Assembly (NCBI GenBank): GCA_963826715.1
Contig: CAWGYA010000006.1
Location: 64,001 to 128,000, forward strand
Source: Candidatus Bathyarchaeota archaeon
Lineage (GTDB): Archaea; Thermoproteota; Bathyarchaeia; Bathyarchaeales; Bathycorpusculaceae
Direction of reading: 5' to 3'
DNA: 64,000 nt
Part shown: positions 1 through 64,000 of the stretch, in pieces
Layout: each line of letters opens with the position of its first letter
How positions within the stretch are numbered: position 1 is the first letter of the stretch
Translations under genes and position numbers: made by a program
Notes under the pieces: generated by a model
Seen by the model: the letters and a program-made list of their open reading frames with translations, nothing else
Databases searched by the model: none
Told to the model about the DNA's origin: nothing

Positions 1-23
1 TTCATAAAAATTATAGAAAAAAT

Positions 24-428
24 TTAGGGAAAGAATATGGAGGGATAACTCACTCCAAACAGTGCTCCGACAATAAAGCTTAGTACGATAAAGATAACCC
101 ATGCCAGGACTGCAATCATTATGGCACGAATCCAACCTGTTTGGAAACTAGCTTTGTAAACCCAAATCCAAGCTACAAGCGCAAGTATATAGCCAAATAC
201 AAATGCACTGGTTCCAATGACTGCACTCAAGAAAAAGTCCACTACAAAAGTTACAATAAAAAATATTATTGGTCCCGCCAAAGTAGCTAGTAGAGCATCG
301 CCGAAAGTTGCTTTTCCACCTGTTATGGCTTTACCTGCCAACCAAACAGGTATAGAGATGACAATCCAGAGAATTATCAAACTTATTATTGTAAAAAGCA
401 CATTTGGGACTGATAACTCAAAAACCAA
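24..428 (-). CDS. Hypothetical 4-TM membrane protein
   Basis: 134-aa hydrophobic ORF with four TM-like stretches. Confidence 0.75.
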   Translation of the reverse strand: MVFELSVPNVLFTIISLIILWIVISIPVWLAGKAITGGKATFGDALLATLAGPIIFFIVTFVVDFFLSAVIGTSAFVFGYILALVAWIWVYKASFQTGWIRAIMIAVLAWVIFIVLSFIVGALFGVSYPSIFFP

Positions 429-506
429 GCAAAATCCTCAACTACAGTAACAAGCGCAAATATATAAGCGTACCTTGATTGACAAACTAGCTTTTCAATT
501 TTGAGA

Positions 507-1032
507 TTAATAAATCACATTCCAATTGTTATTCTCTGCTAACGGTTTTTGCTGCATTGCCGCAACGAGTTCTTCAAGTCTATCATAAGAATCAGTGACG
601 CCTTCCTCCGTGCCACTTTGCACCATTCCATCCCTGTCGGCAACAGACAAAAAAACATCTTGAGCAGCCAATTTGGGCCGCCCACCGGGTAACTCTTCAA
701 ATTTCGTAATTTCTAAACTTACATGCCCTTTTTCTGATAAGCCTTCATATTCAAAAGTACCAATAACACGCTCTGGTGCAAGAACTTCATGGTAGAAACC
801 ATGGAAAGCGAATTTGTTTCCTTTTTCGTCTTCATTTATAAATCGATAGCTTCCACCATTTTTTGATTCGAGCTTTTCAAATTCTGTTGTAAGGCCTTCT
901 TGGTCCAAGCCACTGTGAATAGAGCTTTGGATCAGTAAATGCTTTGAAAACAAGTTCTCTTGGAGCATCAAGTTCTCTGACGATAAATCTCCTGTTTCCA
1001 GGCTCAACAATCATTTTAGTTTTATTTACCAT
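507..1032 (-). pseudogene. SRPBCC/AHSA1-like protein, frameshifted
   Basis: ATG at 1032 gives [39 protein letters not shown]; the C-terminal half (FHGFYHEVLAPERVIGTFEYEG..SYDRLEEL) is in another frame; shift near 895. Confidence 0.8.
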
Positions 1033-1112
1033 AAAAGATCACTAACTTATTGTAATTAACAAAATATCAATAATGACAATAGTCTTAACTGTCCTAAAAA
1101 AAAGAATTGGTC

Positions 1113-1637
1113 CTAACGTTTTGTAGATAGGAGCTTTATGGTTGCTTTGCAAAAATCGGGCAAGTCATGAGGAGAACGCGAAGTCACAATATTTCCGTCC
1201 ACGACGGCAGGTTCATCTACAACCGTGGCGCCCGCATTTTTAAGATCTGTTCTAACTGAAGGCCAGCTTGTGACTGTCTTTCCTCGAACAATATCCGCTT
1301 CAATGAGCATTTGAGGACCATGACAAACTGCAGCAATAACTTTGCCTTTACGATTTGCTTCCTCTACCAGTTTGACTATATCTGAATAAATCCTCATACG
1401 GTCGGGCGCTTGACCTCCAGGAATAATTATTGCATCGTAATCATCCAAATCAATGTCACTTGGTGAAAACTCTGATGTGAAAGAGACACCACGTTTACCA
1501 ACATATTCTTTTTTTGAAAGCGGCGCAACAATGTCCATTTTGAAGCCCTCCTCTTGAAAACGGTAATAAGGATAGATAAATTCTGAATCCTCAACACCTT
1601 TTTCTAAGAGAATTAATATTTTCTTCAACTTTTTCAC
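1113..1637 (-). CDS. pfpI: PfpI/DJ-1 family protein
   Basis: EDSE, IIPGG.APD, AVCHGPQ and VTSRSPHDL motifs. Confidence 0.92.
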   Translation of the reverse strand: MKKLKKILILLEKGVEDSEFIYPYYRFQEEGFKMDIVAPLSKKEYVGKRGVSFTSEFSPSDIDLDDYDAIIIPGGQAPDRMRIYSDIVKLVEEANRKGKVIAAVCHGPQMLIEADIVRGKTVTSWPSVRTDLKNAGATVVDEPAVVDGNIVTSRSPHDLPDFCKATIKLLSTKR

Positions 1638-1672
1638 CAGAAATCGGTAAAAAATTTAAGGATTCTTTGAAT

Positions 1673-1837
1673 TTAGTCTTTGTTTTTACGCCAAGTTGAA
1701 TAACAAATCGCTGAAATTTGCTCGTTTGACCGTTTTTCACCATCAGACTTGCTATTATTCTCTTCGTGCATGAACTTTTCGCATCTTGAAATATAATCTC
1801 TCTCAGACTCATCTGTTTTCGGTTTAGGAACAGGCAT
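1673..1837 (-). CDS. 54-aa protein MPVPKPKTDESERDYISRC..QISAICYSTWR (not in ORF track)
   Basis: Manual translation ATG 1837 to TAA 1673; the PxPKPxxxESxxDxISRC...QxxAICYSxWR pattern recalls small phage-associated domains. Confidence 0.75.
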   Translation of the reverse strand: MPVPKPKTDESERDYISRCEKFMHEENNSKSDGEKRSNEQISAICYSTWRKNKD

Positions 1838-1993
1838 ATAAACACCAAATTAATGAATTCAATTCTTGATTCATTAGGATATGTGATTGGTATACCACAG
1901 TAACAATCGGTTATATCTGGCTAACTCATTTGATAGTGTAACAAGAAGTGCTTGTGGAAGATAGAAGCATACTAATTAAATGGAGATTTGTGA

Positions 1994-2398
1994 GTGGGAA
2001 AAGCAAGGGCAATACTATCTATAGTTGCAATAGTAATATTATTAGTCGCAGGCTTCGCTGTATATGCTGGAGTAACTTATCCCAGAACAACTGCTGATAT
2101 ACAAGTCTCGTTTACGGTGGGCGCAGACGAGAAAAAAATAGCCTTTGATCAACCATTCCTAGACGACAAGGCTCAGATTCAAGTAACTGTAGAGACGGGT
2201 GCTGCTCTGTGGCGAGCCCAAATCTTAAACGGTGATGAAATCATCTGGGAACATTCGGCAGCACAAGGTGAGCAACAAAGTTACAACAGCGGCTGGATTT
2301 TACTTCAAAGCGAAAACTACAATTTCACTTTCGGAACCATAGGCATCGGATCACTTGATGCAACTGCCACTGTTTCTTCTAAAGGCGGCTTCTGGTAA
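1994..2398 (+). CDS. Hypothetical membrane-anchored protein
   Basis: N-terminal TM followed by a beta-rich domain. Confidence 0.75.
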   Translation: MGKARAILSIVAIVILLVAGFAVYAGVTYPRTTADIQVSFTVGADEKKIAFDQPFLDDKAQIQVTVETGAALWRAQILNGDEIIWEHSAAQGEQQSYNSGWILLQSENYNFTFGTIGIGSLDATATVSSKGGFW

Positions 2399-2426
2399 AA
2401 ACAGGTTTTTGGGAGAGAACTATGAC

Positions 2427-2741
2427 ATGTCTGGAACTTCTGTTTCTATATTATCTTATTATCTAGTACTTATTGGCGGAATATTGATGATTCTTTTCGG
2501 ATTGCTGGGATTAATTGCAGATTTTGGCAGTTTCATCTTTCATTGGAGTTTTTCTTACGGAGGAATCGTGACCTTGATAATGGGTGTTATTGCTATTATT
2601 GGTTCAAGAAGTGTGAAAATACTTGTTTGGGCGGTTGTGCTGATTATCGTTGGCCTAATTGGTGGTGGAGTAGGCGGATTGCTTGTTGTTCTTGGGGGAT
2701 TAGTCGGCTTAATATCATCGCTGATAAAAAAAGTCGGATGA
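2427..2741 (+). CDS. Gly-rich small membrane protein
   Basis: Hydrophobic ORF; probable ATG at 2427. Confidence 0.7.
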   Translation: MSGTSVSILSYYLVLIGGILMILFGLLGLIADFGSFIFHWSFSYGGIVTLIMGVIAIIGSRSVKILVWAVVLIIVGLIGGGVGGLLVVLGGLVGLISSLIKKVG

Positions 2742-2750
2742 TGAAGAAAT

Positions 2751-2960
2751 GTGGGATTCGGTAGCTATATTGGAGGTTTGGCAACCTGCGTGCTACCAGT
2801 ACTAATAGCGGTTCTCGGATTCGCAATCTTGCGGGGATTTTTTCCATTGATACCAAATAGCTTTAACATTATTTTAGGAATTGTTGTTTTAATTATAGCC
2901 TTGGTTACCTTCCCTTCGGAAGGTATCTGTATTCTTCCGCAAAACCAAAAGGAACTATAA
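2751..2960 (+). CDS. Small membrane protein
   Basis: 69-aa 2-TM ORF directly after the previous gene. Confidence 0.5.
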   Translation: MGFGSYIGGLATCVLPVLIAVLGFAILRGFFPLIPNSFNIILGIVVLIIALVTFPSEGICILPQNQKEL

Positions 2961-3111
2961 ACGTTCACAAAGTATAATTGGGGTATTTCGCTGAAAGCAT
3001 GTTGTTCGTTCTTGTTACTGCCATTTGCTCTCCCGAAATCGCGTCAATTTCGTATGAACTATCACCATTAACTTAATCTTTAAACCTGAAATCATAAAAC
3101 CCACCCATAAT

Positions 3112-3482
3112 TCAGCTCACCGCTTTCTTCAAGAGGGCGACGATCCTTGCCTCTTCGGCGGCAGTCAACTTCTTCAGTGCAAAGGCGACCGTCCACATTG
3201 CCGTTGTCAAGATTTGCCTCGTGCTGAAAACCGAACGTAACGTACCTCGTTTTGAACTTCTCTGCGCTTTGGAAGAAGCAGACGACCTTGCCGTCCTTGG
3301 CAAACGCGGGCAGCCCATACCAGGTTTTCGGCGGAGAACTGGTGCGTTGACTTTGATGATCGCATGGAGCTTCTCGCCAATAGCGCGGACCGGTTCTGAC
3401 ATGGCAGCAATCACTCTAGCACGGCACTTTCGCCAGTCGTCTTGTCCATCGGCTTAGTCGATTCTTTCTTTGAAGTTTTCAT
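3112..3482 (-). pseudogene. DUF1801 (YdhG-like) protein, multiple frameshifts
   Basis: Fragments GESAVL / [20 protein letters not shown] / [15 protein letters not shown], with the intervening region out of frame; GC-rich. Confidence 0.75.
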
Positions 3483-3487
3483 TTTCT

Positions 3488-3994
3488 CTAGCCTTCATAT
3501 GCTTTTTCTAGGTCTTTGATGACAATCTTTTTCATCTTAAGCATTGCATCCATGACTCTTTTTGCTTTAATTTTATCTTTGTCAGTTAGTAGTTCGCCCA
3601 TTCGCTTAGGAATAATCTGCCATGAGAGGCCGTACTTATCTTTCAGCCAACCGCATACCTCAGACTCTGGAACCGCCGATAGCTTTTCCCAATAGTAATC
3701 AACCTCTTCTTGATCCGCGCACTCTACATAGAAAGATGTCGCCTCTGTGAACTTGAATATTGGGCCTCCATCAAGTGCCATAAAACGCTGTCCGTTAAGC
3801 TCAAATATAGCTGTCAGAATCTTTCCTTCCATCCCCTTAACTGGAATGTTCGATGGTTCCTCCGGGTAACGTTGAATGCTTACTATCACTGAGTTTTTAG
3901 AGCTCTTAGGAGAGGAATTAAAAATTGATATATAGAATTTTATAGCTTCCTCAGCTTCTTTATCAAACCATAAACAAGGAACAATTTTTTGCAC
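3488..3994 (-). CDS. VOC/PhnB-like (3-dmu-9_3-mt) protein
   Basis: MQKIVPCLWFD, FMALDGGP, CGWLKDKYGLSWQI. Confidence 0.92.
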   Translation of the reverse strand: MQKIVPCLWFDKEAEEAIKFYISIFNSSPKSSKNSVIVSIQRYPEEPSNIPVKGMEGKILTAIFELNGQRFMALDGGPIFKFTEATSFYVECADQEEVDYYWEKLSAVPESEVCGWLKDKYGLSWQIIPKRMGELLTDKDKIKAKRVMDAMLKMKKIVIKDLEKAYEG

Positions 3995-4429
3995 AGTTCA
4001 TCAACCTTTTTTTCGATAAAATTCGATGAATTGCTTGTTGACGTTTTATTATTTTAGGCTTTGTAGTTGTATTCTTACAGTCACAGGTTAAGGTTCTGTT
4101 TAACGTTTTTCAGGGGTTATTTTTTCGCTGGGTTGCTTAACAATCGTTTCACAATCAAAATGATCCTGTTTTTATTTCTATGTCCCGCACGTAGGTAGTC
4201 ACTAATACGCCAGTTGTTGAAATCTTGCGTTCTAGGAGCTTAAAAGAAGCTGCCATAATGATACCTATAGGATCATTTCAAGGTCAAAGTTTTGGCTTGA
4301 AACTCCATTAACGTTTACACTAAAATGCAAAACCGTGGGACCCTCGTTATGAATTCAGAAGGATTAAGTTTGATATCAAAAAAGAGGGGAAAATGGGAAA
4401 ACCTAAATTTCTTTTTCTTCCACTCAATA

Positions 4430-4683
4430 TTGCAGATCTGGTCTGAGCCTTATTGTCGAACGCAGCCCATCTAAACCACGTCTTAGCTGCAACAGATTCG
4501 TTCGCCGCTTGGAATCGCTGCATCATGGAGTAGATGCTTCAACAGCACATGACCAGCCCACAAAGGCAAAGACTTAGTCGCGGGCCAATCGTTCGCTGTT
4601 TAGAGTGGCTCACATCTGTGCCTTGTGCATGCGTCTAAAGCTTGCTCCCAGACCTGTAACTACAATTAGAGCAGGGTCTGCTA
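4430..4683 (-). ncRNA. Putative unannotated structured RNA (about 250 nt)
   Basis: Nested stems with many G-U pairs on the minus strand; TATA-like TTTTATAG at 4711-4704 upstream; T-rich tract at 4402-4378 downstream. Confidence 0.6.
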
Positions 4684-4781
4684 TAAATTTTGTGACATAT
4701 ATGCTATAAAAGCAAACAAAAATGTATCATTTAGTACAACAGTTTGGGTAAACTCAGAAAAAAAATTTAATACCAACCCGG

Positions 4782-4799
4782 TAACTATACATATAGTTA
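4782..4799. promoter_or_regulatory. Palindrome TAACTATA-CA-TATAGTTA
   Basis: Perfect 8-bp inverted repeat upstream of the putative ncRNA promoter. Confidence 0.35.
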
Positions 4800-4878
4800 T
4801 CCAAACGGCAAAAAATTACTTGTCAACTCTAAAGGTTTAGATTCTTCACAACTCAAGCAAGCAATTGATTCCAAAAAT

Positions 4879-5223
4879 TTATTCTAAATCTTTTACAATA
4901 CAGCTCATCTGTGAGATAACTTCTTTCTGCAGAGTATTCACAAGTTCGAAAGTTAAATCGTCGATAACTTGATGAATGTCAGGATCCACAATGGAGTACA
5001 TGCGTTTGGTTCCATCTTTACGACAACGGATTATGCCTACGTCCCGAAGGATTTTTAGATGTCTAGATACAACGGGTTGAATGAGGTTCAGGTGAGGAAC
5101 GATTTCACAGACACATTTTTCGCCGTCACGTAGAAAAGAGAGAATTTCTAAGCGGTCAGCTGAGGATAGAGCGTGGAATACTTGGGCTTTGAAGCGGAGT
5201 CGGGTAGAAGTTTGTAGGGTCAT
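4879..5223 (-). CDS. ArsR/SmtB transcriptional regulator
   Basis: FHALSSADRLEIL..GEKCVCEI..VSRHLKIL. Confidence 0.92.
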   Translation of the reverse strand: MTLQTSTRLRFKAQVFHALSSADRLEILSFLRDGEKCVCEIVPHLNLIQPVVSRHLKILRDVGIIRCRKDGTKRMYSIVDPDIHQVIDDLTFELVNTLQKEVISQMSCIVKDLE

Positions 5224-5278
5224 AGTTTTAAAAGAAATTCATAACAATATTAAAATATATTGATGGTTAAATGATTTT

Positions 5279-5584
5279 TTGAAGTTGAAACCAATGCCAA
5301 AAGAAGAAACCTACCAAGGAATCCCACGAGAACTAATCCCTTGGGAACCAAAAATTAACTACACAAAATGTACTACCTGCGGCAAATGTGTAGACTTCTG
5401 CCATAATCAAGCGTTCGGATACGAGGAAGAAAATGGAAAAAGAAAAACCGTCGTAACAGACCCAAACGCTTGTGTAATCTTCTGCCACGGATGCGAGGAT
5501 ATCTGTCCCTCAGGCGCAATCACCCATCCCTCAGATGAGGAAACGCAACATCTCATTGAGAAACTAAAACAGAACAAAAAGTGA
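5279..5584 (+). CDS. 2x[4Fe-4S] ferredoxin
   Basis: CTTCGKCVDFC and CVIFCHGCEDICP. Confidence 0.9.
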   Translation: MKLKPMPKEETYQGIPRELIPWEPKINYTKCTTCGKCVDFCHNQAFGYEEENGKRKTVVTDPNACVIFCHGCEDICPSGAITHPSDEETQHLIEKLKQNKK

Positions 5585-5743
5585 TTTGAGGGCAGGAGCA
5601 GGAAAAAGCTCTTGTTCATTCACATTGAAAATTCTGGTAAAAGGCATTACATCATTTTCTTGAACTAAATAACATCGTTCATTATATATTTAGGAAGTTT
5701 TGTCATGAAAAAAATAGAAAACAAGTTCCCAAAAATAAAGAAA

Positions 5744-6337
5744 TCAGGAAATATGGGTATGTTTCTGGGTGTTCATACCATACCAAAAGAAAACTTTAAC
5801 AACAACCGCAGTTAAAACGGCAGCAAGCATGCGCGCCAAAACTGTTAAAGCAAATCCAAGGACACCCGTTACAACGTTTGCAGTTGACATTTGGAATACA
5901 ACAAACAAAACTAATCCCCCAATTGTTGAAGCAACCAAACCCGAAAGGAGCAGTCTTTTGAAGTTATCTGACCGCTTATTTAACGCGCCAGCCATATAGC
6001 CGATTAACATTGGACTGACGATGTATGCTAAAAGAACCGTCCCTGAATCAGGATATCCATGGAAACTGTTTGCCCAATATAATGCATAGAATGTACCCAT
6101 TAGAAAGCCTGAGGATCCACCAGCCCATTGATTCCACAATAAACCAAGTGCCAATGGAACACCGACTATAATTACAAGTTCTAGTATTTCCATTGTAAGC
6201 CCAGTAACTATTCCAAAGCCGCCACCAATTAGTGCTGGGAGTTTTGAAATTAATATAATTACAAAAACTGCAATCACAGGGAGGATAATTCCGAAAAGGA
6301 GATCGTTTTTTGTCCATTTTTTCCAATCCAAGCTCAT
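5744..6337 (-). CDS. Membrane protein (6 TM)
   Basis: Hydrophobic 197-aa ORF. Confidence 0.8.
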   Translation of the reverse strand: MSLDWKKWTKNDLLFGIILPVIAVFVIILISKLPALIGGGFGIVTGLTMEILELVIIVGVPLALGLLWNQWAGGSSGFLMGTFYALYWANSFHGYPDSGTVLLAYIVSPMLIGYMAGALNKRSDNFKRLLLSGLVASTIGGLVLFVVFQMSTANVVTGVLGFALTVLARMLAAVLTAVVVKVFFWYGMNTQKHTHIS

Positions 6338-6491
6338 AAATGATGCACCGTGTTAGAAACAATGTACTTTATAGTTACATATGAATATTGCTATGGGCTC
6401 TATAAAGCATTGAACGCACAAAAATTGATTTGCAAATAAGACAGTACGTATTTATTTGTAAAGCCCATTCAATACTAAAATAATATTCAAT

Positions 6492-6579
6492 GCAGGGGTC
6501 GCCAAGCCAGGTCAAAGGCGTAGGCTTCAGGAGCCTATCCCGCAGGGGTTCGTGGGTTCAAATCCCACCCCCTGCACCA
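6492..6579 (+). tRNA. tRNA-Leu(CAG)
   Basis: Cloverleaf with long variable arm; anticodon arm TAGGC-TT-CAG-GA-GCCTA; encoded CCA. Confidence 0.97.
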
Positions 6580-6714
6580 AATAGCAGACTATTGGGGGTC
6601 AACCTCAAAGAAACCTTGGCAAAACAGTTTATAAAAAAATTTTACGTATTTGTTTCTTTTTTACCATGTACTAGTTTCCCAGTTTATTGGACAAGTTCAA
6701 TAATTCTAAATAAA

Positions 6715-7020
6715 TCAGGGAATATTCTCTTCAACTAGTTTCTCGGCTTGTTCTTCAGATAGATAGTCAGATAAGTACAGTTTGATGAGATCTCTTAGAG
6801 CTTTCCGTCTCACTTCCTTGTTCTTTTCAGTGTTTGACGCATCATTAATACAACTATTTTGATTGTTAATTATGCTAGTTGGGTTATTGACGTCGTAATT
6901 TTGATTGTGGAGGTCACTTTTTGGATCATTCAGGTAGCTATTGAGATTGCTGTCTTGAGTTTGCAAATCTTTGACAATTTTTCTAAATAATGCACCGATT
7001 GTTATAGGCATAAAAAACAC
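6715..7020 (-). CDS. Hypothetical protein
   Basis: 101-aa ORF, no motif recognised. Confidence 0.5.
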   Translation of the reverse strand: MFFMPITIGALFRKIVKDLQTQDSNLNSYLNDPKSDLHNQNYDVNNPTSIINNQNSCINDASNTEKNKEVRRKALRDLIKLYLSDYLSEEQAEKLVEENIP

Positions 7021-7238
7021 TTCCTGTAACTGGGCTATATTAAAAGTAAACCGAGCTTATTAGACTATTAGGTTCTTTCCTTCACGAATATATCAATTTC
7101 TTTTTTTAATCAATCATCTACCAGATCTCCTCACTAACACACAGACAAAGAAAGAAGAGTTAACTGAAGGTTTTGTTTCTTCATGGGTGCCAATGCATGA
7201 ACACGAATTTTTGGGTTTCAATGAAATTCCTGATTTTC

Positions 7239-8135
7239 TTAAACTAATGCTTTTCTTCCGCCTCTGGTACTAAGCCGCCAAACGAAAAAGGCTTCAACAA
7301 ACAAAAGGAAGCAGGCAACAGCAACAAAAGTAAGACCTAACGGAAACACATATCCCGAAACATTGTTCAGTGACAGCACAGCCGACAAAATCATGAACAC
7401 ACCACCAACTGCGAAGAGCGCGAAGTACCCTTTTCTGGTTTTCTTTTTCTTTTTAAGCCAGCCTCCGAGATAAACCAGCACTATACCTGTTAAGAGACTC
7501 ATCGGAGGAATGATGCTGGTTGAGAGAATTAGGTTTTTGCCACCCATAGCAAAGTCAGGATTAATCAACGCATAAAGGATTAGCAGTGAAAAAGAAGCCA
7601 AAGCAAGCCATCTATCAAATAGTTGCCCGTTCGCCGCTGGCCCGTAGGTCCGACGCCAAGGGACAGCTTTTGACTCTTTCAAGTCAGGATCAGACAGCTT
7701 GGTTGTTTCTCGAGATTTTTCATTGATGAAGCAAACTCGGTCAGGCGGATTCTGATCTATTAGTTCAGGTTTGCAGGCACCATCTCTTAATGTTGCAGTC
7801 AAGGTGTAGCGACCCCTCTTCACAAGTCTGGAAAAGGGGAAAAGCCACTCGACACCTCTGTCTTTCTCCGTGGTGAAGGAATCTATAAAGCTATGGAGGA
7901 ATGCGCCTACTGCAAGCCAAACGTTCACAAAAAACAATCCCGACAGGAAAAGAAGGTTATGAAAAAGCGCCCGATGATACTGTTCTTCTCGAAAAGCTTT
8001 AGGACTTACGAATAGGTATTCGCGGTCCAGATCGGGGATAAAACTACCTATGCCCGCCAACAAAGTGAAGTAAGGGTTGCCAGTTAAGACAGCTGTGACA
8101 ACGCCAGCAAAAAAGATGTGAGTCCCAAGATTCAA
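7239..8135 (-). CDS. Membrane metal-dependent hydrolase (YbcI/DUF457-like)
   Basis: TH...PDLD...HRALFH...HSFID motifs. Confidence 0.85.
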   Translation of the reverse strand: MNLGTHIFFAGVVTAVLTGNPYFTLLAGIGSFIPDLDREYLFVSPKAFREEQYHRALFHNLLFLSGLFFVNVWLAVGAFLHSFIDSFTTEKDRGVEWLFPFSRLVKRGRYTLTATLRDGACKPELIDQNPPDRVCFINEKSRETTKLSDPDLKESKAVPWRRTYGPAANGQLFDRWLALASFSLLILYALINPDFAMGGKNLILSTSIIPPMSLLTGIVLVYLGGWLKKKKKTRKGYFALFAVGGVFMILSAVLSLNNVSGYVFPLGLTFVAVACFLLFVEAFFVWRLSTRGGRKALV

Positions 8136-8376
8136 AACTAAAACCTAATAAAAAATAGGCTGTTGCTAAAATAAAAAGATTTTTCAGTTTTGCAGGCGGA
8201 AGCAATTAGAATAAAATCAAATCATATTACCAGCTTCTCTAAAAGTTTCGACTCTTAGTTTCTTGTCCAGCACTTAGAATTATTAAGAAATGCTCAACCT
8301 TCATAATGTGGGTGTGGCTTCACAGTCACATACGTTTAACTCCTTAAAAGGCCATCTAAAGATTAGAGAGTTTATT

Positions 8377-8535
8377 ATGAATACATGGTTAACGATTGCT
8401 ATTATTATTGTAATACTTTGGGCTATTGGATTCTTTGCTTTGCCGGGCATAGGTTCACTAATACACATACTACTCGTGATTGCAGTAATCTTAGTGCTTG
8501 TTTGGTTATTCACAGGCAAAAAATTATGGAAATAA
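8377..8535 (+). CDS. lmo0937-family small membrane protein
   Basis: LWAIGF..GSLIHILLVIAVI; ATG at 8377. Confidence 0.8.
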   Translation: MNTWLTIAIIIVILWAIGFFALPGIGSLIHILLVIAVILVLVWLFTGKKLWK

Positions 8536-8578
8536 ACCCCGCTCTCTTTTTTCCCCTAAAAAATTTGGAGAAGTAAAA

Positions 8579-9277
8579 ATGTTTGGCCAAAGATATCAAC
8601 CCACACAATCAGTCAACATATTTATTGCCGCACTCAACGAAGAAGAAGGAATAGGTGCGACAATCTCTGAGCTTTCAGAGAACATCAACGCGAATCGCAT
8701 TCTATTAATCGATGGTCACAGCCAGGACCGAACAGTTGAAATTGCCAAAGAAAATGGCGCAGAAATCTTTTTCCAAGAGGACAAAGGCAAAGGCGATGCG
8801 TTGAAAAAGGCAGTGCAGTGCATGGGTAAAGATGTCGAGTATGTAGTTATCACTGACGCTGACTTTACTTATCCATCCGAAAATGTGCCTGAAATGATAC
8901 AAATCCTTCAAAATAATCCCCAGATAGGTATGGTTTGCGGGAACAGATTCAGTAAACAAACAGCAGGAAATGCCTTCAAAGGTCGGTTTACATTTGGAAA
9001 CAAATTATTGGCTTTTGCTCACAATATTCTTAACGGAATAGATTTGAAAGATCCATTAACTGGATTGAGGGTTATTCGTGCAGATATACTCAGGAATTGG
9101 GTTATTAAATCGAAAGGTTTTGACATAGAAGTTGAATTGAATCATCAGGTTGATAAGCAAGGATTTGAGACAATTGAAGTTCCGATTGAGTATCGTGAGC
9201 GATTAGGCAAGAAAAAATTGAAAATGAAGCATGGCGCATCCATTCTGAAAAGAATCGTATTAGAAAGCTTCAATTAG
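8579..9277 (+). CDS. GT2 glycosyltransferase (DPM1-like)
   Basis: ALNEE, DGHSQDRT, GKG, DADFTY, GFDIEVE, YRERLG. Confidence 0.9.
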   Translation: MFGQRYQPTQSVNIFIAALNEEEGIGATISELSENINANRILLIDGHSQDRTVEIAKENGAEIFFQEDKGKGDALKKAVQCMGKDVEYVVITDADFTYPSENVPEMIQILQNNPQIGMVCGNRFSKQTAGNAFKGRFTFGNKLLAFAHNILNGIDLKDPLTGLRVIRADILRNWVIKSKGFDIEVELNHQVDKQGFETIEVPIEYRERLGKKKLKMKHGASILKRIVLESFN

Positions 9278-9599
9278 CACAATTTAATATGACGCCTGTA
9301 GAAATATTTGGCGGGGTATATCGCGCCGATGCAATAAAATCCTGAAAGCCCTAGGCAAAAGATTTTTTCCTCTTGACCGCACTAAGTGTTGACCAAGAGT
9401 GTGCTTCTTCTACTTGACATAGAACAATGTTTTTTTAATGTCTGATGATTAGATTCTAAGTTTAAAACCTCTTTCTCTGTGGAATCAAATTTTGAAAGAG
9501 GTCGGTAGCACTGTAAGGTCATGATTCTGATTTCTAATCCAGCTGAAAATATTTTATTAACACTTTGATTTTAAATAAATCTAATTATAGAGAAGGCAG

Positions 9600-9833
9600 T
9601 TATTCTGAATACGTTGGTTCATAAGGTGTGAGAATTTGCTCTGAAATTAAATAAACACCATCATCTAATAACATATTGAGGTTATTCTTTTTGATAAAAT
9701 CTTCAACAGCGTCAAGAGATTCACTATCTACTATATTATTATCCATGAACTTTAAGACAAGACCATCATGTAGAGTCTCAAGGATTTGCACATCTATTTT
9801 GCACTTTTTATTTAATTCTCTTTTTAAAATCAT
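9600..9833 (-). CDS. Hypothetical protein
   Basis: 77-aa ORF, GGTGA RBS-like sequence upstream. Confidence 0.5.
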   Translation of the reverse strand: MILKRELNKKCKIDVQILETLHDGLVLKFMDNNIVDSESLDAVEDFIKKNNLNMLLDDGVYLISEQILTPYEPTYSE

Positions 9834-10225
9834 CGCATCAAATATTCTAATTCCTAAGTCACCCCCAACAATTTTTTAAATAACACAAAAACTGGTTGGT
9901 TATTGTTAAATCAATAATGTTGTTTGACCCTTAAGTTTGTTTCCATTATATCCAAACACACAATTTTAATAATAATAGTGAACGCAGACCTTATTCGAAA
10001 AAAGAATCTAAAAAAATCAAAATGTTCTTTATCACATTATTGTCGTCAATATTCAAAACTCAAATTCTTAAAAATATTCTCAATGAAATTGCCGACAAAA
10101 ATAATTTCAAATATGAATAAAAATCAATACGATGAATATAGAAATAATTGTAGCTATAATGGCAGTAGAAAAATAGGCGTTGGGGTTGAATCCCCCTTCA
10201 AAAAAATAGTTATTCTTGGTTATAA

Positions 10226-11491
10226 CTATACGTCTAAGATTTCGTTTCTTTCAGGGATATAGACATCAGTCAAACCCGAAATCTTTTCCGTCAAGAGTTC
10301 CGCCTGCTCCAAATCGCCGTGAACTAGGACCGTTTTCTTTGGTCTAAGTTTATTGACAAATTCAATAAGCTCGGTCTGATCAGCGTGCCCAGAGAGCTCA
10401 TACTGCTTAACTTCAGCCTCCACATCGAATGCTTCATCGTCGTTTTTGAAGATGTGGTCTTCCTTTGCAAGTTTCAGCGGGCTGTCAGGAGGAAGATAAC
10501 CCGAGGTTAAGATTATAGAATTGTCTTTGTTTGGTGCCCACTTTCCTAGTAGGTTAAGGCTTGCTCCAGCATGGCCAAAACCTGAAGTACATATGACAAC
10601 TGCAGGTTCATCGATTTGGCTTGTTCTATATAGATGTTTAACATGACGATAACTGAAGGGGTGTTTTTGTTGCCTAATTTTCTTAGTGAACAATGGTTTA
10701 TTCTGGTTAAAATAACCGTTTATCCGATGTGCAAGGTTAGATATTGTATAAACATTGTAACGTGGCAAAAGACCCGATTCGATAGCAGTGTCGAGTCTTT
10801 TGGCCATCTCTTGGCTTCTGTGAAACGCGAACGTTGGAATCAAAACGTTTCCCCTACGCTTCATGGTTAACCGCATCTGATCCATAAATTCGTCGATTAA
10901 CTCTTCTCGGGGGCGTCTAATTTTTCCGCCGTAGGTTGATTCTGAAATTAAAACATCAGGTTTCTTATGGAGCGTTTCGAGTTTGCAGCCCTGTAGAATC
11001 TCTGTATCATGAAGGCAGAAATCACCCGTATAAACAATCGTTTTTCCCTCAGACTGAAGAGTGGTCATTTTTGCGCCAGCAACGTGACCTGCAGCTTGAA
11101 GCTGAATATTCAAACCGGGCATTGCAACAGCATCGCGACTCCACCAACAGGCCCCTATACGTTCAGCGTGGCTGTCCTGATAGTCAAAAACGCCTTTTTC
11201 ATTTTGAATTTTTATCATGTCATATAAAAGGTCAACCGTAACATCGCGGCTAATATCTGACCCAATTATAACGGGATTATTTTTGCTTAAACTCAATAAA
11301 CTTCCAGTATGATCCAGATGCGCATGGCTAATGACAACAGCATCAAAATCCTTAGGTAACTTCTTTGCTTCACCATCAAGCTTTATGCCATAGTCTAATG
11401 CAATCTTGGCCGAGTCTGTTTCAACTGAGATGCAGGAGCCACCTACTTCTCGGGCTCCACCGAGTACTTCTATTTTCACTTTATTTTTCAT
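10226..11491 (-). CDS. beta-CASP MBL-fold ribonuclease (aCPSF2-like)
   Basis: GGAREVGGS, SHAHLDH, AGHVAG, YTGD, ESTYG, SGHAD, VHGD; no N-terminal KH domains. Confidence 0.92.
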   Translation of the reverse strand: MKNKVKIEVLGGAREVGGSCISVETDSAKIALDYGIKLDGEAKKLPKDFDAVVISHAHLDHTGSLLSLSKNNPVIIGSDISRDVTVDLLYDMIKIQNEKGVFDYQDSHAERIGACWWSRDAVAMPGLNIQLQAAGHVAGAKMTTLQSEGKTIVYTGDFCLHDTEILQGCKLETLHKKPDVLISESTYGGKIRRPREELIDEFMDQMRLTMKRRGNVLIPTFAFHRSQEMAKRLDTAIESGLLPRYNVYTISNLAHRINGYFNQNKPLFTKKIRQQKHPFSYRHVKHLYRTSQIDEPAVVICTSGFGHAGASLNLLGKWAPNKDNSIILTSGYLPPDSPLKLAKEDHIFKNDDEAFDVEAEVKQYELSGHADQTELIEFVNKLRPKKTVLVHGDLEQAELLTEKISGLTDVYIPERNEILDV

Positions 11492-11764
11492 CCGATTATC
11501 TTAAAACGTTAGTCTTCCAAAAATTGGTTAATTCCAACCCAAAGACAGGTAAACCAAAAGTGCTTACCCCTTTCCGTTTAACGCGTAAAGTACGGATGCG
11601 AGATATTAAGTTATTGACCAATCAATCCAACTTGATTCATGCAAATCGAAATTCATAGTAAAAAATAGAGTATTTAATAATGGAATTATGTAGAGTTCAA
11701 ATCAATCCGAATAATTTTTGAGTTTGCCTAAGACTTAAAAGCAGAAAATTGCTTACATGACAGC

Positions 11765-12436
11765 ATGAATAACACTGTAAAGCTATTGGCATTTGCAGTT
11801 GCTATTTTAGTAGTTTTAGCTGCCGTAGAAGCCTATATGCTTGTAGAAACAACAAAAGACGTACATCCCGTACCCATCCGAGTTGCCTGCGTCGGAGATA
11901 GCATCACAAGGGGCACCGAATACACCATAGAGCTCGGACACAAGCTAGGCAACAACTACTTAGTAGGTAACTTTGGGATAGGAGGAGCCACAGTTGACGC
12001 TGACTCAGGCAGCGGATACATCAACGAAACCGCCTTTACAGTGGCAAAGGATTTCCAGCCAAACATCGTGGTCATAATGCTGGGAACAAACGATGCGAAC
12101 CCCACACTCAACGAATCAGCTGACGCTTTTATATCGGACTACAAAAAATTAGTGGTTGCTTTCCAAGAACTCGACACCAAACCCCAAGTTTGGTTGGTTG
12201 AACCACCACCTATTTACATGAATTCCGGAAACCTCAACAATAAAGAGTTGACACAAAAGATTATCCCCAGCATCCGACAACTAGCCCAACAAATGAACCT
12301 GCCCATTATTGACGTTAATTCGCCACTTTTAGGGCATCAGGATTACTTTATCGATGGAATCCATCCTAAGGTTAATGGCGCAAGAATAATCGCGGAAACA
12401 ATCTATTCGGCTATAATTACAACCGAACATAGATAG
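11765..12436 (+). CDS. Membrane-anchored SGNH/GDSL hydrolase
   Basis: GDSIT, LGTND, DGIHP; N-terminal TM. Confidence 0.92.
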   Translation: MNNTVKLLAFAVAILVVLAAVEAYMLVETTKDVHPVPIRVACVGDSITRGTEYTIELGHKLGNNYLVGNFGIGGATVDADSGSGYINETAFTVAKDFQPNIVVIMLGTNDANPTLNESADAFISDYKKLVVAFQELDTKPQVWLVEPPPIYMNSGNLNNKELTQKIIPSIRQLAQQMNLPIIDVNSPLLGHQDYFIDGIHPKVNGARIIAETIYSAIITTEHR

Positions 12437-12486
12437 AACTCCGACATTAACGCTTTTAACTTGATAAAGCAATATTTAGAATAAAG

Positions 12487-13149
12487 ATGAAAAATAAAGT
12501 TAAGCTGCTCATAATAGCAGCTCTCGTATTAATTGTAATTACAGGAGCCTTCCTCATTCAAACTATTAACAACTCCCCAAACTCAGTTGCACCCATTAAG
12601 GTCGCATGCATCGGCGACAGTTTAACTGAGGGCTCCAATTATCCAGAGGATCTCTGGATACTTCTTGGAGCTAATTATACTGTGGGCAATTTTGGGTATA
12701 GCGGAACAAGTGTTTCTCTACACGCACCAACGCCCTACATGAGTGAAGGGGTCTTCCAAGAAGCGCTTAAGTTTGAGCCAACTATTGTCATAATTATGCT
12801 TGGCACTAACGACGCCCTACCCAGCCTCAAGAATTATAGCGAATTATTTGTCGATGACTATCTAACCCTCATCACAAGGCTTAAGACCCTTGAAAGCGAA
12901 CCCAAAATTTGGTTGGTGCTACCACCCCCCATTTGGCATAACGGCACAGGACTGAGCACCGAATTTCTTGAGCAGCAAATAATCCCCGGTGTCAAACAAG
13001 TTGCCGAGAAAGCACAACTTCCCACGATTGATGTTTACTCAGCGCTACTCAGTCATCCCGATTTCTTTCCATATGATGGCGTTCATCCAACAGAGGAGGG
13101 AGCTCAATTTATTGCCAACGAAATATACAAGGCAATAAGCGGAAAGTAA
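12487..13149 (+). CDS. Membrane-anchored SGNH/GDSL hydrolase (tandem paralog)
   Basis: GDSLT, LGTND, DGVHP; N-terminal TM. Confidence 0.92.
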   Translation: MKNKVKLLIIAALVLIVITGAFLIQTINNSPNSVAPIKVACIGDSLTEGSNYPEDLWILLGANYTVGNFGYSGTSVSLHAPTPYMSEGVFQEALKFEPTIVIIMLGTNDALPSLKNYSELFVDDYLTLITRLKTLESEPKIWLVLPPPIWHNGTGLSTEFLEQQIIPGVKQVAEKAQLPTIDVYSALLSHPDFFPYDGVHPTEEGAQFIANEIYKAISGK

Positions 13150-13165
13150 AGAAATATTGCGATTT

Positions 13166-13903
13166 TTATGTTTCAGTGTCTTTGCATACTTTGTCCTTGT
13201 AGGGTGTGCTCAGCACTTCTTTGACACGATTGGTTATTACAGGTCCCAACCCATGCACAGAGCTCTCCCAATCAGCTACGTTAATCAAAGCGTTGAGTGG
13301 TGTCTGATAAGATTCTAAAATGGCAATGGCTTTCTCGCGTCCAATGCTAGGTAAACTGGCAACAAAATACACCTGTGCATCCGAGAGGGTATCACATTTC
13401 TTAAACGCATGAACCACTGCACTCCGCTTTTCTACAATTTGCTCCTGTCGCGCTGCAGTATAGAGAAAATCCACAGTTTCTTTTTGACTAGCAGTGTTAA
13501 CGATTGCGATACCGTTTTTGGCGAGATTAAACATGGCCCCCCAAACAGAAGCGGGCGATATGCTACTGTACTTATAGATAATTGGTAGGTACCCCTCTAG
13601 AACTATGAGAGATTTGGGGTAGACATCTTTTAGACGGAAAAGCTGTTCGAAAAGGTAACGCCGAGTCAGCGTATAAACAAAATCATTAACAGTTTTACGT
13701 TCCACGGCGCATTGGTCACTTAGGATATAGTCACCCTTTTCCAGCATCTCGGTCTTTACAGTTACACCGCGCTCAACTAGACCCGCCACAATTTTTTTAG
13801 CACTGCTAGCTTCACGGCTATCCACTATGATTGTGGGCTCTTCACCCTTTCTCTTGTTTTGAATAAAGGGCACAAGCGTTTCTGTTCCAGACATAGATTC
13901 CAC
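13166..13903 (-). CDS. xpf: Short XPF/ERCC4 endonuclease
   Basis: VDSRE, GDY, VERKT..D, C-terminal HhH2. Confidence 0.88.
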   Translation of the reverse strand: MESMSGTETLVPFIQNKRKGEEPTIIVDSREASSAKKIVAGLVERGVTVKTEMLEKGDYILSDQCAVERKTVNDFVYTLTRRYLFEQLFRLKDVYPKSLIVLEGYLPIIYKYSSISPASVWGAMFNLAKNGIAIVNTASQKETVDFLYTAARQEQIVEKRSAVVHAFKKCDTLSDAQVYFVASLPSIGREKAIAILESYQTPLNALINVADWESSVHGLGPVITNRVKEVLSTPYKDKVCKDTET

Positions 13904-14301
13904 TATGCTTAGGTAACCAGAATTTGAGACTTATTTTACTATCGGCTATAAAACGAACTTTAAAAAAAACTAGCCACGACAAAAATAAAGCAGATATGGA
14001 AATGGAAGATAAAAACTCTAATTTGTAGTGAAGTAAGTGAAGTTTTGTGCTACTGTACACCGAACTTCAAAAGTCACAGCTTCAAGTAAACCATATTTAG
14101 AGAAATATCCTTGCTTAGGAATTTCTTTTTGGGCAGGTCAACTTTGCTATAGAGGTAATCCAACTGCCATACAATGGGATACATACAAAAATCAAAAACT
14201 GATACACGAAAACGTAACAAACGAATCACAAAAACAATAACATATGAGAATTATCTAAGATTTAAATTTACTAAAAATAAAAATAAAATTGAAAAGGGGT
14301 T

Positions 14302-15606
14302 TTATTGACCCTTTTTGGTAATTTCTTTAATTGCGCCTGCTGCGACGGTGGTGCCCATGTCTCGGATTGCGAATCTGCCGAGTTCTGGGAAGTCATTGAA
14401 TGTTTCGACGGCGATTGGGTGTAGTGGTTCCATTCGTACCCAAGCTGCATCTCCTGTTTTGAGGTAGCTGGGGTGTTCTTCGGATACTTGACCAGTTCTC
14501 GGGTCAATTTTCTTTATGAGTTCGATGAATCTGCATGCGATTTGTCCTGTGTGGTAGTGTAGTACTGGTGTATAGCCTGCTGCGATTGCTGTTGGGTGGT
14601 AGATTACGATAATTTGCCCAATGAATTCTTTGGCGACTGTTGGGGGGTTGTCAACTGGACCTGCGACATCTCCGCGGTGAACATCGTTCTTTGATATGCC
14701 TCGGACGTTCATACCGATGTTGTCTCCTGGTTCTGCTTGTGGGATAGTTGTGTGGTGCATTTCAATTGATTTGACTTCAGCAGTTTTGTTTGATGGCATA
14801 AAGACTATGCTTTGACCTGGTTTGAGAATACCTGTTTCAACTCTGCCTACTGGAACTGTACCGATACCGGTGATGCTGTAGATATCTTGAACTGGAACGC
14901 GGAGGGGTTTGTTTGTTGGTTTCGCTGGGAGCTCAAGGAGGTCGAATGCTTCCATCAGGGTTGGACCAGTGTACCATGGCATTTTCTCGCTCTTGGTGAG
15001 CAAGTTATCGCCTGTCCAGCCTGAGACGGGGATAAAGTGAACTTTCTCAATCTTGTATCCGACCATTCGGAGCATTCTGGAGATTTCGTTTTTCATTTCG
15101 TCATAACGATCTTTGCTCCAGTTAACAGAGGCATCGTCCATCTTGTTGATGGCAACGATTAGCTGGCGTATACCTAAAGTGAAAGCTAAGAATGCGTGTT
15201 CACGAGTTTGACCGCCTGCACCAATTCCTGCTTCGAACTCGCCTTTCTTGGCTGAGCTGAAAAGGACTGCTGCATCGGCTTGGCTTGCGCCGGTAATCAT
15301 GTTTTTGATAAAGTCTCTGTGTCCGGGGGCATCGATGACGGTCATGTTATATTTCTTGGTTGGGAACTGGAGGAATCGGAGGTCGATGGTGACACCTCGT
15401 TCTCGTTCTTCCTTTAGGTTGTCTAGAACCCATGCAAAGTGGAATGTTGTTTTGCCCATGCTTTCGGCTTCTGCTTTGTAAGCATCAATTGTTCGCTGGT
15501 CAATTACGCCTGCTAGATATAGTAAGTGTCCTGTGGTTGTTGATTTGCCGTTGTCAACGTGCCCCATAATGATAATATTTAAGTGGGGTTTTTCGGATTT
15601 GCTCAT
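14302..15606 (-). CDS. tuf: Elongation factor 1-alpha
   Basis: [40 protein letters not shown]. Confidence 0.98.
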
Positions 15607-15761
15607 TTTAATTCCTTCTATTATTCTATCTAAATTTTGAAATTCGTTAACACATCAGTCCTCCAATTATTAAAAGCTTATGATAACAGCTGAGCATGGG
15701 GCATGACTAAAAATCCCAACTTAAGCTTGCACTTTAAACAAAGTTAGAACATAGGGTAACA

Positions 15762-16625
15762 CTACCTGCGTTCGATGAGCTCGATTAGGGTTCCATCTGG
15801 GTCTTCCACGAAAGCAATTGTAGTGTTTTCGTTAAATTTTCGAGGTTCATCGGTTATGGTAACATCTGCTTTCGTCATAGCTAAAATTGTTTTATTGATA
15901 TCAGCAACCTCGAAGCCTAAATGGTCGAACAAGCGCTGCTCGTATTTAGCTTGTAGAAACTCTTTTTGATTTCTGTATTGGGTTAATTCGAGTGTGCAAC
16001 CTTTGCCCTTTGGGTCTTGCAAGAAAACTATTTCGGCATTGGTCTGCTCAATTACGTGACGCCCCTGGATTTTTAAGCCGAAGTAAATGCTATAGAAATC
16101 AATAGATCGCTGCATATTGCTTGTTCGAATACTTGCATGAACAAAAGCACCAAAAAAATCATTATCACAGCCGCTACTATGAGAGGCATTATTTTTTTTC
16201 TTCAAGCCCTTACACACTTGCTCATCCAACTCCAGATTAACAAGTTCATCCGCGCGTTGAATCTTAGGGTGCGTTCGCCGAACATTAACGAAACTAACTT
16301 TGCTAAAGCAGCTCAACAAGCTTCGGACTTGCATTTTGAGCTTTGCCAACTCTGTATTTTTTACAGCGTATTGCCCGTTAAGCTGCTTGACTACTAATTC
16401 GCTATCTAAGTGACAAATGAGTTCCTGTGTTTTTTGGTCAACGGCAAATCGTAGGGCTAGGAGAAGCGCTTCATATTCGGCTTGGTTATTGGTGCGAATA
16501 CCCAAAAAACGTGAGTCTTCCTTAACCAAGGCACCATTTGCATTTGTTGCTATGAAGCCAATAGCTGCTGGTCCAGGGTTGCCTCTCGCGCCGCCGTCGC
16601 TGTAAATCATAAGACACTGACTCAA
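15762..16625 (-). CDS. RNase HI fused to VOC/glyoxalase domain
   Basis: YSDGGARGNPG, TNNQAEY, DSE, ADEL, then HASIR..LELT..DHLGF..DPDG..IELIE; GAGGTGA RBS before TTG 16625. Confidence 0.85.
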   Translation of the reverse strand: MSQCLMIYSDGGARGNPGPAAIGFIATNANGALVKEDSRFLGIRTNNQAEYEALLLALRFAVDQKTQELICHLDSELVVKQLNGQYAVKNTELAKLKMQVRSLLSCFSKVSFVNVRRTHPKIQRADELVNLELDEQVCKGLKKKNNASHSSGCDNDFFGAFVHASIRTSNMQRSIDFYSIYFGLKIQGRHVIEQTNAEIVFLQDPKGKGCTLELTQYRNQKEFLQAKYEQRLFDHLGFEVADINKTILAMTKADVTITDEPRKFNENTTIAFVEDPDGTLIELIERR

Positions 16626-16784
16626 CAAATCACCTCTCAAACTATCAGCTACGAGGTTATTTAAACTGTTAAGCAATCCTCGGATAGTTAATTTTGCAGA
16701 GTTAATTAATAAGGATAAGAAATCAAATAAACCCAAGAATAACTGCCGCTTCTTTGAGTTATTCACAAAATTAAAATGGACAAG

Positions 16785-17008
16785 TTACGTAGTAGCTGTC
16801 AAGTGTTTTTGCCAAGCGGTTTTTAACTCCAAAACAAACCCTTCTTCATCCTCAGTAAGGCGCTTTCTGATTTGGCGCCAGACAGGGGGCAGTCGCCATC
16901 ACCCAATATTCCTTTTATGATCATGTTAAGTTCCCTTTTATTTTCTTTAGTGACTTCTATCTCGGCCTTTGCAAATACGCCATTTAGGTGACGAAAATAA
17001 CAAGTCAT
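16785..17008 (-). pseudogene. Small conserved protein (MTCYFRH..), frameshifted
   Basis: Shift at the C/G run near 16888 restores WRQIRKRLTEDEEGFVLEL. Confidence 0.6.
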
Positions 17009-17116
17009 AGTTTAACCTCAAGTAACTATTTGGATTGAAGGTTAGTAAATTTATTGCCATTCCAAAATGCAAACGTCTAATTAGCAAATACTAAATAATC
17101 GCTAAACGATAACCGC

Positions 17117-17536
17117 ATGGGGAAAAGTTTGAGCAAACCCACGCCGCCGACCTTTAGGGGCAGAAGCATAGGAATTGTTGCCTTGACGACTGGGCAACTA
17201 CTCATCGGCATCATCCATGCCTTTTTCGGAGGATTGCTATTAGTTTCAGAAAATTTTTTGGCGCTTCCCACAACCGTAGCTTATGATATCTACACTCTGG
17301 TTTATGGTTTATTAGTGATAGTTTTCGCCGCTTATTTCTGGGCAGGCAGAACTGCTGGGTGGGTTGGCACAATTGCGGTTTCGATATTTGTTATCACCGC
17401 TGATTCATTGACCCTTCTGGATTTACCCAGTATACCGGGTATTCCCAAACTGCCTGGATTCGCTGAGATAAGCTACAGCCTTCTGTTGCTTACGTACTTG
17501 CTTTTGCCGAAAGTCAAAAAGAAATATTTTAAGTAG
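17117..17536 (+). CDS. Membrane protein
   Basis: 4 TM stretches. Confidence 0.75.
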   Translation: MGKSLSKPTPPTFRGRSIGIVALTTGQLLIGIIHAFFGGLLLVSENFLALPTTVAYDIYTLVYGLLVIVFAAYFWAGRTAGWVGTIAVSIFVITADSLTLLDLPSIPGIPKLPGFAEISYSLLLLTYLLLPKVKKKYFK

Positions 17537-17541
17537 CTACT

Positions 17542-18216
17542 TTATCGGAGGCTAGCATCATTGGGGTACCCACGGCTTTCCCAGAAGCCAAGATAGTTCG
17601 GGTTGTCGGTTAACTCGATATTTGTTATCCACTTTATCCATTTGTATCCATACTGACTCTCCGATACCAATTGGAAGGGAAAACCACGCTCAGGTGGCAG
17701 TACCAGCCCGTTCATTTTGTAAGCTATAATGATGTGGTGGCTGGTTAAGTAGTCAAGCGGAAGCTCAGTGGAGTAGCCATCGTATGCATAAAAGATGACG
17801 CCTACCGTGTTGGGGTCTATTCCCGCATCATTTAACAAATCCGTTACAAGAAAACCTTCCCAGAGAATCGTAACTGACCAACCTTCTACACAATGCAATG
17901 TGGTAACTTTTTGATAGCTTTGGAATTTAGTTAAAACCTCATTGTAAGTGTATTCGATGGTTCTATTCACTAACCCTGTGATTTTTAAGCTATATGTGGA
18001 TTCGTTAATGTGCTGTGGTCCTTTAATGGAGTTCTCTCTAAAATCAGCAATGGATGAAAGGTTTACTCCCTGATAATCACGGATTTCTCCTGGGTAGAGC
18101 ATCATGGGAGAATTCTGCTGCGAATAGTAGGCTCCTATAGCAACTATCACTAAGAGCATGATAACAAAGGAAGCCGCAGCAATCTGAACCGCGCGCTTCC
18201 TTTTTGTTTTCTCCAT
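17542..18216 (-). CDS. Sulfite oxidase-family molybdopterin oxidoreductase (YuiH/MsrP-like)
   Basis: LHCVEGWS, GYST, LPPERGFP, YGYKWIKW, GFWESRGY. Confidence 0.9.
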   Translation of the reverse strand: MEKTKRKRAVQIAAASFVIMLLVIVAIGAYYSQQNSPMMLYPGEIRDYQGVNLSSIADFRENSIKGPQHINESTYSLKITGLVNRTIEYTYNEVLTKFQSYQKVTTLHCVEGWSVTILWEGFLVTDLLNDAGIDPNTVGVIFYAYDGYSTELPLDYLTSHHIIIAYKMNGLVLPPERGFPFQLVSESQYGYKWIKWITNIELTDNPNYLGFWESRGYPNDASLR

Positions 18217-18327
18217 TATCCTCAAAAACAAACAGTAAACGCAGGCTTTAAAGATGCCTATTAAGTCACAAAACAAAAGCCTGAAAATTTTGAGCAGAAA
18301 AAGCGCGCTTACTTTAGCAGTTTGTCG

Positions 18328-18741
18328 TTAACGAGTAGACTTCTGTCGCGACGTCACTAAATATGTGGGAAGGCTTTCGATGCACTGCACATCCCGACCA
18401 ATTAATCCGTACAACTCACGCCACACTCTAACATTCACTTTCACTTTGCAACGTTCCAGATTCTGCTGTAAGCACTTTGTTCCTTCCTGACCTCGCCTGT
18501 CATAGTCAAGTAATAAAACAACTTCGTCAACATCAAGCGCCTCTATTTGCGCGATGGCTTGCAAAAATGATTTGCCACCTGTTTTCAAAGTAAGAATTGT
18601 TCCGATGACGCCCAATTCAGCAAGTGCCTGGGCATCTTTTTTGCCCTCCACTACAACGGGTTTACCTCTAGCTACCTCAGCTGCCAGTTTAGCTATGATT
18701 TCTTGGATTTTCTCTAAGCGTTCTTGCAAATGTGTGGACAA
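18328..18741 (-). CDS. Small Toprim-domain protein
   Basis: VVEGKKD, LLDYDRRG. Confidence 0.88.
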   Translation of the reverse strand: MSTHLQERLEKIQEIIAKLAAEVARGKPVVVEGKKDAQALAELGVIGTILTLKTGGKSFLQAIAQIEALDVDEVVLLLDYDRRGQEGTKCLQQNLERCKVKVNVRVWRELYGLIGRDVQCIESLPTYLVTSRQKSTR

Positions 18742-18746
18742 AGCAG

Positions 18747-19835
18747 CTACCTTGTGATTTTGGCCTGCTGCACCGTTTCAAGGCAGTTTTTGGCTTCTTT
18801 GTTGTTAGCGAAGTAACGGCGTACAGGTTCAAGGATGTTGCCAAGTTCAGTCGCTACACCATTTTTGAGGTCCATTGGATGTAGTTTACCCTCGCTATAA
18901 TCGGTTTCAAGCTGCTGGAAGCTTTCGAATTGGATGTTTCCGCCGAATTTTGCAGGCCGTTCAATGGTTAAGGCGTTTCTCTCTCGGAAAATAATGTATT
19001 TGCAGACATCCATTATTGGATTGTATTTGACTGTTTTATCTGGACAGAACGCTTTTGACATTTTCTGCTTGATTTCCTCGGGAGAGTCGTATATGAATAT
19101 GCAAGTGTCAGGTTTACTCTTGGACATCTTCGCTGAAGCAACAGCTTCTTTTTCCTGTCCTTCAGGAATCGGCCATAAACTGGGCTTTGCTAGTCCCTGC
19201 AATAAGTGATGATGAATGCAAACAGGTTTCCAATAACCGATTTTTTCACCTATCTCGCGGGCAACCATGTTTGCTTTCCTTTGATCCATGCCAAGCTGGC
19301 ACATTTTAACGTTCATCTCAAAAATGTCGGCTACCTGCATGGGGGTATAGAGATAGTCGCTGACATAGTGAGCTTCTCCTTCCTTGCGCCCAGCGATTTC
19401 CAGGGTGCGTGTTGTTCGTTTAATAGTGAGTTCTTTTGCGATTTTTACGGTTTTAGCCCAATAGTCGATGTCATTGTAGAGTTCATCGCTATAAATGAAT
19501 TCAATTTTGTCGCCTGGTACTCCGAGTGCGAGCCAGCTGTGGCGGAAAAGGTCTGCGGCTTTGCGGATAAGTTCCTGGTCGCCGCCGAGCTTGTTGTTAA
19601 GCCATGCATGCCACGTAGCCAAAAAAGCTTTGAAGTGAATGCCGGCTTCGGCGAAGTCCTTCATTTTGTAAGCGCAGATAACGCCTGTACCAAGGTGTGC
19701 AAGTCCTGAAGGTTCCCACCCGTTGTAGGCGATTGGTTGCTCCTCGGCTTCAAGGAGGGCACGGAGGTCCTCTATGGTTACGATTTCTTCGGTTGGCGGT
19801 CTGCAGATGAGTTCGATTTTTTTCTCAATATCCAC
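18747..19835 (-). CDS. tyrS: Tyrosine--tRNA ligase
   Basis: YNGWEPSG..HLG, MQVADI, GMDQRK, KMSKS, LHPMDLK. Confidence 0.96.
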   Translation of the reverse strand: MDIEKKIELICRPPTEEIVTIEDLRALLEAEEQPIAYNGWEPSGLAHLGTGVICAYKMKDFAEAGIHFKAFLATWHAWLNNKLGGDQELIRKAADLFRHSWLALGVPGDKIEFIYSDELYNDIDYWAKTVKIAKELTIKRTTRTLEIAGRKEGEAHYVSDYLYTPMQVADIFEMNVKMCQLGMDQRKANMVAREIGEKIGYWKPVCIHHHLLQGLAKPSLWPIPEGQEKEAVASAKMSKSKPDTCIFIYDSPEEIKQKMSKAFCPDKTVKYNPIMDVCKYIIFRERNALTIERPAKFGGNIQFESFQQLETDYSEGKLHPMDLKNGVATELGNILEPVRRYFANNKEAKNCLETVQQAKITR

Positions 19836-19919
19836 GTAGTTCCAGCTCTCTCAAAGTAGCTATAAATGATTTGGGAATTTAAGAATTTACTTGATGAAGA
19901 AAATATTTTACGGGCGGTT

Positions 19920-20120
19920 TGTCTCCCGACGTAACCTAACACTTCACCTCACAGCTAAGCGTCGCTATAAGCTTGGTGAAGCTCTCTCGGCGCGGGAATT
20001 TATGCCCGAGTCTCCCTGTACCATAATTGGGTAGAACTCGCAGGTCACTGGTGCAAGATTTGTGTTTCTTGCGTTCCTCGGTTGAGTCCGTCGTTATGGA
20101 TGCTCAAATATTGGGAGACA
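19920..20120 (-). ncRNA. Putative unannotated structured RNA (about 200 nt)
   Basis: Paired ends TGTCTCCC/GGGAGACA enclosing several hairpins; G-U pairs favour the minus strand. Confidence 0.55.
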
Positions 20121-20454
20121 TCTACAAGAGAGAAGTAGCTGAATTTATGTTTACTTCCTTCTTTAAGGGATTTTAACGCCATTGAACGCTAAATTTAGGT
20201 AAATTGAGTTTGAGAAAATAAAAACTTAGAAAATTTGATTCACTCTTCAATTAAATTGTTTTTTAAATAAGTTTTATACGCAACTGTAAATTCAAAACCT
20301 TCTAAGCCGTTTCTTAGAAGGCCCTCTCTATTGTAAACCTCCAAAAAATCGCCGCTAAAGACAACTTTAACCAAGGGATTATTGATTAGTTAAAGTTAAG
20401 TCATTTGTAAAGTAACACAGTATATGCCTCAAAAATTTGAAGAGTTAATAAAAT

Positions 20455-21018
20455 ATGGATATTGGCAAAACAGTTTATTTTAGTGACCGCCAAAGTTGGC
20501 GTAATTGGCTTGCGCAACATTACAATAAGGAAAAAGAAATTTGGTTAGTTTACCCCAAAAAGTCAAGTGGCAAACCGCGCATAGTCTACAATGATGCAGT
20601 TGAGGAGGCCTTGTGTTTTGGCTGGATTGACAGCACAACAAAAAGAATAGATGAAAATAGTTATGCTCAACGATTCTCACCGAGAAATCCTAAAAGCACC
20701 TATTCTGAAACCAACAAGCAAAGGTTAAGAAAACTTGTCGCGGAAGGCAAAGTTATACCCTCAGTGCAAGCAGCAATCAAAGATTTTCTGGAGGAAGAGT
20801 TTGTGATGCCAATGGATATTTTGGAAGCAGTTAAAGCAAATAAACAGGCATGGGAGAACTTCCAGAAATTCTCGTTTTCATACAAAAGAATCCGCGTAGC
20901 TTACATTGAGGGTGCTAGAAACAGACCAAACGAGTTCAAGAAACGATTAGAGAACTTCATTAAAATGACTGAGAAAAACAAGCAATTTGGCTTCGGAGGA
21001 ATTGAAAAATATTACTAG
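20455..21018 (+). CDS. YdeI/OmpD-associated family protein
   Basis: WRNWL, ALCFGWIDS, FSPR, C-terminal OmdA-like domain. Confidence 0.9.
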   Translation: MDIGKTVYFSDRQSWRNWLAQHYNKEKEIWLVYPKKSSGKPRIVYNDAVEEALCFGWIDSTTKRIDENSYAQRFSPRNPKSTYSETNKQRLRKLVAEGKVIPSVQAAIKDFLEEEFVMPMDILEAVKANKQAWENFQKFSFSYKRIRVAYIEGARNRPNEFKKRLENFIKMTEKNKQFGFGGIEKYY

Positions 21019-21028
21019 ATTATCGGAG

Positions 21029-21102
21029 GGCCGGGGCCGAGATTTGAACTCGGGCGAAAGGCTCCACAGGCCTCTATGCTGCCAAGCTACATCACCCCGG
21101 CC
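21029..21102 (-). tRNA. tRNA-His(GTG)
   Basis: Cloverleaf; anticodon arm GAGGC-CT-GTG-GA-GCCTT; encoded G-1 and C73. Confidence 0.96.
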
Positions 21103-21191
21103 ACTTTTCCATAGATTTCTTGCACCTCGGCCGGTTTTACTTATTTCCGACCAAGATTCGCTTGGCGCTGTTATTGTCATGTCAAACACCT

Positions 21192-22070
21192 TTATTTGCG
21201 TTTTCTGAAAATTTTGCGGCCATCGTTGTACTCTCCTGTTATTTACTCAAAGCCAACGTCTATGAACTCGCATGCTTGTTGTGTATTGAGCGCTAAGCGT
21301 GTTATGTATTGGTCATTTGGTAAGTCTTTGAATAGGCTCTTTTCTAGCTGAACGTATAACCTGGTGTTTTCTATGCTTTTATGACTAGGAACTCTGCAAC
21401 GTATGAATATCGGGTTTATGATGGTATAGCATTGTTCCCTTCCAATAACGGAAAGTATGCATGTGTATAGCTTCTAATCGAGGGTTTCCAAGTTTGAAAG
21501 CTAAGCGTTTTCTAGTTCGACCAAGTTGGTTTTTTAATCCGTATTGGCTGACATTTCCTAATAGCATATTGTTTTCTTTTGGCAAGTTGCTAAGCATGTT
21601 TAGCAGTTTTCCAGACAGGTCGTTGAATATTCGGGGGGTGCTTCCTTTCTCGGGATAGTTGCACATAATAATACGTCTTTCTAAGTCAACGTCTTTCCAG
21701 GGAACAGCTATTGCCTCACCTCTACGCATCCCGTTTCCGTTAGTAATTGCAGAAAAGCCGCTAGTATGTTGGGTGATCCAGCGATTAAATCATCGATTTC
21801 TTGTTCCGTAGGTATGAAAGGCAGTTTTCTAACAATCGAATATCTAGGCGCATTCCAAGAAATACCTAAATATTTCAAGAATTGCGTATATGCGATTATT
21901 ACGTTTCTTTGCCGGTTACCGCTCCATTTCTGTTTTGCCATTACTTCTTTGACGCTTTCAGGGTTTGCTAAGTCTGCGCCTCTTTTCATTAATGTTCTTA
22001 ATGCGGATTTGCTTAGCGGATTGTTGAGGGGTTGTAGTTTTGCAGCTCCATTTTTCCGTGGTGTTTAGCG
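21192..22070 (-). pseudogene. Tyrosine integrase, disrupted
   Basis: Fragments KLPFIPTEQEID, TG.RRGEA, HTFRYWKGT, HKSIENTRLY and a KIFRKRK tail; at least 2 frameshifts plus an internal stop. Confidence 0.9.
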
Positions 22071-22764
22071 ATTTTTATTTCGATATTTTCCAAGTTACTC
22101 GTAACAGTCTTTGTTTCTGTTAACTTAGTAGGTTATTATTGGTTGACTATTCACTTTAGCATTTAAAAGGTTAAGCTAAAGTCTCAGAAGCCACCGTAAC
22201 AGACAATGAAACATAAGACATGGTTTTAATTAGGAAATAACTTGAAGAATAATATTTTAAATCAATTATTGGTTTAGGAGTCTCTTTCTTTTCATTTTTG
22301 CAATGAGCCCTAACAAAGTATGGGTAAAATTTTTGATTCTGTTTTCAGAAGATATTCAAATCTACTTTCCGATCTAACTTGCAAAACAACTCAGGAAACA
22401 TGGACACTGGAAAATAGAGTCTGTTTTTGGAATGCAAGTCGGGTAAGAGGCAACTCGATATAAATAATGGAATAGTTCTTAACCGTAAAGGAATATCTAT
22501 CTCTGCCTTTTCAGCTAGAAAAATAAATTTATAGGTAGCGACTTTGCCGTTGCTGGTTTCTAAAGTTTTAATACGGGTGTACCTGAATACGCAAATCGAT
22601 TAAATCAAAAATTTTTCAGATTGAGGAAAATTCTTAAGCTTAAATGTGTTGCTGCCAAAAAGATTAAGGTAATGATCGTGTTGCGTTTTTCTTTGGTTTT
22701 TCAGATAACCATGAAAGAAGGAAGATTAAAGAATCCACTCATTCTAACAAACAGGGTGTAGGCT

Positions 22765-23364
22765 GTGGATTCTATATTTGTTTTATATGAGCTTATTTGG
22801 TACACCGTATTTGTGTTTACCTTAATTTTCTCGCTGAAAAGACAAGGGTTCATGCACTCACTTATTTTCTTCTTACCCGGAATAGTTTGGGGGCTATTAC
22901 TTGAATATGCGACCCAAGAAGTCTTTCACAGATATTTTTACGGTGAAGGTTTTCTTGTATACATTGCAAATGTCCCTTTATGCGTATCGTTGGCTTGGGC
23001 AGCTTTAATGTATATCAGCTATTATTTTGTTACTCAGAAACTTCAGTTAAAAAATTCAATAGCTGTTGCGGTTGTTGCAAGTATTCCTCTGCTTTTGGTG
23101 GATGCTATTATTTTAGAGCCGACTGCTAAAATCTTTGGTTTTTGGGTGTGGACACCTCAAGGTTTATGGTTTGGCTCTTCTATAGGCAATTTTTACGGTT
23201 GGTTCTGGGTAATCGTGTTATATCTTTCTTTTTACCATTTTTTGCTTTGGAAAATAACCAATTTGAGAAGAGCACTATTGCTAAATCTTGGGCTTATCAC
23301 CCTAAGAGTTATCATTCTCGTTGCATTGCTCCAATTATATAGTGTCACATTTGGAAATCTTTAA
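22765..23364 (+). CDS. CruF/DUF422-like membrane protein
   Basis: LLEY, VPL...AW, DAIILEP, WVW, NFYGW. Confidence 0.7.
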   Translation: MDSIFVLYELIWYTVFVFTLIFSLKRQGFMHSLIFFLPGIVWGLLLEYATQEVFHRYFYGEGFLVYIANVPLCVSLAWAALMYISYYFVTQKLQLKNSIAVAVVASIPLLLVDAIILEPTAKIFGFWVWTPQGLWFGSSIGNFYGWFWVIVLYLSFYHFLLWKITNLRRALLLNLGLITLRVIILVALLQLYSVTFGNL

Positions 23365-23523
23365 CATATTGGCGTTAAATTAAGTAAAACTATTTCTCTT
23401 TATCTTCAGCCGTTACATTTTAATTGTTGCCGTCTATCGATCGTCCATTTTGTCTTCAACCAACTATCGCTAATAACTGTTTACTTCAAATTGACTACTG
23501 TAGGATGCGTAAGAATAAAAATA

Positions 23524-23829
23524 AAATATTATCGAGTCAGCTGATGAGTCGTTGTACCCCGATTATCAAGGCATCAGTTTAGGCAAACGATTTCTAAACT
23601 TCATCGCTGAACTCTACACTTCACAAACGAAAATGCCTTTCTATATCCTAAAAAGTACCCTCAAATCATTAGAGGAACCATGAAGAATTGGCGAATAGTA
23701 CGTTTTGGGCATGTAAGCAAAGGTAATGGAGCTACACTAATTAACAATGAGATAAGAAGTAGCCTAAGCCGAAATCGTATAACAGTTTCTCTTCAATATG
23801 CTAATTCGAAGTCTTCTCTCAAATCTTGA
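23524..23829 (+). pseudogene. GNAT acetyltransferase C-terminal remnant
   Basis: YYRVS...PDYQGISLGKRFLNFIAELY...WRIVRFG...RITVSLQY across frameshifts. Confidence 0.65.
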
Positions 23830-23830
23830 C

Positions 23831-24501
23831 TTAGATCAACGAGTTAGTGTTAACAATAGTATTCGTGCTAGTAGTGATGTTGGAAACATAGGAACCTTTG
23901 TTTACAATCTCCATATGTTTTTGAACTAATTCGAGCCTTGACATTCCCTCATTCAATCCACAATTACTGCAAAACTTAATTTTCTCTTCTTCTGTTGGTG
24001 AAATAGCACAAAATCCGCCACCTACAGGAGAAGCTGTACAGAAACCACCCCTATTCATGTGGAATAGTGTTGAAACAGTTCAGTGACCTTGAAATCTTTG
24101 CTCACAAAGAAATTAGCGCCGCCAGTTTCATAGTCATAAACACTAACTACATAGGGGTCATCAATCGAAAAATGTGTGAAATATTGAAAGCCTCTAAAAT
24201 CCCTACTTGGAAACGTCACCGTCATTGAACCAAAACCCTTATCGTCAAGTGCTACTGAACCCAAACATGCACCGCCGCCTTCCTCTCCACACTTAACCTT
24301 AATATTGACGGCTTGGGTAAGATATGCGTCTGTTCTGAAATTGATAAATTTGACTGTGATTTCTACGGATTGAGGAAGGTTTGTTTTATCGATTATTATT
24401 TTGACCTGAGGTTTTGGTGAAGCTAATGCAGGAGTTATGAAAAGAGAAAATGTTATTGCAGCTATTATTAAAAATATAGATAAATGTTTTAATCCATGCA
24501 A
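23831..24501 (-). CDS. Secreted hypothetical protein, possibly split in two ORFs (24055-24501 and 23831-24058)
   Basis: Signal peptide in the first ORF; overlapping Cys-rich second ORF. Confidence 0.5.
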
Positions 24502-24731
24502 AACTTCAAACCTCGCTATAGTTTACAAGCAATTTATCTGTAATCTGGTAGTTAACCTTTACGTGTTGTTTGAATTTAGTGTGACGGCGGTTATGTGATT
24601 AGTCGCATTGATATCGGGTTGGCTCAAACAAGTAATTGCCGTACAGCCTCGGTTTCCGATGACAATTTCAACAGCTTCGTAGAGCTACAAGAATAGCCGT
24701 ATTTTTCTATTTTTCGTTTGAGGTATATCAA

Positions 24732-24950
24732 GTGAGTTATGGAACTAAAGGTGGTCACGGTTACGGAAACACCCTTTTGCGAAAAGCTAGAAGAGTTCAA
24801 TCTCGACGCAGTCTTCACGCTAAAGCTATTGATGATCGTTTGAAAACGCCTAAAGCTGTTGTCTGGATAGATGCAAACCCATCTTCGCTTAGTTTTGTGT
24901 ATGGTGTATGTGCCGTGACCGCTTATAGGTCTATTGATTTAGAAGTGTGA
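24732..24950 (+). CDS. Small basic hypothetical protein or remnant
   Basis: GAGGT RBS; MSYGTKGGHGYGNTLLRKARR. Confidence 0.4.
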   Translation: MSYGTKGGHGYGNTLLRKARRVQSRRSLHAKAIDDRLKTPKAVVWIDANPSSLSFVYGVCAVTAYRSIDLEV

Positions 24951-25060
24951 GATACATAATCATGACTCTGCAAGGCCGTAAAAGCGTGAATAATGCAACT
25001 AAAAAATAAAAAAAGTGGATAACTTATTGTTTGAGTTGGTGGCTTGACTGAGTTGAGCAG

Positions 25061-25477
25061 CTATGGCATTACTGGACACAAGACATCAGCGTTTGGCATT
25101 CTAGCAATACTCACGTCGCTACTACCCGCTGCAGTCATTAGTTCGCCATAGGATTCAATTAAGTAAGGCGCTACATTCCAAGTGACAAAATAGACCATCC
25201 AGTGCCCGCCATTATATTGAGGGTCTCCAGGAGCAAATTGAATAACGCTACTTTGTTCTTCGTTTGGAAAAGCATAGAGAGGGTCAGTTCCTGGATTATT
25301 CAGTGGATGCCCATTAGGAACAAAAGTCCTTACCTGATACCCTTCATACCAAAGTGCGCCAAATTCGCGACCACCAGCATTGGAATGCGCAGGAGAAGCT
25401 GCCATAACCGCAGAAGCTTGAATTGCAACAATAGAAGCTAAGAGAACTGCTATTAAAACAAAAGATAATTTCTTCAT
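25061..25477 (-). CDS. Secreted hypothetical protein
   Basis: Signal peptide; APGDPQYNGGHW and LCPV. Confidence 0.8.
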   Translation of the reverse strand: MKKLSFVLIAVLLASIVAIQASAVMAASPAHSNAGGREFGALWYEGYQVRTFVPNGHPLNNPGTDPLYAFPNEEQSSVIQFAPGDPQYNGGHWMVYFVTWNVAPYLIESYGELMTAAGSSDVSIARMPNADVLCPVMP

Positions 25478-25572
25478 TGTTTATTACCTATAAAAGGTAG
25501 CGATAAAAATACATTTAAAAGCAGACGGACAGAACTTGAAACAAACTAGTACAAATCTCGAATTAAGATAGG

Positions 25573-26157
25573 TTACTCTTTACTGTTTGTTTTGGAAGTA
25601 TCTTTAATTTTTGGTTGTTTTTCGGGTAAGATTTTGAAGTCTGTTTCCATAAATGAACGCAAGACTTTGCTGATGAGCTTGTCGGTGAAGCTTGACTCAG
25701 CCATAAGAAGGGCTTTTCTGACGTTTTTGTTTTGAATTGAATAGATGCTTTCGTAGCCTATCTGTTTTTTATTTAAGACGTAATTATCCGTCAAATATTT
25801 GAGATAATATGAGAGTGTAGAAGAGGGAAGATGAAAATAATCCTTTAAATCTTGAAATTTTACTATTTTTTTCTCAAGAACGATTAACACGATTTCTCGC
25901 ATCTTTTCATGTCTTAATGCTGAAATTAGGATATGTTCCTCTTCTGTAGGGTGCTGAGAAAAATATCGTGTGAACCCGCCCTCTCTTTCTCGATATATAA
26001 CGTTATGTCTAACCATATAGTCAACATGATATTCTAGTGACGAAAGGGGAATTTTTGATCTTCTTTGAAGTTCTCTGAGATGGAGTCCTGGGTTACTTTT
26101 GATAAGATCAAAAACTCTTTTTCTTATTGAATTCGCAAGCACAATTTCTTTAAACAT
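25573..26157 (-). CDS. Tandem winged-helix transcriptional regulator
   Basis: NPGLHLRELQR..LEYHV; second HTH STLSYYLK. Confidence 0.85.
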   Translation of the reverse strand: MFKEIVLANSIRKRVFDLIKSNPGLHLRELQRRSKIPLSSLEYHVDYMVRHNVIYREREGGFTRYFSQHPTEEEHILISALRHEKMREIVLIVLEKKIVKFQDLKDYFHLPSSTLSYYLKYLTDNYVLNKKQIGYESIYSIQNKNVRKALLMAESSFTDKLISKVLRSFMETDFKILPEKQPKIKDTSKTNSKE

Positions 26158-26162
26158 ATATT

Positions 26163-26438
26163 CTAATCCTTTAGCACACCGACAACTATGAAAATTAAAC
26201 CTATTAGTTGAAAGAGAAGAAACACGTTTTCGGGCATCATAAAGCTGTATTGTTGACTTAGAATTTTTGGCAGGTGTAAAATTGCCCCAATAAAGAAAGT
26301 TCCGAAGCCCAATGTTATGAATAGCATTCGAGTTGTTCTTATTCTGCAATATGCCAACAGAACAATTACAAACAAAAGTGTTGTTGTGGCTATCAATCCA
26401 ATTCCAATAGCCATTTCAACCATTATTTCAAAGCTCAT
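26163..26438 (-). CDS. Small 3-TM protein preceding the HTH gene
   Basis: LAY.R.RT.RML...GF; 5 bp upstream of the HTH start. Confidence 0.75.
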   Translation of the reverse strand: MSFEIMVEMAIGIGLIATTTLLFVIVLLAYCRIRTTRMLFITLGFGTFFIGAILHLPKILSQQYSFMMPENVFLLFQLIGLIFIVVGVLKD

Positions 26439-26756
26439 TTACTTCCCTATAGTATTTTTTCAAGCGTCATTAAAATCTGTTGAGTAATCTGGGCCTCTCA
26501 TCCCTAATTTTAAACTCTTCAGCCCTCGTGAATACTATTACAACTTTACATCCACCCTGAGCCACATATAATTTAGAGTTTAGAAAACACTGAAAATTTT
26601 TTATCAATCCTCAAAAAAGAAAAAAGGGATTGCATGTTTCTTAAATACAAAAACTGTTGGTGATGTCACCAATTGAGGGTATGCCGTGCTAGGCTACGAT
26701 CCCTTTTCAATCACTTTACAATGGGTTACGTACCTATCTATGAAGTCTCGGGGGTA

Positions 26757-26855
26757 ACTCCGAGTTTTTTGCGTGGCCTAAAACCTGAAACCTCAACATC
26801 GGAACTAACCAATTTTAGAAGCCTCCAAAAAAAAGAAAAGGGAAAAGGTTACGAG
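26757..26855 (+). repeat. Subterminal sequence shared with 48837-48930
   Basis: ACTCCG(A/C)GTTTTTTGCG(T/G)GGC(C/T)TAAAACCTGAAAC...CTAACCAA in both copies. Confidence 0.85.
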
Positions 26856-27288
26856 ATACTTGGAAAAAAGCCTAAAATCGCCCGAGATACATCACCCCGG
26901 CCACTTTTTGATGTTTTCGTCTACTTTGCCTGCGCCTAAAGCTTGGTTATTACCTATTTTCGCTTCTTCATAAATATTAAGTTGTCCTTTTGACAAACGT
27001 TTTCGAATCCAAATTCTCATAGGGCTTTTATTTACACGAGACTTTCAACAACTTTTAATTTTACTCGTCTGTAGTTGTTTCAAATTTTGTATTGAATATA
27101 GATTTCATTACAGGAACATGCATTGTGTTTGTAGTTGCCTTGATATGTGAAGGTGAAAAAATAGACAAAATTAGCAAAAGTCATGTAAGTATATTTAATC
27201 TGCAAACGAGGAAAATAGACATAGATTTTTAAATTAAGGCTATATTTTTATTGGGTCAATTATAGTATTAACCCATGATTGGTGTAGC

Positions 27289-28395
27289 ATGTCGGTAGCA
27301 ATTGTAGATGGAGTTTCTAGTCTGTTAACTGGTTTAGTTTCTGGAACAGTCGCTTTTTTCCTAGTTATGCTACTATCGATAGTATATAGGTATTTTACAA
27401 ACGAAAAATTGTCCTCTTTCATTGGCATCGTATTTGGATTAGGATTTCTAGGATTTTCAGGAGGACTACTAGCAATCTTAGAACAGCCTTCCTTGGGCGG
27501 TGTCATTCAAATTGTCGCGGTAGCCATATTCATAGTTTGGGGACTAAATACTGGCGATAAAATAGCTGAAAAGATTCCCAGAAAAAGCCCTACCTCAATT
27601 TTAAATGGTATTCGAGGAGGAAAAACGACATATAAAACAATCAAAATGCCAATTTCAAGGCTAATACACGACATGGTGGGAAAACCCCGAGTCCCTGAAT
27701 CGTTAAAATCTGAACTATCGGAGCGAGAATTCACTCTTCCAGCTGACATTCCCGTTGAAGAAATTATAAATCGAGTAAAGAGGCGATTGATTACAGATTG
27801 GGGAATTGGTGAAGTTGAACTTGAATTGGATCAAGAAAGTAAAGTCATCCACCTAGCAATAGCGGCTAAGGAACGAGGCTTGAGCGTCACAATACCAAAA
27901 GGCAGTGTGGCCATACCCATTGAATGCCAAGTAATCCCATCTAACCTCGTTTCCGGTGATTTAGTGAGGATTTACTTTGAAAACGACAAAGTCATAGAAA
28001 AAATCGAGGTAAAAGGTATAGATGAAGAGCACAGAGTAATAACAATTATCGCAGATTTGAATGCATTGGATTCAATACGTGGGAAAAAATCAGCTTTGGT
28101 AGTTGCTCTCCCTTCTGATTTGCCAAGCCATCAGATAATCAGTGTAGAACAAAAATCAGGGGAAATTGAAGATTTTAAATTTCAAAGAATTGTAAGTTAC
28201 TTAAGAAGAGTGGAGGTAACTAATGAAACTGCAAAAAGGATCGTAATGAGTGTTCAGGCGAAACTAAGCAAAATGGACCCTCCAATTTCCACGCGGATAA
28301 TCAAAGCAGCAGTAGTTGAAGAATTGGAAAAAGAAGATCCAGAAGCAACAAAGAAATTAAGGAAACGAAAATTGCCGGATCTAAAGGGGCACTAA
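27289..28395 (+). CDS. Membrane protein with C-terminal ATP-cone-like domain
   Basis: 3 TM, LPAD.P.EE...RL..DWGIG.V; C-terminus VEQKSGEIEDF..RI...ISTRII..VVEEL. Confidence 0.7.
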   Translation: MSVAIVDGVSSLLTGLVSGTVAFFLVMLLSIVYRYFTNEKLSSFIGIVFGLGFLGFSGGLLAILEQPSLGGVIQIVAVAIFIVWGLNTGDKIAEKIPRKSPTSILNGIRGGKTTYKTIKMPISRLIHDMVGKPRVPESLKSELSEREFTLPADIPVEEIINRVKRRLITDWGIGEVELELDQESKVIHLAIAAKERGLSVTIPKGSVAIPIECQVIPSNLVSGDLVRIYFENDKVIEKIEVKGIDEEHRVITIIADLNALDSIRGKKSALVVALPSDLPSHQIISVEQKSGEIEDFKFQRIVSYLRRVEVTNETAKRIVMSVQAKLSKMDPPISTRIIKAAVVEELEKEDPEATKKLRKRKLPDLKGH

Positions 28396-28690
28396 ATTGG
28401 TTGGGTGGATCAATTTAAGTCTCTTTCAAAAATTATTGATTATTCTAACCCTCATTACAAAAATCAGAATCTGTAAAGAAATAAAACATAACGAAAAAAA
28501 TAATTGGCAAATTACTTTGACCAATTATGATATTGGCAATTACTGACAGAGCAATAAAAAAAGAAAAAAGTAGCAATACAAGCTTTTTGCGTTGATGATG
28601 AAATGAGAATAAACACCCAACAATATACAGTGTCTGAATTTCATGAAGACAGCAAAAAATATATTCTTAAATGAATTAAGTTAAAGGTAG

Positions 28691-29254
28691 GTGCTCATTT
28701 TTATGGAGAAAAATAAAACAGAAAATAAGGAAACATCTAAATCCAGTAAAAAATCTGTTTCTAAAAATAAACTTGCTACAAAAAAACCAAAGAAAACCAC
28801 ACCGATTAAGCAAGCAAACCAACAAGAAGCCCTAAAAGTCTTCGATAACGCTTTTGAAAGATTCCGCGATGATTTTGAAAACCTGCTTTTCCCAAGCGAC
28901 ATAGACGAAATGCTTGAAGAAGTTCCCGAAGTCCGCGTTCCCATGGTTGACCTTGAAGATAGAGAAAAAGACTATCTGCTGAAAGCAGAGATGCCGGGTT
29001 TCAAAAAAGAAGAAATCGAAATCGTTGTTCAAGATGACGCAGTTGAAATTACAGGAACCGCGGGATGGAAGTATAGTGAAAAGGACGAAGACTACGTATG
29101 CAAAGAGCGAGCTTGTAAATCCTTCTATCGCTACATCGATCTACCTCAAGATATAAAAATTGATGAGGTTGATGGAAAAATAAGCGACGGAATACTGGAA
29201 TTGATGCTCCCTAAGAAACAACCTAAACGAACACGGAAAATCTCCGTGAAATAA
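28691..29254 (+). CDS. Hsp20 small heat-shock protein
   Basis: VDL, AEMPG, ER..KSFYR, DGILEL.LPK; Lys-rich N-terminus. Confidence 0.92.
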   Translation: MLIFMEKNKTENKETSKSSKKSVSKNKLATKKPKKTTPIKQANQQEALKVFDNAFERFRDDFENLLFPSDIDEMLEEVPEVRVPMVDLEDREKDYLLKAEMPGFKKEEIEIVVQDDAVEITGTAGWKYSEKDEDYVCKERACKSFYRYIDLPQDIKIDEVDGKISDGILELMLPKKQPKRTRKISVK

Positions 29255-29346
29255 TCCCTTTTCCTTTACTTTTTTTAATATAAATGGCAGAGGATTTGCT
29301 AAAGGCTTTTAGGAGTAAAAGCTTGTAATAGCTGCTTGGTGTACTG

Positions 29347-30261
29347 TTGGATAAAACCGACTTAATAATATGTCAGCTTCTCCTTACCAATTCGCGAATC
29401 TCCTATAGAGAACTTGCGGAGAAACTGGATTTATCCGTAACCGCAGTGCATAACCGCATCCAAACACTTTTGGATATGGGGATTATTCGCAAATTTACAG
29501 CGAGCTTGAGTATTCTAGCCCAGAACGCAATTCACATCCTAATCTTCGGCAACAGCAAAGTCATCTCCATCAACAATCTAAAACCCAAACTGGAAAAGCA
29601 TGGGTCAATCTATTGGCTGGCGGTTGCAGGCGGAAACAGTCTATACATAGGCGCATACATTAGAAACATCGCTGAACTCGACGAGTTGGTGAAGTTTGTC
29701 AGAGAAACCGCGGAGATGCCTGAACCAACGGTTGGGATAACAGGTTCACCAATTCCAGCGGTCTTGAAAAACATCCACCTCAAAACCGATCTCTGTGAGC
29801 TTGATTACAAAATAATTCGCTCGCTCAAAGATGATTCCCGAAAACCCATCTCGGATATCTGCAATGAAATTGGAGGCTCAGCAAAGACAGTTCGCCGTAG
29901 ACTCGACTATATGCGCAAGAACTTTCTTATTCAACTTTCCATCGAATGGTACCCTGACGAGTCAAATGACATCATCAGCATTTTCCATATCCATTTTAAA
30001 AATGAATCTAACCCAAACTCGGCCGATATAATCTTGCAAAAGTATTATCCCAGAACCCTCTTTTACTGGAGCTTTAGCAATATACCTGGAAGCTACGTTT
30101 TTTTGATTTGGACACCAACCAGCAAAGAGCTGAGAGAAATCCGGGAAAGCCTTGAACAAGAGCCCTCAATCCAATCGGTTGTCCCAAACGTGATTTATAC
30201 AGGCTATATTCTCACGAGTTGGCGAGATGAAATCCCTAAACCAGCAAGTCTAGTTTCTTAA
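29347..30261 (+). CDS. Double-domain Lrp/AsnC regulator
   Basis: Two D..D..I..L..(N/D)SR HTH units. Confidence 0.9.
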   Translation: MDKTDLIICQLLLTNSRISYRELAEKLDLSVTAVHNRIQTLLDMGIIRKFTASLSILAQNAIHILIFGNSKVISINNLKPKLEKHGSIYWLAVAGGNSLYIGAYIRNIAELDELVKFVRETAEMPEPTVGITGSPIPAVLKNIHLKTDLCELDYKIIRSLKDDSRKPISDICNEIGGSAKTVRRRLDYMRKNFLIQLSIEWYPDESNDIISIFHIHFKNESNPNSADIILQKYYPRTLFYWSFSNIPGSYVFLIWTPTSKELREIRESLEQEPSIQSVVPNVIYTGYILTSWRDEIPKPASLVS

Positions 30262-30365
30262 CCCCTTAATTAAGAAAAAGAACTTTTCTATGGTTTTGAG
30301 GACCGCTTTTTCAATTCGGTAGTAAACATGAATCTAAATGCTTAAACACAAACTCAAGTTAATCG

Positions 30366-31127
30366 ATGGAGGATACAAAATTGAGCCAATATGCGATATT
30401 AATTGAGAATTTAACTAAGAAATTTGAGGACAAAGTAGCCCTCGAAAACTTAACCCTAAAAATTGCTAAAGGTGAACTCTTCGGGCTTCTCGGTCCCAAC
30501 GGCGCAGGCAAAACAACCGCTATTAGCATCGCCTGTGGACTTCTGACACCCACAAGTGGCACCGTCAATATTCTAGGCTACGACAACCAAAAAGAAACCC
30601 AGAAAGTTAAAGAACAAATCGGTGTATGCATCCAAGAAACAGCCATTTATCCTTACTTGACTGGCAAAGAGAACCTGGAACTCTTTGGCAAACTCTACGG
30701 GATGAATAAAAAAGCAATCAAAGAAAGAAGCACTATGCTTTTGGATAAGATGGGACTTAGTGACGACGCAAAACGGGTAACTGCGAAATACAGCGGGGGT
30801 ATGAAGCGACGATTAAGCCTTGCATTAGCACTTATTCATGATCCCCAAATCGCGTTTCTTGACGAACCTACAGTTGCCATGGATCCCCAATCGCGCCATG
30901 CCGTCTGGGATTTCGTAAAAACTCAAAAAGCCCAAGGCAAAACGATAATCCTTACAACCCATTACATGGAAGAAGCTGAAGAACTCTGTGATAGAGTCGG
31001 CATAATAGACCACGGTAAACTTATCGCACTTGGCACTACAAAAGAGCTCATTGCCAAAAACAATGTCAATAATCTAGAAGAAGTCTTCATCGAGATCACT
31101 GGCAGAAATATGAGGGAGGAAATTTAA
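30366..31127 (+). CDS. ABC exporter ATPase (DrrA-like)
   Basis: GPNGAGKTT, YSGGM, LDEPT. Confidence 0.95.
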   Translation: MEDTKLSQYAILIENLTKKFEDKVALENLTLKIAKGELFGLLGPNGAGKTTAISIACGLLTPTSGTVNILGYDNQKETQKVKEQIGVCIQETAIYPYLTGKENLELFGKLYGMNKKAIKERSTMLLDKMGLSDDAKRVTAKYSGGMKRRLSLALALIHDPQIAFLDEPTVAMDPQSRHAVWDFVKTQKAQGKTIILTTHYMEEAEELCDRVGIIDHGKLIALGTTKELIAKNNVNNLEEVFIEITGRNMREEI

Positions 31128-32282
31128 ATGAATCTACAAAGAGTCTCAGCACTAACCAAAAAAGAACTGAAGAAAACCATTCGCGAACCCGCTGTCTTAT
31201 TTATGATCTTTCTGTTCCCCATTGTTTTCGTATTCGCATTCGGCGCGTCGTTCGGAAGCTTCGGAAGTAGCGGAACAACAACTTATCAAGTAGGAATTGT
31301 CAACTTTGATAACACAAACCAATACTCACAAATATTCATTGACAGTTTAACCGCTACAAAAATCGTTAACGTCAATATCTATAACGACAACACAACCGCC
31401 CAAACTGATTTGAGCCAAGGAAAAATGCAAGCACTTGTTATCATTCCAAGCATGTTCGGAAGTAGTATCCAAAGCTACTTCAACTCCCCATCCGACGCAA
31501 ACAAATGGATTAACACAACAGTTGCTCTCTATCTCGACAAGGGCTCGTTAATTGCAACACAGGCAGTCCCTCCCATCATTCAACAAGTCCTATCCTTTAC
31601 TGTGAACCCAAATCAAACTAAACAACAAAACTCCATTCAACTTCAAACTGCTTCATTAGTTGAAGTTAAGCAGGCATCAACTCTTGACTTCATCGCACCG
31701 GGAATGTTTACTTTTGCATCGATATTCCTGATCATGATGGTAGCTCAATCGTTTACTCAAGATCGCGAAAATGGAATGATGAAACGGATTCGCATATCAC
31801 CGGTGACACCCACAGAGTTCATGGCAAGCCAAGTTGCCTCCTATATGGTCATTGCTTTAATACAAGCTGCTCTCGTCTTTGGTATGACCTACGTTATGGG
31901 CTTCCAGCCAAACGTCGGCGTACCAAGCTACATCTTTGCGTTCATGCTAGTAGTTGTATTCTCTATTTCCAACGTAGGCTTTGGATTGATTACAGCAACG
32001 ATCGCCAAATCCTCTGGTGCAGCTACAGGATTAAGCTTTCTCTTCGTACTACCACAGCTTTTCCTAGGCACCTTCGTTGGCGCATCTCTCTCAGGGGTAG
32101 CTCAAACCGCAGGTAAATTCGTTCCTAGCTATTACGTTACAGATGCCCTCACATCGCTATTCCTCCGTGGCGCAAGCTTAACAAGTGTAACTGTCCTGAT
32201 TGACTTCACAGTCATTTGTGCCTCATGCATCGGCATCCTGGCACTGGGCATAGTACTCTACGGGAAATACTACAAAATCTAA
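31128..32282 (+). CDS. ABC-2 permease
   Basis: ABC2 topology; adjacent to the ATPase. Confidence 0.92.
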   Translation: MNLQRVSALTKKELKKTIREPAVLFMIFLFPIVFVFAFGASFGSFGSSGTTTYQVGIVNFDNTNQYSQIFIDSLTATKIVNVNIYNDNTTAQTDLSQGKMQALVIIPSMFGSSIQSYFNSPSDANKWINTTVALYLDKGSLIATQAVPPIIQQVLSFTVNPNQTKQQNSIQLQTASLVEVKQASTLDFIAPGMFTFASIFLIMMVAQSFTQDRENGMMKRIRISPVTPTEFMASQVASYMVIALIQAALVFGMTYVMGFQPNVGVPSYIFAFMLVVVFSISNVGFGLITATIAKSSGAATGLSFLFVLPQLFLGTFVGASLSGVAQTAGKFVPSYYVTDALTSLFLRGASLTSVTVLIDFTVICASCIGILALGIVLYGKYYKI

Positions 32283-32342
32283 GCCTTCCTCTTCTCTCTT
32301 TTTGAGCAATCATTTTTAGCCGCAAGCACATATCTCATTTAG

Positions 32343-32978
32343 TTGATTAACTTGGTTGACGCTTGGCGAGAGCCATATCATATTGTTATCGAAGTGGAAA
32401 ACAAAGAATGCAGAATGGTTGGCAAACTTAATGCTTTGGGTTTTAAGCACCTCAAAGTGGTAGATGTGCGAAGTTCCAAAAGCGGTTGCGTGCGACACCT
32501 GATGGACCTAGGCGAGGATCAAGCAAAAAAAGTGCCCCGAGAACTCGCCGCAAAAGGTCATGTAGAAGGTAAATCTGCTGTTTGGCTGGAAAGCGAAGGA
32601 TGTGGAGTCTGTAACACGATTTTGGCGCATGACGCTTTTTTGGTGTCAGGTAAAAGTATGCATGACAGCATCATAACCTACAGTTTCATGGTACCTACCC
32701 ATGAAGCTTTCAGCGGTATAATCGCGGACTTGGAAAAAGCGGGGCACAAAGTCACCGTGCGCAAAGTAGGCAAATTTGAGCAACAAATCGGGGTTTTAAC
32801 TGAGAATCAGGAACGCATTTTCTGGTTGGCGCTGAAAAGCGGCTTTTTTGATTATCCCCGCAAAATTGGGATGGCGGAGCTGGCGGCAAAACTCGGGATT
32901 AGCGCTGCGACACTCTCGGAGATTATGCGCCGGGGCACACGGCGGTTGTTGGAGCACTATTTCCAAAGGGAACTCTAA
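32343..32978 (+). CDS. Bat-like HTH_10 regulator
   Basis: LT..Q...A...GFFDYPR..ELA..LGIS..T.SE. Confidence 0.88.
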   Translation: MINLVDAWREPYHIVIEVENKECRMVGKLNALGFKHLKVVDVRSSKSGCVRHLMDLGEDQAKKVPRELAAKGHVEGKSAVWLESEGCGVCNTILAHDAFLVSGKSMHDSIITYSFMVPTHEAFSGIIADLEKAGHKVTVRKVGKFEQQIGVLTENQERIFWLALKSGFFDYPRKIGMAELAAKLGISAATLSEIMRRGTRRLLEHYFQREL

Positions 32979-33154
32979 AGAGCAAGCTTTTTTGGTTTCA
33001 TGATCAAAGCTATTATCTAACAGTAGTGTTGATGGTATTAATATACAAAAGTAACCATTTGTCAGCTGTTTTTCTGAAGTCAGCCCAAATTCCCTTATAT
33101 ATACGGGGAAAAAGCTATCAACTAATTCACCTATATTATTGTTAGTGAAAAATT

Positions 33155-34771
33155 ATGAGTCAAAATCAAATGTTCTGTTACCAGTGCGAACAAACAGCCA
33201 AAGGACAAGGCTGCACAGTCATGGGCGTATGCGGCAAAAACCCCCAAGTCGCCAGCCTCCAAGACCTACTTGTTTACAAGCTACGGGAACTCAGCCAGAT
33301 AGTTCTCCAAGCAAAAAAAGCTGGGTTTGCAGACGAAAAAACAGACGTGTTTACAGCAGAAGCGTTATTTGTAACCTTAACCAACGTAAACTTTGACCCA
33401 GATGCAATCATAGCCTACCTAAAGAAAGCCGAGGAAATCCAAAATCAGCTCCAAACCAAACTCAATATCAGCAAGGCCTACACAAAACTCGAAAACACAA
33501 GCGAAGGCATGGTTGAACAAGGCAAAAAAGTCGGCATAAACGCAAATTCAACCCTAAACCCCGACGTGCATTCGCTACAGTGGCTCCTAACATACGGGCT
33601 CAAAGGATTAGCCGCCTATGCATACCATGCGTATCTACTGGGCAAAAAAGACCAGAAAGTCTTCGATTTTATCAATGAAGGACTCGTTGCAGCACTTGAC
33701 AATACGTTGGGTGTAAATGAGCTTGTTGGATTAGTTTTCAAATGCGGCGAAATCAACATCCGCGCCATGGAACTCCTCGACGCAGGCAACACCGAGACCT
33801 ATGGGCACCCCGTTCCAACCAAAGTGTCGCTGGGACACAAAAAAGGCAAAGCCATACTCGTCTCAGGACACGATCTGTTAGATTTGGAAGAGATTCTGAA
33901 ACAGACACAAGGTACTGGAATTACAGTTTATACCCACGGCGAAATGCTGCCTACCCATGGTTACCCTAAACTAAAAGCCTACTCCAACTTCTTTGGGCAC
34001 TACGGCACCGCTTGGCAAAATCAACAGCGCGAATTTGCTCAATTTCCAGGCGCCATCCTCATGACCACAAACTGCATTCAGCGCCCTATGGAAAGTTATA
34101 GCAGTAACATTTTCACCACAGGACCCGTCGGGTTCCCCGGCATCGCCCACATCGAAGGTAAAGACTACTCAGCAGTAATCAAAAAAGCTCTGGAACTGCC
34201 AGGTTTCACAGATGATGTTGAAGGCAAAAATGTACTGGTAGGCTTCGGCAGAAACGCTGTGTTATCTGTCGCTGACAAAGTCATTGAATCCGTCAAAAAT
34301 GGTCACATAAAACGCTTCATCTTAGTCGGAGGATGCGATGGTGCAAAACCTGGACGTAGTTACTACACTGAGTTCGTGGAGAAAGCACCCCAAAACACAA
34401 TCATCCTAACGCTAGCTTGCGGCAAATTCCGCTTCTTCGACAAAGAACTTGGCACCATCGACGATATTCCGCGGCTGCTCGACATAGGACAATGCAATGA
34501 CGCTTACAGCGCAGTAAAAATCGCACAAGCACTCGCAGACGCATTCCATGTTGGAGTCAACGACCTGCCACTTTCACTTGTGTTATCCTGGTATGAACAG
34601 AAAGCCGTAGCCATACTACTCTCGCTGCTCTACTTGGGTTTAAAAGATATCCGAATCGGACCCAGTCTACCAGCCTTCATAACACCCAATATCCTCAACG
34701 TGCTGGTTGAGAAATTCAACATCATGCCCATCAAAACACCCGACGAAGACCTCGCAGCCATAATGAAATAA
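33155..34771 (+). CDS. hcp: Hybrid cluster protein (hydroxylamine/NO reductase)
   Basis: MFCYQCEQT..GC...GVCGK, SGHDL, HGEMLP, GGCDG, GQCND, WYEQKA. Confidence 0.97.
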   Translation: MSQNQMFCYQCEQTAKGQGCTVMGVCGKNPQVASLQDLLVYKLRELSQIVLQAKKAGFADEKTDVFTAEALFVTLTNVNFDPDAIIAYLKKAEEIQNQLQTKLNISKAYTKLENTSEGMVEQGKKVGINANSTLNPDVHSLQWLLTYGLKGLAAYAYHAYLLGKKDQKVFDFINEGLVAALDNTLGVNELVGLVFKCGEINIRAMELLDAGNTETYGHPVPTKVSLGHKKGKAILVSGHDLLDLEEILKQTQGTGITVYTHGEMLPTHGYPKLKAYSNFFGHYGTAWQNQQREFAQFPGAILMTTNCIQRPMESYSSNIFTTGPVGFPGIAHIEGKDYSAVIKKALELPGFTDDVEGKNVLVGFGRNAVLSVADKVIESVKNGHIKRFILVGGCDGAKPGRSYYTEFVEKAPQNTIILTLACGKFRFFDKELGTIDDIPRLLDIGQCNDAYSAVKIAQALADAFHVGVNDLPLSLVLSWYEQKAVAILLSLLYLGLKDIRIGPSLPAFITPNILNVLVEKFNIMPIKTPDEDLAAIMK

Positions 34772-34780
34772 AAAACTATA

Positions 34781-34815
34781 CCGCCTTTAGGCGGATTTTC
34801 TCTTTTATTTTTTTG
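34781..34815 (+). terminator. Hairpin CCGCCT-TT-AGGCGG plus T tract
   Basis: Between convergent hcp and isf genes. Confidence 0.5.
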
Positions 34816-34817
34816 TT

Positions 34818-35435
34818 TTAGCGGGAGTTAAAAAAGGAAGAGTTGGCTTCAGCTTTTGATGTGTTTAATTGTTTTATAAGCCAAGCCATGTTTTTACCCA
34901 GAGTTTCCATTGTTTTCATGCCTTCTTCATCCTTTGAGACGTCACCTATTGCTCGTCCTATACCTATGTTCCAGTATGATGAACCCGGAACAATCATCTG
35001 GCTAATCAGGAAGAAATGGTTTATTGCGTCAAAGGTGGGAATACCTCCTGCGCGTCGGACAGCCACGACAGCGGCACCGACTTTGCGTTTAAACATGGAA
35101 TCGTTGCCCATTGCAACGAAACCTGCGCGGTCGATAAACGCTTTTAGTTCAGGTGACATCATAGAAAAGTAAGTGGGGGAACCTAGAATTATTCCGTCAG
35201 CTTCCACCATCTTGGTGATGTAGCTGTTAACGTTATCATTAACTATTTTGCATTCACGGTTCTTGATTTTGCGGCAGGTCCCACAGGCAGTGCAACCATG
35301 AATCTGTTGACCTGCAAGTTCAATCAACTCGGTTTCTATACCTTCCTTTTCAAGTTCTGCTAGCACTTGGCGAATCAGTATTGCTGTGTTGCCATCTTTT
35401 CTTGCGCTACCAGAGAAAGCTACAACTTTCATCAA
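34818..35435 (-). CDS. Iron-sulfur flavoprotein (Isf)/flavodoxin family
   Basis: SARKDGNT, CTACGTC..C, LGSPTYF. Confidence 0.9.
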   Translation of the reverse strand: MMKVVAFSGSARKDGNTAILIRQVLAELEKEGIETELIELAGQQIHGCTACGTCRKIKNRECKIVNDNVNSYITKMVEADGIILGSPTYFSMMSPELKAFIDRAGFVAMGNDSMFKRKVGAAVVAVRRAGGIPTFDAINHFFLISQMIVPGSSYWNIGIGRAIGDVSKDEEGMKTMETLGKNMAWLIKQLNTSKAEANSSFFNSR

Positions 35436-35484
35436 ATCACCTGTTCAAATAATTGAACTTGTAGATAAAAAAGTAGCGCAAAAG

Positions 35485-36477
35485 CTACTTTCTTTTTCCA
35501 CGCAACCAAATTCCAAGCAATACTGAAGAGGCTAAAGCAACAAAAATCAACGTGAAAACAATTAAATCAATGGGTAAAACCGTAGTTTGGCTTAAAGTTG
35601 GAGTGGGTAATTTAGCGGGGCTCTGCATGAGCGGATAGCGATCTTGATTTAACAAATCAATCACATAAGCTGTGTCTCCTACGCCGTCGCCGTTGCCGTC
35701 AATTCCGGTATAGTCACTCCAGAAGTTGCCCTCTCTTCCGTTATCCCAGCTATGCGGTGGCTCTGAGCTATTGTAGTCTTTACATAAACAGCCATTGAGT
35801 TGCACCTCATTGTTTTCGAAATCATTGTGGTTTATGATTATATCTGAGGGTATGATTTCGTCAGTTTCTAGATTATTAAAGCCAAAAAATAAGCCTCGTT
35901 TGTTGTTTTCGACGTAATTGTAGGTTACGCTGTTGTTTAAGCCAGAGAGCAGGATCCCAACGATATTTTCACATATACTGTTTCTGGTGACAGTGTTGTT
36001 TTGAGTCCACATATACATTCCAATGCTAAAGTTTCTAATGTTGAGGTTTTGGATGGTAATCCCTTCAATGGCTTGGCTACCGAGGTCTATGCCAATGGTG
36101 TATTCGGCCATGATTCCCTGCGGGAGCTGGTCTGGACCTTCGCCGATAACCCAGACATCTACTTGAGTTCCATTGTAAGATCCATAGAGACTATAACCTG
36201 CTCCATCGAGAACTATGTTGCTCTTCTGGATTTTCATAGTGGCAAATAGGTTGTTGGTAAAAGTGTATCTGTTACCATCGCGCAGGATGGGCACATCAGA
36301 GGGATAGATGCTACCGTCTGGGCGAATAAAAACAGTTATTAAAGCACCGTTAGATTGGGACTGCGACTGTACACTCTGGGGATCGGCAAAGATAAATCCC
36401 ATTAACATGGAAACCACTATTATCATAATAACGATACCAGCGGCGAATTTCTTCTCCATTTTCCTTGCCTCTATCAC
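35485..36477 (-). CDS. NosD/CASH beta-helix surface protein
   Basis: WDNGREGNFWSDY.G.D..GDGVGD, DRYPLM; C-terminal TM. Confidence 0.85.
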   Translation of the reverse strand: MIEARKMEKKFAAGIVIMIIVVSMLMGFIFADPQSVQSQSQSNGALITVFIRPDGSIYPSDVPILRDGNRYTFTNNLFATMKIQKSNIVLDGAGYSLYGSYNGTQVDVWVIGEGPDQLPQGIMAEYTIGIDLGSQAIEGITIQNLNIRNFSIGMYMWTQNNTVTRNSICENIVGILLSGLNNSVTYNYVENNKRGLFFGFNNLETDEIIPSDIIINHNDFENNEVQLNGCLCKDYNSSEPPHSWDNGREGNFWSDYTGIDGNGDGVGDTAYVIDLLNQDRYPLMQSPAKLPTPTLSQTTVLPIDLIVFTLIFVALASSVLLGIWLRGKRK

Positions 36478-38108
36478 TCCAATTTTACTGAGTCTGATTT
36501 ATTTAACCAGTTCCTAGATTTAACTACCGTTTTACCAACCAGCTTGAGTTGCAAACAATCTTCATTGGGACACATCTCAACACATCGCAGACAGTAAATG
36601 CATTGTGAATTGGCGACGTCACCACTTTTCTTTTCGTAGACGTCACTTACCTGAGTGGGACAAACACGTTTGCAGATACCACATTTAGTGCATTTCTCCT
36701 CCACCTTATGCAGCCGCACCCCAGATATCCACTTGAACGGTGGAAAACGATTAAACAGTGCAATCAAGGCACCCAACGGGCAGATTTGACACCACGACCG
36801 CCTAAAGAAGAACGCTGCAACTGTAACTATGGCGAGAATTATCAGGTTAGTTGAAGTCAAATAAAATCCTATACTCCAGAAAAATCCGCCGGTATTCTGA
36901 ACAAGCCAATCAGGCCGCATCAACCCAACGCTCATCTCACCCAGCAGACACAAAGGCTTCATGGGGCAGACTTGGCAGAATGGAGCGGCAAAGTATGTAG
37001 ATATGAAGCCTCCTTTTTCGGTTCCATCAATTATTTGAGTGCCGAAAAGGGCTTGGGAGCCGAAAACCACGCTTAACAGGATGATTAGCGCCAAGATAAC
37101 GTAGCTGAGTTGGTGGAAGCGCTGGTTGAATCGATCGGAAAAGAGACGTCTCTTAACTTTCAGGGCTTTGCGAAGACGCGTCATCATATCCAAATACAAA
37201 CCAAAGGGGCACACCCAACCGCAGAATATCCTGCCCAAAAACACCGCAGCAACTATTACAATGCCGAAAACCACTGCCAACCGAAGAACCCCTTCAGATG
37301 AATAATGAACCCCCCAGCCACCCCCGACGTCAAAGAAGGGGTAAATATAGGTTTGAAGTTGCCAGAGCGCACAGGTGACGGTTTTACCGCATGGGTAATA
37401 GCAACCGAAAAACGGAGCTGGCAATCCATCGGGCATATCCACACCTAACACATTAGTTCCAATTAGGAGCTCATGAGGTGCAATTTGCTCAGCAGGTACA
37501 GGCAAAACGTAGTGGTCTACGAATATTCCAGCAAAAATCAGAAAAATCAAGCCTATTTGAATGAAGGTTCGAATAGAAGTGATTTTTCGGGTTTGGTTTC
37601 GAGTACCGAAATAAGCGATGACCGCACCAACGCTTAGCAAGACCGCCGTGATACCTATTACGGAAAAGTTGGCTTTATAATTAAGCGGCACACTGGGAGT
37701 CGGCGAGGGCGCGTTAGGATTGGCGGGGTCGGTTACCACTGCGAAGAGACGGTCGCAGATATGCCCGTCGATAACGAATATGTTCCAGTAACCTTCCATA
37801 TCGAGCTTCTGGGTAACAGTAAAGTTGCCGGTTTGATTATCAGTGAGTGCATACTGTTCAATGAAAGTATAGTCAGGACGGGTAAATGCTATACGCACCG
37901 TTTTGTTGTCTGCTGCAGGGCATACTTCGCCCGTAACAGTGACGGTTTCGTTGAGGTTAACGTCGGTGCGGTCAATGTCGCCTGTTATATGGGGTCCATA
38001 GCAGCTACTTGCTGGTTCAACGTATTGCACACTAAAAAGGTAAACAACAATTATTGCTGCTACGGTAAAGCTAAGCAATGTTCGTTGTTTAATCCCAATC
38101 ACACCCAC
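36474..38108 (-). CDS. Membrane polyferredoxin (NapH/NosH-like) with N-terminal extracellular domain
   Basis: CGWVCPFG, CQVCP, CQICPLG and two CxxCxxCxxxCP motifs. Confidence 0.88.
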   Translation of the reverse strand: MGVIGIKQRTLLSFTVAAIIVVYLFSVQYVEPASSCYGPHITGDIDRTDVNLNETVTVTGEVCPAADNKTVRIAFTRPDYTFIEQYALTDNQTGNFTVTQKLDMEGYWNIFVIDGHICDRLFAVVTDPANPNAPSPTPSVPLNYKANFSVIGITAVLLSVGAVIAYFGTRNQTRKITSIRTFIQIGLIFLIFAGIFVDHYVLPVPAEQIAPHELLIGTNVLGVDMPDGLPAPFFGCYYPCGKTVTCALWQLQTYIYPFFDVGGGWGVHYSSEGVLRLAVVFGIVIVAAVFLGRIFCGWVCPFGLYLDMMTRLRKALKVKRRLFSDRFNQRFHQLSYVILALIILLSVVFGSQALFGTQIIDGTEKGGFISTYFAAPFCQVCPMKPLCLLGEMSVGLMRPDWLVQNTGGFFWSIGFYLTSTNLIILAIVTVAAFFFRRSWCQICPLGALIALFNRFPPFKWISGVRLHKVEEKCTKCGICKRVCPTQVSDVYEKKSGDVANSQCIYCLRCVEMCPNEDCLQLKLVGKTVVKSRNWLNKSDSVKLE

Positions 38109-38251
38109 GAAGATCCATTACACTTTTAAGTTCATATATTTTTGCAAACAATCCCATTTTGGTTGCAACCTCACAGATGTGACTATATGCCTGTTTACCT
38201 TAAGTTGAAATAAAGCTTTTTGTCAAAAAATATTGAGTGACAAACGATTGT

Positions 38252-38441
38252 TTAGTCAAGGTTTCTTGACTAACCACTTGCAAATAATCGAATGCCAGTG
38301 AAAAAGTTTGAGCGTCAATTTATTGACATTTTATAAGCATTCAGAGTTCAGAAGGAAGGAAAAACGGAAACTACAAAGTTAAAAAACAAAGAAAGCAAAT
38401 GTTAATTGAATTTTTGCTTTTTGACCAAGAAACATAGTCAA
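38252..38441. promoter_or_regulatory. TTGAC/GTCAA palindrome cluster
   Basis: TTAGTCAAG-GTTT-CTTGACTAA; GTCAA-TTTA-TTGAC; TTGAC-N11-GTCAA. Confidence 0.45.
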
Positions 38442-38501
38442 TTAAACCACAAAATAAAATTAGAAGTTCGCTGTTACGGGGAAAGACAATGGGACATCAG
38501 A

Positions 38502-39167
38502 ATGGACTTTGAAAAAAATAAACCCTTAACTATTATCTTGCTCATCGCAATAATGTTCTCTGGTGTAGGGATGTACAGCGCCTCAGTAAACGCAAGCACC
38601 TCAGATGATATCCGTGTTGCCTGCGTCGGCGATAGCATCACCGCTTATAGTGGATACCCCCAAAAGCTCCAGGGACTTTTAGGAAAAGAATATGTTGTCG
38701 CTAATTTTGGAGTTTCAGGCTCAACCATTTCGCAATGTTCCAGGCTCCCCTATCTTCTTCAGCCTCAATTTCAGAAAGCTGAGAAATTCAACCCAGACAT
38801 AGTCTTGATTATGCTGGGAACCAATGATGCTAACCGTGAACTCACCCTTAGCGATAGAAGTCTTGAAGAAGACTATACTCAGTTAGTAACATCTTTCCTA
38901 TCTTTACCCAATAACCCACAGGTTATAGTCGTGAAGGCACCACCTATTTTCACTAGCTCCGATTCCGCCTATAACAACACCAACCTTATTACCAATGTGA
39001 ATCCCCGCGTCGAAAATTTTGCCGCCCAAATGAATTTACCCACAATTGACATGTATCAAGCATTTGGTGACCACGCAGAATACTTCGCAGATGGTGTTCA
39101 TCCTAACGATGACGGTGCCTCCCTTATTGCATCAGTTTTGTATGATACAGTAAATTCTTGGGGGTAA
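38502..39167 (+). CDS. SGNH/GDSL hydrolase (third paralog)
   Basis: GDSIT, LGTND, DGVHP; signal or TM segment. Confidence 0.92.
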   Translation: MDFEKNKPLTIILLIAIMFSGVGMYSASVNASTSDDIRVACVGDSITAYSGYPQKLQGLLGKEYVVANFGVSGSTISQCSRLPYLLQPQFQKAEKFNPDIVLIMLGTNDANRELTLSDRSLEEDYTQLVTSFLSLPNNPQVIVVKAPPIFTSSDSAYNNTNLITNVNPRVENFAAQMNLPTIDMYQAFGDHAEYFADGVHPNDDGASLIASVLYDTVNSWG

Positions 39168-39242
39168 CTTTTAGAATTTAATAGATATGCAAAGTGTTAT
39201 AAACATAAATGAATATAGGTTTTTTAGGACTTTAGGACCACA

Positions 39243-40311
39243 ATGTGTCCTGAGAACTATGATAATTCTCTACCGGTACAGCTAATCCGTGCAGTTGCCA
39301 TCGTATTGGTTATTTTACTTCACGCATCAATCGAACCAACCCTACAGTTACCCAGATGTCAATACCGGGATCCCGCTTTGGTGGACATCGGATGTATATG
39401 ACTCCATAGCAAGAGTATCTGTTCCCCTCTTCATAATTTTGGCAGGAGCTCTTCTGCTTCAACCTTGCAAAGTGGATGAGCCCCTGAGAGTTTTTTTCAA
39501 AAAACGTTGGAACCGTATAGGCATACCGGTTCTTTTCTGGATAAGTGCCTATTTTGCATGGCGCTTTTTTGTTAATGGTGAAACCTTGACCTCGTTTTTC
39601 CAAGGGCTATTAGTAGGACCATATTATCACTTCTGGTTCATCTATGCACTATTCGGTTTATACCTAATTACGCCTCTCATTCGAGTAGTTGTTGCCCATG
39701 CAGAATGGAACGTAATTAGTTACTTCTTTCTCTTGTGGCTGGTAGGAACCGCAATTGTCCCTATTCTAAACCTATTCGTAAACATCAATCCAGAGGCTAC
39801 ATGGTTTAAGAATAGCGTTTTTCTGCTGACAGGTCTTGTAGGCTACTTTATTTTGGGTGCTTTCTGGAGTAAACTTCGGGTGCGCCCAGTGACTTTGTTT
39901 TTAATGTTTTCGATGAGTACACTCTGGACGGTAATTGCAACCTATTTTTTGGTTGGCATAATGGGTGAAATGTATAGTCAGTTCTTCCTTGACGCGTCCA
40001 GCTTCAGCGTTATAGTTGCTTCGGCATCATTGTTTCTCATTTTAGCCTCTGTCCCCAAGCGAACAATACAAAATCGTTTCCCCCGAGGAAGTCAACTCCT
40101 TAAAGTCGTCGGCGAAAACACCTTGATTTATCTGTTCCACGTCATGATTTTAGAAACCCTTGAGAAGAGCTATTTAGGTTTTAGGATAAGCGTTACAACC
40201 CTAAACCCCATAATTGAGATTCCGTTGGTGACGGCTGTTACATTGCTGATTTGCCTTGCCATAATTGTTCCGTTGAAGAAATTACCTTACGTGAAGCGAA
40301 TAATTGGATAA
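39243..40311 (+). pseudogene. Acyltransferase-3 family protein, frameshifted
   Basis: LIRAVAIVLVILLHA from ATG 39243 is in a different frame from VPLF..GALLL, YHFWF and IYLFH; shift near 39340. Confidence 0.8.
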
Positions 40312-40797
40312 TCAAAGCTGCTTGATTCTGATTCAATCTGAAATTATTTAAAAGAGAAATACCCCTGTTTTACCATACTTATGCAACAATTAATGTTGCA
40401 AAAGTGACGCAAAAGTCGAAACACGAATAAACGGTACATTTTCAATTAAAATCCATGATAAAAAAGTTTTAAAACTTTTGGTTTTGCGACAATTTTAAGG
40501 TACAGTGAGTTAAGGCTAATTTGGGCTTTATTTAGCAAACAAAGAAAAAATATAGGTCGAGAAGACTTTACAACTACTTTAAAATGACTTTACAGCCGTA
40601 TGAACGATGAAAAAAGGGTTAAAATTGAAATAAACCACAGGTTAAACGATGTAGAGAAAACAAAGGTTGCAATGTGGTTTAATAATTTCAATCCAACCTC
40701 AAAAAAGCCATAATATGATAATTATAAATATCCCAGGTATACAATAACTTTAAGCATATGCTGCAAGAAGAAACTAATTGGACGGGGTAAAGGAGAT

Positions 40798-41040
40798 TTG
40801 GAGTTTTTTAGGTGTCCGCTTTGTGGTGGTCCTCTTTCTATGGATTTATGTGAGGATTGCGAGGGAAAATTTGTAATTGAATTTTTTTGTGAGGGTGAGG
40901 GTGATGATCGTTTTAGCTTTGAAATTAGATCTGGTTTGTCTAATCAAGATATTGCTAATTTTAAGGAAGGTGATTTGATCAAGAGAGAAATGTTGGTTAA
41001 GATCACTGAAAGAATAGAAGAAAAAGAAGATGAAATTTAA
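40798..41040 (+). CDS. Small Zn-finger-like acidic protein
   Basis: CPLCG..CEDC; GGAG RBS. Confidence 0.6.
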   Translation: MEFFRCPLCGGPLSMDLCEDCEGKFVIEFFCEGEGDDRFSFEIRSGLSNQDIANFKEGDLIKREMLVKITERIEEKEDEI

Positions 41041-41057
41041 GAATCGTGCACAATGAA

Positions 41058-41246
41058 TTAGTGGCTGGTCACCGCGTTGCGAAAACTGGTATTTTCAGGA
41101 ATAAAGCCTTGTAGTCGCCTTATTGCTTCTTTTAAGCTGTTTTCACATGTCTTTTGAATGTTTAAACCCATCTCATAAGCCATGTTTACAAGTTCAGGGT
41201 TCAATTCTATTGCGTTTATTTGTGTGGTCACAGTGCAGACCTCCAA
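41058..41246 (-). CDS. CcdA-like/RHH small protein
   Basis: LNPELV..A.EMGLNI.KTCEN.LK.AI.RL. Confidence 0.65.
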   Translation of the reverse strand: MEVCTVTTQINAIELNPELVNMAYEMGLNIQKTCENSLKEAIRRLQGFIPENTSFRNAVTSH

Positions 41247-41305
41247 AAATAATCAATTATTGACCATGAATATAGGCAAGTCTGTGCGTCGAAAAGTCTC
41301 AAATT

Positions 41306-41962
41306 TTAATACTCGGGTTGTTGACTTTTGACTATTACCCTCCTTCCGTGGCTAATTGGCTCTTCAAAATCCCAGTTAGACCACTGAGGGTCAATTTCCT
41401 TCCATTCTTCGCTCATAGGTTTTCCTGCTTTTTTCAGTAAATCAAAAAGTCTGATTGAAAGACTTCTCGTGATAAATAAACAATAAATCGCTTCGCGGGT
41501 AGAAAACGTTCTTTCATCCAATCTTGTTGGCAAGAATGGGTCTCCAGACATATGTTTAGTTCGACGGTATATGTTGTTAAACTCAAGAAGATGCTCAGAT
41601 AATTCAGATTGATTAATTTTCACCAAGTAATGTGATAAATCTCCGAGTGGTCGATTACGCAAGTTGAGTAAATATGCCAAAAGACCTTCAAGATGGTTTC
41701 CCATCATGAAAATCATGTATCTAGGGCTTCTAAAGAACTCATGAGGATGGTTAAGATAATAGATAGTTCGATAAACAAAAACAGGGTTGCGCGTATAAAG
41801 ATAGTTTCCTTCCACTATCCAAAACACAGGAAATATTTGTTCAAGCAGAGCCCAAGCCTTAAACATGTTATCATTTTCTATTAAAAAATCAAGTCTTTCT
41901 GCAACAGCTATTTCATCTTTATCCAATAGCGAATTAACAAGCGCTTCTATTTGGTTTTGCAT
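41306..41962 (-). CDS. Hypothetical protein
   Basis: Long ORF, probable ATG at 41962. Confidence 0.65.
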   Translation of the reverse strand: MQNQIEALVNSLLDKDEIAVAERLDFLIENDNMFKAWALLEQIFPVFWIVEGNYLYTRNPVFVYRTIYYLNHPHEFFRSPRYMIFMMGNHLEGLLAYLLNLRNRPLGDLSHYLVKINQSELSEHLLEFNNIYRRTKHMSGDPFLPTRLDERTFSTREAIYCLFITRSLSIRLFDLLKKAGKPMSEEWKEIDPQWSNWDFEEPISHGRRVIVKSQQPEY

Positions 41963-42057
41963 CTTGTTATAAATGATTTTGCTTCCATAAAAACAATGGG
42001 AGTGTGAATTTGGCTTAAATTTAAAAGCGAAGAGACAAGCATATGCATTGATGAAAA

Positions 42058-42327
42058 ATGCCTGTCGATGAGGTTTCTGCATCTCCACCAACCGAACCAA
42101 AGAAAGTAAGCTTAAATGCAGTATTCTCTGCAATATCAAACCCGCTAAAAGTAATTCTTACTGAATCTGCAACCGTTATAGAGCATCCCAGCACGAAGGG
42201 CGATGCTAGTGAGTTTCAATGGGTCAAATGGTTGAAAACTTATCTTCCAAAGAGGTACTCAGCCGATAAAGGGTTCGTTATTGACTCAAGTGGAAGTTTA
42301 AGTGAACAGCAAGACATAATTATTTAG
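42058..42327 (+). pseudogene. Truncated NucC/DUF6602-type endonuclease
   Basis: HPSTKGDASE..W..WLKTYLPKRY.A..GFVIDS.G..SEQ.DIII, then stop. Confidence 0.8.
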
Positions 42328-42384
42328 TTAAGAAACCTTTTTACTAAATCTACTAATTATTAGGCCTACATTGATTTAGGTTTT

Positions 42385-42816
42385 TTATAAACCGCCTTTT
42401 CTCCATGTTTTAACTGTTTCAAAACAGAAGGCTACTGCACAAAAAAGGGTAACGCCAACAAAAAAGACATAGTCTTGAGTTAAGAAGGCTGGCTGAAAAT
42501 ATGTTAGCTCTATTGCAAGAGCAAAAAAGGCGAAAATTGAGTAAAATAGGAATCTTGGTATTAGAAAACGGCTAACTCTAATACAGTTCTCTAACAAGTT
42601 TTTGGTGATTGTATATTCACCGTTTGTTTTTTTAATAAGATCAATTTCCTCAAGCTTTGAGAGATGGTAAACTGCCAAAGATGGGCTGCTAAGATTTAGG
42701 GCTCTTTGAACTTCTCTTGCACCAACTGCCTTATTGTTCTTAATCATGAAACGATAAACTTCTAATGTGGTGCCTTTGAGCTTGTCTTGCGCTTGTTCAC
42801 TAACCAATACTGCCAT
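42385..42816 (-). CDS. HTH regulator with 2 C-terminal TMs
   Basis: GAREVQRALNLSSPSLA.YHL.KL followed by hydrophobic helices. Confidence 0.85.
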   Translation of the reverse strand: MAVLVSEQAQDKLKGTTLEVYRFMIKNNKAVGAREVQRALNLSSPSLAVYHLSKLEEIDLIKKTNGEYTITKNLLENCIRVSRFLIPRFLFYSIFAFFALAIELTYFQPAFLTQDYVFFVGVTLFCAVAFCFETVKTWRKGGL

Positions 42817-42950
42817 CCTCTTAACACCTAAGTGCTAAAAAGCTTGATTTAAGAGCTTTCATGTTCTACATTCTTGAACACCTGTTCAAAATAATAGCAT
42901 TAAGTAGCTAACCTTGCCCTGTAGTAACTAAAAAATTGAGGCGTGAAAAT

Positions 42951-43763
42951 ATGAGCGAACAAAAATCAAAAATATTCATGGTAATAATAATGGGGGTTGT
43001 TTCAGTTCTTCTAATAGCAGCAGTAAGTATCACATTTCCCGCAAGAGCTTTTATTCCTCTTGATATTGATTTTAAAGTTGGCGAAAAAATGGTTTATGAT
43101 AGCACACAAACAAGTGTATACTTTGGAGAAAATTCATCACAATCATCTTTATCAAATGTTGATTCTACAAAAGAAATAGTAGAAGTCACAGACTTTGACG
43201 GGCAAAGCTATACCTTAAATCATACTGTTCAGGATTTGAATCAAAGCATAAGAACCCTATTTACAGAAACATTGAGCACAACTGGTGCCTCTATTTTGCA
43301 TATCAAAATGGGAGATGATACCGTTAATGGAAGCGGGGGAAGGTATGCCTTTGTTCCTAACGTGTTAGAACTATTGACAAAGGAACCTCAAGCTAGAGTA
43401 GCTGATAGCTGGCGTATTGCATATGAATCTTCTAGCTCCGAATCGAGCGGTGATTTGATAATTACTTTCTATGGACTTGAAAACCTAACAGTGCCGGCAG
43501 GCACCTATAATGTGTTCAAAGTTGGAATTAAAAGTGATAACATTATACATCACAATGCTGTTTCGGTAAACGGCTTTGAAGCCAATATCGCTGAAGACTT
43601 TAACATCCAAATTTACTTTGAATATGGGTCATTACGACAGATTAAGTATAGCGCGCAAGGTTCTATCTCTATCGAGCCATCCATTGAGGATCAATCATTT
43701 CTGAGTAGGATACCCCGGGCTATCCAACAGGAAATGGTTTTGATAGAGGACATAAAACCTTAA
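42951..43763 (+). CDS. Secreted or anchored protein
   Basis: N-terminal TM; E.LTVPAGTY..FKV motif. Confidence 0.8.
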   Translation: MSEQKSKIFMVIIMGVVSVLLIAAVSITFPARAFIPLDIDFKVGEKMVYDSTQTSVYFGENSSQSSLSNVDSTKEIVEVTDFDGQSYTLNHTVQDLNQSIRTLFTETLSTTGASILHIKMGDDTVNGSGGRYAFVPNVLELLTKEPQARVADSWRIAYESSSSESSGDLIITFYGLENLTVPAGTYNVFKVGIKSDNIIHHNAVSVNGFEANIAEDFNIQIYFEYGSLRQIKYSAQGSISIEPSIEDQSFLSRIPRAIQQEMVLIEDIKP

Positions 43764-43770
43764 ACGAAAA

Positions 43771-45096
43771 GTGAATGGTATGAACAAGCAGAAAAAACAC
43801 AGAGGGCTAAAAACGAGCAAGAAACAAGCGTTAATTTCGAGTATTGCCATCCTATTTATTTTTCCACTTGTTACGGGTTTTCCGTTCCTTGTCGGATCTG
43901 TGGTCGCACAAAATCCATCAAACTATTACGTTACTGTGAGTTCAACAACATCAAACTTTCTCATGTATACACCTGTAGGAAGCGATTGGAATGTTTCATT
44001 TCAAGCACTATGGAGTTATGGAGGTAATTTGGGTCAACACATCAGTAATGCAACCGTCACTGTGCAAGTGTCTGGTTCAAAAAACGGAGCATTGACTGCT
44101 CTTCAACTCAATACTACCTCGGGGGTTTTTTCGTTTAATTACTCTTCATCAACAGCTGAAATCATAACTTTTACACCCACAAAATTGGTAACTCAAAATG
44201 GCACAGAATGGAAACCCACTCTTCTTGACTCAGGAAACAATATCTATGGTTTCCATTCTGAATCTGTTGTTGTATGGTGGGACACTTTTAATGTCTCTTT
44301 GGTTGACTCTAATACTGATACTCTAGGCAATGCCGGCGTCACCGTCAATGTTACTTACCTATTGCTACCAGAAGAAGGCTTAACCTTGCCCAGAGAGGCA
44401 ACTTATTCAAATCAAACGTTTCTGCTAAAAAATGTTCAAGGTGCAAACGTAGTTATCAACGGTGTTAACGCTCAAGAAATTCAACCCGGTCTATATTTTG
44501 CTAATGTATCTATCTGGTTACCCACAACATATGTTCACGTTGCTGTATCCCAGGAAGATTGGATTACAACCCACACTGGTTTTAGCTTTGCCCATCTATC
44601 CAATGAGTCTATTTGGATGTATACTATTTTGTTTAGTTCAATGTCTGGAGTTGCCATTCTGTTCGTCTTTGGGTTTATTTTTCGAAAAACAAGAAATAAT
44701 CCCCTGTTGTTTAGGCGTCAGAATTATCCGTTTTACGGCGGTGTTCTGATAGCGATCTGTTCGATTATTAGCTTTTATTGGGGGTTAGTTGGGATCGATG
44801 GATTTTTACATGGTTTTGATTGGATTTTTTTTGCAATATTGGGCATATTATCCTCTATTGTAGCAATTATTGGCGCTATAGTATCTCTACTAAGAAAACA
44901 TCAAGCATTAGCCATATTTGCACCAATTCTGCCGATTTTTTTAAATATGGCGGGTATAAACGTTTTTCTAGATAGTTATCAGTTATCAAGCCCTTGGTTA
45001 ATACTGATTGCTTCATTTGTCATGGCTTCGCTTAGCGGATTTTTAATTTGTAACTCGGACAAATATTTTGATGCTAAGCAAAATCCGGACAGCTAA
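43771..45096 (+). CDS. Surface/membrane protein with C-terminal TMs
   Basis: Signal peptide, S/T-rich beta domains, 5 TMs. Confidence 0.8.
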   Translation: MNGMNKQKKHRGLKTSKKQALISSIAILFIFPLVTGFPFLVGSVVAQNPSNYYVTVSSTTSNFLMYTPVGSDWNVSFQALWSYGGNLGQHISNATVTVQVSGSKNGALTALQLNTTSGVFSFNYSSSTAEIITFTPTKLVTQNGTEWKPTLLDSGNNIYGFHSESVVVWWDTFNVSLVDSNTDTLGNAGVTVNVTYLLLPEEGLTLPREATYSNQTFLLKNVQGANVVINGVNAQEIQPGLYFANVSIWLPTTYVHVAVSQEDWITTHTGFSFAHLSNESIWMYTILFSSMSGVAILFVFGFIFRKTRNNPLLFRRQNYPFYGGVLIAICSIISFYWGLVGIDGFLHGFDWIFFAILGILSSIVAIIGAIVSLLRKHQALAIFAPILPIFLNMAGINVFLDSYQLSSPWLILIASFVMASLSGFLICNSDKYFDAKQNPDS

Positions 45097-45832
45097 AATG
45101 AATTGTTAATGTCGATGAACTAGCTGGGTTTAGATTTTGAATCCTCTTAGTTAGGCGTGAAAGTAAGAAAAAGAATAGGCTAAAAAAAAATAAAAAAAGG
45201 GGAGTGGGTTGTTATGGACAAATAAAAGCAACGTATAAGAAGTATGCATCAATCCACGATACTTCAAACCAGCCTGATGCCATGGCTGCAAATACAACGT
45301 CAACATCTAAGCTGTCACCGGATTGAACGTTAAGACCTGTAAAGGTAAACTGGTCTTCTGAAGTTATTCTTGATTTAGATTGCACACCTTGATAGTAGCC
45401 ATTTACATAGAGTTTGACTAACATCATCATCAAATTCAACAACAACCACTTCAACACCAACCCCAACTAACTCATTGGGCAATCCAGTTTCTGTGCCTTT
45501 GGATACATTGATTGTGGTTGTCGTAATCTTCTAGCTATAATTGCTGCTCTATCACTATTACTTTTTAGAAGGCAACGAAAAACCATCTCTCAAAGTAAAG
45601 GATCTTTTCCAGCGATGCGGTGGGTTTGAACGGTTTGATTCTTTAGTTTGACCCCAAAGTAATATACAATCAGATAGCCTCCAATTGCCCCTATTACTTC
45701 TATTGGAAACCACGTCCAATCTAAATAGCCTTAAGACAAATAGAGTTGCGGATAAACACAAGCCCAAGTAGGAAGCAAAAATATGGAATTTAACCACATC
45801 TCTGCTTTGTTTGGGGAACTCTTTTTTGGACA

Positions 45833-46558
45833 CTACTTGAACTCCGCTCGTGTTTTCAAAATGAGGAAAATACTTAGTATCAGGGCTATAATCATTGGTA
45901 GTCCAAGAATCATGGCAAAAAGAATACCAGTAAACCCCGAGCCTGTAGTCGCATAGAAGGTTATTGTACTAGCAACAGCTGGAACTAATAATAAACCATT
46001 AACCAGAAGTGTAAAAGTATAGCGATTTCGTCTTATAGCAGAAATTCCAGCCCATAATCCAAGAGCAAACAGGGGAAATGCGAATGCCGCTATAATCAAC
46101 CAAGTAATTTCTCTAGGGTCACCCAATTGTACACCATCAAGAATATTCCTGCCAAAACCAGTCCCTCCCATGCCTAAAAAAAGGATAAACATGAAGCGAA
46201 GATTGTTAGAGTCCCTGCAAACACAAGAAAATGGGACCGTTTCTGTGTCTTCTTAGCTTTTTCTAGGTATTCTTCATAGCCATTTTCAAGGTGCTCCAGA
46301 CATTGAATAGAGTCCCCTCAAAGCTTTTTCTCCTAGAGGAGTTAAGATATACCTCCCTTGAGTATTCTTAGAAATTAAGCCCTCAAGTTGTCGTAGATGA
46401 TAATTCAGCGAGCCAGAATTAAGACCTGTTTCACCCAATATGTCACTATAAATTGCCCCATCTTTTGCAAGTTTAATTATTATTACAATTGTTCGTCTTT
46501 CTTTATTGTTTAGTCCTTGAAAAATTACCTCTTCGATATCGGGGTCGTAATCTTGCAT
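45833..46558 (-). pseudogene. HTH-plus-membrane regulator, two frameshifts
   Basis: SGSLNYHLRQL..YILTPLG, then HLENGYEEYLEKAKK in another frame, then the TM ORF 45833-46192. Confidence 0.7.
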
Positions 46559-46831
46559 GAGTAATTCCTAAGCTTGATTCATGAACTATATTGCTTAAAT
46601 CACTTTTGAGAATAGAACTTATGACAACAAATCTTTTCATTGACAAAGCAATTATTATCATATTGATTGGTCTTAAATTCCTCTACAATCTATCCTATTG
46701 GGCAATCAAAAATAGCTATAATGAAGAATCCGATAAGCAACTCATTGAGGATTCAAAGGAAGATTCAAAAGGTGACGGATTACGCCTATTCTATGACTCC
46801 CCTTATTCCCTGAAGAGATAGATGAAGACTG

Positions 46832-47260
46832 CTAACTACCTTTTCCTATGAGAGAGGGTATCGGGTGTCTGCCGTTCCCAATTTTGCTAAGCATTACTAT
46901 GCTTTCAAGGGAAAGAACTATACCTAAAAAACCTAAAACAATTGAATAAGTATGAAAATTGAACTCAGTCATATAAGGAAAAACAGGAAGTAAAGGAATA
47001 ACTAAAATAACCAGCCCAAAAAGGATTTGACCACTCAACCCGATAATAATTTGTTTTACTCTTTGGCTTATTCTTTGAATTGCAGAAATACCAATCATGT
47101 AAAGACCAAGAAAGATAAGAGGTAACCCCAACAGCAAATAAGGCTTAGAGTTACCAACAGATGTACCTGATAATGGCGTTCCAGTTAAAATAAGAAAAAT
47201 TCCCGTTAATATCAAAATCCAAAAAGTAAGCTTTTTTTCCTTTCTACTACTATTAGCCAT
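46832..47260 (-). CDS. 4-TM membrane protein
   Basis: Hydrophobic ORF. Confidence 0.65.
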   Translation of the reverse strand: MANSSRKEKKLTFWILILTGIFLILTGTPLSGTSVGNSKPYLLLGLPLIFLGLYMIGISAIQRISQRVKQIIIGLSGQILFGLVILVIPLLPVFPYMTEFNFHTYSIVLGFLGIVLSLESIVMLSKIGNGRHPIPSLIGKGS

Positions 47261-47418
47261 TGATATCCAAATTAACTATTTTTTCACCAAATTAATACTT
47301 TGTTAAAGTATAGAGGTTAGGTATTAAGATAGCTAAATTTGGTTCTTGCTAGAAGGGATTTTGAGAAATCGAATGACCATAGCAACTAATAGCAGACATA
47401 CAAGACTTCCTATCTATG

Positions 47419-47506
47419 AGGGGTAAGTTTTCTATCGTTTTTTACCCCTAATCCTATTATTTACTTTATTTTACGAGGGGTAACTTTTGCTACATTTTTT
47501 ACCCCT
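47419..47506. repeat. Two AGGGGTAA-N15-TTACCCCT palindromes
   Basis: 47419-47449 and 47476-47506. Confidence 0.85.
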
Positions 47507-47819
47507 TGCTACTATATCTATATCCAAACCATCCTAAACCATAAGAACCATCCTTTACTTAGGTAACAACTGTAACAGTTTGGTTTGGTTTGGTTGGACT
47601 AGATTTTAATCCTCCAAATATCCGCCCTAAATATTTTTCATCAAGTTTCTAAGAAAGGCAAAGAGTTAGAATAGTCGCCCTTTTGTCTTAGAAAAGTCTT
47701 AGACTTTTGCAAATAACCTACAATATTTAATGTTACTGTAACTGTACAACCACAAAACTAAATATACTAAATTTTGTTCCCTTTAAACAAGCAACATAAA
47801 AATTTTGGTGAATAATAAA

Positions 47820-48590
47820 ATGGTAAAATCAAAGATTTTTGTTTTAACTCTAATAGTTACACTATTAGCTTTAGCAACAGTTTGCTTTAGTGCACAGGCC
47901 CAAAGTCAAGCAACAGTAATAATTGCAGACTCCGTTGGCGGAACAACCGATCCAGCAGCTGGAACCGCAACTTATCCAGACGCAACACAATTAACTTTTA
48001 CAGCTACCCCTGACGATTCATTTGAATTCCAATATTGGGTGATTTCCACCTCTGATGGAAGCAGTTCTTCTCCTGAAAATCCTGTAACTATCCCTGTTTC
48101 TGGTGGAGTAACATATAATGTGCAAGCAATCTTCCAGGAAATCCAAGCTGTTCCAGGTCAAACTCTTCCTAATAATCTTGATACTGCAGCTATCGTTGTT
48201 ATCTTGCCTGGAAATGGTGGAACAACAAGTCCTGCACCAGGAACTTATGCTTTAGCCGACGCCAGCCAACTCATGCTTGTTGCAGCACCTTCAAGCGGCT
48301 GGCAATTTTCATATTGGGTAATTTCAGGCACTCCAATGAATCATGGAGCATACTCTTTTACAGCTACCCCAACCGATAACCCTTACACAGTAGACCATGG
48401 CTACGGAAACACCTACAGCTATCAACCAGTCTTTACTCCAATAGGCTCCGATATGCAAACTCCAACACCTACACCTGCAGGAACATCAACTGGCGGAATT
48501 TCGATGGAAACAGCTATAATAATTGGATTAGTGGTTGTAATAGTCATTATTCTGATTGCTTTCGGATTCTATGCTATGAAAAAGAAATAA
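47820..48590 (+). CDS. Surface protein with two InlB-B/Flg_new-like repeats
   Basis: GGTT.PA.GT..Y...A.P...F.YWVIS twice; PT linker, TM, KKK tail. Confidence 0.85.
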   Translation: MVKSKIFVLTLIVTLLALATVCFSAQAQSQATVIIADSVGGTTDPAAGTATYPDATQLTFTATPDDSFEFQYWVISTSDGSSSSPENPVTIPVSGGVTYNVQAIFQEIQAVPGQTLPNNLDTAAIVVILPGNGGTTSPAPGTYALADASQLMLVAAPSSGWQFSYWVISGTPMNHGAYSFTATPTDNPYTVDHGYGNTYSYQPVFTPIGSDMQTPTPTPAGTSTGGISMETAIIIGLVVVIVIILIAFGFYAMKKK

Positions 48591-48836
48591 AAAGCCTTGA
48601 TTGCTTCTCTTTTTTTCTTAATCACATTTTGTATACCTCGGTAACAATACAATTTATATACGATTTTAAGTGAAGAAGAAAAATTCATTTTTCGCTAAAA
48701 GGTTACCCTAAATTCCCAAAAACTACTAGCGGTACTTATTTTTAGAAGCCTTGAACTTTTATTTCTTGCAGTAAGTGTAGGGCGGTTTTCGATGCTCTGG
48801 ATAATTATGGCGTTTGCCCTTGTCAGCTCTTGCTGT

Positions 48837-48930
48837 ACTCCGCGTTTTTTGCGGGGCTTAAAACCTGAAACTAAAACATTGGAGCTAACCAACTTTTGAA
48901 AGTTACAAAAAGGAAAATGGGGTTGCGGGT
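48837..48930 (+). repeat. Subterminal sequence shared with 26757-26855
   Basis: Direct sequence similarity. Confidence 0.85.
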
Positions 48931-48949
48931 GAAATCACCAGATTTGCAT

Positions 48950-48973
48950 GTTCAAACCCCGCCCTCAGCACCA
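48950..48973 (+). mobile_element. att-like tRNA 3' fragment
   Basis: GTTCAAACCCCGCCCTCAGCACCA (T-loop, acceptor 3' strand, CCA) with no 5' half. Confidence 0.75.
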
Positions 48974-49494
48974 TCGAATACTTTTCAGATATTTTGGTAT
49001 GAGAATTTTGAATAAAGCTGTATACAAAATTGTCATGCGGACAAAATTGGTTAAAATTTGGTTTGCTAAGTTTGTTTACGTCTTCTATCAGACATTATTT
49101 AATATTTAAACCACTAAAGTCATGCCAAAAACTCAGACGAGTTATACATGGATTGTAACTCTAACTGACTAAAGTTTAATCAAATTAGCAATTTAATATA
49201 AAGTTAGTCAAAAATTATAGGAGTATTATTCGTTTCGTTGTGTCTCCTTGGATAATTTTAAGTTGTTTTCCAATTGGGAAAACAAAACCCGCGACTCTAA
49301 TGAGAATTCGACCATGTGTTGGGCAAGCGAAAATATTTTTCCAAAGCGAAAGTCAGCCTTTCGCATTTTTTTAAAGCTAAGTTTCTTTTGTTACCTTCAT
49401 GGAGATTTTGATGGTAGTTTTATCAACCACATACCATGAATTTGTTTTAAAAACTCTTATGTACTTGAGAAATCATACTGCAAAGTGATGCGTT

Positions 49495-49875
49495 ATGGAT
49501 ACCGACACAGAGACCAAAATCAAGCAGGACCTTCTATCTGAGATCCAAATCCTCGAGCAGAATTACAGTGTGCTTTCAGGTTTCATTTCAGGCACCGATA
49601 ATGACCCTGTCACCGTTGGCAATAGCATACAAGCCTTCAAAGACAGCCTAAGTCGTTCCAGCGCCTTTGTACTTGCCCTATACAACCTTAAGGGCAGACG
49701 TGTTAACATACCTTGGGAACCGCTTTTCACCAGCCTCGATTATGCGTTGGCGACAATCTCCGTTTCGACGACCATCAAGCAACGAGATGCCGTGAGAACG
49801 ATTTTGGCTATGTCGTGGGAGCAAATGAGACAAGTTCTCGCCTACTTTGAAGCTCTAAAAGAAACCCTGAAATAA
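49495..49875 (+). CDS. Hypothetical helical protein
   Basis: 126-aa ORF. Confidence 0.75.
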   Translation: MDTDTETKIKQDLLSEIQILEQNYSVLSGFISGTDNDPVTVGNSIQAFKDSLSRSSAFVLALYNLKGRRVNIPWEPLFTSLDYALATISVSTTIKQRDAVRTILAMSWEQMRQVLAYFEALKETLK

Positions 49876-49944
49876 CCCTATTTCTGAATAAAGCATTCTT
49901 TATTTGGTAATAACTTTATTTAACAATCAAATCAGGTGCATAAC

Positions 49945-50304
49945 ATGGCCTATCTACGCGACGAAAATGAAAAGGTGGAGATAGACTACCCCATAGAGAA
50001 GATCTGGGCTACTATCCCTGCAGCAGTGAAGACACTTGGATGGACAATCGAGGAAAAAGACGACTGCGCATACAAACTAAAGATCAAAACTAAAAGCGGT
50101 TTCCTCTCTTATGGCAGTGTTATATCTCTGGAAACTAAATCGGTAGATGAGAAAACCACACGGATGACCTTAACAGCACAAACGCCAGTAACCACCATAA
50201 CATCAATGGCAGATTTTGGTAGAACACGTGACCGAATAGACATTTTCATAGAAGCATTAGCAAAACAGATAGACAAAGAAAAGAAAACAAAGAAGCCTAA
50301 ATAG
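49945..50304 (+). CDS. Hypothetical protein
   Basis: ORF with AGGTG RBS. Confidence 0.75.
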   Translation: MAYLRDENEKVEIDYPIEKIWATIPAAVKTLGWTIEEKDDCAYKLKIKTKSGFLSYGSVISLETKSVDEKTTRMTLTAQTPVTTITSMADFGRTRDRIDIFIEALAKQIDKEKKTKKPK

Positions 50305-50307
50305 GTC

Positions 50308-51246
50308 CTACTCTGATATCTCCCAACGCTTAAACGCGAACAATGCGACTATCAGGAAAACCTCTATGTATAGAGCGGCGACGGCTATGGATCGCAAGGT
50401 TATGTTTCCTATTGATTCAGTATATAGCAACGTTGGCTGCGAAGTGAAGTTAAATAGGTCTCCGTGGTAAAAGCTAACTGTTGAATTGGGATAGAGAATT
50501 GATTTTATGATGTTACCACCTATACTGTCTGTCCCAGTTGATACTGACGAGAAAGTGTTGACAGTTACGTTTGCGATTGTTATGTTTTGTCCGCCAGGGA
50601 TGTTTAGGGTTCCCGATGCACCACTACCAGGAATATAGTTCAGTGCTCCAGGATCAGAGGATAACTGAGAAACTATTCCTCCACCGATTAGTAAGGCTAC
50701 AAACAAACCGAATGTGGTTAGGATGGCGAGCAGCGAGTTTTTTGAAATAGTACCTGCTGCTAAAACAACGCCTACCCAGATGAAAGTACCCAATAGATCA
50801 CCTAATAAGGCCAAAGGCGCCAAGTAGAGATCGTTTTGGGGACCGTAAACGAGTATACCGCCCACTGTGGTATAAGTGAATAGCACGCTGTAAGTAATCA
50901 GCAGTACTATGAAAATGGCGAAGAGTTTACCAAAGAAAACCATCGAACGCGACACTGGCTTAGTTAGTAATGGAACGATTGTGCCTTTTTCATATTCACC
51001 TGAAAGGCTATACATTGAAGTAACTATGGCAAAGAGGACAAACGTTATGCTTCCGGCACTGAAGGTTACTGCGAAATATGGATTTTGTTCGACACCGAAT
51101 GATGCGGGCAACGCGAGATTTATGGTAGCGAAGATAAATGCGAATATTAACGCACCTATGAACATTTTTTTGCGAATGTTCCAAAGCATCTCGTATCGGA
51201 CAATTGCCCAAAATCGTGTCAACCAGCTAGGATGTTGAGTTAACAC
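50308..51246 (-). CDS. ABC-2 permease
   Basis: GEYEKGT..LL.KP.SR...GK. Confidence 0.9.
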   Translation of the reverse strand: MLTQHPSWLTRFWAIVRYEMLWNIRKKMFIGALIFAFIFATINLALPASFGVEQNPYFAVTFSAGSITFVLFAIVTSMYSLSGEYEKGTIVPLLTKPVSRSMVFFGKLFAIFIVLLITYSVLFTYTTVGGILVYGPQNDLYLAPLALLGDLLGTFIWVGVVLAAGTISKNSLLAILTTFGLFVALLIGGGIVSQLSSDPGALNYIPGSGASGTLNIPGGQNITIANVTVNTFSSVSTGTDSIGGNIIKSILYPNSTVSFYHGDLFNFTSQPTLLYTESIGNITLRSIAVAALYIEVFLIVALFAFKRWEISE

Positions 51247-52191
51247 TTACTGTTTACCTCCTTGTGGTTTGTTGATTAGTTGTATAAATACATCTTCTAA
51301 ACTGTGCCCCTTCTGAGTCATGCCTACGATGACGCCCCCAGCGCCCGTTATCGCCTGAGAAACATGTACCCTTACATCCTCAGCAGTTGAGAGTGTAATG
51401 TTTAGAATGTTACCGTTTCGGGCAGCTTCCTTAACATAAGTTAACTTTTTCACAGCTTCAGTTACTGCACCAGTAAGGTGCATCACCTCAACCCGAATTG
51501 AGGCAGGACCCGAAATCATGTTCGAAACAGTCTCCAAGGTATCGGAGACGAGAGCTTGTCCACGATTGATTATGGTTACGTGACTGCAAATTTGCTCAAC
51601 TTCATAGAGTAAATGGGACGAAACCAGAACTGTCATACCACCTTTGGAAATCGCTTTGACGAGTTCACGAACTTCCACCATACCTACAGGGTCTAAGCCG
51701 ATACTGGGTTCGTCAAGAACCACGAGTTCAGGGTTGCCAAGTAGTGCCTGAGCAATACCAATGCGCTGTTGCATGCCCTTGCTGTATTTTCCGATTAAAT
51801 CGTTTTCTCTACCTCTCAAACCGACGAGTTCAATCAATTTGGAGATCTGCTGTTTTAGTTCCTCTTTTGGGATGCCGTACATTCGACCGTAAATGTCTAA
51901 AAGCTCAGAGCCTTTTAGGTGCTTGGGAAACTTGGGCAGTTCAGGCATATAGCCGATTTTAAGCCTTTCGTCTGCTTGATCAACGTGGACTTTATGACCT
52001 AGCACATTCGCAGTGCCTGAAGTTGCTTTAAGTAATCCAACCAGAATCTTGATGGTTGTGGATTTACCTGCGCCGTTGGGACCTAAAAATCCGTGAATGC
52101 TGCCACGTTCAACTTTAAGGTTGAGTTTGTTCACAGCGATAAGTGAGCCATATTGTTTGGTAAGGTCGATTGTTTCGACTGCATACTCCAA
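51247..52191 (-). CDS. ABC ATPase
   Basis: GPNGAGKST, YSKGM, LDEP. Confidence 0.95.
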   Translation of the reverse strand: MEYAVETIDLTKQYGSLIAVNKLNLKVERGSIHGFLGPNGAGKSTTIKILVGLLKATSGTANVLGHKVHVDQADERLKIGYMPELPKFPKHLKGSELLDIYGRMYGIPKEELKQQISKLIELVGLRGRENDLIGKYSKGMQQRIGIAQALLGNPELVVLDEPSIGLDPVGMVEVRELVKAISKGGMTVLVSSHLLYEVEQICSHVTIINRGQALVSDTLETVSNMISGPASIRVEVMHLTGAVTEAVKKLTYVKEAARNGNILNITLSTAEDVRVHVSQAITGAGGVIVGMTQKGHSLEDVFIQLINKPQGGKQ

Positions 52192-52480
52192 GTTTGAGCA
52201 CTCCCATAAATGTTAGGAGACATTTTTAATATAAGTGAATCGATTGTTTGATTTACTATTGATTTCTGCACCCGCATTTTTTCAGGGCGTGGATTTTTAA
52301 CTTTGTTAATGATGTTTTTTAACAGATAGAATTATCTTGATTTGCTTGATTAAATAATTATCAAGTCTTAAAGACATCAACAAGAAGGCAGCTAAACCTA
52401 AGTTATGCATTATATTGGCATAAAAACGTGCATAATGCATTATAGGTAATAAGACCTTTGTCAAAGAGAGTTGATAGCCC

Positions 52481-53032
52481 ATGGTTTTGGTAGTTGCAGC
52501 AGTTGGTTCAAGCGGCTCAGGAAAAACAACTACTATAGAATATTTAATTTCGCACTTTTCATGCGAAGGCTATAGTGTTGGTGCTATAAAACACATCCAC
52601 CACGATAACTTCGCGATGGATAGAGAAGGAACCAACACTTGGCGTTATGCGCAGGCAGGTTCCAACGTTGTAATCGCTATCGCTCCCCACGAAATCGATA
52701 TTATTAAAAAAACGGAGCGGGAGCTAAAGGATTTAGATACAATAATTGCTCTACTCGAGAACGAGAATCTCGACATTGCATTTATCGAAGGTTTCCATAA
52801 ACTAATCGCTAATCGGAAAGACATCCCCAAGATAGTTACCGCAAAAGACCAAGCTGAGCTGCTAAGATCTATCCAGGGGACTTCGCCACCCATATTAGCT
52901 GCTACAGGTCTGGTTGCTGAGGTCTTCAGTGAAAAACATTTTTTTGAAATACCCGTCATTAAGGTTCCGCAGGAAGGAAGAAAACTAATTGAACTCGTAG
53001 AAGCCAAATTGAAAAAACAGCGACAACCATAG
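52481..53032 (+). CDS. mobB: Molybdopterin-guanine dinucleotide biosynthesis protein B
   Basis: GSGKTT, IKH.HH, IEGF. Confidence 0.92.
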   Translation: MVLVVAAVGSSGSGKTTTIEYLISHFSCEGYSVGAIKHIHHDNFAMDREGTNTWRYAQAGSNVVIAIAPHEIDIIKKTERELKDLDTIIALLENENLDIAFIEGFHKLIANRKDIPKIVTAKDQAELLRSIQGTSPPILAATGLVAEVFSEKHFFEIPVIKVPQEGRKLIELVEAKLKKQRQP

Positions 53033-53036
53033 GCTA

Positions 53037-53831
53037 TTAAAGAAGTATTCTCTCTGGGCAAGTATAAACGTTCATGCGTTTGCCACGGACAAAACCCACT
53101 AGGGTGATGTTTGCTTTAAGTGCTGAAGACACGCCCGAATTCAGCACTGCCGCGACAGACGCCACGATAGGCAACCCCACTTTAGCAGCCTTGTAAATCA
53201 TATCGCCGGGCACCCGACCTGTGATAATCATGAAGCTTTCGCCAAAGTTTTCATGGTTAAGCGAGGCTTGCCCAATGACTTTGTCAACTGTATTATGTCT
53301 CCCCACATCCTCAGAAAATGCCACCATAACGCCATCAGCTTTGAAGATTCCGCTGTCGTGTAAACCACCTGTTTCCTTGAAGCCCTTCGCTTCTTTGTTC
53401 ATTTGGGTTATCGCATCAAAAATAACTTGAGCTTTAATGGTTAAATTTGAATTAACAACGGAAAGTTTCTCATCGCGCTGATATTTTGAGGTACTGCCCT
53501 TTATGAGGGGAACAATTCGAGCTCCGAAACGTCGATTTTTCAGACGCTCGTCAAGGTCAATGTTGGCTTTGAATGTTATATCGCATGTGTTTTTGGCTTC
53601 GTTGGAAATTACGCTTTCAATTTCATTAACCGAGTACAGTATGTCTTCCGCTATAAGGTACCCAACGGCAAGCTCCTTGAACTGCATTGGTGAGCTCCAT
53701 ATGACAAAGTAGTATTCGGCGTTGAGGATGATTTTCAGCGGAATCTCCTCGGCTACTGAATCACTCATTTTTATAGTGGTTCTATTGGATAAATCAAGCC
53801 TTGTTATGTCAACCTGACGCATAATATTCAC
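53037..53831 (-). CDS. fdhD: Sulfurtransferase FdhD
   Basis: TGGLH, EDVGRHNTVDK, TGR, LVGFVR. Confidence 0.92.
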   Translation of the reverse strand: MNIMRQVDITRLDLSNRTTIKMSDSVAEEIPLKIILNAEYYFVIWSSPMQFKELAVGYLIAEDILYSVNEIESVISNEAKNTCDITFKANIDLDERLKNRRFGARIVPLIKGSTSKYQRDEKLSVVNSNLTIKAQVIFDAITQMNKEAKGFKETGGLHDSGIFKADGVMVAFSEDVGRHNTVDKVIGQASLNHENFGESFMIITGRVPGDMIYKAAKVGLPIVASVAAVLNSGVSSALKANITLVGFVRGKRMNVYTCPERILL

Positions 53832-53952
53832 TGAGCCCTTGAGATTTTAGGATTCTACGAGTTGATAAGTGATTCGGCTATCTACTATTACCCTAAAAGC
53901 GCAAAAGGAAAAAATCAAAAAAGGTCGGACCCATGTTCGGGTCCAATAAAGT

Positions 53953-54762
53953 TTAGAGGTATTTTTCGTAAAATTTCAGGGCGGGGTTGTTTAGTTTTGA
54001 AGCAAATATTTTGCCGGTGCCATGCTCTGATAAGTCGCCTAAGAAAACATAGAAGGGACCTTGTACGGTTTGGGTACTATCTACTTTGACTTTGGGTTTG
54101 ATACCTTCAATAGTGAACGAGGGAAGAACTTCTAGTTTACCGCCGACAATAATTTTCCCACTGTGCATGCATGCACCAGCTCTGATATCGCAATCTTGTT
54201 CGACATAAATGGCTCCGTCGGACATATGATACCCAAGGAACATACCAGCGGACCCCTTGATTTTGATGATCCCTCCTTTTAGGTAGCAACCCACGTCTGT
54301 GCCGACGTTTCCGTCAACAGTTATTAAACCCCCTTTCATGCCCGCATCGTTACCCCTATATGGCGAAGCCATATAATCGCCGCCGTCGCCATGTATTTCG
54401 ATTATGCCTTTCCTCATTTCGCTGCCTGTCCATCCACCTGCGTTACCGTTGATAACGATTTTGCCACCGAGCATTTTTTCGCCAGTGTGCATTCCAATGT
54501 TGCCGTTGATAACGATTTCGCCGCTTTTCATACATTGCCCGACACGTTTAACTTTGCTGCATTCGCCGTTGATTATGATATTTGGGGTTTCTTGTTTAGT
54601 TTCTTCGATTTTGAAAAGGTCACCTAATGTTAGGTTACGGTTGCCTTCTGTTAGGGGGAGAGAGGCGAGTTCTTTTACAGTTTTGCCTGCAAAGTTTTCT
54701 GGTGTTATACAGGGTGCTTGAATGGGGACGTCAAATGCTCGGAGAACAGTTAAAGTTATCAT
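53953..54762 (-). CDS. fwdC: Formylmethanofuran dehydrogenase subunit C
   Basis: G..M.GG.I.I.GN beta-helix repeats; GDLSE.G.G. Confidence 0.95.
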   Translation of the reverse strand: MITLTVLRAFDVPIQAPCITPENFAGKTVKELASLPLTEGNRNLTLGDLFKIEETKQETPNIIINGECSKVKRVGQCMKSGEIVINGNIGMHTGEKMLGGKIVINGNAGGWTGSEMRKGIIEIHGDGGDYMASPYRGNDAGMKGGLITVDGNVGTDVGCYLKGGIIKIKGSAGMFLGYHMSDGAIYVEQDCDIRAGACMHSGKIIVGGKLEVLPSFTIEGIKPKVKVDSTQTVQGPFYVFLGDLSEHGTGKIFASKLNNPALKFYEKYL

Positions 54763-54764
54763 GT

Positions 54765-56462
54765 CTAAACACTTGCCTTTATTGTTAATTTTTGTGGAAC
54801 CTTAACATAATGATCTGTAACTGGGTAGTTTTCAAATTCAATTGTCCAATAATCTCTGAATCTTCGTTTCATATCATCGTCAATTCTGCAGGGGTCTTTG
54901 GTTTGTACGTCAAGCCAGTTGGTTCTGCCTGGAACCTTGCTGTTAACTACTTGCCCATCTTTTACAACTATGACACCGTCTTTGATGGTGTACGCTGAAT
55001 CGGTAAGTGCTTTGCGCGCAGTTCGGAACTTCTGGGCAATGTCTAGAGTTTCAGGGTTAAGATTGAAAATCGCTACATCTGCATCTGCACCGACCCCGAG
55101 GTGCCCTTTATTGGGCAAACCTAAAGCTTTTGCAGTACCGGCACGAGTCATTATAGCAAGTTCGTAGAGGCTCAACTCGCGATCAATAGAGGGCAGCAAG
55201 CTCTTTCTCTTGGCGCTCTTATGACATTTTTTAAGTGTGGCTTCACGGGCTTTTTTGCTATATAACCAAGCCAACACTCTGGGGTAGTCATAGAAGGGCC
55301 CTCCGTTGGGATGGTCAGTGGTCATGAAAATTTTCCACGGATCCTTTATTAGTAAAGCAATTTCTAAACCGATTGACCACTGCAACGCATTGACAGGGCT
55401 GTTTTTCTTATAATGGAACGGTATGATGCCGCCACTGCTTTCTGTTTCGATATCGCTGTTAACCCATTTGTTATGACCGCCTAGTTCGTAGAGTGAGAAT
55501 TCAAAGGGTCCATCAGCAGTCATGGTTGTTGTATCACTGAAGGTAACTTGCCCCATGTCCAAGGTTAGGTGGTTATGAGCGTTCATGTAGTTAGCGATTT
55601 CTTCTGCGCCAGATCTGAATTTACTCCAGTTTTCCCCCTTGAAACTTGCGAATTGAATATGGGTAATATGAGCTACGGGTTTGCCGTCGGTGGATAAGTC
55701 CTCCAGCGCTTTCATAGTGTCAAGAGTTGTTTGGTAGTTTCCAGGGAGTCCCAAATTGTTAGTGTGTAGGTGAATAGTGTGGGGGAGATTGAGTTTCTTG
55801 TTGACTTTGACAAGTCCACGTATAATTTCTCGGGGTGAGATGCAGAAGTTTGGCACTTGGTCGTCAATACTATGCACATTGTGACCGAATCCCCATGATT
55901 CTAAGCCACCGGGGTTGACGATTTTGATGGCGTATCCCTTTGAAGCCTGCATAAGCCAAGCTACGAGACGGGCGCACTCATCGACGTCCCCCTTAGCAAG
56001 GTTTTCCAGTACAAGCCACCAGTCGCCCATCAAAACGTATGTGCCTTTATCAATAAGAGGGATGTCATTTAGTTCTTCATGGGCGTGTTTAGCTTTCAGC
56101 GGTGCTATTGAACCGTTGAAGACTGAAGTATAACCCATTGTTGAGTAACGATAACCAGTAACGAATGTCGATGGTATCGAGTAACCTGTACCCGCCCGCG
56201 TGATCGCGGTTTTGCGTACCACATCTTTATAGTGATCTTCGGGGCGAATAATTCTGCCCATGTTGACTTCTGCTCCGGCTATGTGGCTGTGTATGTCTAC
56301 TCCACCAGGCATAACTGTCATGCCAGCAGCGTCGAGGACTTTGGCTTTGCTGCTGACTTTTTCAACAATTTTGTTGTCTTTAATGGCTACGTCCATCTTT
56401 TCACAGTTAATCTTGTGTAGTGGATCAATCACAAAACCATTTTTTATGAGTATCTCAGTCAT
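54765..56462 (-). CDS. fwdA: Formylmethanofuran dehydrogenase subunit A
   Basis: DIHSHIAG, KIVNPGG, HLHTNNLG, TDHPNGGPF. Confidence 0.97.
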   Translation of the reverse strand: MTEILIKNGFVIDPLHKINCEKMDVAIKDNKIVEKVSSKAKVLDAAGMTVMPGGVDIHSHIAGAEVNMGRIIRPEDHYKDVVRKTAITRAGTGYSIPSTFVTGYRYSTMGYTSVFNGSIAPLKAKHAHEELNDIPLIDKGTYVLMGDWWLVLENLAKGDVDECARLVAWLMQASKGYAIKIVNPGGLESWGFGHNVHSIDDQVPNFCISPREIIRGLVKVNKKLNLPHTIHLHTNNLGLPGNYQTTLDTMKALEDLSTDGKPVAHITHIQFASFKGENWSKFRSGAEEIANYMNAHNHLTLDMGQVTFSDTTTMTADGPFEFSLYELGGHNKWVNSDIETESSGGIIPFHYKKNSPVNALQWSIGLEIALLIKDPWKIFMTTDHPNGGPFYDYPRVLAWLYSKKAREATLKKCHKSAKRKSLLPSIDRELSLYELAIMTRAGTAKALGLPNKGHLGVGADADVAIFNLNPETLDIAQKFRTARKALTDSAYTIKDGVIVVKDGQVVNSKVPGRTNWLDVQTKDPCRIDDDMKRRFRDYWTIEFENYPVTDHYVKVPQKLTIKASV

Positions 56463-58025
56463 TTAGGCAACTTCCTTCTTCTTTTTCACTGCTCTTTTAG
56501 GCTTAGCACAAGCTTTCACAAACCCAGCTTTGACCTTCGAGTCTGCAGGCTTAATTTCAGCTTGTTCTACCATTTCTCCTCGTTTAGCTTTGATGACACG
56601 GACTTCTTCAAGAATGCGAGTTAAGAGCTGTTCGTCGGTTAAAATTCCTGGCGGGGGTTCAACTACTTTTTTGAGGGTAATTGGAACTGAGTCCATGCGA
56701 TATGCGGTGCCTTCATATTCTATGCCACACCATTGAGCAGGGAACACAACGTCACCTAAGCGTGAAATAGCATTCATATCGGGATTGATAGTGATTAAGG
56801 GGTGCTTCATCATGTTTTGCACCGCAGTCTTGGGAAAGTGGGCACCGGGATCAGCAGAGATAACCAAGGTTGCATCGATATCGCCGCGCCTGAGCAGATC
56901 AACAGTCGTGTTTTCACCAGGGTTATATTGAGGATATCCTTGCGAGAAGTCTATTGCATATGGGTAGCCTGTTTGCCAAGCAAAAACCACATTTGCGCCT
57001 GTAACATTGAAGTGCCCCCTCATAGGTGAGATGACGAATTTGGTTTTTCGGTTAAGGTCACGTGCTAGTGCTATGGCGATTTCTATGTTTCGGAATCTAC
57101 CTAGGCTCTGTGTCATGCCGAGCCCGAAGAAGATGGTCCCGAACTCACAGTTCACCATTGCGTCTGCAACGTCGCGCAGAGAATCTACTGGGATACCGCC
57201 GACTTTATCAACATCGAGTTCTTGGTCGTTAACTAGGCACCGTAGCGCCTCGATTACGTCATAGTCTCTGTTAGGTTCAATCTGTAAGAAGTAGTCTGCC
57301 GCTTCCGCAGTCATAGTTTTTCTTACATCTACTACAATCATTTTACGACCGGGTTTATCCATCGTCTGAGGCGGAGGTCCATTGTAACAAACCTGCGAAC
57401 GGACATTTGGAGTAACACGTGCTATTCTTTTAGAAGCCACCTCCATCTTTTTGCGACCTGCACCTGCCTTTAGTTTCTGCATGTAGCTTTTCCATTCGCT
57501 ACCCTCAAAGCGACCATCAGTGAAAGCTGTGTAGCGTTCGACGTGGCGAGGGTGGGAGGTCCAGGGGTTGCATGCCCAGTAAACAATTAAATCAGCGCGG
57601 TGACGAATCTGCCCTAACGTTGCAGCGGGGATACCAATTTCCTGTGTTGCCATAACAGAGGGACCATGGCATACACTGCAACAATTATCGAGTGCAGAAC
57701 CTAATTCTTCAGCCAATGCTACACCAATACGTTGCGCTTCCCCGACGGTGCTACTCCAGCCAAAAAGCAGAGGATACTTTGCGTCTGTAAGGATTTGGGC
57801 GGCTTTGCGGATTGCTTCATCCATCTTAACGGGCACTAGTTTACCTTCTTTGCGTATCATTGGTTTGAGGATACGCTCGTCGCTTTTGTAGCCATGCACC
57901 ATCTTGGCTTCACAGACAGCGCAGCCGTTCTTCATCTTCACGATCTCATTGTTTTCCACTGTTACTTCTAAGTCGTCGCATAGGCAACCACATATTGGAC
58001 AAACAACGTCTTTAATTTCTGTCAT
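56463..58025 (-). CDS. fwdB: Formylmethanofuran dehydrogenase subunit B (Cys form)
   Basis: CPICGCLCDD, VCHGP, HPRH, MRGHFNV, YRMD. Confidence 0.96.
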   Translation of the reverse strand: MTEIKDVVCPICGCLCDDLEVTVENNEIVKMKNGCAVCEAKMVHGYKSDERILKPMIRKEGKLVPVKMDEAIRKAAQILTDAKYPLLFGWSSTVGEAQRIGVALAEELGSALDNCCSVCHGPSVMATQEIGIPAATLGQIRHRADLIVYWACNPWTSHPRHVERYTAFTDGRFEGSEWKSYMQKLKAGAGRKKMEVASKRIARVTPNVRSQVCYNGPPPQTMDKPGRKMIVVDVRKTMTAEAADYFLQIEPNRDYDVIEALRCLVNDQELDVDKVGGIPVDSLRDVADAMVNCEFGTIFFGLGMTQSLGRFRNIEIAIALARDLNRKTKFVISPMRGHFNVTGANVVFAWQTGYPYAIDFSQGYPQYNPGENTTVDLLRRGDIDATLVISADPGAHFPKTAVQNMMKHPLITINPDMNAISRLGDVVFPAQWCGIEYEGTAYRMDSVPITLKKVVEPPPGILTDEQLLTRILEEVRVIKAKRGEMVEQAEIKPADSKVKAGFVKACAKPKRAVKKKKEVA

Positions 58026-58030
58026 TTTAG

Positions 58031-58435
58031 TTACTTCCCATATTCCAGCTTAAGGAGCTCATCTAGGGTCAAGACAGGATCACTTGGCGACGCTTGTTCT
58101 ACTTCAACAGGGAAGCCTTTGAAGAGAGGCATACCCATGCCAAAGGTTTCATCGCCGCAGATAGCATTTGCCCACAAACCGCACGGTATGAAAACCATGC
58201 CAGGATTTGAGCCTCGAAGAATCTTCTTGGCTTTGAGGACAACTGAACCATATTTGGAGGTAACCCGCACCTTTGCACCCCCTTTCAAGCCGAGTTTTTC
58301 TATATCTAATTTATCCAAAAAACATACTGCGGCGCTATCGAAGTATTCTTTTGAGCCTTTGCCCAGTTCTTTTCCAACACCTTGATCGATAGTTCTTCCA
58401 GTAATTAAGGTTACCCGTAGTTTTTGCTCCACCAT
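58031..58435 (-). CDS. fwdD: Formylmethanofuran dehydrogenase subunit D
   Basis: ITGRTIDQG, FIP.G.WAN, GMP.FKG. Confidence 0.95.
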   Translation of the reverse strand: MVEQKLRVTLITGRTIDQGVGKELGKGSKEYFDSAAVCFLDKLDIEKLGLKGGAKVRVTSKYGSVVLKAKKILRGSNPGMVFIPCGLWANAICGDETFGMGMPLFKGFPVEVEQASPSDPVLTLDELLKLEYGK

Positions 58436-58595
58436 GGTCTACGACCTAATCCAATAGAAACTTATTCAGTTATATTTAAGAGTAAAGCCCATAATAACCA
58501 CAAAATTCCTATAAAATCAATAGAATAAAGAGAGTTAGCACTTTAATGAGCTCTCTTAGTGAAGCAAACTGCTAAAAAAATGGAGAAAATAAAGG

Positions 58596-58970
58596 TCACT
58601 TAATTTTTGCTTGCTCAGCTTTGAAGACGGCATTGTATGTTCGCTTGTGAGTCTGCTCATTTTCAGCGCATGTCACATCACCGATAAACCGGACGCCCCG
58701 CAACCTACGCAAATCTTTGCTCATATCGGGTTCTGCATCATCAAACCAGCATATCACGTAATGGTCTGTTTTGCCCTCAGCAGACGATAGATAATCAGCG
58801 TCACCCATTAGAGTAAAAAAATCGTCAATGGCACCATTAAATTTGGGTTCGTTTCCAGCAGTAAGTGTTAGCTGCCGAGCCTTAATCACTACGAAAGGGT
58901 CAGATTCGGGGTTTACATTGCGTTCCCTAAAAATGCAAACAACAGGTTTTTTCCAAATAGACTGAGACAA
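58596..58970 (-). CDS. Hypothetical protein
   Basis: 124-aa ORF. Confidence 0.7.
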   Translation of the reverse strand: MSQSIWKKPVVCIFRERNVNPESDPFVVIKARQLTLTAGNEPKFNGAIDDFFTLMGDADYLSSAEGKTDHYVICWFDDAEPDMSKDLRRLRGVRFIGDVTCAENEQTHKRTYNAVFKAEQAKIK

Positions 58971-59003
58971 AGAGAAATCCTCATCTAATCAAGGTTTATG
59001 CAG

Positions 59004-59528
59004 TTATATAAATTTGCAGTTATCACCTAAATTGGCTTGCAAGATACTTGGAATGTTGAGGATCCCCCGGGGGGGAACCACGAAGAATATTGTGTAACTT
59101 TGTTGGGTTGCGCCGCCGAAGGTTGCAGTGTATGGCTGATCTGCACGGATTGCGAAATCAGTACTTTGGATGTCGCTTAGAATTCGGTAGAGGTCCCCTG
59201 CCGCGCAGATGTGGTTTGTTCCAGCGTCCCAGTAGCCGTTGTATAGGTATACGTCGGTCCAGCCGTTGACTCCGCCAGGCATTTTGGTGCAGTTCACAGT
59301 TAATTGGTAGTTCTCGTTGGCGGCAACAGTGAAGGGCACATAAACCGTTGAAACAGAACTGTTGAGAAAACGTGGGCAATCGCTACTGCCGCTGATAGTG
59401 AAGTGAAATTCTCCTGTGGGCGTGTGAGGCGTAAGCGCGGTAACCATTAAAGAGGTAAAAGCAAACACCGCTAATATACAAACAATTACTATTGTGATAA
59501 TTAAGCCCGAAAGCTTCTGTTTATTCAT
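59004..59528 (-). CDS. Membrane-anchored hypothetical protein (possible late frameshift)
   Basis: N-terminal TM; removing one base from the C7 run at 59069-59075 gives ...PPGGSSTFQVSCKPI*. Confidence 0.7.
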   Translation of the reverse strand: MNKQKLSGLIITIVIVCILAVFAFTSLMVTALTPHTPTGEFHFTISGSSDCPRFLNSSVSTVYVPFTVAANENYQLTVNCTKMPGGVNGWTDVYLYNGYWDAGTNHICAAGDLYRILSDIQSTDFAIRADQPYTATFGGATQQSYTIFFVVPPRGILNIPSILQANLGDNCKFI

Positions 59529-59674
59529 TAAGTACTTATCCCACCAAGATTGTTTTGCTTTCTTGGGGCCGTTATCGACTTTACCTTTTATAGTTTACTC
59601 AAAATCACCCGCTATTAATTAGCTGAAATAAGTTATAGAAAATTTAAAAAGCCCTCTGTGGGCATCATACATTT

Positions 59675-60739
59675 ATGAAGTATTCTTTCAAGATTGGTTC
59701 CGCATGGGGGATCCCCATCGAACTGCACTTCACATTTATTCTACTTATATTGGCAGTTCTCGCCCTATCTGTTTTTAGCCAAGAATTCTATACCTTCTTT
59801 ATCGTACTATTTTTGTTTATTTTTGTGGTTTTCCACGAACTCGCTCATTCCGTCGTGGCACGTCGGTATGGCATTAAAGTACGTAAAATCGTGCTCTACC
59901 CCATAGGCGGCGTTTCAGAAATCGAGGAAATTCCCGATAATCCGTCCCAGGAGTGGCGCATGGCAGTTGCCGGTCCACTAACCAGCTTAGTTCTCGGCAT
60001 TTCGTTACTTGTGGTAAGCTTGATTTTAACACCTCAACTGCTCCCCGCAGTTATCACCTTCCAAGTTACAGGCAACTTCCTCTTTGACCTAGCCATCCTA
60101 AACGTCCTATTGGGCATTTTTAATTTGATTCCAGCTTTTCCAATGGACGGCGGCAGAGTTTTTAGGGCACTACTAGCAGAACGAATGAAATATTCAGATG
60201 CAACCCGATATGCAGTGAACTTGGGTAGGATACTCGGTATCGCTATGGTGATTGTGGGTTTTGTTTATAACTTCTTGCTTATTCTGGTCGGCTTATTCGT
60301 CTACATTGGCGCCAGCGAGGAAGGCGAACAAACCATCATTTCCACTAAACTTGCAGGGTTAAGAGTTAAAGAGGTAATGCAATTGGAGGTGGGCTACGTA
60401 AATCCACAGCAAAGCCTAAGTGAAGCCTTAGAAGTTATGTTCAAAAACCGTTACCATGATGTACTCGTTGAGAAAGATGGAGTCTACGAGGGAGTTGTCA
60501 CTTGGAACGAGCTGATGAAGGTTGAACCTCAGCAACGGGACGCCATGCGGGTAATGCAGATGCCGTTGAAAAAAATTTCCGTTTTCTCTGACGAATCGAT
60601 TTTAGAAGCAAACAAAATTATCACCCGAGAAAAAATCGATTTGATACCTGTTGTTGCAAGGGAAAATCCTACGAAAGTAGTGGGGACTCTAACAAGTGAA
60701 GCCATAGCAAACGCTTACGAGCAAGCTCGAAACCGCTAA
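59675..60739 (+). CDS. M50 site-2 protease with CBS pair
   Basis: HELAH, AGP, NLIPAFPMDGGR. Confidence 0.95.
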   Translation: MKYSFKIGSAWGIPIELHFTFILLILAVLALSVFSQEFYTFFIVLFLFIFVVFHELAHSVVARRYGIKVRKIVLYPIGGVSEIEEIPDNPSQEWRMAVAGPLTSLVLGISLLVVSLILTPQLLPAVITFQVTGNFLFDLAILNVLLGIFNLIPAFPMDGGRVFRALLAERMKYSDATRYAVNLGRILGIAMVIVGFVYNFLLILVGLFVYIGASEEGEQTIISTKLAGLRVKEVMQLEVGYVNPQQSLSEALEVMFKNRYHDVLVEKDGVYEGVVTWNELMKVEPQQRDAMRVMQMPLKKISVFSDESILEANKIITREKIDLIPVVARENPTKVVGTLTSEAIANAYEQARNR

Positions 60740-60906
60740 ATCATTATTTCGAGACAGCGAAAAAGGTTACCTTTGAAAAAACAAAATCTTTTATCCAAAA
60801 GGGGAGAAAACTAATATTTTTTTAGGAACACAAAGTTAGCGTTCAGAATTTTTTTTGCATTTATTATTACATGAAGGCTTAATAGATAGTTTCAACCTTA
60901 AAATGA

Positions 60907-61398
60907 ATGAAGTCTTTCATAAAGAAATTGTTGAAAGATACAGGATTTGGTTTTGATATGTCATGGTTTAAAGCTTTAAGAGAAAAAGAGCCACCTGAGC
61001 CTGTTACGCCCATTGGAACTGTTGTTATTGGTACTTTAAACCCTGACCTCATTGACACCGCCAAAGAGATGGTTAGGAAATCACTTAAGATTGCTCAGTT
61101 TAAAACTTTAGATGTGGGGAAATCAGCATCTGTAGATGCTTTTGTTTCAAAGGCTAAAGAAGCTAAGGCTAACATTATAGTAGTTACTATTAGTATTTCC
61201 GCTGCAAAAGATAATCTTCCAAAACTCATTTCCGCTATAGAACAAGAAGGATTAACCGACAAAGTTACTCTTATGATAGGCGGTGCGGCTGTTACCCAAG
61301 AGGACGCAGATAAAATAGGCGCTCTTTTTGGTAAAACAAGAGAAGACGCAGTTACTTTAGCAAAAGAAGCAATTAAGCAGAAGCATAGCAACCCATAG
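60907..61398 (+). CDS. B12-binding-domain protein lacking the His ligand
   Basis: VVIGTLNPDLIDTAK, MIGGAAVT, IGA. Confidence 0.8.
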   Translation: MKSFIKKLLKDTGFGFDMSWFKALREKEPPEPVTPIGTVVIGTLNPDLIDTAKEMVRKSLKIAQFKTLDVGKSASVDAFVSKAKEAKANIIVVTISISAAKDNLPKLISAIEQEGLTDKVTLMIGGAAVTQEDADKIGALFGKTREDAVTLAKEAIKQKHSNP

Positions 61399-61599
61399 CT
61401 ACATTTTCAGTTAGGTTCACTTTAGAGTTAACTTATTGACTATTTTGTTATTGTCCTTAAGTCGCCCGTAGTCGCTTATCACGATGCTTTTAATATTGAT
61501 TAGTGCGACACATCACTTAAATGAGTTTTAGGCAGATTTTTAATAGGCATATCCCGAAATGAAGTGTACGTGCACCAAACCCAAAAAGAAGGCACACAA

Positions 61600-63378
61600 G
61601 TGGTCATAAACCTCTTCGCATATGTTTCGCTAATCTCAGCTGTATTCTGCTTAGGCTTTTAGCCATTTTGGTTCTTAACTTAAACCGTAAAAACAGCCTA
61701 AATAAACTTTTTTTCTTAACAGTTTTGACTGGATTTCTCTACTCATTCACCACAGTCATGATGTGGATATCACCTGGGGCATCAACCGCTCTTCTATGGC
61801 ATAAACTAGGAACAATCTGGCCATTTTTCGTAGTATTAGTCCTCAACTTTGCTCTATTGTTCACCAACAATAAATGGCTCAAAAATAGAAGTTACTACCT
61901 GATTCTCTATTTGCCCGCAGTTGCTTTTTTCCTAATTGATCTCTTAACAGATTTTATTAATACAGCGCCGGTCCTGGAGTACTGGGGATTCAACGACCAA
62001 GCCTCAGGAACATGGCTTTATGGGGTATCTACTATTTGGTCTGCTACCCTACCACTTCTGGCATTTGTATTGTGCTTTAAGTACTACCGAGGTGCCAAAG
62101 ACTACATTCAGAAGCATCGAGGCAAATTTGTAACCGTTGGGTTCAGTATACCCATAGTGGCATTCATCTTTACCAACATGTTGGCGCGCAGTTTTAACAT
62201 CGGTGTTCCCAATCTCGGGGTAATTTCCACACTATTTTTCACCGTTTTTGTGGGCTACGCTGTGATTAAATACAGCTTGTTTACGATAGACGCATCTTTG
62301 GCAGCGGAAAACATATTGTTAACCATCCCTGACTCACTAGTTTTAGCTAATCAGCGTTCCGAAATGCTTAGAGTGAATGAGCGTTTGATTAATTTTTCTG
62401 GCTTTAGCCCAAGAAGAGTTAATTGGACAACCGATAAACAAACTGTTCTCCTCGGAAAAAATCGAGTGTGACAAGCTTTTAGAGAAAATATTTAAAGAAA
62501 AAATAATCCGTAATCATGAACTCGTACTTCAAACCAAAAGCGGAGAGAAACAGCAAGTGCTTATTTCAGGTTCTGTGGTTGAAACCAAAACGGGGCAGGT
62601 AATTGGTTTAACCTGCGTAATCCATGACATAACTGAGCGCAAAATGATGGAGGAGCGACTATTAAAGGCAGAACGGTTAGCGTCAATTGGTCAATTGGCG
62701 GGGCAGATCGGACATGATTTACGTAATCCCTTGGCAGGGATAAAAAATGGCGTTTATCTTGTGAAAAAGAAAGGAAATAGAATCAACGAGCAAGAACGCG
62801 AAGAGATTCTCAAAGTAATTGAAGCCGCAATAGAAGATTCAAACCGAATCGTTACAACTCTTATAGAATATTCAAGTGAATTAACCATAGAGCCTCATAT
62901 TTGTACACCTAAATCCTTAACCTCCAACGCACTCAGCAAAGTAAGAGTTCCAGACTATGTCCACGTTCAAAACAACGTATTAGATGACAAAGAGCTCTTT
63001 TTGGATGCCCCTAAAATCGAAAAAGTCTTTGCAAGCATAATCCAAAACGCAATAGAATCCATAGAAGAAAGTGGTACCCTGAAAATATGCGGGAAATTAG
63101 AAGAAGAAAATCTTGAGGTAACATTCACCGATACAGGCATTGGCATCCCACAGGAGATGTTGACATTGCTTTTTACGCCGCTGGTCACTAATAAAGCCAA
63201 AGGAATGGGAATGAGTTTGGCCATCTGCAAGCGAGTGGTAGAGGCTCATGGTGGCAGAATTGCGGTCAAAAGCACCCTGGGAAAAGGCACTGTACTTATG
63301 GTTTCGCTGCCAGTTAAGAGCTCTAAAACTGAATTTGCTCAGGCACAATTAGTTACTTCGACGCCAAGTTTTGTTTGA
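61600..63378 (+). pseudogene. 7TM-PAS histidine kinase, two frameshifts
   Basis: TM sensor, PAS, HDLRNPL, N box, DTGIG and G2 box; shifts near 61660 and 62410. Confidence 0.8.
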
Positions 63379-63709
63379 CCCTGAATTGCACGATTTCCTT
63401 CACCAGTTGAAGCGGAAGCGGATCGTTGAGGGGAAAGCGGATAGTACCTTTGCTGGTTTGATAATTTGAGAGTTTATCTTTGAAGGCTTCCACCCCATTT
63501 GCTGTGGGGAAAAAACCAATGTGATCCTTGAATGCCGCAAAATAAACTAAAATCCCGTTTTGACAATAAGCGGGCATTTGATAGCTGATGGTTTCTTCGG
63601 CTTGCGGTGCAGCTTCACGAACGGCTTGACGCACCTCCCGTAGAGAAACTTGTATGTTTTCTGGGAATGAATCAATATATTCCTCGATAGTTTTGAATTT
63701 TGTTTTCAT
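63353..63709 (-). CDS. DUF1801 (YdhG-like) protein
   Basis: IEEYI, ETISYQMP, FAAFKDHIGF, SKGTIRFP. Confidence 0.9.
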   Translation of the reverse strand: MKTKFKTIEEYIDSFPENIQVSLREVRQAVREAAPQAEETISYQMPAYCQNGILVYFAAFKDHIGFFPTANGVEAFKDKLSNYQTSKGTIRFPLNDPLPLQLVKEIVQFRVKQNLASK

Positions 63710-63766
63710 CTTATCACGCAGAGTAGCATTTAACGAGAATAAAAGAAAACAAAGCAATATAAGATG

Positions 63767-63844
63767 TGGTGGGGCTTCCCGGATTTGAACCGGGGTCTAT
63801 AGCGCCCGAGGCTACAAGCCTAGACCAAGCTAGCCGAAAGCCCC
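63767..63844 (-). tRNA. tRNA-Pro(CGG)
   Basis: Cloverleaf; anticodon arm GTAGC-CT-CGG-GC-GCTAT; encoded CCA. Confidence 0.96.
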
Positions 63845-64000
63845 TCTTGTAATTTTACGGTTTTAGCGGGCGCGTTCTATGTTATTTGTTGGGTTGGCTT
63901 TAACTTTAGCGGTTTAAGCAAGATAAGATTTTGAGTTTCTAAGAATTATATTGGGAATCCAAAAATCTAAACTTATTCACCCTCTCAAAAAGCCGCATCA

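What the first reader, a model, noticed from the sequence alone, without database searches (positions are those of the whole stretch)
4430..4683. Unannotated ~250-nt highly structured RNA with its own promoter and terminator
Seen (+ coordinates, pairing on the minus strand): ends pair at 4648-4659 / 4430-4441 (11 of 12). Nested stems AGCTTTA/TAAGGCT, GACGC/GCGTT and 4599-4610 / 4464-4475 lead to a junction with two hairpins. Hairpin A (4578-4590 / 4551-4563) pairs 13 of 13 with five G-U pairs, which would be A-C mismatches on the plus strand, and extends by AACAGCG/TGCTGTT. Hairpin B is 4512-4522 / 4488-4499. The hairpin A loop GUCUU could form a pseudoknot with AAGAC (4480-4484). A TATA-like box lies about 25 nt upstream, a T-tract downstream, and a palindrome at 4782-4799. 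There is no credible ORF, and the SRP helix-8, RNase P CR-I and hammerhead cores are absent. Inference: a new archaeal ncRNA class under RNA-level selection.
Basis: partly seen in the sequence, partly recalled or inferred. Interest (0 to 1): 0.78.

Follow-up and report, generated by a model that had tools for sequence, protein, structure and literature searches.

The report
New modular structured RNA of Bathyarchaeia
This stretch encodes a previously undescribed, highly folded non-coding RNA found only in Bathyarchaeia archaea, built from repeated pseudoknotted modules and ancestrally paired with an uncharacterised nuclease-like protein gene, so it is a good candidate for a new RNA-protein machine.

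Summary
A real, stand-alone structured ncRNA gene lies on the minus strand, about 4658 to 4378 (core 4428-4661). It matches no Rfam family. It is neither SRP nor RNase P RNA, which the genome encodes elsewhere. Homologues occur in many Bathyarchaeia genomes and in 0 of 131 genomes sampled from other classes of the phylum. On 76 sequences, 93.7% of cells pair (slid controls 28-42%) and 47 of 64 pairs show compensatory changes.

A terminal helix P1, a near-invariant purine-rich internal loop and helix Y form a frame. The frame carries one to three paralogous hairpin modules, each closed by a covarying loop-to-flank pseudoknot; the window copy has two.

A TATA box lies 29-32 nt before P1. In 23 genomes of 8 families the RNA gene sits divergently next to a conserved PD-(D/E)xK-fold protein of no known family. 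In this genus its promoter shares a three-box operator otherwise seen upstream of lysW.

Function is inferred, not shown: most likely a trans-acting RNP RNA.

The parts
4723..4732 (-). Operator box 1 (AAATGATACA; family consensus AAATGGNRCA)
   Evidence: Read. The consensus comes from the upstream alignment. The same three-box layout precedes lysW.
4702..4710 (-). Operator box 2 (TTTATAGCA; consensus TTTGTNNCA)
   Evidence: one mismatch to the pattern.
4688..4696 (-). Operator box 3 / BRE-proximal element (GTCACAAAA)
4681..4687 (-). TATA box (TTTATAG)
   Evidence: By my regex, 63 of 76 family members have a TATA-like hexamer starting 29-32 nt before the first P1 pair; the other 13 carry variants at the same place.
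4378..4658 (-). Predicted transcript, about 280 nt. The start is inferred from the TATA position and the end from the T run.
   Evidence: Inference. The core matches covariance model R1 at window 4428-4661, 186.1 bits. No RNA reads were available.
4648..4657 (-). P1, 5' strand
   Evidence: Pairs with 4432-4441. 7 of 10 pairs have changes on both sides and 94.1% of cells pair.
4432..4441 (-). P1, 3' strand
4642..4647 (-). Conserved internal loop, 5' side (GAGCAA; family GAGYAN)
   Evidence: Nearly invariant in A2, A4 and A6. It is the only sequence element shared by all variants.
4442..4446 (-). Conserved internal loop, 3' side (UCAGA; family UYAGA)
4636..4641 (-). Helix Ya, 5' strand (GCUUUA)
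   Evidence: Pairs with 4447-4452 (UAAGGC). It is invariant here, but its extension covaries in short and variant forms.
4447..4452 (-). Helix Ya, 3' strand (UAAGGC)
4545..4635 (-). Module A: Yb 4628-4632/4547-4551; P2 4620-4627/4559-4567; A-rich bulge 4572-4579; P3 4603-4613/4580-4590; loop 4591-4602; pseudoknot A 4595-4598 with 4554-4557
   Evidence: P2 has 8 of 9 and P3 has 11 of 11 pairs with changes on both sides. Yb rests and inspection. Pseudoknot A is invariant in long forms and covaries in short forms. The window copy has two mismatches in P3.
4453..4544 (-). Module B: Yc 4540-4544/4454-4458; P5 4528-4536/4468-4476; A-rich bulge 4481-4488; P6 4512-4521/4489-4499; pseudoknot B 4504-4507 with 4463-4466
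   Evidence: P5 has 7 of 9, P6 has 10 of 11 and pseudoknot B has 4 of 4 pairs with changes on both sides. Yc rests.
4384..4431 (-). 3' tail with the conserved GAGUGGAAG (4417-4425). In most type I relatives GUGGA pairs with UCCAC just before the U run; the window copy is degenerate.
4378..4383 (-). T6 run, the likely archaeal termination signal
   Evidence: Type I relatives end in T6-T8 after the 3' hairpin. The bacterial-type terminator scan found none on this strand.

Best explanation
The locus is a stand-alone gene for a new, Bathyarchaeia-specific family of structured non-coding RNA.

Transcription starts at the first base pair of a terminal helix (P1), about 26 nt past the middle of a TATA box. 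It ends at an oligo-T run.

The RNA has a conserved frame: P1, a near-invariant 6 x 5 purine-rich internal loop (GAGYAN / UYAGA), and helix Y. The frame carries one to three paralogous modules; the window copy has two. Each module is a bent hairpin made of a basal helix, an 8-nt A-rich bulge (G-NNN-AAGA), an upper helix and a 13-nt loop. The loop's CRGY pairs with RCYG just 3' of the basal helix, forming a pseudoknot.

I infer that the RNA acts in trans as the RNA part of a ribonucleoprotein. The most likely protein partner is the conserved ~212-aa PD-(D/E)xK-fold protein whose gene is its ancestral divergent neighbour. On this reading the invariant internal loop is the common handle, and the modules are repeatable binding units.

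In the window's genus the RNA genes have left that neighbour and multiplied. Two subtypes, including the window's, use a three-box operator otherwise seen at lysW, so expression is probably tied to lysine/arginine supply.

Shown: the gene, the fold, the distribution, the linkage and the shared operator. Inferred: binding, the partner and the physiological role.
For: Structure.
- 76 sequences: 93.7% of cells pair, slid controls give 28-42%, 47 of 64 pairs have compensatory changes, and 0 of 500 shuffles reach the observed values.
- 21 short forms: 93.5% paired, 34 of 43 pairs compensatory.
- Pseudoknot B: 4 of 4 pairs covary.
- 11 variant forms keep only the frame: 19 of 25 predicted pairs are compensatory.

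Stand-alone gene.
- A TATA-like hexamer lies 29-32 nt before P1 in 63 of 76 sequences; the other 13 have variants at the same place. The same holds for the short and variant forms.
- In 13 of 25 loci the nearest downstream ORF lies on the opposite strand. No flanking gene family is shared by more than 4 loci.

Not a known RNA.

Distribution.
- 25 of 151 genomes sampled from the class.
- 7 of 20 class members and 0 of 131 genomes of other classes in the phylum sample.
- 70 of the 80 listed pattern loci bear a Bathyarchaeia or Bathyarchaeota label.

Protein link.
- The RNA lies divergently 80-520 nt from the protein gene in 12 of 25 model-positive genomes.
- It does so in 11 further genomes with ~160-nt variants. 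The total is 23 genomes in 8 families, while the other neighbours differ.
- 23 of the 25 RNA-positive genomes hold the protein; the 2 without are 85% and 68% complete.

Protein fold: model pLDDT 91.1. The best structural neighbours are PD-(D/E)xK proteins, Z 9.3-7.1 over residues 46-202.

Operator.
- The pattern is found in 31 of 41 genomes of the genus, at 58 places, with 0 hits for the reversed control.
- Of 27 places inspected, 22 precede lysW, 4 precede an RNA of this family and 1 precedes something else.
- 9 more places coincide with RNA loci.
- LysW is confirmed by Pfam PF21344, 41.4 bits.
Against: - No transcript, binding or activity data exist.
- The protein is more widespread than the RNA: 74 of 151 genomes against 25, plus the 11 variants. 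In family f24, 27 of 27 genomes have the protein but 1 of 27 has the RNA by R1; 0 of 5 f24 genomes matched R2.
- f20 also has the protein with no RNA found beside it, and a frame pattern gave only chance-level hits in 10 f24, f20 and f17 genomes. The pairing is therefore not obligate.
- In the window's own genus the two genes are unlinked.
- The 11 variant RNAs were found by looking only beside the protein gene, which biases the adjacency count.
- Related genomes are not independent, so the co-occurrence figure overstates the case.
- The protein has T where the canonical lysine of (D/E)xK is expected, so nuclease activity is uncertain.
- The shared operator could reflect promoter capture rather than a functional tie to lysine.
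- The window copy carries mismatches in P3 (2 of 11) and P5 (2 of 9) and has a degenerate 3' hairpin.
Confidence: 0.5

Rival explanations
1. A trans-acting sensor RNA tied to lysine metabolism. Each pseudoknotted module is an aptamer-like unit that binds a small molecule (lysine, arginine or a pathway intermediate) or tRNA-Lys. The RNA then adjusts some downstream process. The nuclease-like neighbour is incidental or acts downstream.
For: - Types I and III share a three-box operator that was otherwise seen upstream of lysW in the genus.
- The module has the look of aptamers: a bent hairpin, an A-rich bulge and a loop-to-flank pseudoknot with near-invariant unpaired bases.
- One to three tandem modules recall tandem riboswitch aptamers (recalled).
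- The conserved bulge reads UAAGA or AAAGA, with AAAAC as a variant form. These contain the lysine codons AAG and AAA.
Against: - The operator link is shown only in one genus. Ancestral short forms have other promoters and type II has its own motif.
- No downstream gene is regulated in cis.
- The bulge also varies to AAU, AGG, AUG and CAG in single modules.
- A 3-5 nt complementarity is weak evidence.
- No ligand test was possible.
Confidence: 0.15
2. The RNA works on its own or with other proteins, as a scaffold, sponge or self-assembling RNA. The conserved divergent arrangement then reflects only a shared bidirectional control region. For example, the PD-(D/E)xK-fold protein might be a DNA-binding regulator of the RNA gene.
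For: - The protein occurs without detectable RNA in whole families: f24 has the protein in 27 of 27 genomes and the RNA in 1 of 27.
- The genes are unlinked in the window's genus and in f7 and f21.
- The divergent layout, with 80-330 nt between the starts in most cases, is typical of a regulator and its target (established pattern; recalled).
Against: - The protein is 50-75% identical across the class, with many invariant polar residues in a nuclease-like core. This looks more like an enzyme than a regulator.
- It has no recognisable DNA-binding domain.
Confidence: 0.2
3. A self-cleaving or otherwise catalytic RNA.
For: Pseudoknots and near-invariant unpaired nucleotides occur in junctions and bulges.
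Against: - No Rfam ribozyme family matches at E up to 10 (window) or 1 (11 members).
- Module number varies from one to three inside one frame, which fits binding units better than a single active site.
- It is not linked to repeats or mobile elements, and 0 viral contigs matched.
Confidence: 0.05
4. A cis-regulatory leader or riboswitch of the downstream gene, a decayed coding sequence, or a diverged copy of SRP or RNase P RNA.
For: The intergenic gap is long, about 885 nt. A 59-aa ORF overlaps at 4347..4526.
Against: - Downstream genes differ, and the nearest one is convergent in 13 of 25 loci.
- The ORF frame is open in only 24 of 76 homologues, and most gap runs are not multiples of three (1252 of 1479).
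- The genome has standard SRP RNA (151.9 bits) and RNase P RNA (170.2 bits) elsewhere.
Confidence: 0.02

Closest known systems
Large orphan structured ncRNAs with dedicated protein partners, such as OLE RNA with its Oap proteins (seen only as a search listing and abstract, PMC9723947)
   Same: A stand-alone, highly structured, lineage-restricted RNA with strong covariation, conserved unpaired nucleotides and a genetically linked protein of unknown biochemistry.
   Different: There is no sequence or model similarity. This RNA is archaeal, shorter (140-330 nt) and modular with one to three repeated units. Its candidate partner is a soluble PD-(D/E)xK-fold protein, not membrane proteins (the latter point is recalled).
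Tandem-aptamer riboswitches, such as glycine (recalled)
   Same: Repeated, homologous, pseudoknotted or junction-closed domains sit in one RNA. The conserved unpaired bases suggest a binding pocket.
   Different: This RNA is not in a 5' UTR and has its own promoter and terminator. It has no conserved downstream gene and no Rfam match.
Type III toxin-antitoxin RNAs, ToxI-like (recalled)
   Same: Repeated pseudoknotted RNA units are genetically linked to a nuclease-like protein. More units could bind more protein.
   Different: The gene is divergent from the protein gene, not upstream on the same strand. The protein has a PD-(D/E)xK fold, not the ToxN fold. Inheritance looks vertical and clade-wide, with a single protein copy per genome. 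No viral or mobile context was found.
Archaeal SRP RNA (RF01857) and RNase P RNA (RF00373)
   Same: All are stand-alone archaeal RNP RNAs of a few hundred nt whose ends pair. The two-hairpin junction topology misled at first sight.
   Different: There is no model match. The genome encodes both RNAs elsewhere above their gathering scores.
LysM-controlled lysW operon of Sulfolobus (PMC3597687; abstract and passages read)
   Same: A lysW promoter carries an upstream operator for a specific regulator. Here the same kind of operator also drives RNA genes.
   Different: The Sulfolobus LysM box is a 15-bp palindrome of the type GTACGATTAGCGTAC. The three boxes here (AAATGGNRCA, TTGTNNCA, GTCRCAA) are different, and the regulator is unknown.

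Membership tests
Archaeal SRP RNA (RF01857) | Match to the family covariance model at or above its gathering score | tested here: not met
   No SRP match at E up to 10 in 4250-4900. The genome's SRP RNA is at G000:C8:1251245-1251560, 151.9 bits.
Archaeal RNase P RNA (RF00373) | Match to the family covariance model (conserved P4 regions CR-I and CR-V) | tested here: not met
   No match. The genome's RNase P RNA is at G000:C2:42497-42795, 170.2 bits.
Riboswitch / cis-regulatory leader | Lies in the 5' UTR of, and on the same strand as, a conserved class of regulated genes | tested here: not met
   The nearest downstream ORF is on the opposite strand in 13 of 25 loci. The largest shared flanking-gene cluster covers 4 loci.
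Riboswitch / cis-regulatory leader | Specific ligand binding by the conserved fold | not testable with these tools
   This needs in-line probing or ITC.
Kink-turn (L7Ae-binding) motif at the P1/Y internal loop | A 3-nt bulge followed by tandem sheared G.A pairs directly abutting a canonical helix | tested here: not met
   Covarying pairs fix the register of helix Y. This leaves a 6 x 5 loop (GAGYAN / UYAGA), so the canonical helix cannot start right after the GA. Tandem G.A pairs remain possible.
Archaeal H/ACA guide RNA | One to three hairpins with a pseudouridylation pocket, a K-turn in the upper stem, and an ACA box right after each lower stem (features recalled) | tested here: inconclusive
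   There are one to three hairpin units and an ACA lies 6-9 nt after each basal helix. But the loop pairs with that same flank as a covarying pseudoknot. The internal loop is a one-sided 8-nt bulge. No Rfam H/ACA model matched the RNA core: the only H/ACA-type row, 19 bits against a gathering score of 64, lies in the 3' tail at 4390-4424.
Type III toxin-antitoxin RNA | Tandem repeats upstream of, and co-transcribed with, a ToxN/AbiQ-fold endoribonuclease gene (recalled) | tested here: not met
   The orientation to the protein gene is divergent. The protein's best structural neighbours are PD-(D/E)xK proteins.
Known self-cleaving ribozymes (hammerhead, twister, pistol, hatchet, HDV-like) as held in Rfam | Match to a family covariance model | tested here: not met
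   No such match at E up to 10 (window) or up to 1 (11 diverse members).
PD-(D/E)xK nuclease superfamily (the neighbour protein, not the RNA) | Restriction-endonuclease-like alpha-beta core | tested here: met
   Model pLDDT 91.1. VIA-align gives 3dnx Z 9.3 (rmsd 2.6, 105 aligned), 2okf Z 9.1, 1y88 Z 8.4 and 2vld Z 7.1, all over residues about 46-202. Foldseek's weak hits are of the same superfamily, best E 2.4e-3.
PD-(D/E)xK nuclease superfamily (the neighbour protein) | Catalytic D ... (D/E)-x-K signature | tested here: inconclusive
   D81, E94 and E96 are invariant, but T97 stands where the lysine is expected. K119 is invariant in the next helix. Whether the lysine has moved there cannot be told without an assay.

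The most novel reading that the evidence does not exclude
The RNA and the PD-(D/E)xK-fold protein form a new archaeal RNA-protein system. In it a modular, pseudoknotted RNA controls a nuclease as inhibitor or decoy, guide, or substrate-like regulator. In the window's genus the system has been wired to amino-acid status. RNA paralogues with two to three modules are switched on together with the lysW lysine/arginine pathway, and each module may read lysine or tRNA-Lys status through its conserved (U/A)AAGA bulge. That would be a trans-acting, protein-coupled counterpart of bacterial amino-acid-sensing RNAs, in a phylum with no cultured model.
Probability: 0.1. Interest if true: 0.92.

Novelty: categorically new. 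Interest (0 to 1): 0.8.

Why it matters
Few structured RNA classes are known from archaea beyond rRNA, tRNA, RNase P, SRP and guide RNAs. Bathyarchaeia are abundant, globally important sediment and soil archaea that remain poorly characterised experimentally.

This finding gives a well-supported new RNA family: more than 100 members, a full covariation-backed fold with pseudoknots, clear gene boundaries, and natural one-, two- and three-module forms. It also gives two concrete handles on function. One is a conserved, uncharacterised nuclease-like protein family with at least 3730 homologues and no Pfam model. The other is a promoter architecture shared with the lysW operon.

All three can be tested directly in vitro without culturing the organism. 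The small, modular, pseudoknotted fold is also an attractive target for structure determination.

Tried and rejected
- Rfam at gathering threshold over the window gave only three tRNAs. Rfam at E up to 10 over 4250-4900 gave five chance-level rows far below their gathering scores. Rfam at E up to 1 on 11 diverse members gave nothing at the RNA.
- SRP and RNase P readings are rejected.
- RNAalifold's first model on 24 close relatives paired GCUUU with GAGGC and GCCU with GGGC. I replaced these after paralogy between the modules and the short forms showed the true P2 and helix Y.
- A kink-turn reading of the conserved internal loop is rejected on register.
- A coding reading is rejected.
- Expression: no RNA holder was listed for window 3400-5300, so no reads could be laid.
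- Viral contigs gave 0 matches to the family pattern.
- I searched for the RNA in families that have the protein but not the RNA. R2 on five f24 genomes gave 0 of 5. R2 with filters off beside the protein gene in f20, f17, f24, f26 and f32 gave nothing. A frame pattern in ten genomes gave three hits that look like coding sequence, at about the rate of the reversed control.
- The type II promoter motif has 11 places in 9 of 41 genomes. At least 5 are type II RNA genes; the other 6 were not inspected. No other gene class was seen.
- Literature searches found no description of this RNA: 'Bathyarchaeota' + 'noncoding RNA', 'Bathyarchaeia' + 'riboswitch', and 'archaea' + 'structured noncoding RNA' + 'covariation' + 'metagenom'. 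Only listings and abstract starts were seen, and subscription journals are not covered.
- The bacterial-type terminator scan found no hairpin terminator on the minus strand in the window.
Full report
**1. The observation**

The minus strand of 4425-4690 folds to -88.5 kcal/mol, z -2.30, with 2 of 200 shuffles as good. The plus strand gives z -0.04. Only short, non-conserved ORFs overlap the region. Rfam finds nothing here at gathering thresholds. At E up to 10 it gives five rows far below their gathering scores. The genome encodes standard SRP RNA (151.9 bits) and RNase P RNA (170.2 bits) on other contigs. The element is therefore neither of these.

**2. Homologues**

- A blastn search with 4400-4720 found matches in 26 of 61 genomes, counting the window's own. 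Within the genus, 22 of 36 other genomes matched, at 66-77% identity, some with two or three copies.
- A gapped pattern built from three conserved blocks found 101 loci across one genome per prokaryotic species. Of the 80 listed, 70 are labelled Bathyarchaeia or Bathyarchaeota (one as Candidatus Bathycorpusculum), and 5 carry broader archaeal labels.
- Three of the four bacterial hits are chance matches lacking the rest of the RNA. Two full homologues sit on contigs binned as a Limnocylindrales bacterium and a Methanocella, probably mis-binned.
- Covariance model R1 finds two copies in the window's genome. One is this copy (186.1 bits). The other is 29 kb away on the same contig, outside the window (197.8 bits).
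- R1 matches 25 of 151 genomes sampled across the class, in nine families.
- A single-module model, R2, matched 7 of the 20 class members and 0 of the 131 genomes of other classes in a phylum-wide sample.
- No viral contig matched the pattern.

**3. The fold**

On 76 sequences (alignment A2) my structure pairs in 93.7% of cells. Partners slid by 1-3 columns give 28-42%. Of 64 pairs, 47 have changes on both sides, and no shuffle out of 500 reaches any of the five measures.

The key to the structure was that the RNA is internally repeated. Two stretches are paralogous: a hairpin with loop AAAACAGCGAAAA followed by G-NNN-AAGAC, and a hairpin with loop AAAACGGYGAAAG followed by G-NNN-AAGAC.

Each module consists of:
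- a basal helix (CAUNNNNGC/GCNNNNAUG) and its continuation;
- a one-sided 8-nt A-rich bulge;
- an 11-bp upper helix;
- a 13-nt loop.

The loop's CRGY pairs with RCYG lying one base 3' of the basal helix. This pseudoknot covaries (CAGC:GCUG, CGGC:GCCG, CGGU:ACCG). In module B, 4 of 4 pairs have changes on both sides and 98% of cells pair. In short forms, 2 of 4 pairs do and 96.4% pair.

Short forms of 141-146 nt, found mostly outside the window's order, have a single module. There P1 continues through a conserved internal loop into a long helix Y that stacks on the module: 93.5% of cells pair and 34 of 43 pairs are compensatory. In two-module forms helix Y opens into a three-way junction:
- Ya, GCUUUA/UAAGGC;
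- Yb, UGCA/UGCA, closing module A, with 10 double-change cells in 41 type I sequences;
- Yc, UGUUG/CAACA, closing module B.

Three-module forms also exist: L035, L097 and L099, and G013:C12:34742-35065 with three R2 hits.

**4.

Right: the terminal helix, AGCUUUA/UAAGGCU, hairpin B (my P6), the TATA box, the T tract, the strand, and the taxon.

Wrong:
- Hairpin A, the stem 4599-4610/4464-4475 and GACGC/GCGTT pair in 60.2% of cells across the family against 59.4% in shuffles. They overlap helices that do covary.
- Hairpin A appears in the single-sequence minimum-energy fold partly because the window copy has two mismatches in the true P3.
- The suggested GUCUU:AAGAC pseudoknot depends on a window-specific base at 4572.

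**5. Gene boundaries**

- A TATA-like hexamer starts 29-32 nt before the first P1 pair in 63 of 76 sequences by my regular expression. The other 13 carry variant boxes at the same place.
- Short and variant forms in other families show the same arrangement. Given the usual archaeal spacing (established knowledge), transcription should start at the first bases of P1, about window 4658.
- Most type I relatives continue 3' of P1 with a conserved AAGUGGAAGAAAAA. Its GUGGA pairs with UCCAC just before a T6-T8 run, enclosing a variable inner hairpin.
- The window copy keeps GAGUGGAAG (4417-4425) and a T6 run (4378-4383), but its closing strand is degenerate.
- The element is not coding. The overlapping 59-aa frame is open in 24 of 76 homologues, and 1252 of 1479 internal gap runs are not multiples of three.
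- It is not a leader. The nearest downstream ORF is convergent in 13 of 25 loci, and no flanking gene family is shared by more than 4 loci.
- In the window the neighbours are an ArsR-family regulator (PF01022) upstream and a PF06983 protein downstream.

**6. A conserved protein neighbour**

Around the short forms, 9 of 19 loci from four families share one neighbour. It is a ~212-aa ORF transcribed divergently from the RNA, while the genes on the other sides differ. The protein has no Pfam or NCBIfam family. It has at least 3730 homologues, all unnamed or 'hypothetical', with Bathyarchaeia labels where any are given.

It occurs once per genome in 74 of 151 genomes sampled from the class, at 50-75% identity. 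Of the 25 RNA-positive genomes in that sample, 23 have it; the two without are 85% and 68% complete. In 12 of the 25 the two genes are divergent neighbours, 80-520 nt apart: f11 6, f23 3, f25 2, f27 1.

Scanning beside the protein gene in other families with filters off revealed weaker matches of about 160 nt in 11 more genomes (f14 3, f27 2, f10 2, f22 1, other genera of f1 3), all divergent to the protein gene. These variants keep only the frame. P1 has 13 covarying pairs, the loop reads GAGYAN/UUAGA, and helix Y is present; 19 of 25 predicted pairs are compensatory. Their apical part is different.

The near-invariant internal loop is thus the one element common to all forms. I infer that it is the shared recognition site.

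A confident model of the protein (pLDDT 91.1) has an N-terminal helical hairpin and a restriction-endonuclease-like core. The best neighbours are 3dnx (Z 9.3), XisH 2okf (9.1), AF1548 1y88 (8.4) and the NucS nuclease domain 2vld (7.1). Foldseek gives only weak hits, from the same superfamily. D81, E94 and E96 are invariant, but T97 replaces the canonical lysine.

Against an obligate pair:
- Family f24 has the protein in 27 of 27 genomes but the RNA in 1 of 27 by R1. R2 matched 0 of 5 f24 genomes.
- No RNA was found beside the protein gene in f24 or f20. A frame pattern in 10 f24, f20 and f17 genomes gave only chance-level hits.
- The genes are unlinked in the window's genus; the protein is at G000:C8:317537-318166.

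**7. A regulatory clue in this genus**

Type I promoters carry three boxes with fixed spacing: AAATGGNRCA, 13 nt, TTGTNNCA, 5-6 nt, GTCRCAA, then the TATA box. In the window's genome the only other site with this layout lies upstream of a 67-aa ORF ending in EDWGE. Pfam identifies that ORF as LysW, PF21344, 41.4 bits.

Across 41 genomes of the genus the three-box pattern, with up to 1 mismatch, has 58 places in 31 genomes. The reversed control has 0. Of the 27 places I could inspect, 22 precede a lysW-like ORF, 4 precede an RNA of this family, and 1 precedes something else. Nine further places coincide with RNA loci fetched.

In the places inspected, the operator thus marks almost only two kinds of gene: lysW (lysine/arginine biosynthesis through the LysW carrier) and these RNAs.

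In Sulfolobus the lysW operon is controlled by the Lrp-like LysM with lysine as effector (PMC3597687; abstract and passages read). Its 15-bp box is different, so the regulator here is unknown.

The type II promoter, which drives the genome's second copy, has its own motif. It was found at 11 places in 9 of 41 genomes. At least 5 of these are type II RNA genes and 6 were not inspected.

**8. Interpretation**

Shown:
- a promoter-to-terminator RNA gene;
- a covariation-supported fold with pseudoknots;
- modular expansion from one to three units;
- restriction to Bathyarchaeia among the genomes searched;
- conserved divergent linkage to one protein family in 23 genomes of 8 families;
- an operator shared with lysW in one genus.

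Inferred: the RNA acts in trans as part of an RNP with the nuclease-like protein, the internal loop is the handle, and the modules are binding units.

Rivals are a lysine- or tRNA-linked sensor RNA, an RNA with an independent role whose neighbour is merely co-regulated, and a ribozyme. No expression data could be obtained: no RNA run was listed.

**9. Novelty**

No Rfam family matches, and three literature searches found no description (listings and abstract starts only). I rate it a new RNA class with a candidate new RNP. Its function remains open.

Noticed in passing
G000:C6:35370-35596 (+), locus L134 1501-1727; outside the window, 29 kb upstream on the same contig: A second copy of the RNA in the same genome. 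It is a two-module 'type II' form (GGAAGUACGCUUUAA...) scoring 197.8 bits with R1. It has a different promoter motif (ATTGNC-N-TTTTGYNCAARA-N-TATAT).
   Followed up: partly
L035, L097, L099 (about 330 nt); G013:C12:34742-35065: Three-module versions of the RNA. The extra unit has the same loop, AAGAC bulge and ACCG pseudoknot strand.
   Followed up: partly
G015:C18:56925-57141 and 57783-58005 (locus L012): Two RNA genes of this family lie in tandem about 860 nt apart, and a third copy is on another contig. Copy number varies from 1 to 4 per genome; G052 has one long and three short forms.
   Followed up: no
L045 and L102: Full-length homologues lie on contigs of assemblies labelled as a Limnocylindrales bacterium and a Methanocella. 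These are most simply explained as mis-binned Bathyarchaeia contigs.
   Followed up: no
window 4782-4799: A perfect 8 + 8 inverted repeat (TAACTATA-TG-TATAGTTA) lies between the ArsR-family gene (4879-5223, minus strand) and the RNA promoter. It could be that gene's terminator or an operator. Its conservation was not checked.
   Followed up: no
G000:C8:317537-318166 (-), locus L163 1450-2133; relatives in L164-L193: A Bathyarchaeia-specific ~212-aa protein family with at least 3730 homologues and no Pfam or NCBIfam model. It has an N-terminal helical hairpin and a PD-(D/E)xK-like core with invariant KINHS, D81, E94-x-E96-T and SKI-RY motifs. It merits a family definition of its own.
   Followed up: partly
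L241 and L248 (G003, G004): A second lysW-like ORF (...GGGGCVDLQELTIEGEDWGE) is preceded by the operator variant that otherwise precedes 'type III' RNA genes. Operator variants therefore do not separate lysW targets from RNA targets.
   Followed up: no
window 6492-6576 (+), 21029-21101 (-), 63770-63844 (-): Three tRNA genes were found by Rfam. The first is 85 nt long, which suggests a long variable arm or an intron.
   Followed up: no
G025:C2:77865-77907 and 78900-79535: In one genome of the genus the lysW operator and the PD-(D/E)xK-fold protein gene are only about 1 kb apart and divergent. In the window's genome they are about 10 kb apart on contig C8. This may be residual synteny.
   Followed up: no

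Follow-up and report, generated by a model that had tools for sequence, protein, structure and literature searches.

Among archaeal tyrosine integrases, the classical, non-suicidal ones use the 3' part of a tRNA gene for recombination, and the target gene keeps its own promoter. Zhao and Williams are said to have described 5'-distal tRNA integrations in bacteria in 2002. For archaea, passages of Krupovic et al. (2019) present 5'-distal integrations as rare, with CalSub-E1 in a tRNA-Ser gene of Ca. Caldiarchaeum as one example. The pTN3-like integrases of Thermococcales (pTN3, TKV4 and MVV) have their attB in the 5' part of a tRNA gene, which a passage of PMC8371274 calls 'unique in archaea', and the rebuilt tRNA gene, separated from its own promoter, is said to use the integrase promoter (passages of PMC8371274 and PMC5495485). 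In this study, we analysed a locus in a window of 64,000 nucleotides, the whole stretch of bathyarchaeal DNA given above. Positions 21109-26887 are very probably the decayed remnant of a mobile element that entered the 5' end of tRNA-His by tyrosine-integrase site-specific recombination, after older use of the same site by an element with a class A integrase.

Results

The target gene, its host flank and the two att cores lie as follows.

20455..21018, plus strand: YdeI/OmdA-family gene, host flank (Pfam PF13376, E 1.5e-13)
21028..21102, minus strand: tRNA-His(GTG) (ARAGORN; Rfam tRNA, 53.3 bits), with a genome-encoded G-1 at 21102
21088..21108, no strand: attL core, exact 21-bp repeat of tRNA positions 14-1, G-1 and 6 leader bases
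26888..26908, no strand: attR core, second copy of the 21-mer, bridged by an X1 contig

ARAGORN placed the tRNA-His body at 21028-21101 on the minus strand. The first-pass annotation had taken the gene to be single-copy and had described an exact 21-bp repeat, 5800 bp apart, over its 5' end. Both statements held: tRNA-His was one of 46 tRNAs in the genome (introns allowed) with no second copy by blastn, and 21088-21108 was identical to 26888-26908. The content of the repeat was also as described, since on the minus strand 21088-21101 are tRNA positions 14 to 1, 21102 is G-1 and 21103-21108 are six leader bases; the duplicated segment is thus this 5' portion and not the canonical 3' one. Identity beyond the exact core was 25/27 over 21082-21108 and 26882-26908, and a degenerate copy of tRNA positions 15-35 lay to the left of the attR core (13/23 by our own count). 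The 21-mer was the sole exact direct repeat of at least 21 nt in the window, against a block-shuffle maximum of 18 nt (n = 50), and with up to two mismatches it occurred at these two sites only in the 2.64-Mb genome. Elsewhere in this genome, elements of 41 and 22 kb are flanked by 23-25-bp repeats that correspond to the 3' ends of tRNA-Pro and tRNA-Leu.

Between the two cores, the island contains the following features.

21109..21191, minus strand: integrase stop-to-core spacer, read from the sequence, with a degenerate second core copy at 21123-21138
21192..22123, minus strand: class B tyrosine integrase pseudogene (tblastn with the intact G018 integrase, frame reading)
22154..22165, minus strand: candidate BRE/TATA-like box, weakly indicated (crude PWM score 9.0, at -1064 from the tRNA)
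22765..23364, plus strand: Caroten_synth-family membrane protein, cargo; intact 199-aa ORF (Pfam PF04240, E 5.4e-16)
23497..23799, plus strand: GNAT acetyltransferase pseudogene, cargo (tblastn 49% over 108 aa, stops visible)
24055..24501, minus strand: 148-aa protein with hydrophobic N-terminus, cargo (ORF list; no Pfam match)
25061..25477, minus strand: 138-aa protein with signal-like N-terminus, cargo (ORF list; DUF7482 match sub-threshold only)
25573..26349, minus strand: winged-helix regulator (HVO_0163-type HTH), cargo (Pfam PF24266, 39.2 bits)
26830..26887, minus strand: element arm at attR (P arm), with terminator-like oligo-T runs of 6 and 8 on the integrase-coding strand

A dead integrase pointing at the tRNA had been annotated, and this was confirmed: its stop codon (21192-21194) lay 90 nt before the tRNA 5' end. 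Compared by tblastn with the intact integrase of relative G018 (relatives carry G numbers), the class B pseudogene matched at 68% over 117 aa (E 1e-50) and in additional pieces. Its pieces fell in four successive frames, with three shifts of frame and a single in-frame stop. The motifs RRGE, HxxR and LGH...Y, which we take to be the tyrosine recombinase catalytic motifs (Arg, His-x-x-Arg, His/Trp, Tyr), were all in one frame in G018, G023 and G005; in the window copy they were readable in different frames with one in-frame stop, indicating that this copy is dead. Its core fragment scored 25.2 bits against Pfam PF00589, just under the cut-off of 27.1, and intact relatives scored 64.6 and 70.3 bits, within the family. 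No N-terminal Zn-ribbon was detected in the pseudogene. The degenerate core copy in the spacer matched 13/16 by our own count, and a core-like spacer copy was also present in the long-spacer class B relatives L032, L041 and L033. Two other identities of the integrase were rejected: archaeal XerA (NCBIfam NF040815; 77.5 and 81.3 bits against an equivalog cut-off of 220), and an SSV-type gene that would contain att and extend into the tRNA, as the ORFs of intact relatives end 43-88 nt short of it.

Among the cargo, the Caroten_synth gene had a 75%-identical DNA copy elsewhere in G010, and the 148-aa gene an 87% DNA match elsewhere in G015. The GNAT family, assigned through an intact paralogue (Pfam PF13508, 34.4 bits), is multi-copy in this genome, and several of its members lie close to an integrase gene or within an integrated element, between its att copies. 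The listed start of the regulator overlaps a small membrane ORF (26163-26438), and DUF7471 matched the 91-aa ORF below threshold. The P arm motif GTTACGAG at 26848-26867 was conserved. In five intact elements compared, no homologs of the window cargo genes were found. Pfam detected no terminase, major capsid or tail genes in the island, which did not class as a head-tailed provirus; the terminase and capsid of the G005 element matched this genome (G000) by tblastn on other contigs only.

The att preference of the closest intact integrases, a check proposed in the first-pass annotation, agreed with that of the dead copy. Intact integrases occupied the same place and orientation at tRNA-His in G018 (343 aa; 85 nt from stop to tRNA), G023 (311 aa; 43 nt) and G005 (454 aa; 46 nt), as did pseudogenes in G002, G010 and G020. 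Of 20 congeners, at least 13 carried integrase-derived DNA immediately upstream of their tRNA-His. We then surveyed 80 Bathyarchaeia loci with integrase homologs. The integrase stood 45-101 nt upstream of a co-directional tRNA-His in 24; other 5'-side loci adjoined tRNA-Phe (3), tRNA-Arg (3) and tRNA-Pro (1), so that the 5' side accounted for 31 of the 51 tRNA-adjacent loci. Convergent 3'-side loci adjoined tRNA-Cys (18) and tRNA-Pro (2), and 29 loci had no tRNA nearby, 5 of them without room. In the tree, one clade (local support 99) held all 25 His-5' rows, 3 Phe-5' rows, 9 tRNA-less rows and zero 3' targeters. For the tRNA-Phe-adjacent integrase in G000:C1, a search for a repeat of the tRNA-Phe 5' segment found none, and the case is supported by the position of the integrase. 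One genome carried sixteen loci of this integrase family, several adjoining tRNA genes. An 89%-identical integrase was present in a 'Ca. Bathycorpusculum soli' record, and the host is taken to be a soil bathyarchaeon. Passages of the literature, including PMC10848311, PMC11697101, PMC11705971 and PMC13573593, yielded no 5'-side tRNA-His integration in Bathyarchaeia, although supplementary tables may list such sites. The integrases that regularly use the tRNA-His 5' site form a large and apparently undescribed group in Bathyarchaeia.

Intact related elements were delimited at both ends. The G005 element spans 33.4 kb with a 17-nt identical core and is a tailed provirus, in which a PHROGs scan of 27 ORFs identified a large terminase as well as major head, scaffold, tail and neck proteins; that of G023 has a 22-nt core. 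Four class B-type elements measured 9.3-15 kb, and D5_N/DUF5906 helicase-primase genes were present in two of the three scanned (51 ORFs). In 7/7 P arms of two classes, the integrase strand carried an oligo-T run (6-8) at 39-60 nt beyond the core. A search of viral contigs revealed no integrase relatives in free viral genomes. One exact match to the core pattern among these contigs proved to be a complete tRNA-His without an adjacent integrase.

The oligo-T run would follow the att core in the excised form and be replaced by the tRNA on integration, from which we infer that tRNA-His may be co-transcribed with the integrase. In our judgement the chances are evenly balanced that the integrase transcript ends at the oligo-T in the free circle, that integration swaps this terminator for the tRNA body, and that tRNA-His is released by processing after transcription with the integrase gene or from its DNA. 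Of the sequencing runs listed as containing the stretch, none was an RNA run. Upstream regions were scored with a crude promoter PWM, for which the regions upstream of 45 other tRNAs, the ones that it scores well, had served as the training set. By this crude measure the best score within 90 nt upstream of tRNA-His was 0.7, against a median of 7.8 for other tRNAs. No match of at least 5.5 lay within 300 nt (as in 42% of random 300-nt genome pieces), and the nearest matches were at -775 and -1064, the latter just upstream of the integrase. Among integrase-adjacent tRNA-His loci, 16 of 22 had no match of at least 5.5 within 200 nt and the others had theirs at inconsistent places; loci with only a 16-37-aa integrase relic likewise showed no consistent match.

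The same insertion history would also fit a tRNA-His with its own promoter, located in the integrase-tRNA spacer or the last integrase codons and independent of the integrase promoter, which we consider plausible but somewhat doubtful. The relic-only loci cannot use an integrase promoter, so another tRNA-His start must exist at least there: G013, G016, G017, G019 and G022 keep the last 16-37 integrase codons and the spacer, G003, G012, G015 and G024 keep still fewer codons by eye, and a single tRNA-His still needs expression. An A/T-rich stretch, also seen by eye, at -47 to -34 in the window spacer lies at the distance usual for other tRNA genes, but the PWM gave it no score, and the low best score near the tRNA and the inconsistent matches among the 22 loci argue against such a promoter. 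Relic sizes show no constraint either, the smallest being about 90 nt on a rough reading of some ten relics, without statistical support. The C-terminal FRKRK plus stop was rejected as a disguised promoter, as 3'-targeting branches end alike.

Beyond the right core, the window continues with two features.

26909..27211, minus strand: older class A integrase relic, comprising spacer, stop codon (26954-26956) and the last 25 to about 97 codons, with stops
27289..28395, plus strand: membrane protein with a weak ATP-cone match, flank (Pfam PF03477, 19.9 bits, sub-cut-off)

The first-pass annotation had assumed that the native promoter was left beyond 26908. The results did not bear this out: 26957-27031 encodes the C-terminus of an integrase of the second subclass (72% over 25 aa, E 1e-5). 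By tblastn the relic matched the G023 and G005 integrases (E 1e-5 and 4e-6), more weakly out to 27211. It was colinear with the 3' ends of these two intact genes and of the near-intact, frameshifted gene of G002 (alignment A1), and the same relic lay directly upstream of tRNA-His in G022, G013, G019 and G016. A 42-aa ORF (26892-27020) was rejected as a small conserved gene, the conserved frame beyond attR being the integrase C-terminus. In empty-site relatives this DNA does stand directly upstream of tRNA-His, as expected of its previous upstream region, but a stretch that encodes a conserved class A C-terminus with its stop and aligns base for base with integrase 3' ends, and that has a counterpart in G044 with the same layout and an intact class A gene, is very unlikely to be a native promoter region left by a single insertion.

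Because the DNA past 26908 is the 3' end of an older sister-subclass integrase, the tRNA-His site is, as read from the sequence, one that was used at least twice. Class A would have come before class B, since a contig of run X4 and four congeners carry the class A relic directly on the tRNA; the order is drawn from these relatives and this one 264-nt contig, position alone giving none. Tandem arrays recur: G044 has tRNA, class B element, att and intact class A integrase in succession, G045 the same layout with a class A pseudogene, G042 three att copies, and in G023 a further class A relic lies beyond attR. The window itself, searched with a 15-mer at up to 3 mismatches, showed no third, degenerate att copy that would bound the older relic.

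The attR junction was bridged by an independent Logan contig from run X1 (26779-27285, 0 differences), X1 depth bins across the island were covered in 30/30 cases, and one X1 contig departed from the window sequence exactly after 21108; for the attL junction the support is the assembly itself. Relatives without the island had been predicted to join 21108 to 26909, and blastn pieces indeed met on the same base in G022, G013, G019, G005, G023 and G009, with less exact joins in G020 (within 1 nt) and G016 (21-nt gap, alignment A1). In the 264-nt X4 contig, which has 10 differences and 1 gap, 17 nt of the tRNA body lead into 26888-27135. The gene order predicted for the empty site (YdeI, tRNA-His, ATP-cone) was not found. 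The YdeI/OmdA gene was syntenic with tRNA-His in G002, G010, G012, G014, G015, G022 and G023; the membrane gene at 27289..28395 showed no such synteny in relatives, the ATP-cone gene went undetected within 8 kb of tRNA-His in the loci of 16 relatives, and in G022 it lay 32 kb away. Four DNA runs of one study contained no joints of excised or joined forms. That the repeat is a chance or assembly artefact, or that the island arrived in a chromosomal segment by homologous recombination and not by integrase action in this lineage, is hardly credible: the dead integrase allows no present activity to be demonstrated and attL depends on the assembly, but the repeat exceeds the shuffle maximum, attR is bridged with full coverage of the island, its borders coincide with the empty-site joins of eight congeners and one metagenome contig, and other elements of the family are bounded by the same core.

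Discussion

The locus has the marks of an att-flanked, tRNA-targeting element, namely a tRNA-segment repeat at both ends, an adjoining integrase and an empty site in relatives. Crossover would have occurred within tRNA positions 1-14, G-1 and the short leader, in which case the element brings its own copy of this segment and rebuilds the gene. The class B element would have landed between the tRNA and the class A relic, displacing the relic by 5.8 kb; afterwards its integrase died, any replication genes were lost and a few cargo ORFs stayed open. Whatever the mode of transcription, all 5.8 kb upstream of the essential tRNA-His would be element DNA.

A broader proposal is tentative and, in our view, rather less than probable: in many Bathyarchaeia the sole tRNA-His may be promoterless, a passenger of integrase genes or relics, with the terminator swap creating a dependence that anchors the element end and maintains a permanent landing pad open to repeated use. 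Such a lock-in of the element end would be consistent with the comparative data. If true, it would represent an addiction-like strategy that acts through promoter donation instead of toxins, and it could explain why integrase relics persist at tRNA-His in most species of the genus. The locus also offers a natural test case for the expression of an essential tRNA after replacement of its upstream DNA. For Bathyarchaeia, a practical rule follows: element borders should be sought in the DNA upstream of tRNA-His and tRNA-Phe.

The literature treats insertions at the 5' portion of tRNA genes as rare and links them, in archaea, to one self-splitting integrase type. The clade described here consists of ordinary, non-splitting integrases and targets the tRNA 5' side routinely in an abundant uncultured archaeal class, with a site common to tailed proviruses and small helicase-bearing elements. 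The likeness to classical integrases lies in the protein family and in the integrase gene adjoining att, and sister branches here behave classically, convergent with the 3' end of tRNA-Cys or tRNA-Pro in 20 of 80 loci; the difference lies in the tRNA side, by which the element must provide the 5' segment, G-1, the leader and all upstream DNA. The 5'-distal examples in passages of Krupovic et al. (2019) are single cases, whereas the habit described here is clade-wide. With the pTN3-like integrases, as described in part of their literature, the present ones share an attB in the 5' part of the tRNA gene. In pTN3 the integrase ORF itself contains the att (41 bp, minimal site tRNA-Leu 2-44) and is disrupted by integration; here the core is about 15-22 bp (positions 1-14/16 plus leader), and the integrase gene reads toward att and ends 43-101 nt before it, so that integration does not split it. 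In contrast to the 'suicidal' SSV and pTN3 types, ORFs are complete when integrated and the other end of the island carries no part of the same integrase gene. The hosts also differ, being mesophilic Bathyarchaeia here and Thermococcales for the pTN3-like integrases.

Att repeat and the island beside tRNA-His

The 21 bases at 21088-21108 were found again, without a mismatch, at 26888-26908, and the identity spanned 27 bases once two mismatches were allowed. Read on the tRNA strand, the repeat covers tRNA-His positions 1-14, G-1 (21102) and six leader bases, just as the first-pass annotation had described it. This pair was the only exact direct repeat of at least 21 nt in the window; the longest exact repeat from 50 block-shuffles was 18 nt, and a search of the 2.64-Mb genome for the 21-mer with up to two mismatches returned these two sites only. 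The tRNA-His gene, described in that annotation as normally single-copy, was one among 37 tRNAs (46 with introns allowed), and blastn detected no second copy of it in this genome, whose contig C6 contains the window as positions 64001-128000. The features of the locus were as follows.

21028-21101, minus strand: tRNA-His(GTG), Rfam tRNA 53.3 bits
Between the repeats, minus strand: tyrosine-integrase pseudogene (class B), four pieces aligned to an intact relative
23497-23799, in the island: GNAT-family pseudogene
In the island: intact Caroten_synth-family membrane ORF
In the island: two small proteins with signal-like N-termini
In the island: winged-helix regulator and small membrane ORF
26957-27031, minus strand, with stop codon 26954-26956: relic of a class A integrase C-terminus (class A being the sister subclass of class B)

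The pieces of the integrase pseudogene lie in frames 1, 2, 0 and 2 and match residues 33-343 of the intact relative, the damage amounting to three frame changes and one in-frame stop. Its original stop codon (21192-21194) lies 90 nt ahead of tRNA-His. No replication or virion genes are left within the island.

Several smaller observations were made in the island and the att core. The GNAT acetyltransferase family (PF13508, ~155 aa) is multi-copy, occurring at about 11 other places in the genome (contigs C2, C4, C5, C7 and C8); several members are found close to integrase genes or enclosed by the att copies of the tRNA-Leu and tRNA-Pro elements, and none was present in five related elements compared. 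One arm of a 20-nt inverted pair (22086-22105 and 26848-26867, 18/20 complementary) falls within the integrase pseudogene's 5' region; its partner lies in the P arm, the element DNA next to the attR core, ~20-40 nt from that core. A class B element in a relative (G043) has a like arrangement with its own sequence variant, and the pair may represent candidate integrase-binding sites. Within the integrase-tRNA spacer, 21123-21138 resembles a degenerate second att core (13/16 by our count); this copy is similar to the tRNA-His acceptor-stem variant of other species, is common to long-spacer class B relatives, and may be either the remnant of a former att site or an additional binding site. Positions 10-11 of tRNA-His, within the att core, differ among species of the genus (AT, GT or AG), and by eye, position 11 appears to change in step with position 24, which the core does not cover. 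Insertion of an element with the wrong variant would therefore leave the D stem mispaired, and this may restrict the range of hosts.

An older integrase lies beyond the island

The native tRNA-His promoter had been proposed to lie beyond 26908. This was refuted, since the DNA there encodes the class A integrase C-terminus and its stop codon, with 72% identity to the integrase of congener G023 over 25 aa (E 1e-5); a weaker class A alignment, full of stops, extends to 27211 (E 4e-6). In a DNA alignment, the relic was colinear with three integrase genes at their 3' ends, the intact ones of G023 and G005 and the near-intact, frameshifted one of G002, and also with short relics in G022, G013, G019 and G016. 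The island integrase is 68-73% identical to that of G018, and class A and class B integrases are ~50% identical.

We compared window positions 19800-28500 by blastn with 40 relatives, 24 of them from the same genus. Eight congeners gave two kinds of pieces, one ending at 21108 and the other starting at 26882-26888. Both pieces joined on the same base in six (G022, G013, G019, G005, G023 and G009), were one base off in G020, and were separated by a 21-nt gap in G016. A 264-nt contig from sequencing run X4 (10 differences, 1 gap) carried 17 bases identical to 21071-21087 followed by 26888-27135. Thus, the predicted junction of 21108 to 26909 in relatives without the class B island was seen both in congeners and in this contig. 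The DNA joined to tRNA-His in these relatives is the class A integrase end, indicating that class A inserted first and that the class B island is lineage-specific. One contig from run X1 departs from the window right after 21108, where a class A-type spacer follows; it represents a relative or strain in which something else occupies the same site.

The empty-site order YdeI gene, tRNA-His, ATP-cone gene was not seen: in 16 of 16 relatives' loci, no ATP-cone gene was detected up to 8 kb from tRNA-His, and in G022 it lies 32 kb away. The observation itself is real; the main claim of the first-pass annotation, an element targeting the 5' end of tRNA-His, is right, and its promoter claim is wrong.

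Between tyrS and the YdeI gene, ~200 nt without a long ORF (19906-20107) showed 79-86% identity across most genus members with a match. A seven-sequence alignment of its minus strand predicted a multi-helix fold of 61 pairs, four with compensatory changes, with a covariation term of just -0.22; Rfam gave no match at E 0.1. The stretch may be an RNA not described before, or it may act as the leader of the gene for tyrosyl-tRNA synthetase.

Integrase remains beside tRNA-His across the genus

Of 25 genomes sampled from the genus (this genome, G000, and 24 congeners), 20 had a readable tRNA-His 5' flank.

Integrase remains in the tRNA-His 5' flank
Intact integrase: G018 (stop 85 nt ahead of tRNA-His), G023 (43 nt), G005 (46 nt; 454 aa, IS1-type Zn-ribbon N-terminus)
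Integrase pseudogene: G000, G002, G009, G010, G020
Relic of 16-37 aa by tblastn (E <=0.01): G013, G016, G017, G019, G022
Last few integrase codons alone, by eye: G003, G012, G015, G024, perhaps G007
Nothing recognisable: G008, G014

The integrases of congeners occupy a like place and orientation, and the intact ones (G018, G023 and G005) again use the 5' side of tRNA-His. Integrase-derived flanks accounted for 13 of 20 genomes statistically, and for at most 18 of 20 with the by-eye cases. This prevalence fits the idea that dependence of tRNA-His on element-supplied transcription locks in the element end, short of proving it. It would also follow if random deletions spared DNA adjoining an essential gene; the relic sizes (about ten relics, from roughly 90 nt on a rough reading) are uninformative either way.

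5'-side integration recurs across the integrase family

One genome per species was scanned with the integrase alignment, and 80 loci were kept. Their titles were Bathyarchaeia or synonyms, save two bins labelled Sulfurimonas and Tenericutes; these two loci (L063 and L105) carry a Bathyarchaeia-type integrase and are probably mis-binned contigs.

tRNA genes beside the 80 surveyed integrase loci
5' side (co-directional), His: 24 (integrase 45-101 nt upstream of the tRNA)
5' side (co-directional), Phe: 3
5' side (co-directional), Arg(gcg): 3
5' side (co-directional), Pro(ggg): 1
3' side (convergent), Cys: 18
3' side (convergent), Pro: 2
No tRNA nearby: 29, 5 of them without room

A FastTree phylogeny of 81 rows was built from 70 of these loci (10 were removed for stops or shortness), the G005 and G023 integrases, and 9 of the 10 full-length-looking copies among the 16 family loci of this genome; L065 duplicates G005, and L032 is G018. 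In this quick tree, one clade with local support 99 held all 25 His-5' rows, the three Phe-5' rows and nine tRNA-less rows. It contained no 3' targeters, and 13 of its rows fell to class B and 23 to class A. The Arg and Pro 5' targeters grouped elsewhere, beside the clade of Cys 3' targeters, which suggests for these sequences at least two origins of 5' targeting. The wider family comprised 1909 proteins at E <=1e-10, from 3507 candidates.

One family locus of this genome lies 64 nt upstream of the tRNA-Phe 5' end (C1:3681-4770; 61% identity to class A). A search for its second att copy gave none, and the locus is therefore probably another relic of 5'-side insertion. Other loci are canonical, with a 23-bp tRNA-Pro 3'-end repeat 41 kb apart and tRNA-Leu 3'-end repeats of 25 and 24 bp, 22 and 23.7 kb apart. 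The same integrase family occurs in the 41-kb element at the tRNA-Pro(ggg) 3' end (C7:151978-193182) and in a 22-kb element that lies at the 3' end of tRNA-Leu(tag) and has two additional att copies (C8:454972-478679). Terminase and capsid homologs were noted elsewhere on C5, C7 and C8.

The G005 element is 33.4 kb long, with a core identity of 17 bases (positions 16 to -1). The core is 22 bases in G023 and 21 in the window, and positions 14 to -1 are common to all three. The 27 ORFs scanned in the G005 element included terminase, major head, scaffold, minor tail and neck proteins, by which it is a head-tailed provirus. Class B-type elements with both ends measured 9.3-15 kb, and two of the three scanned (51 ORFs) had D5_N/DUF5906 helicase-primase genes. 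In G044 the tRNA is followed by a class B element, a core and then a class A integrase that is intact; G045 shares this array except that its class A integrase is a pseudogene. Three copies of the core occur in G042, two integrase pseudogenes accompany a second core-like copy in G020, and in G023 another class A relic follows the far core. These recurring arrays indicate that the window layout is a decayed version of a common one.

Transcription of tRNA-His

All DNA within 5.8 kb upstream of tRNA-His is element DNA, so its transcription would have to start within element DNA. On the integrase strand of the P arm, an oligo-T run of 6-8 lies 39-60 nt from the core in 7/7 elements of both classes, P arms within one class being related to each other. 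In a free circle, this run would terminate the integrase transcript; in the integrated form, it would lie at the far end of the element, with the tRNA body taking its place after the integrase. The oligo-T run, to which we gave more weight than to the promoter model, favours co-transcription of tRNA-His with the integrase, as reported for pTN3, and we rate this reading at about even. A promoter within the integrase-tRNA spacer might drive tRNA-His instead, a possibility we advance tentatively. A motif model, for which the DNA upstream of the 45 other tRNA genes served as training set, placed a BRE/TATA-like box no more than 90 nt away in 42 of them, a circular count because these genes had trained it. 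It gave no score of at least 5.5 within 300 nt of tRNA-His, as was the case for 42% of random 300-nt genome pieces. The nearest matches were at -775 and, immediately upstream of the integrase pseudogene, at -1064; relic-only tRNA-His loci had no consistent motif site.

Comparison with known systems

In a review of archaeal tyrosine recombinases, pTN3-like integrases are called 'unique in archaea' for their use of a tRNA gene's 5' half, and the integrase promoter is said to drive the rebuilt tRNA (PMC8371274); pTN3 integration disrupts the integrase gene, with an att of 41 bp (PMC5495485). Recombination of the 5'-distal kind is termed 'considerably less frequent', with one case in the set, CalSub-E1 (Krupovic et al., PMC6563490). 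We found no description of a tRNA-His 5'-side integration family in the portions of the literature consulted, including Bathyarchaeia virus and genome papers. The specimen is a decayed, ordinary-looking island, and its interest lies in the family habit that it reveals. The effect of integration on the tRNA is like that of pTN3, whereas the Bathyarchaeia integrase gene is unsplit, its core is short and it is placed among ordinary 3' targeters, which sets this family outside the pTN3 type.
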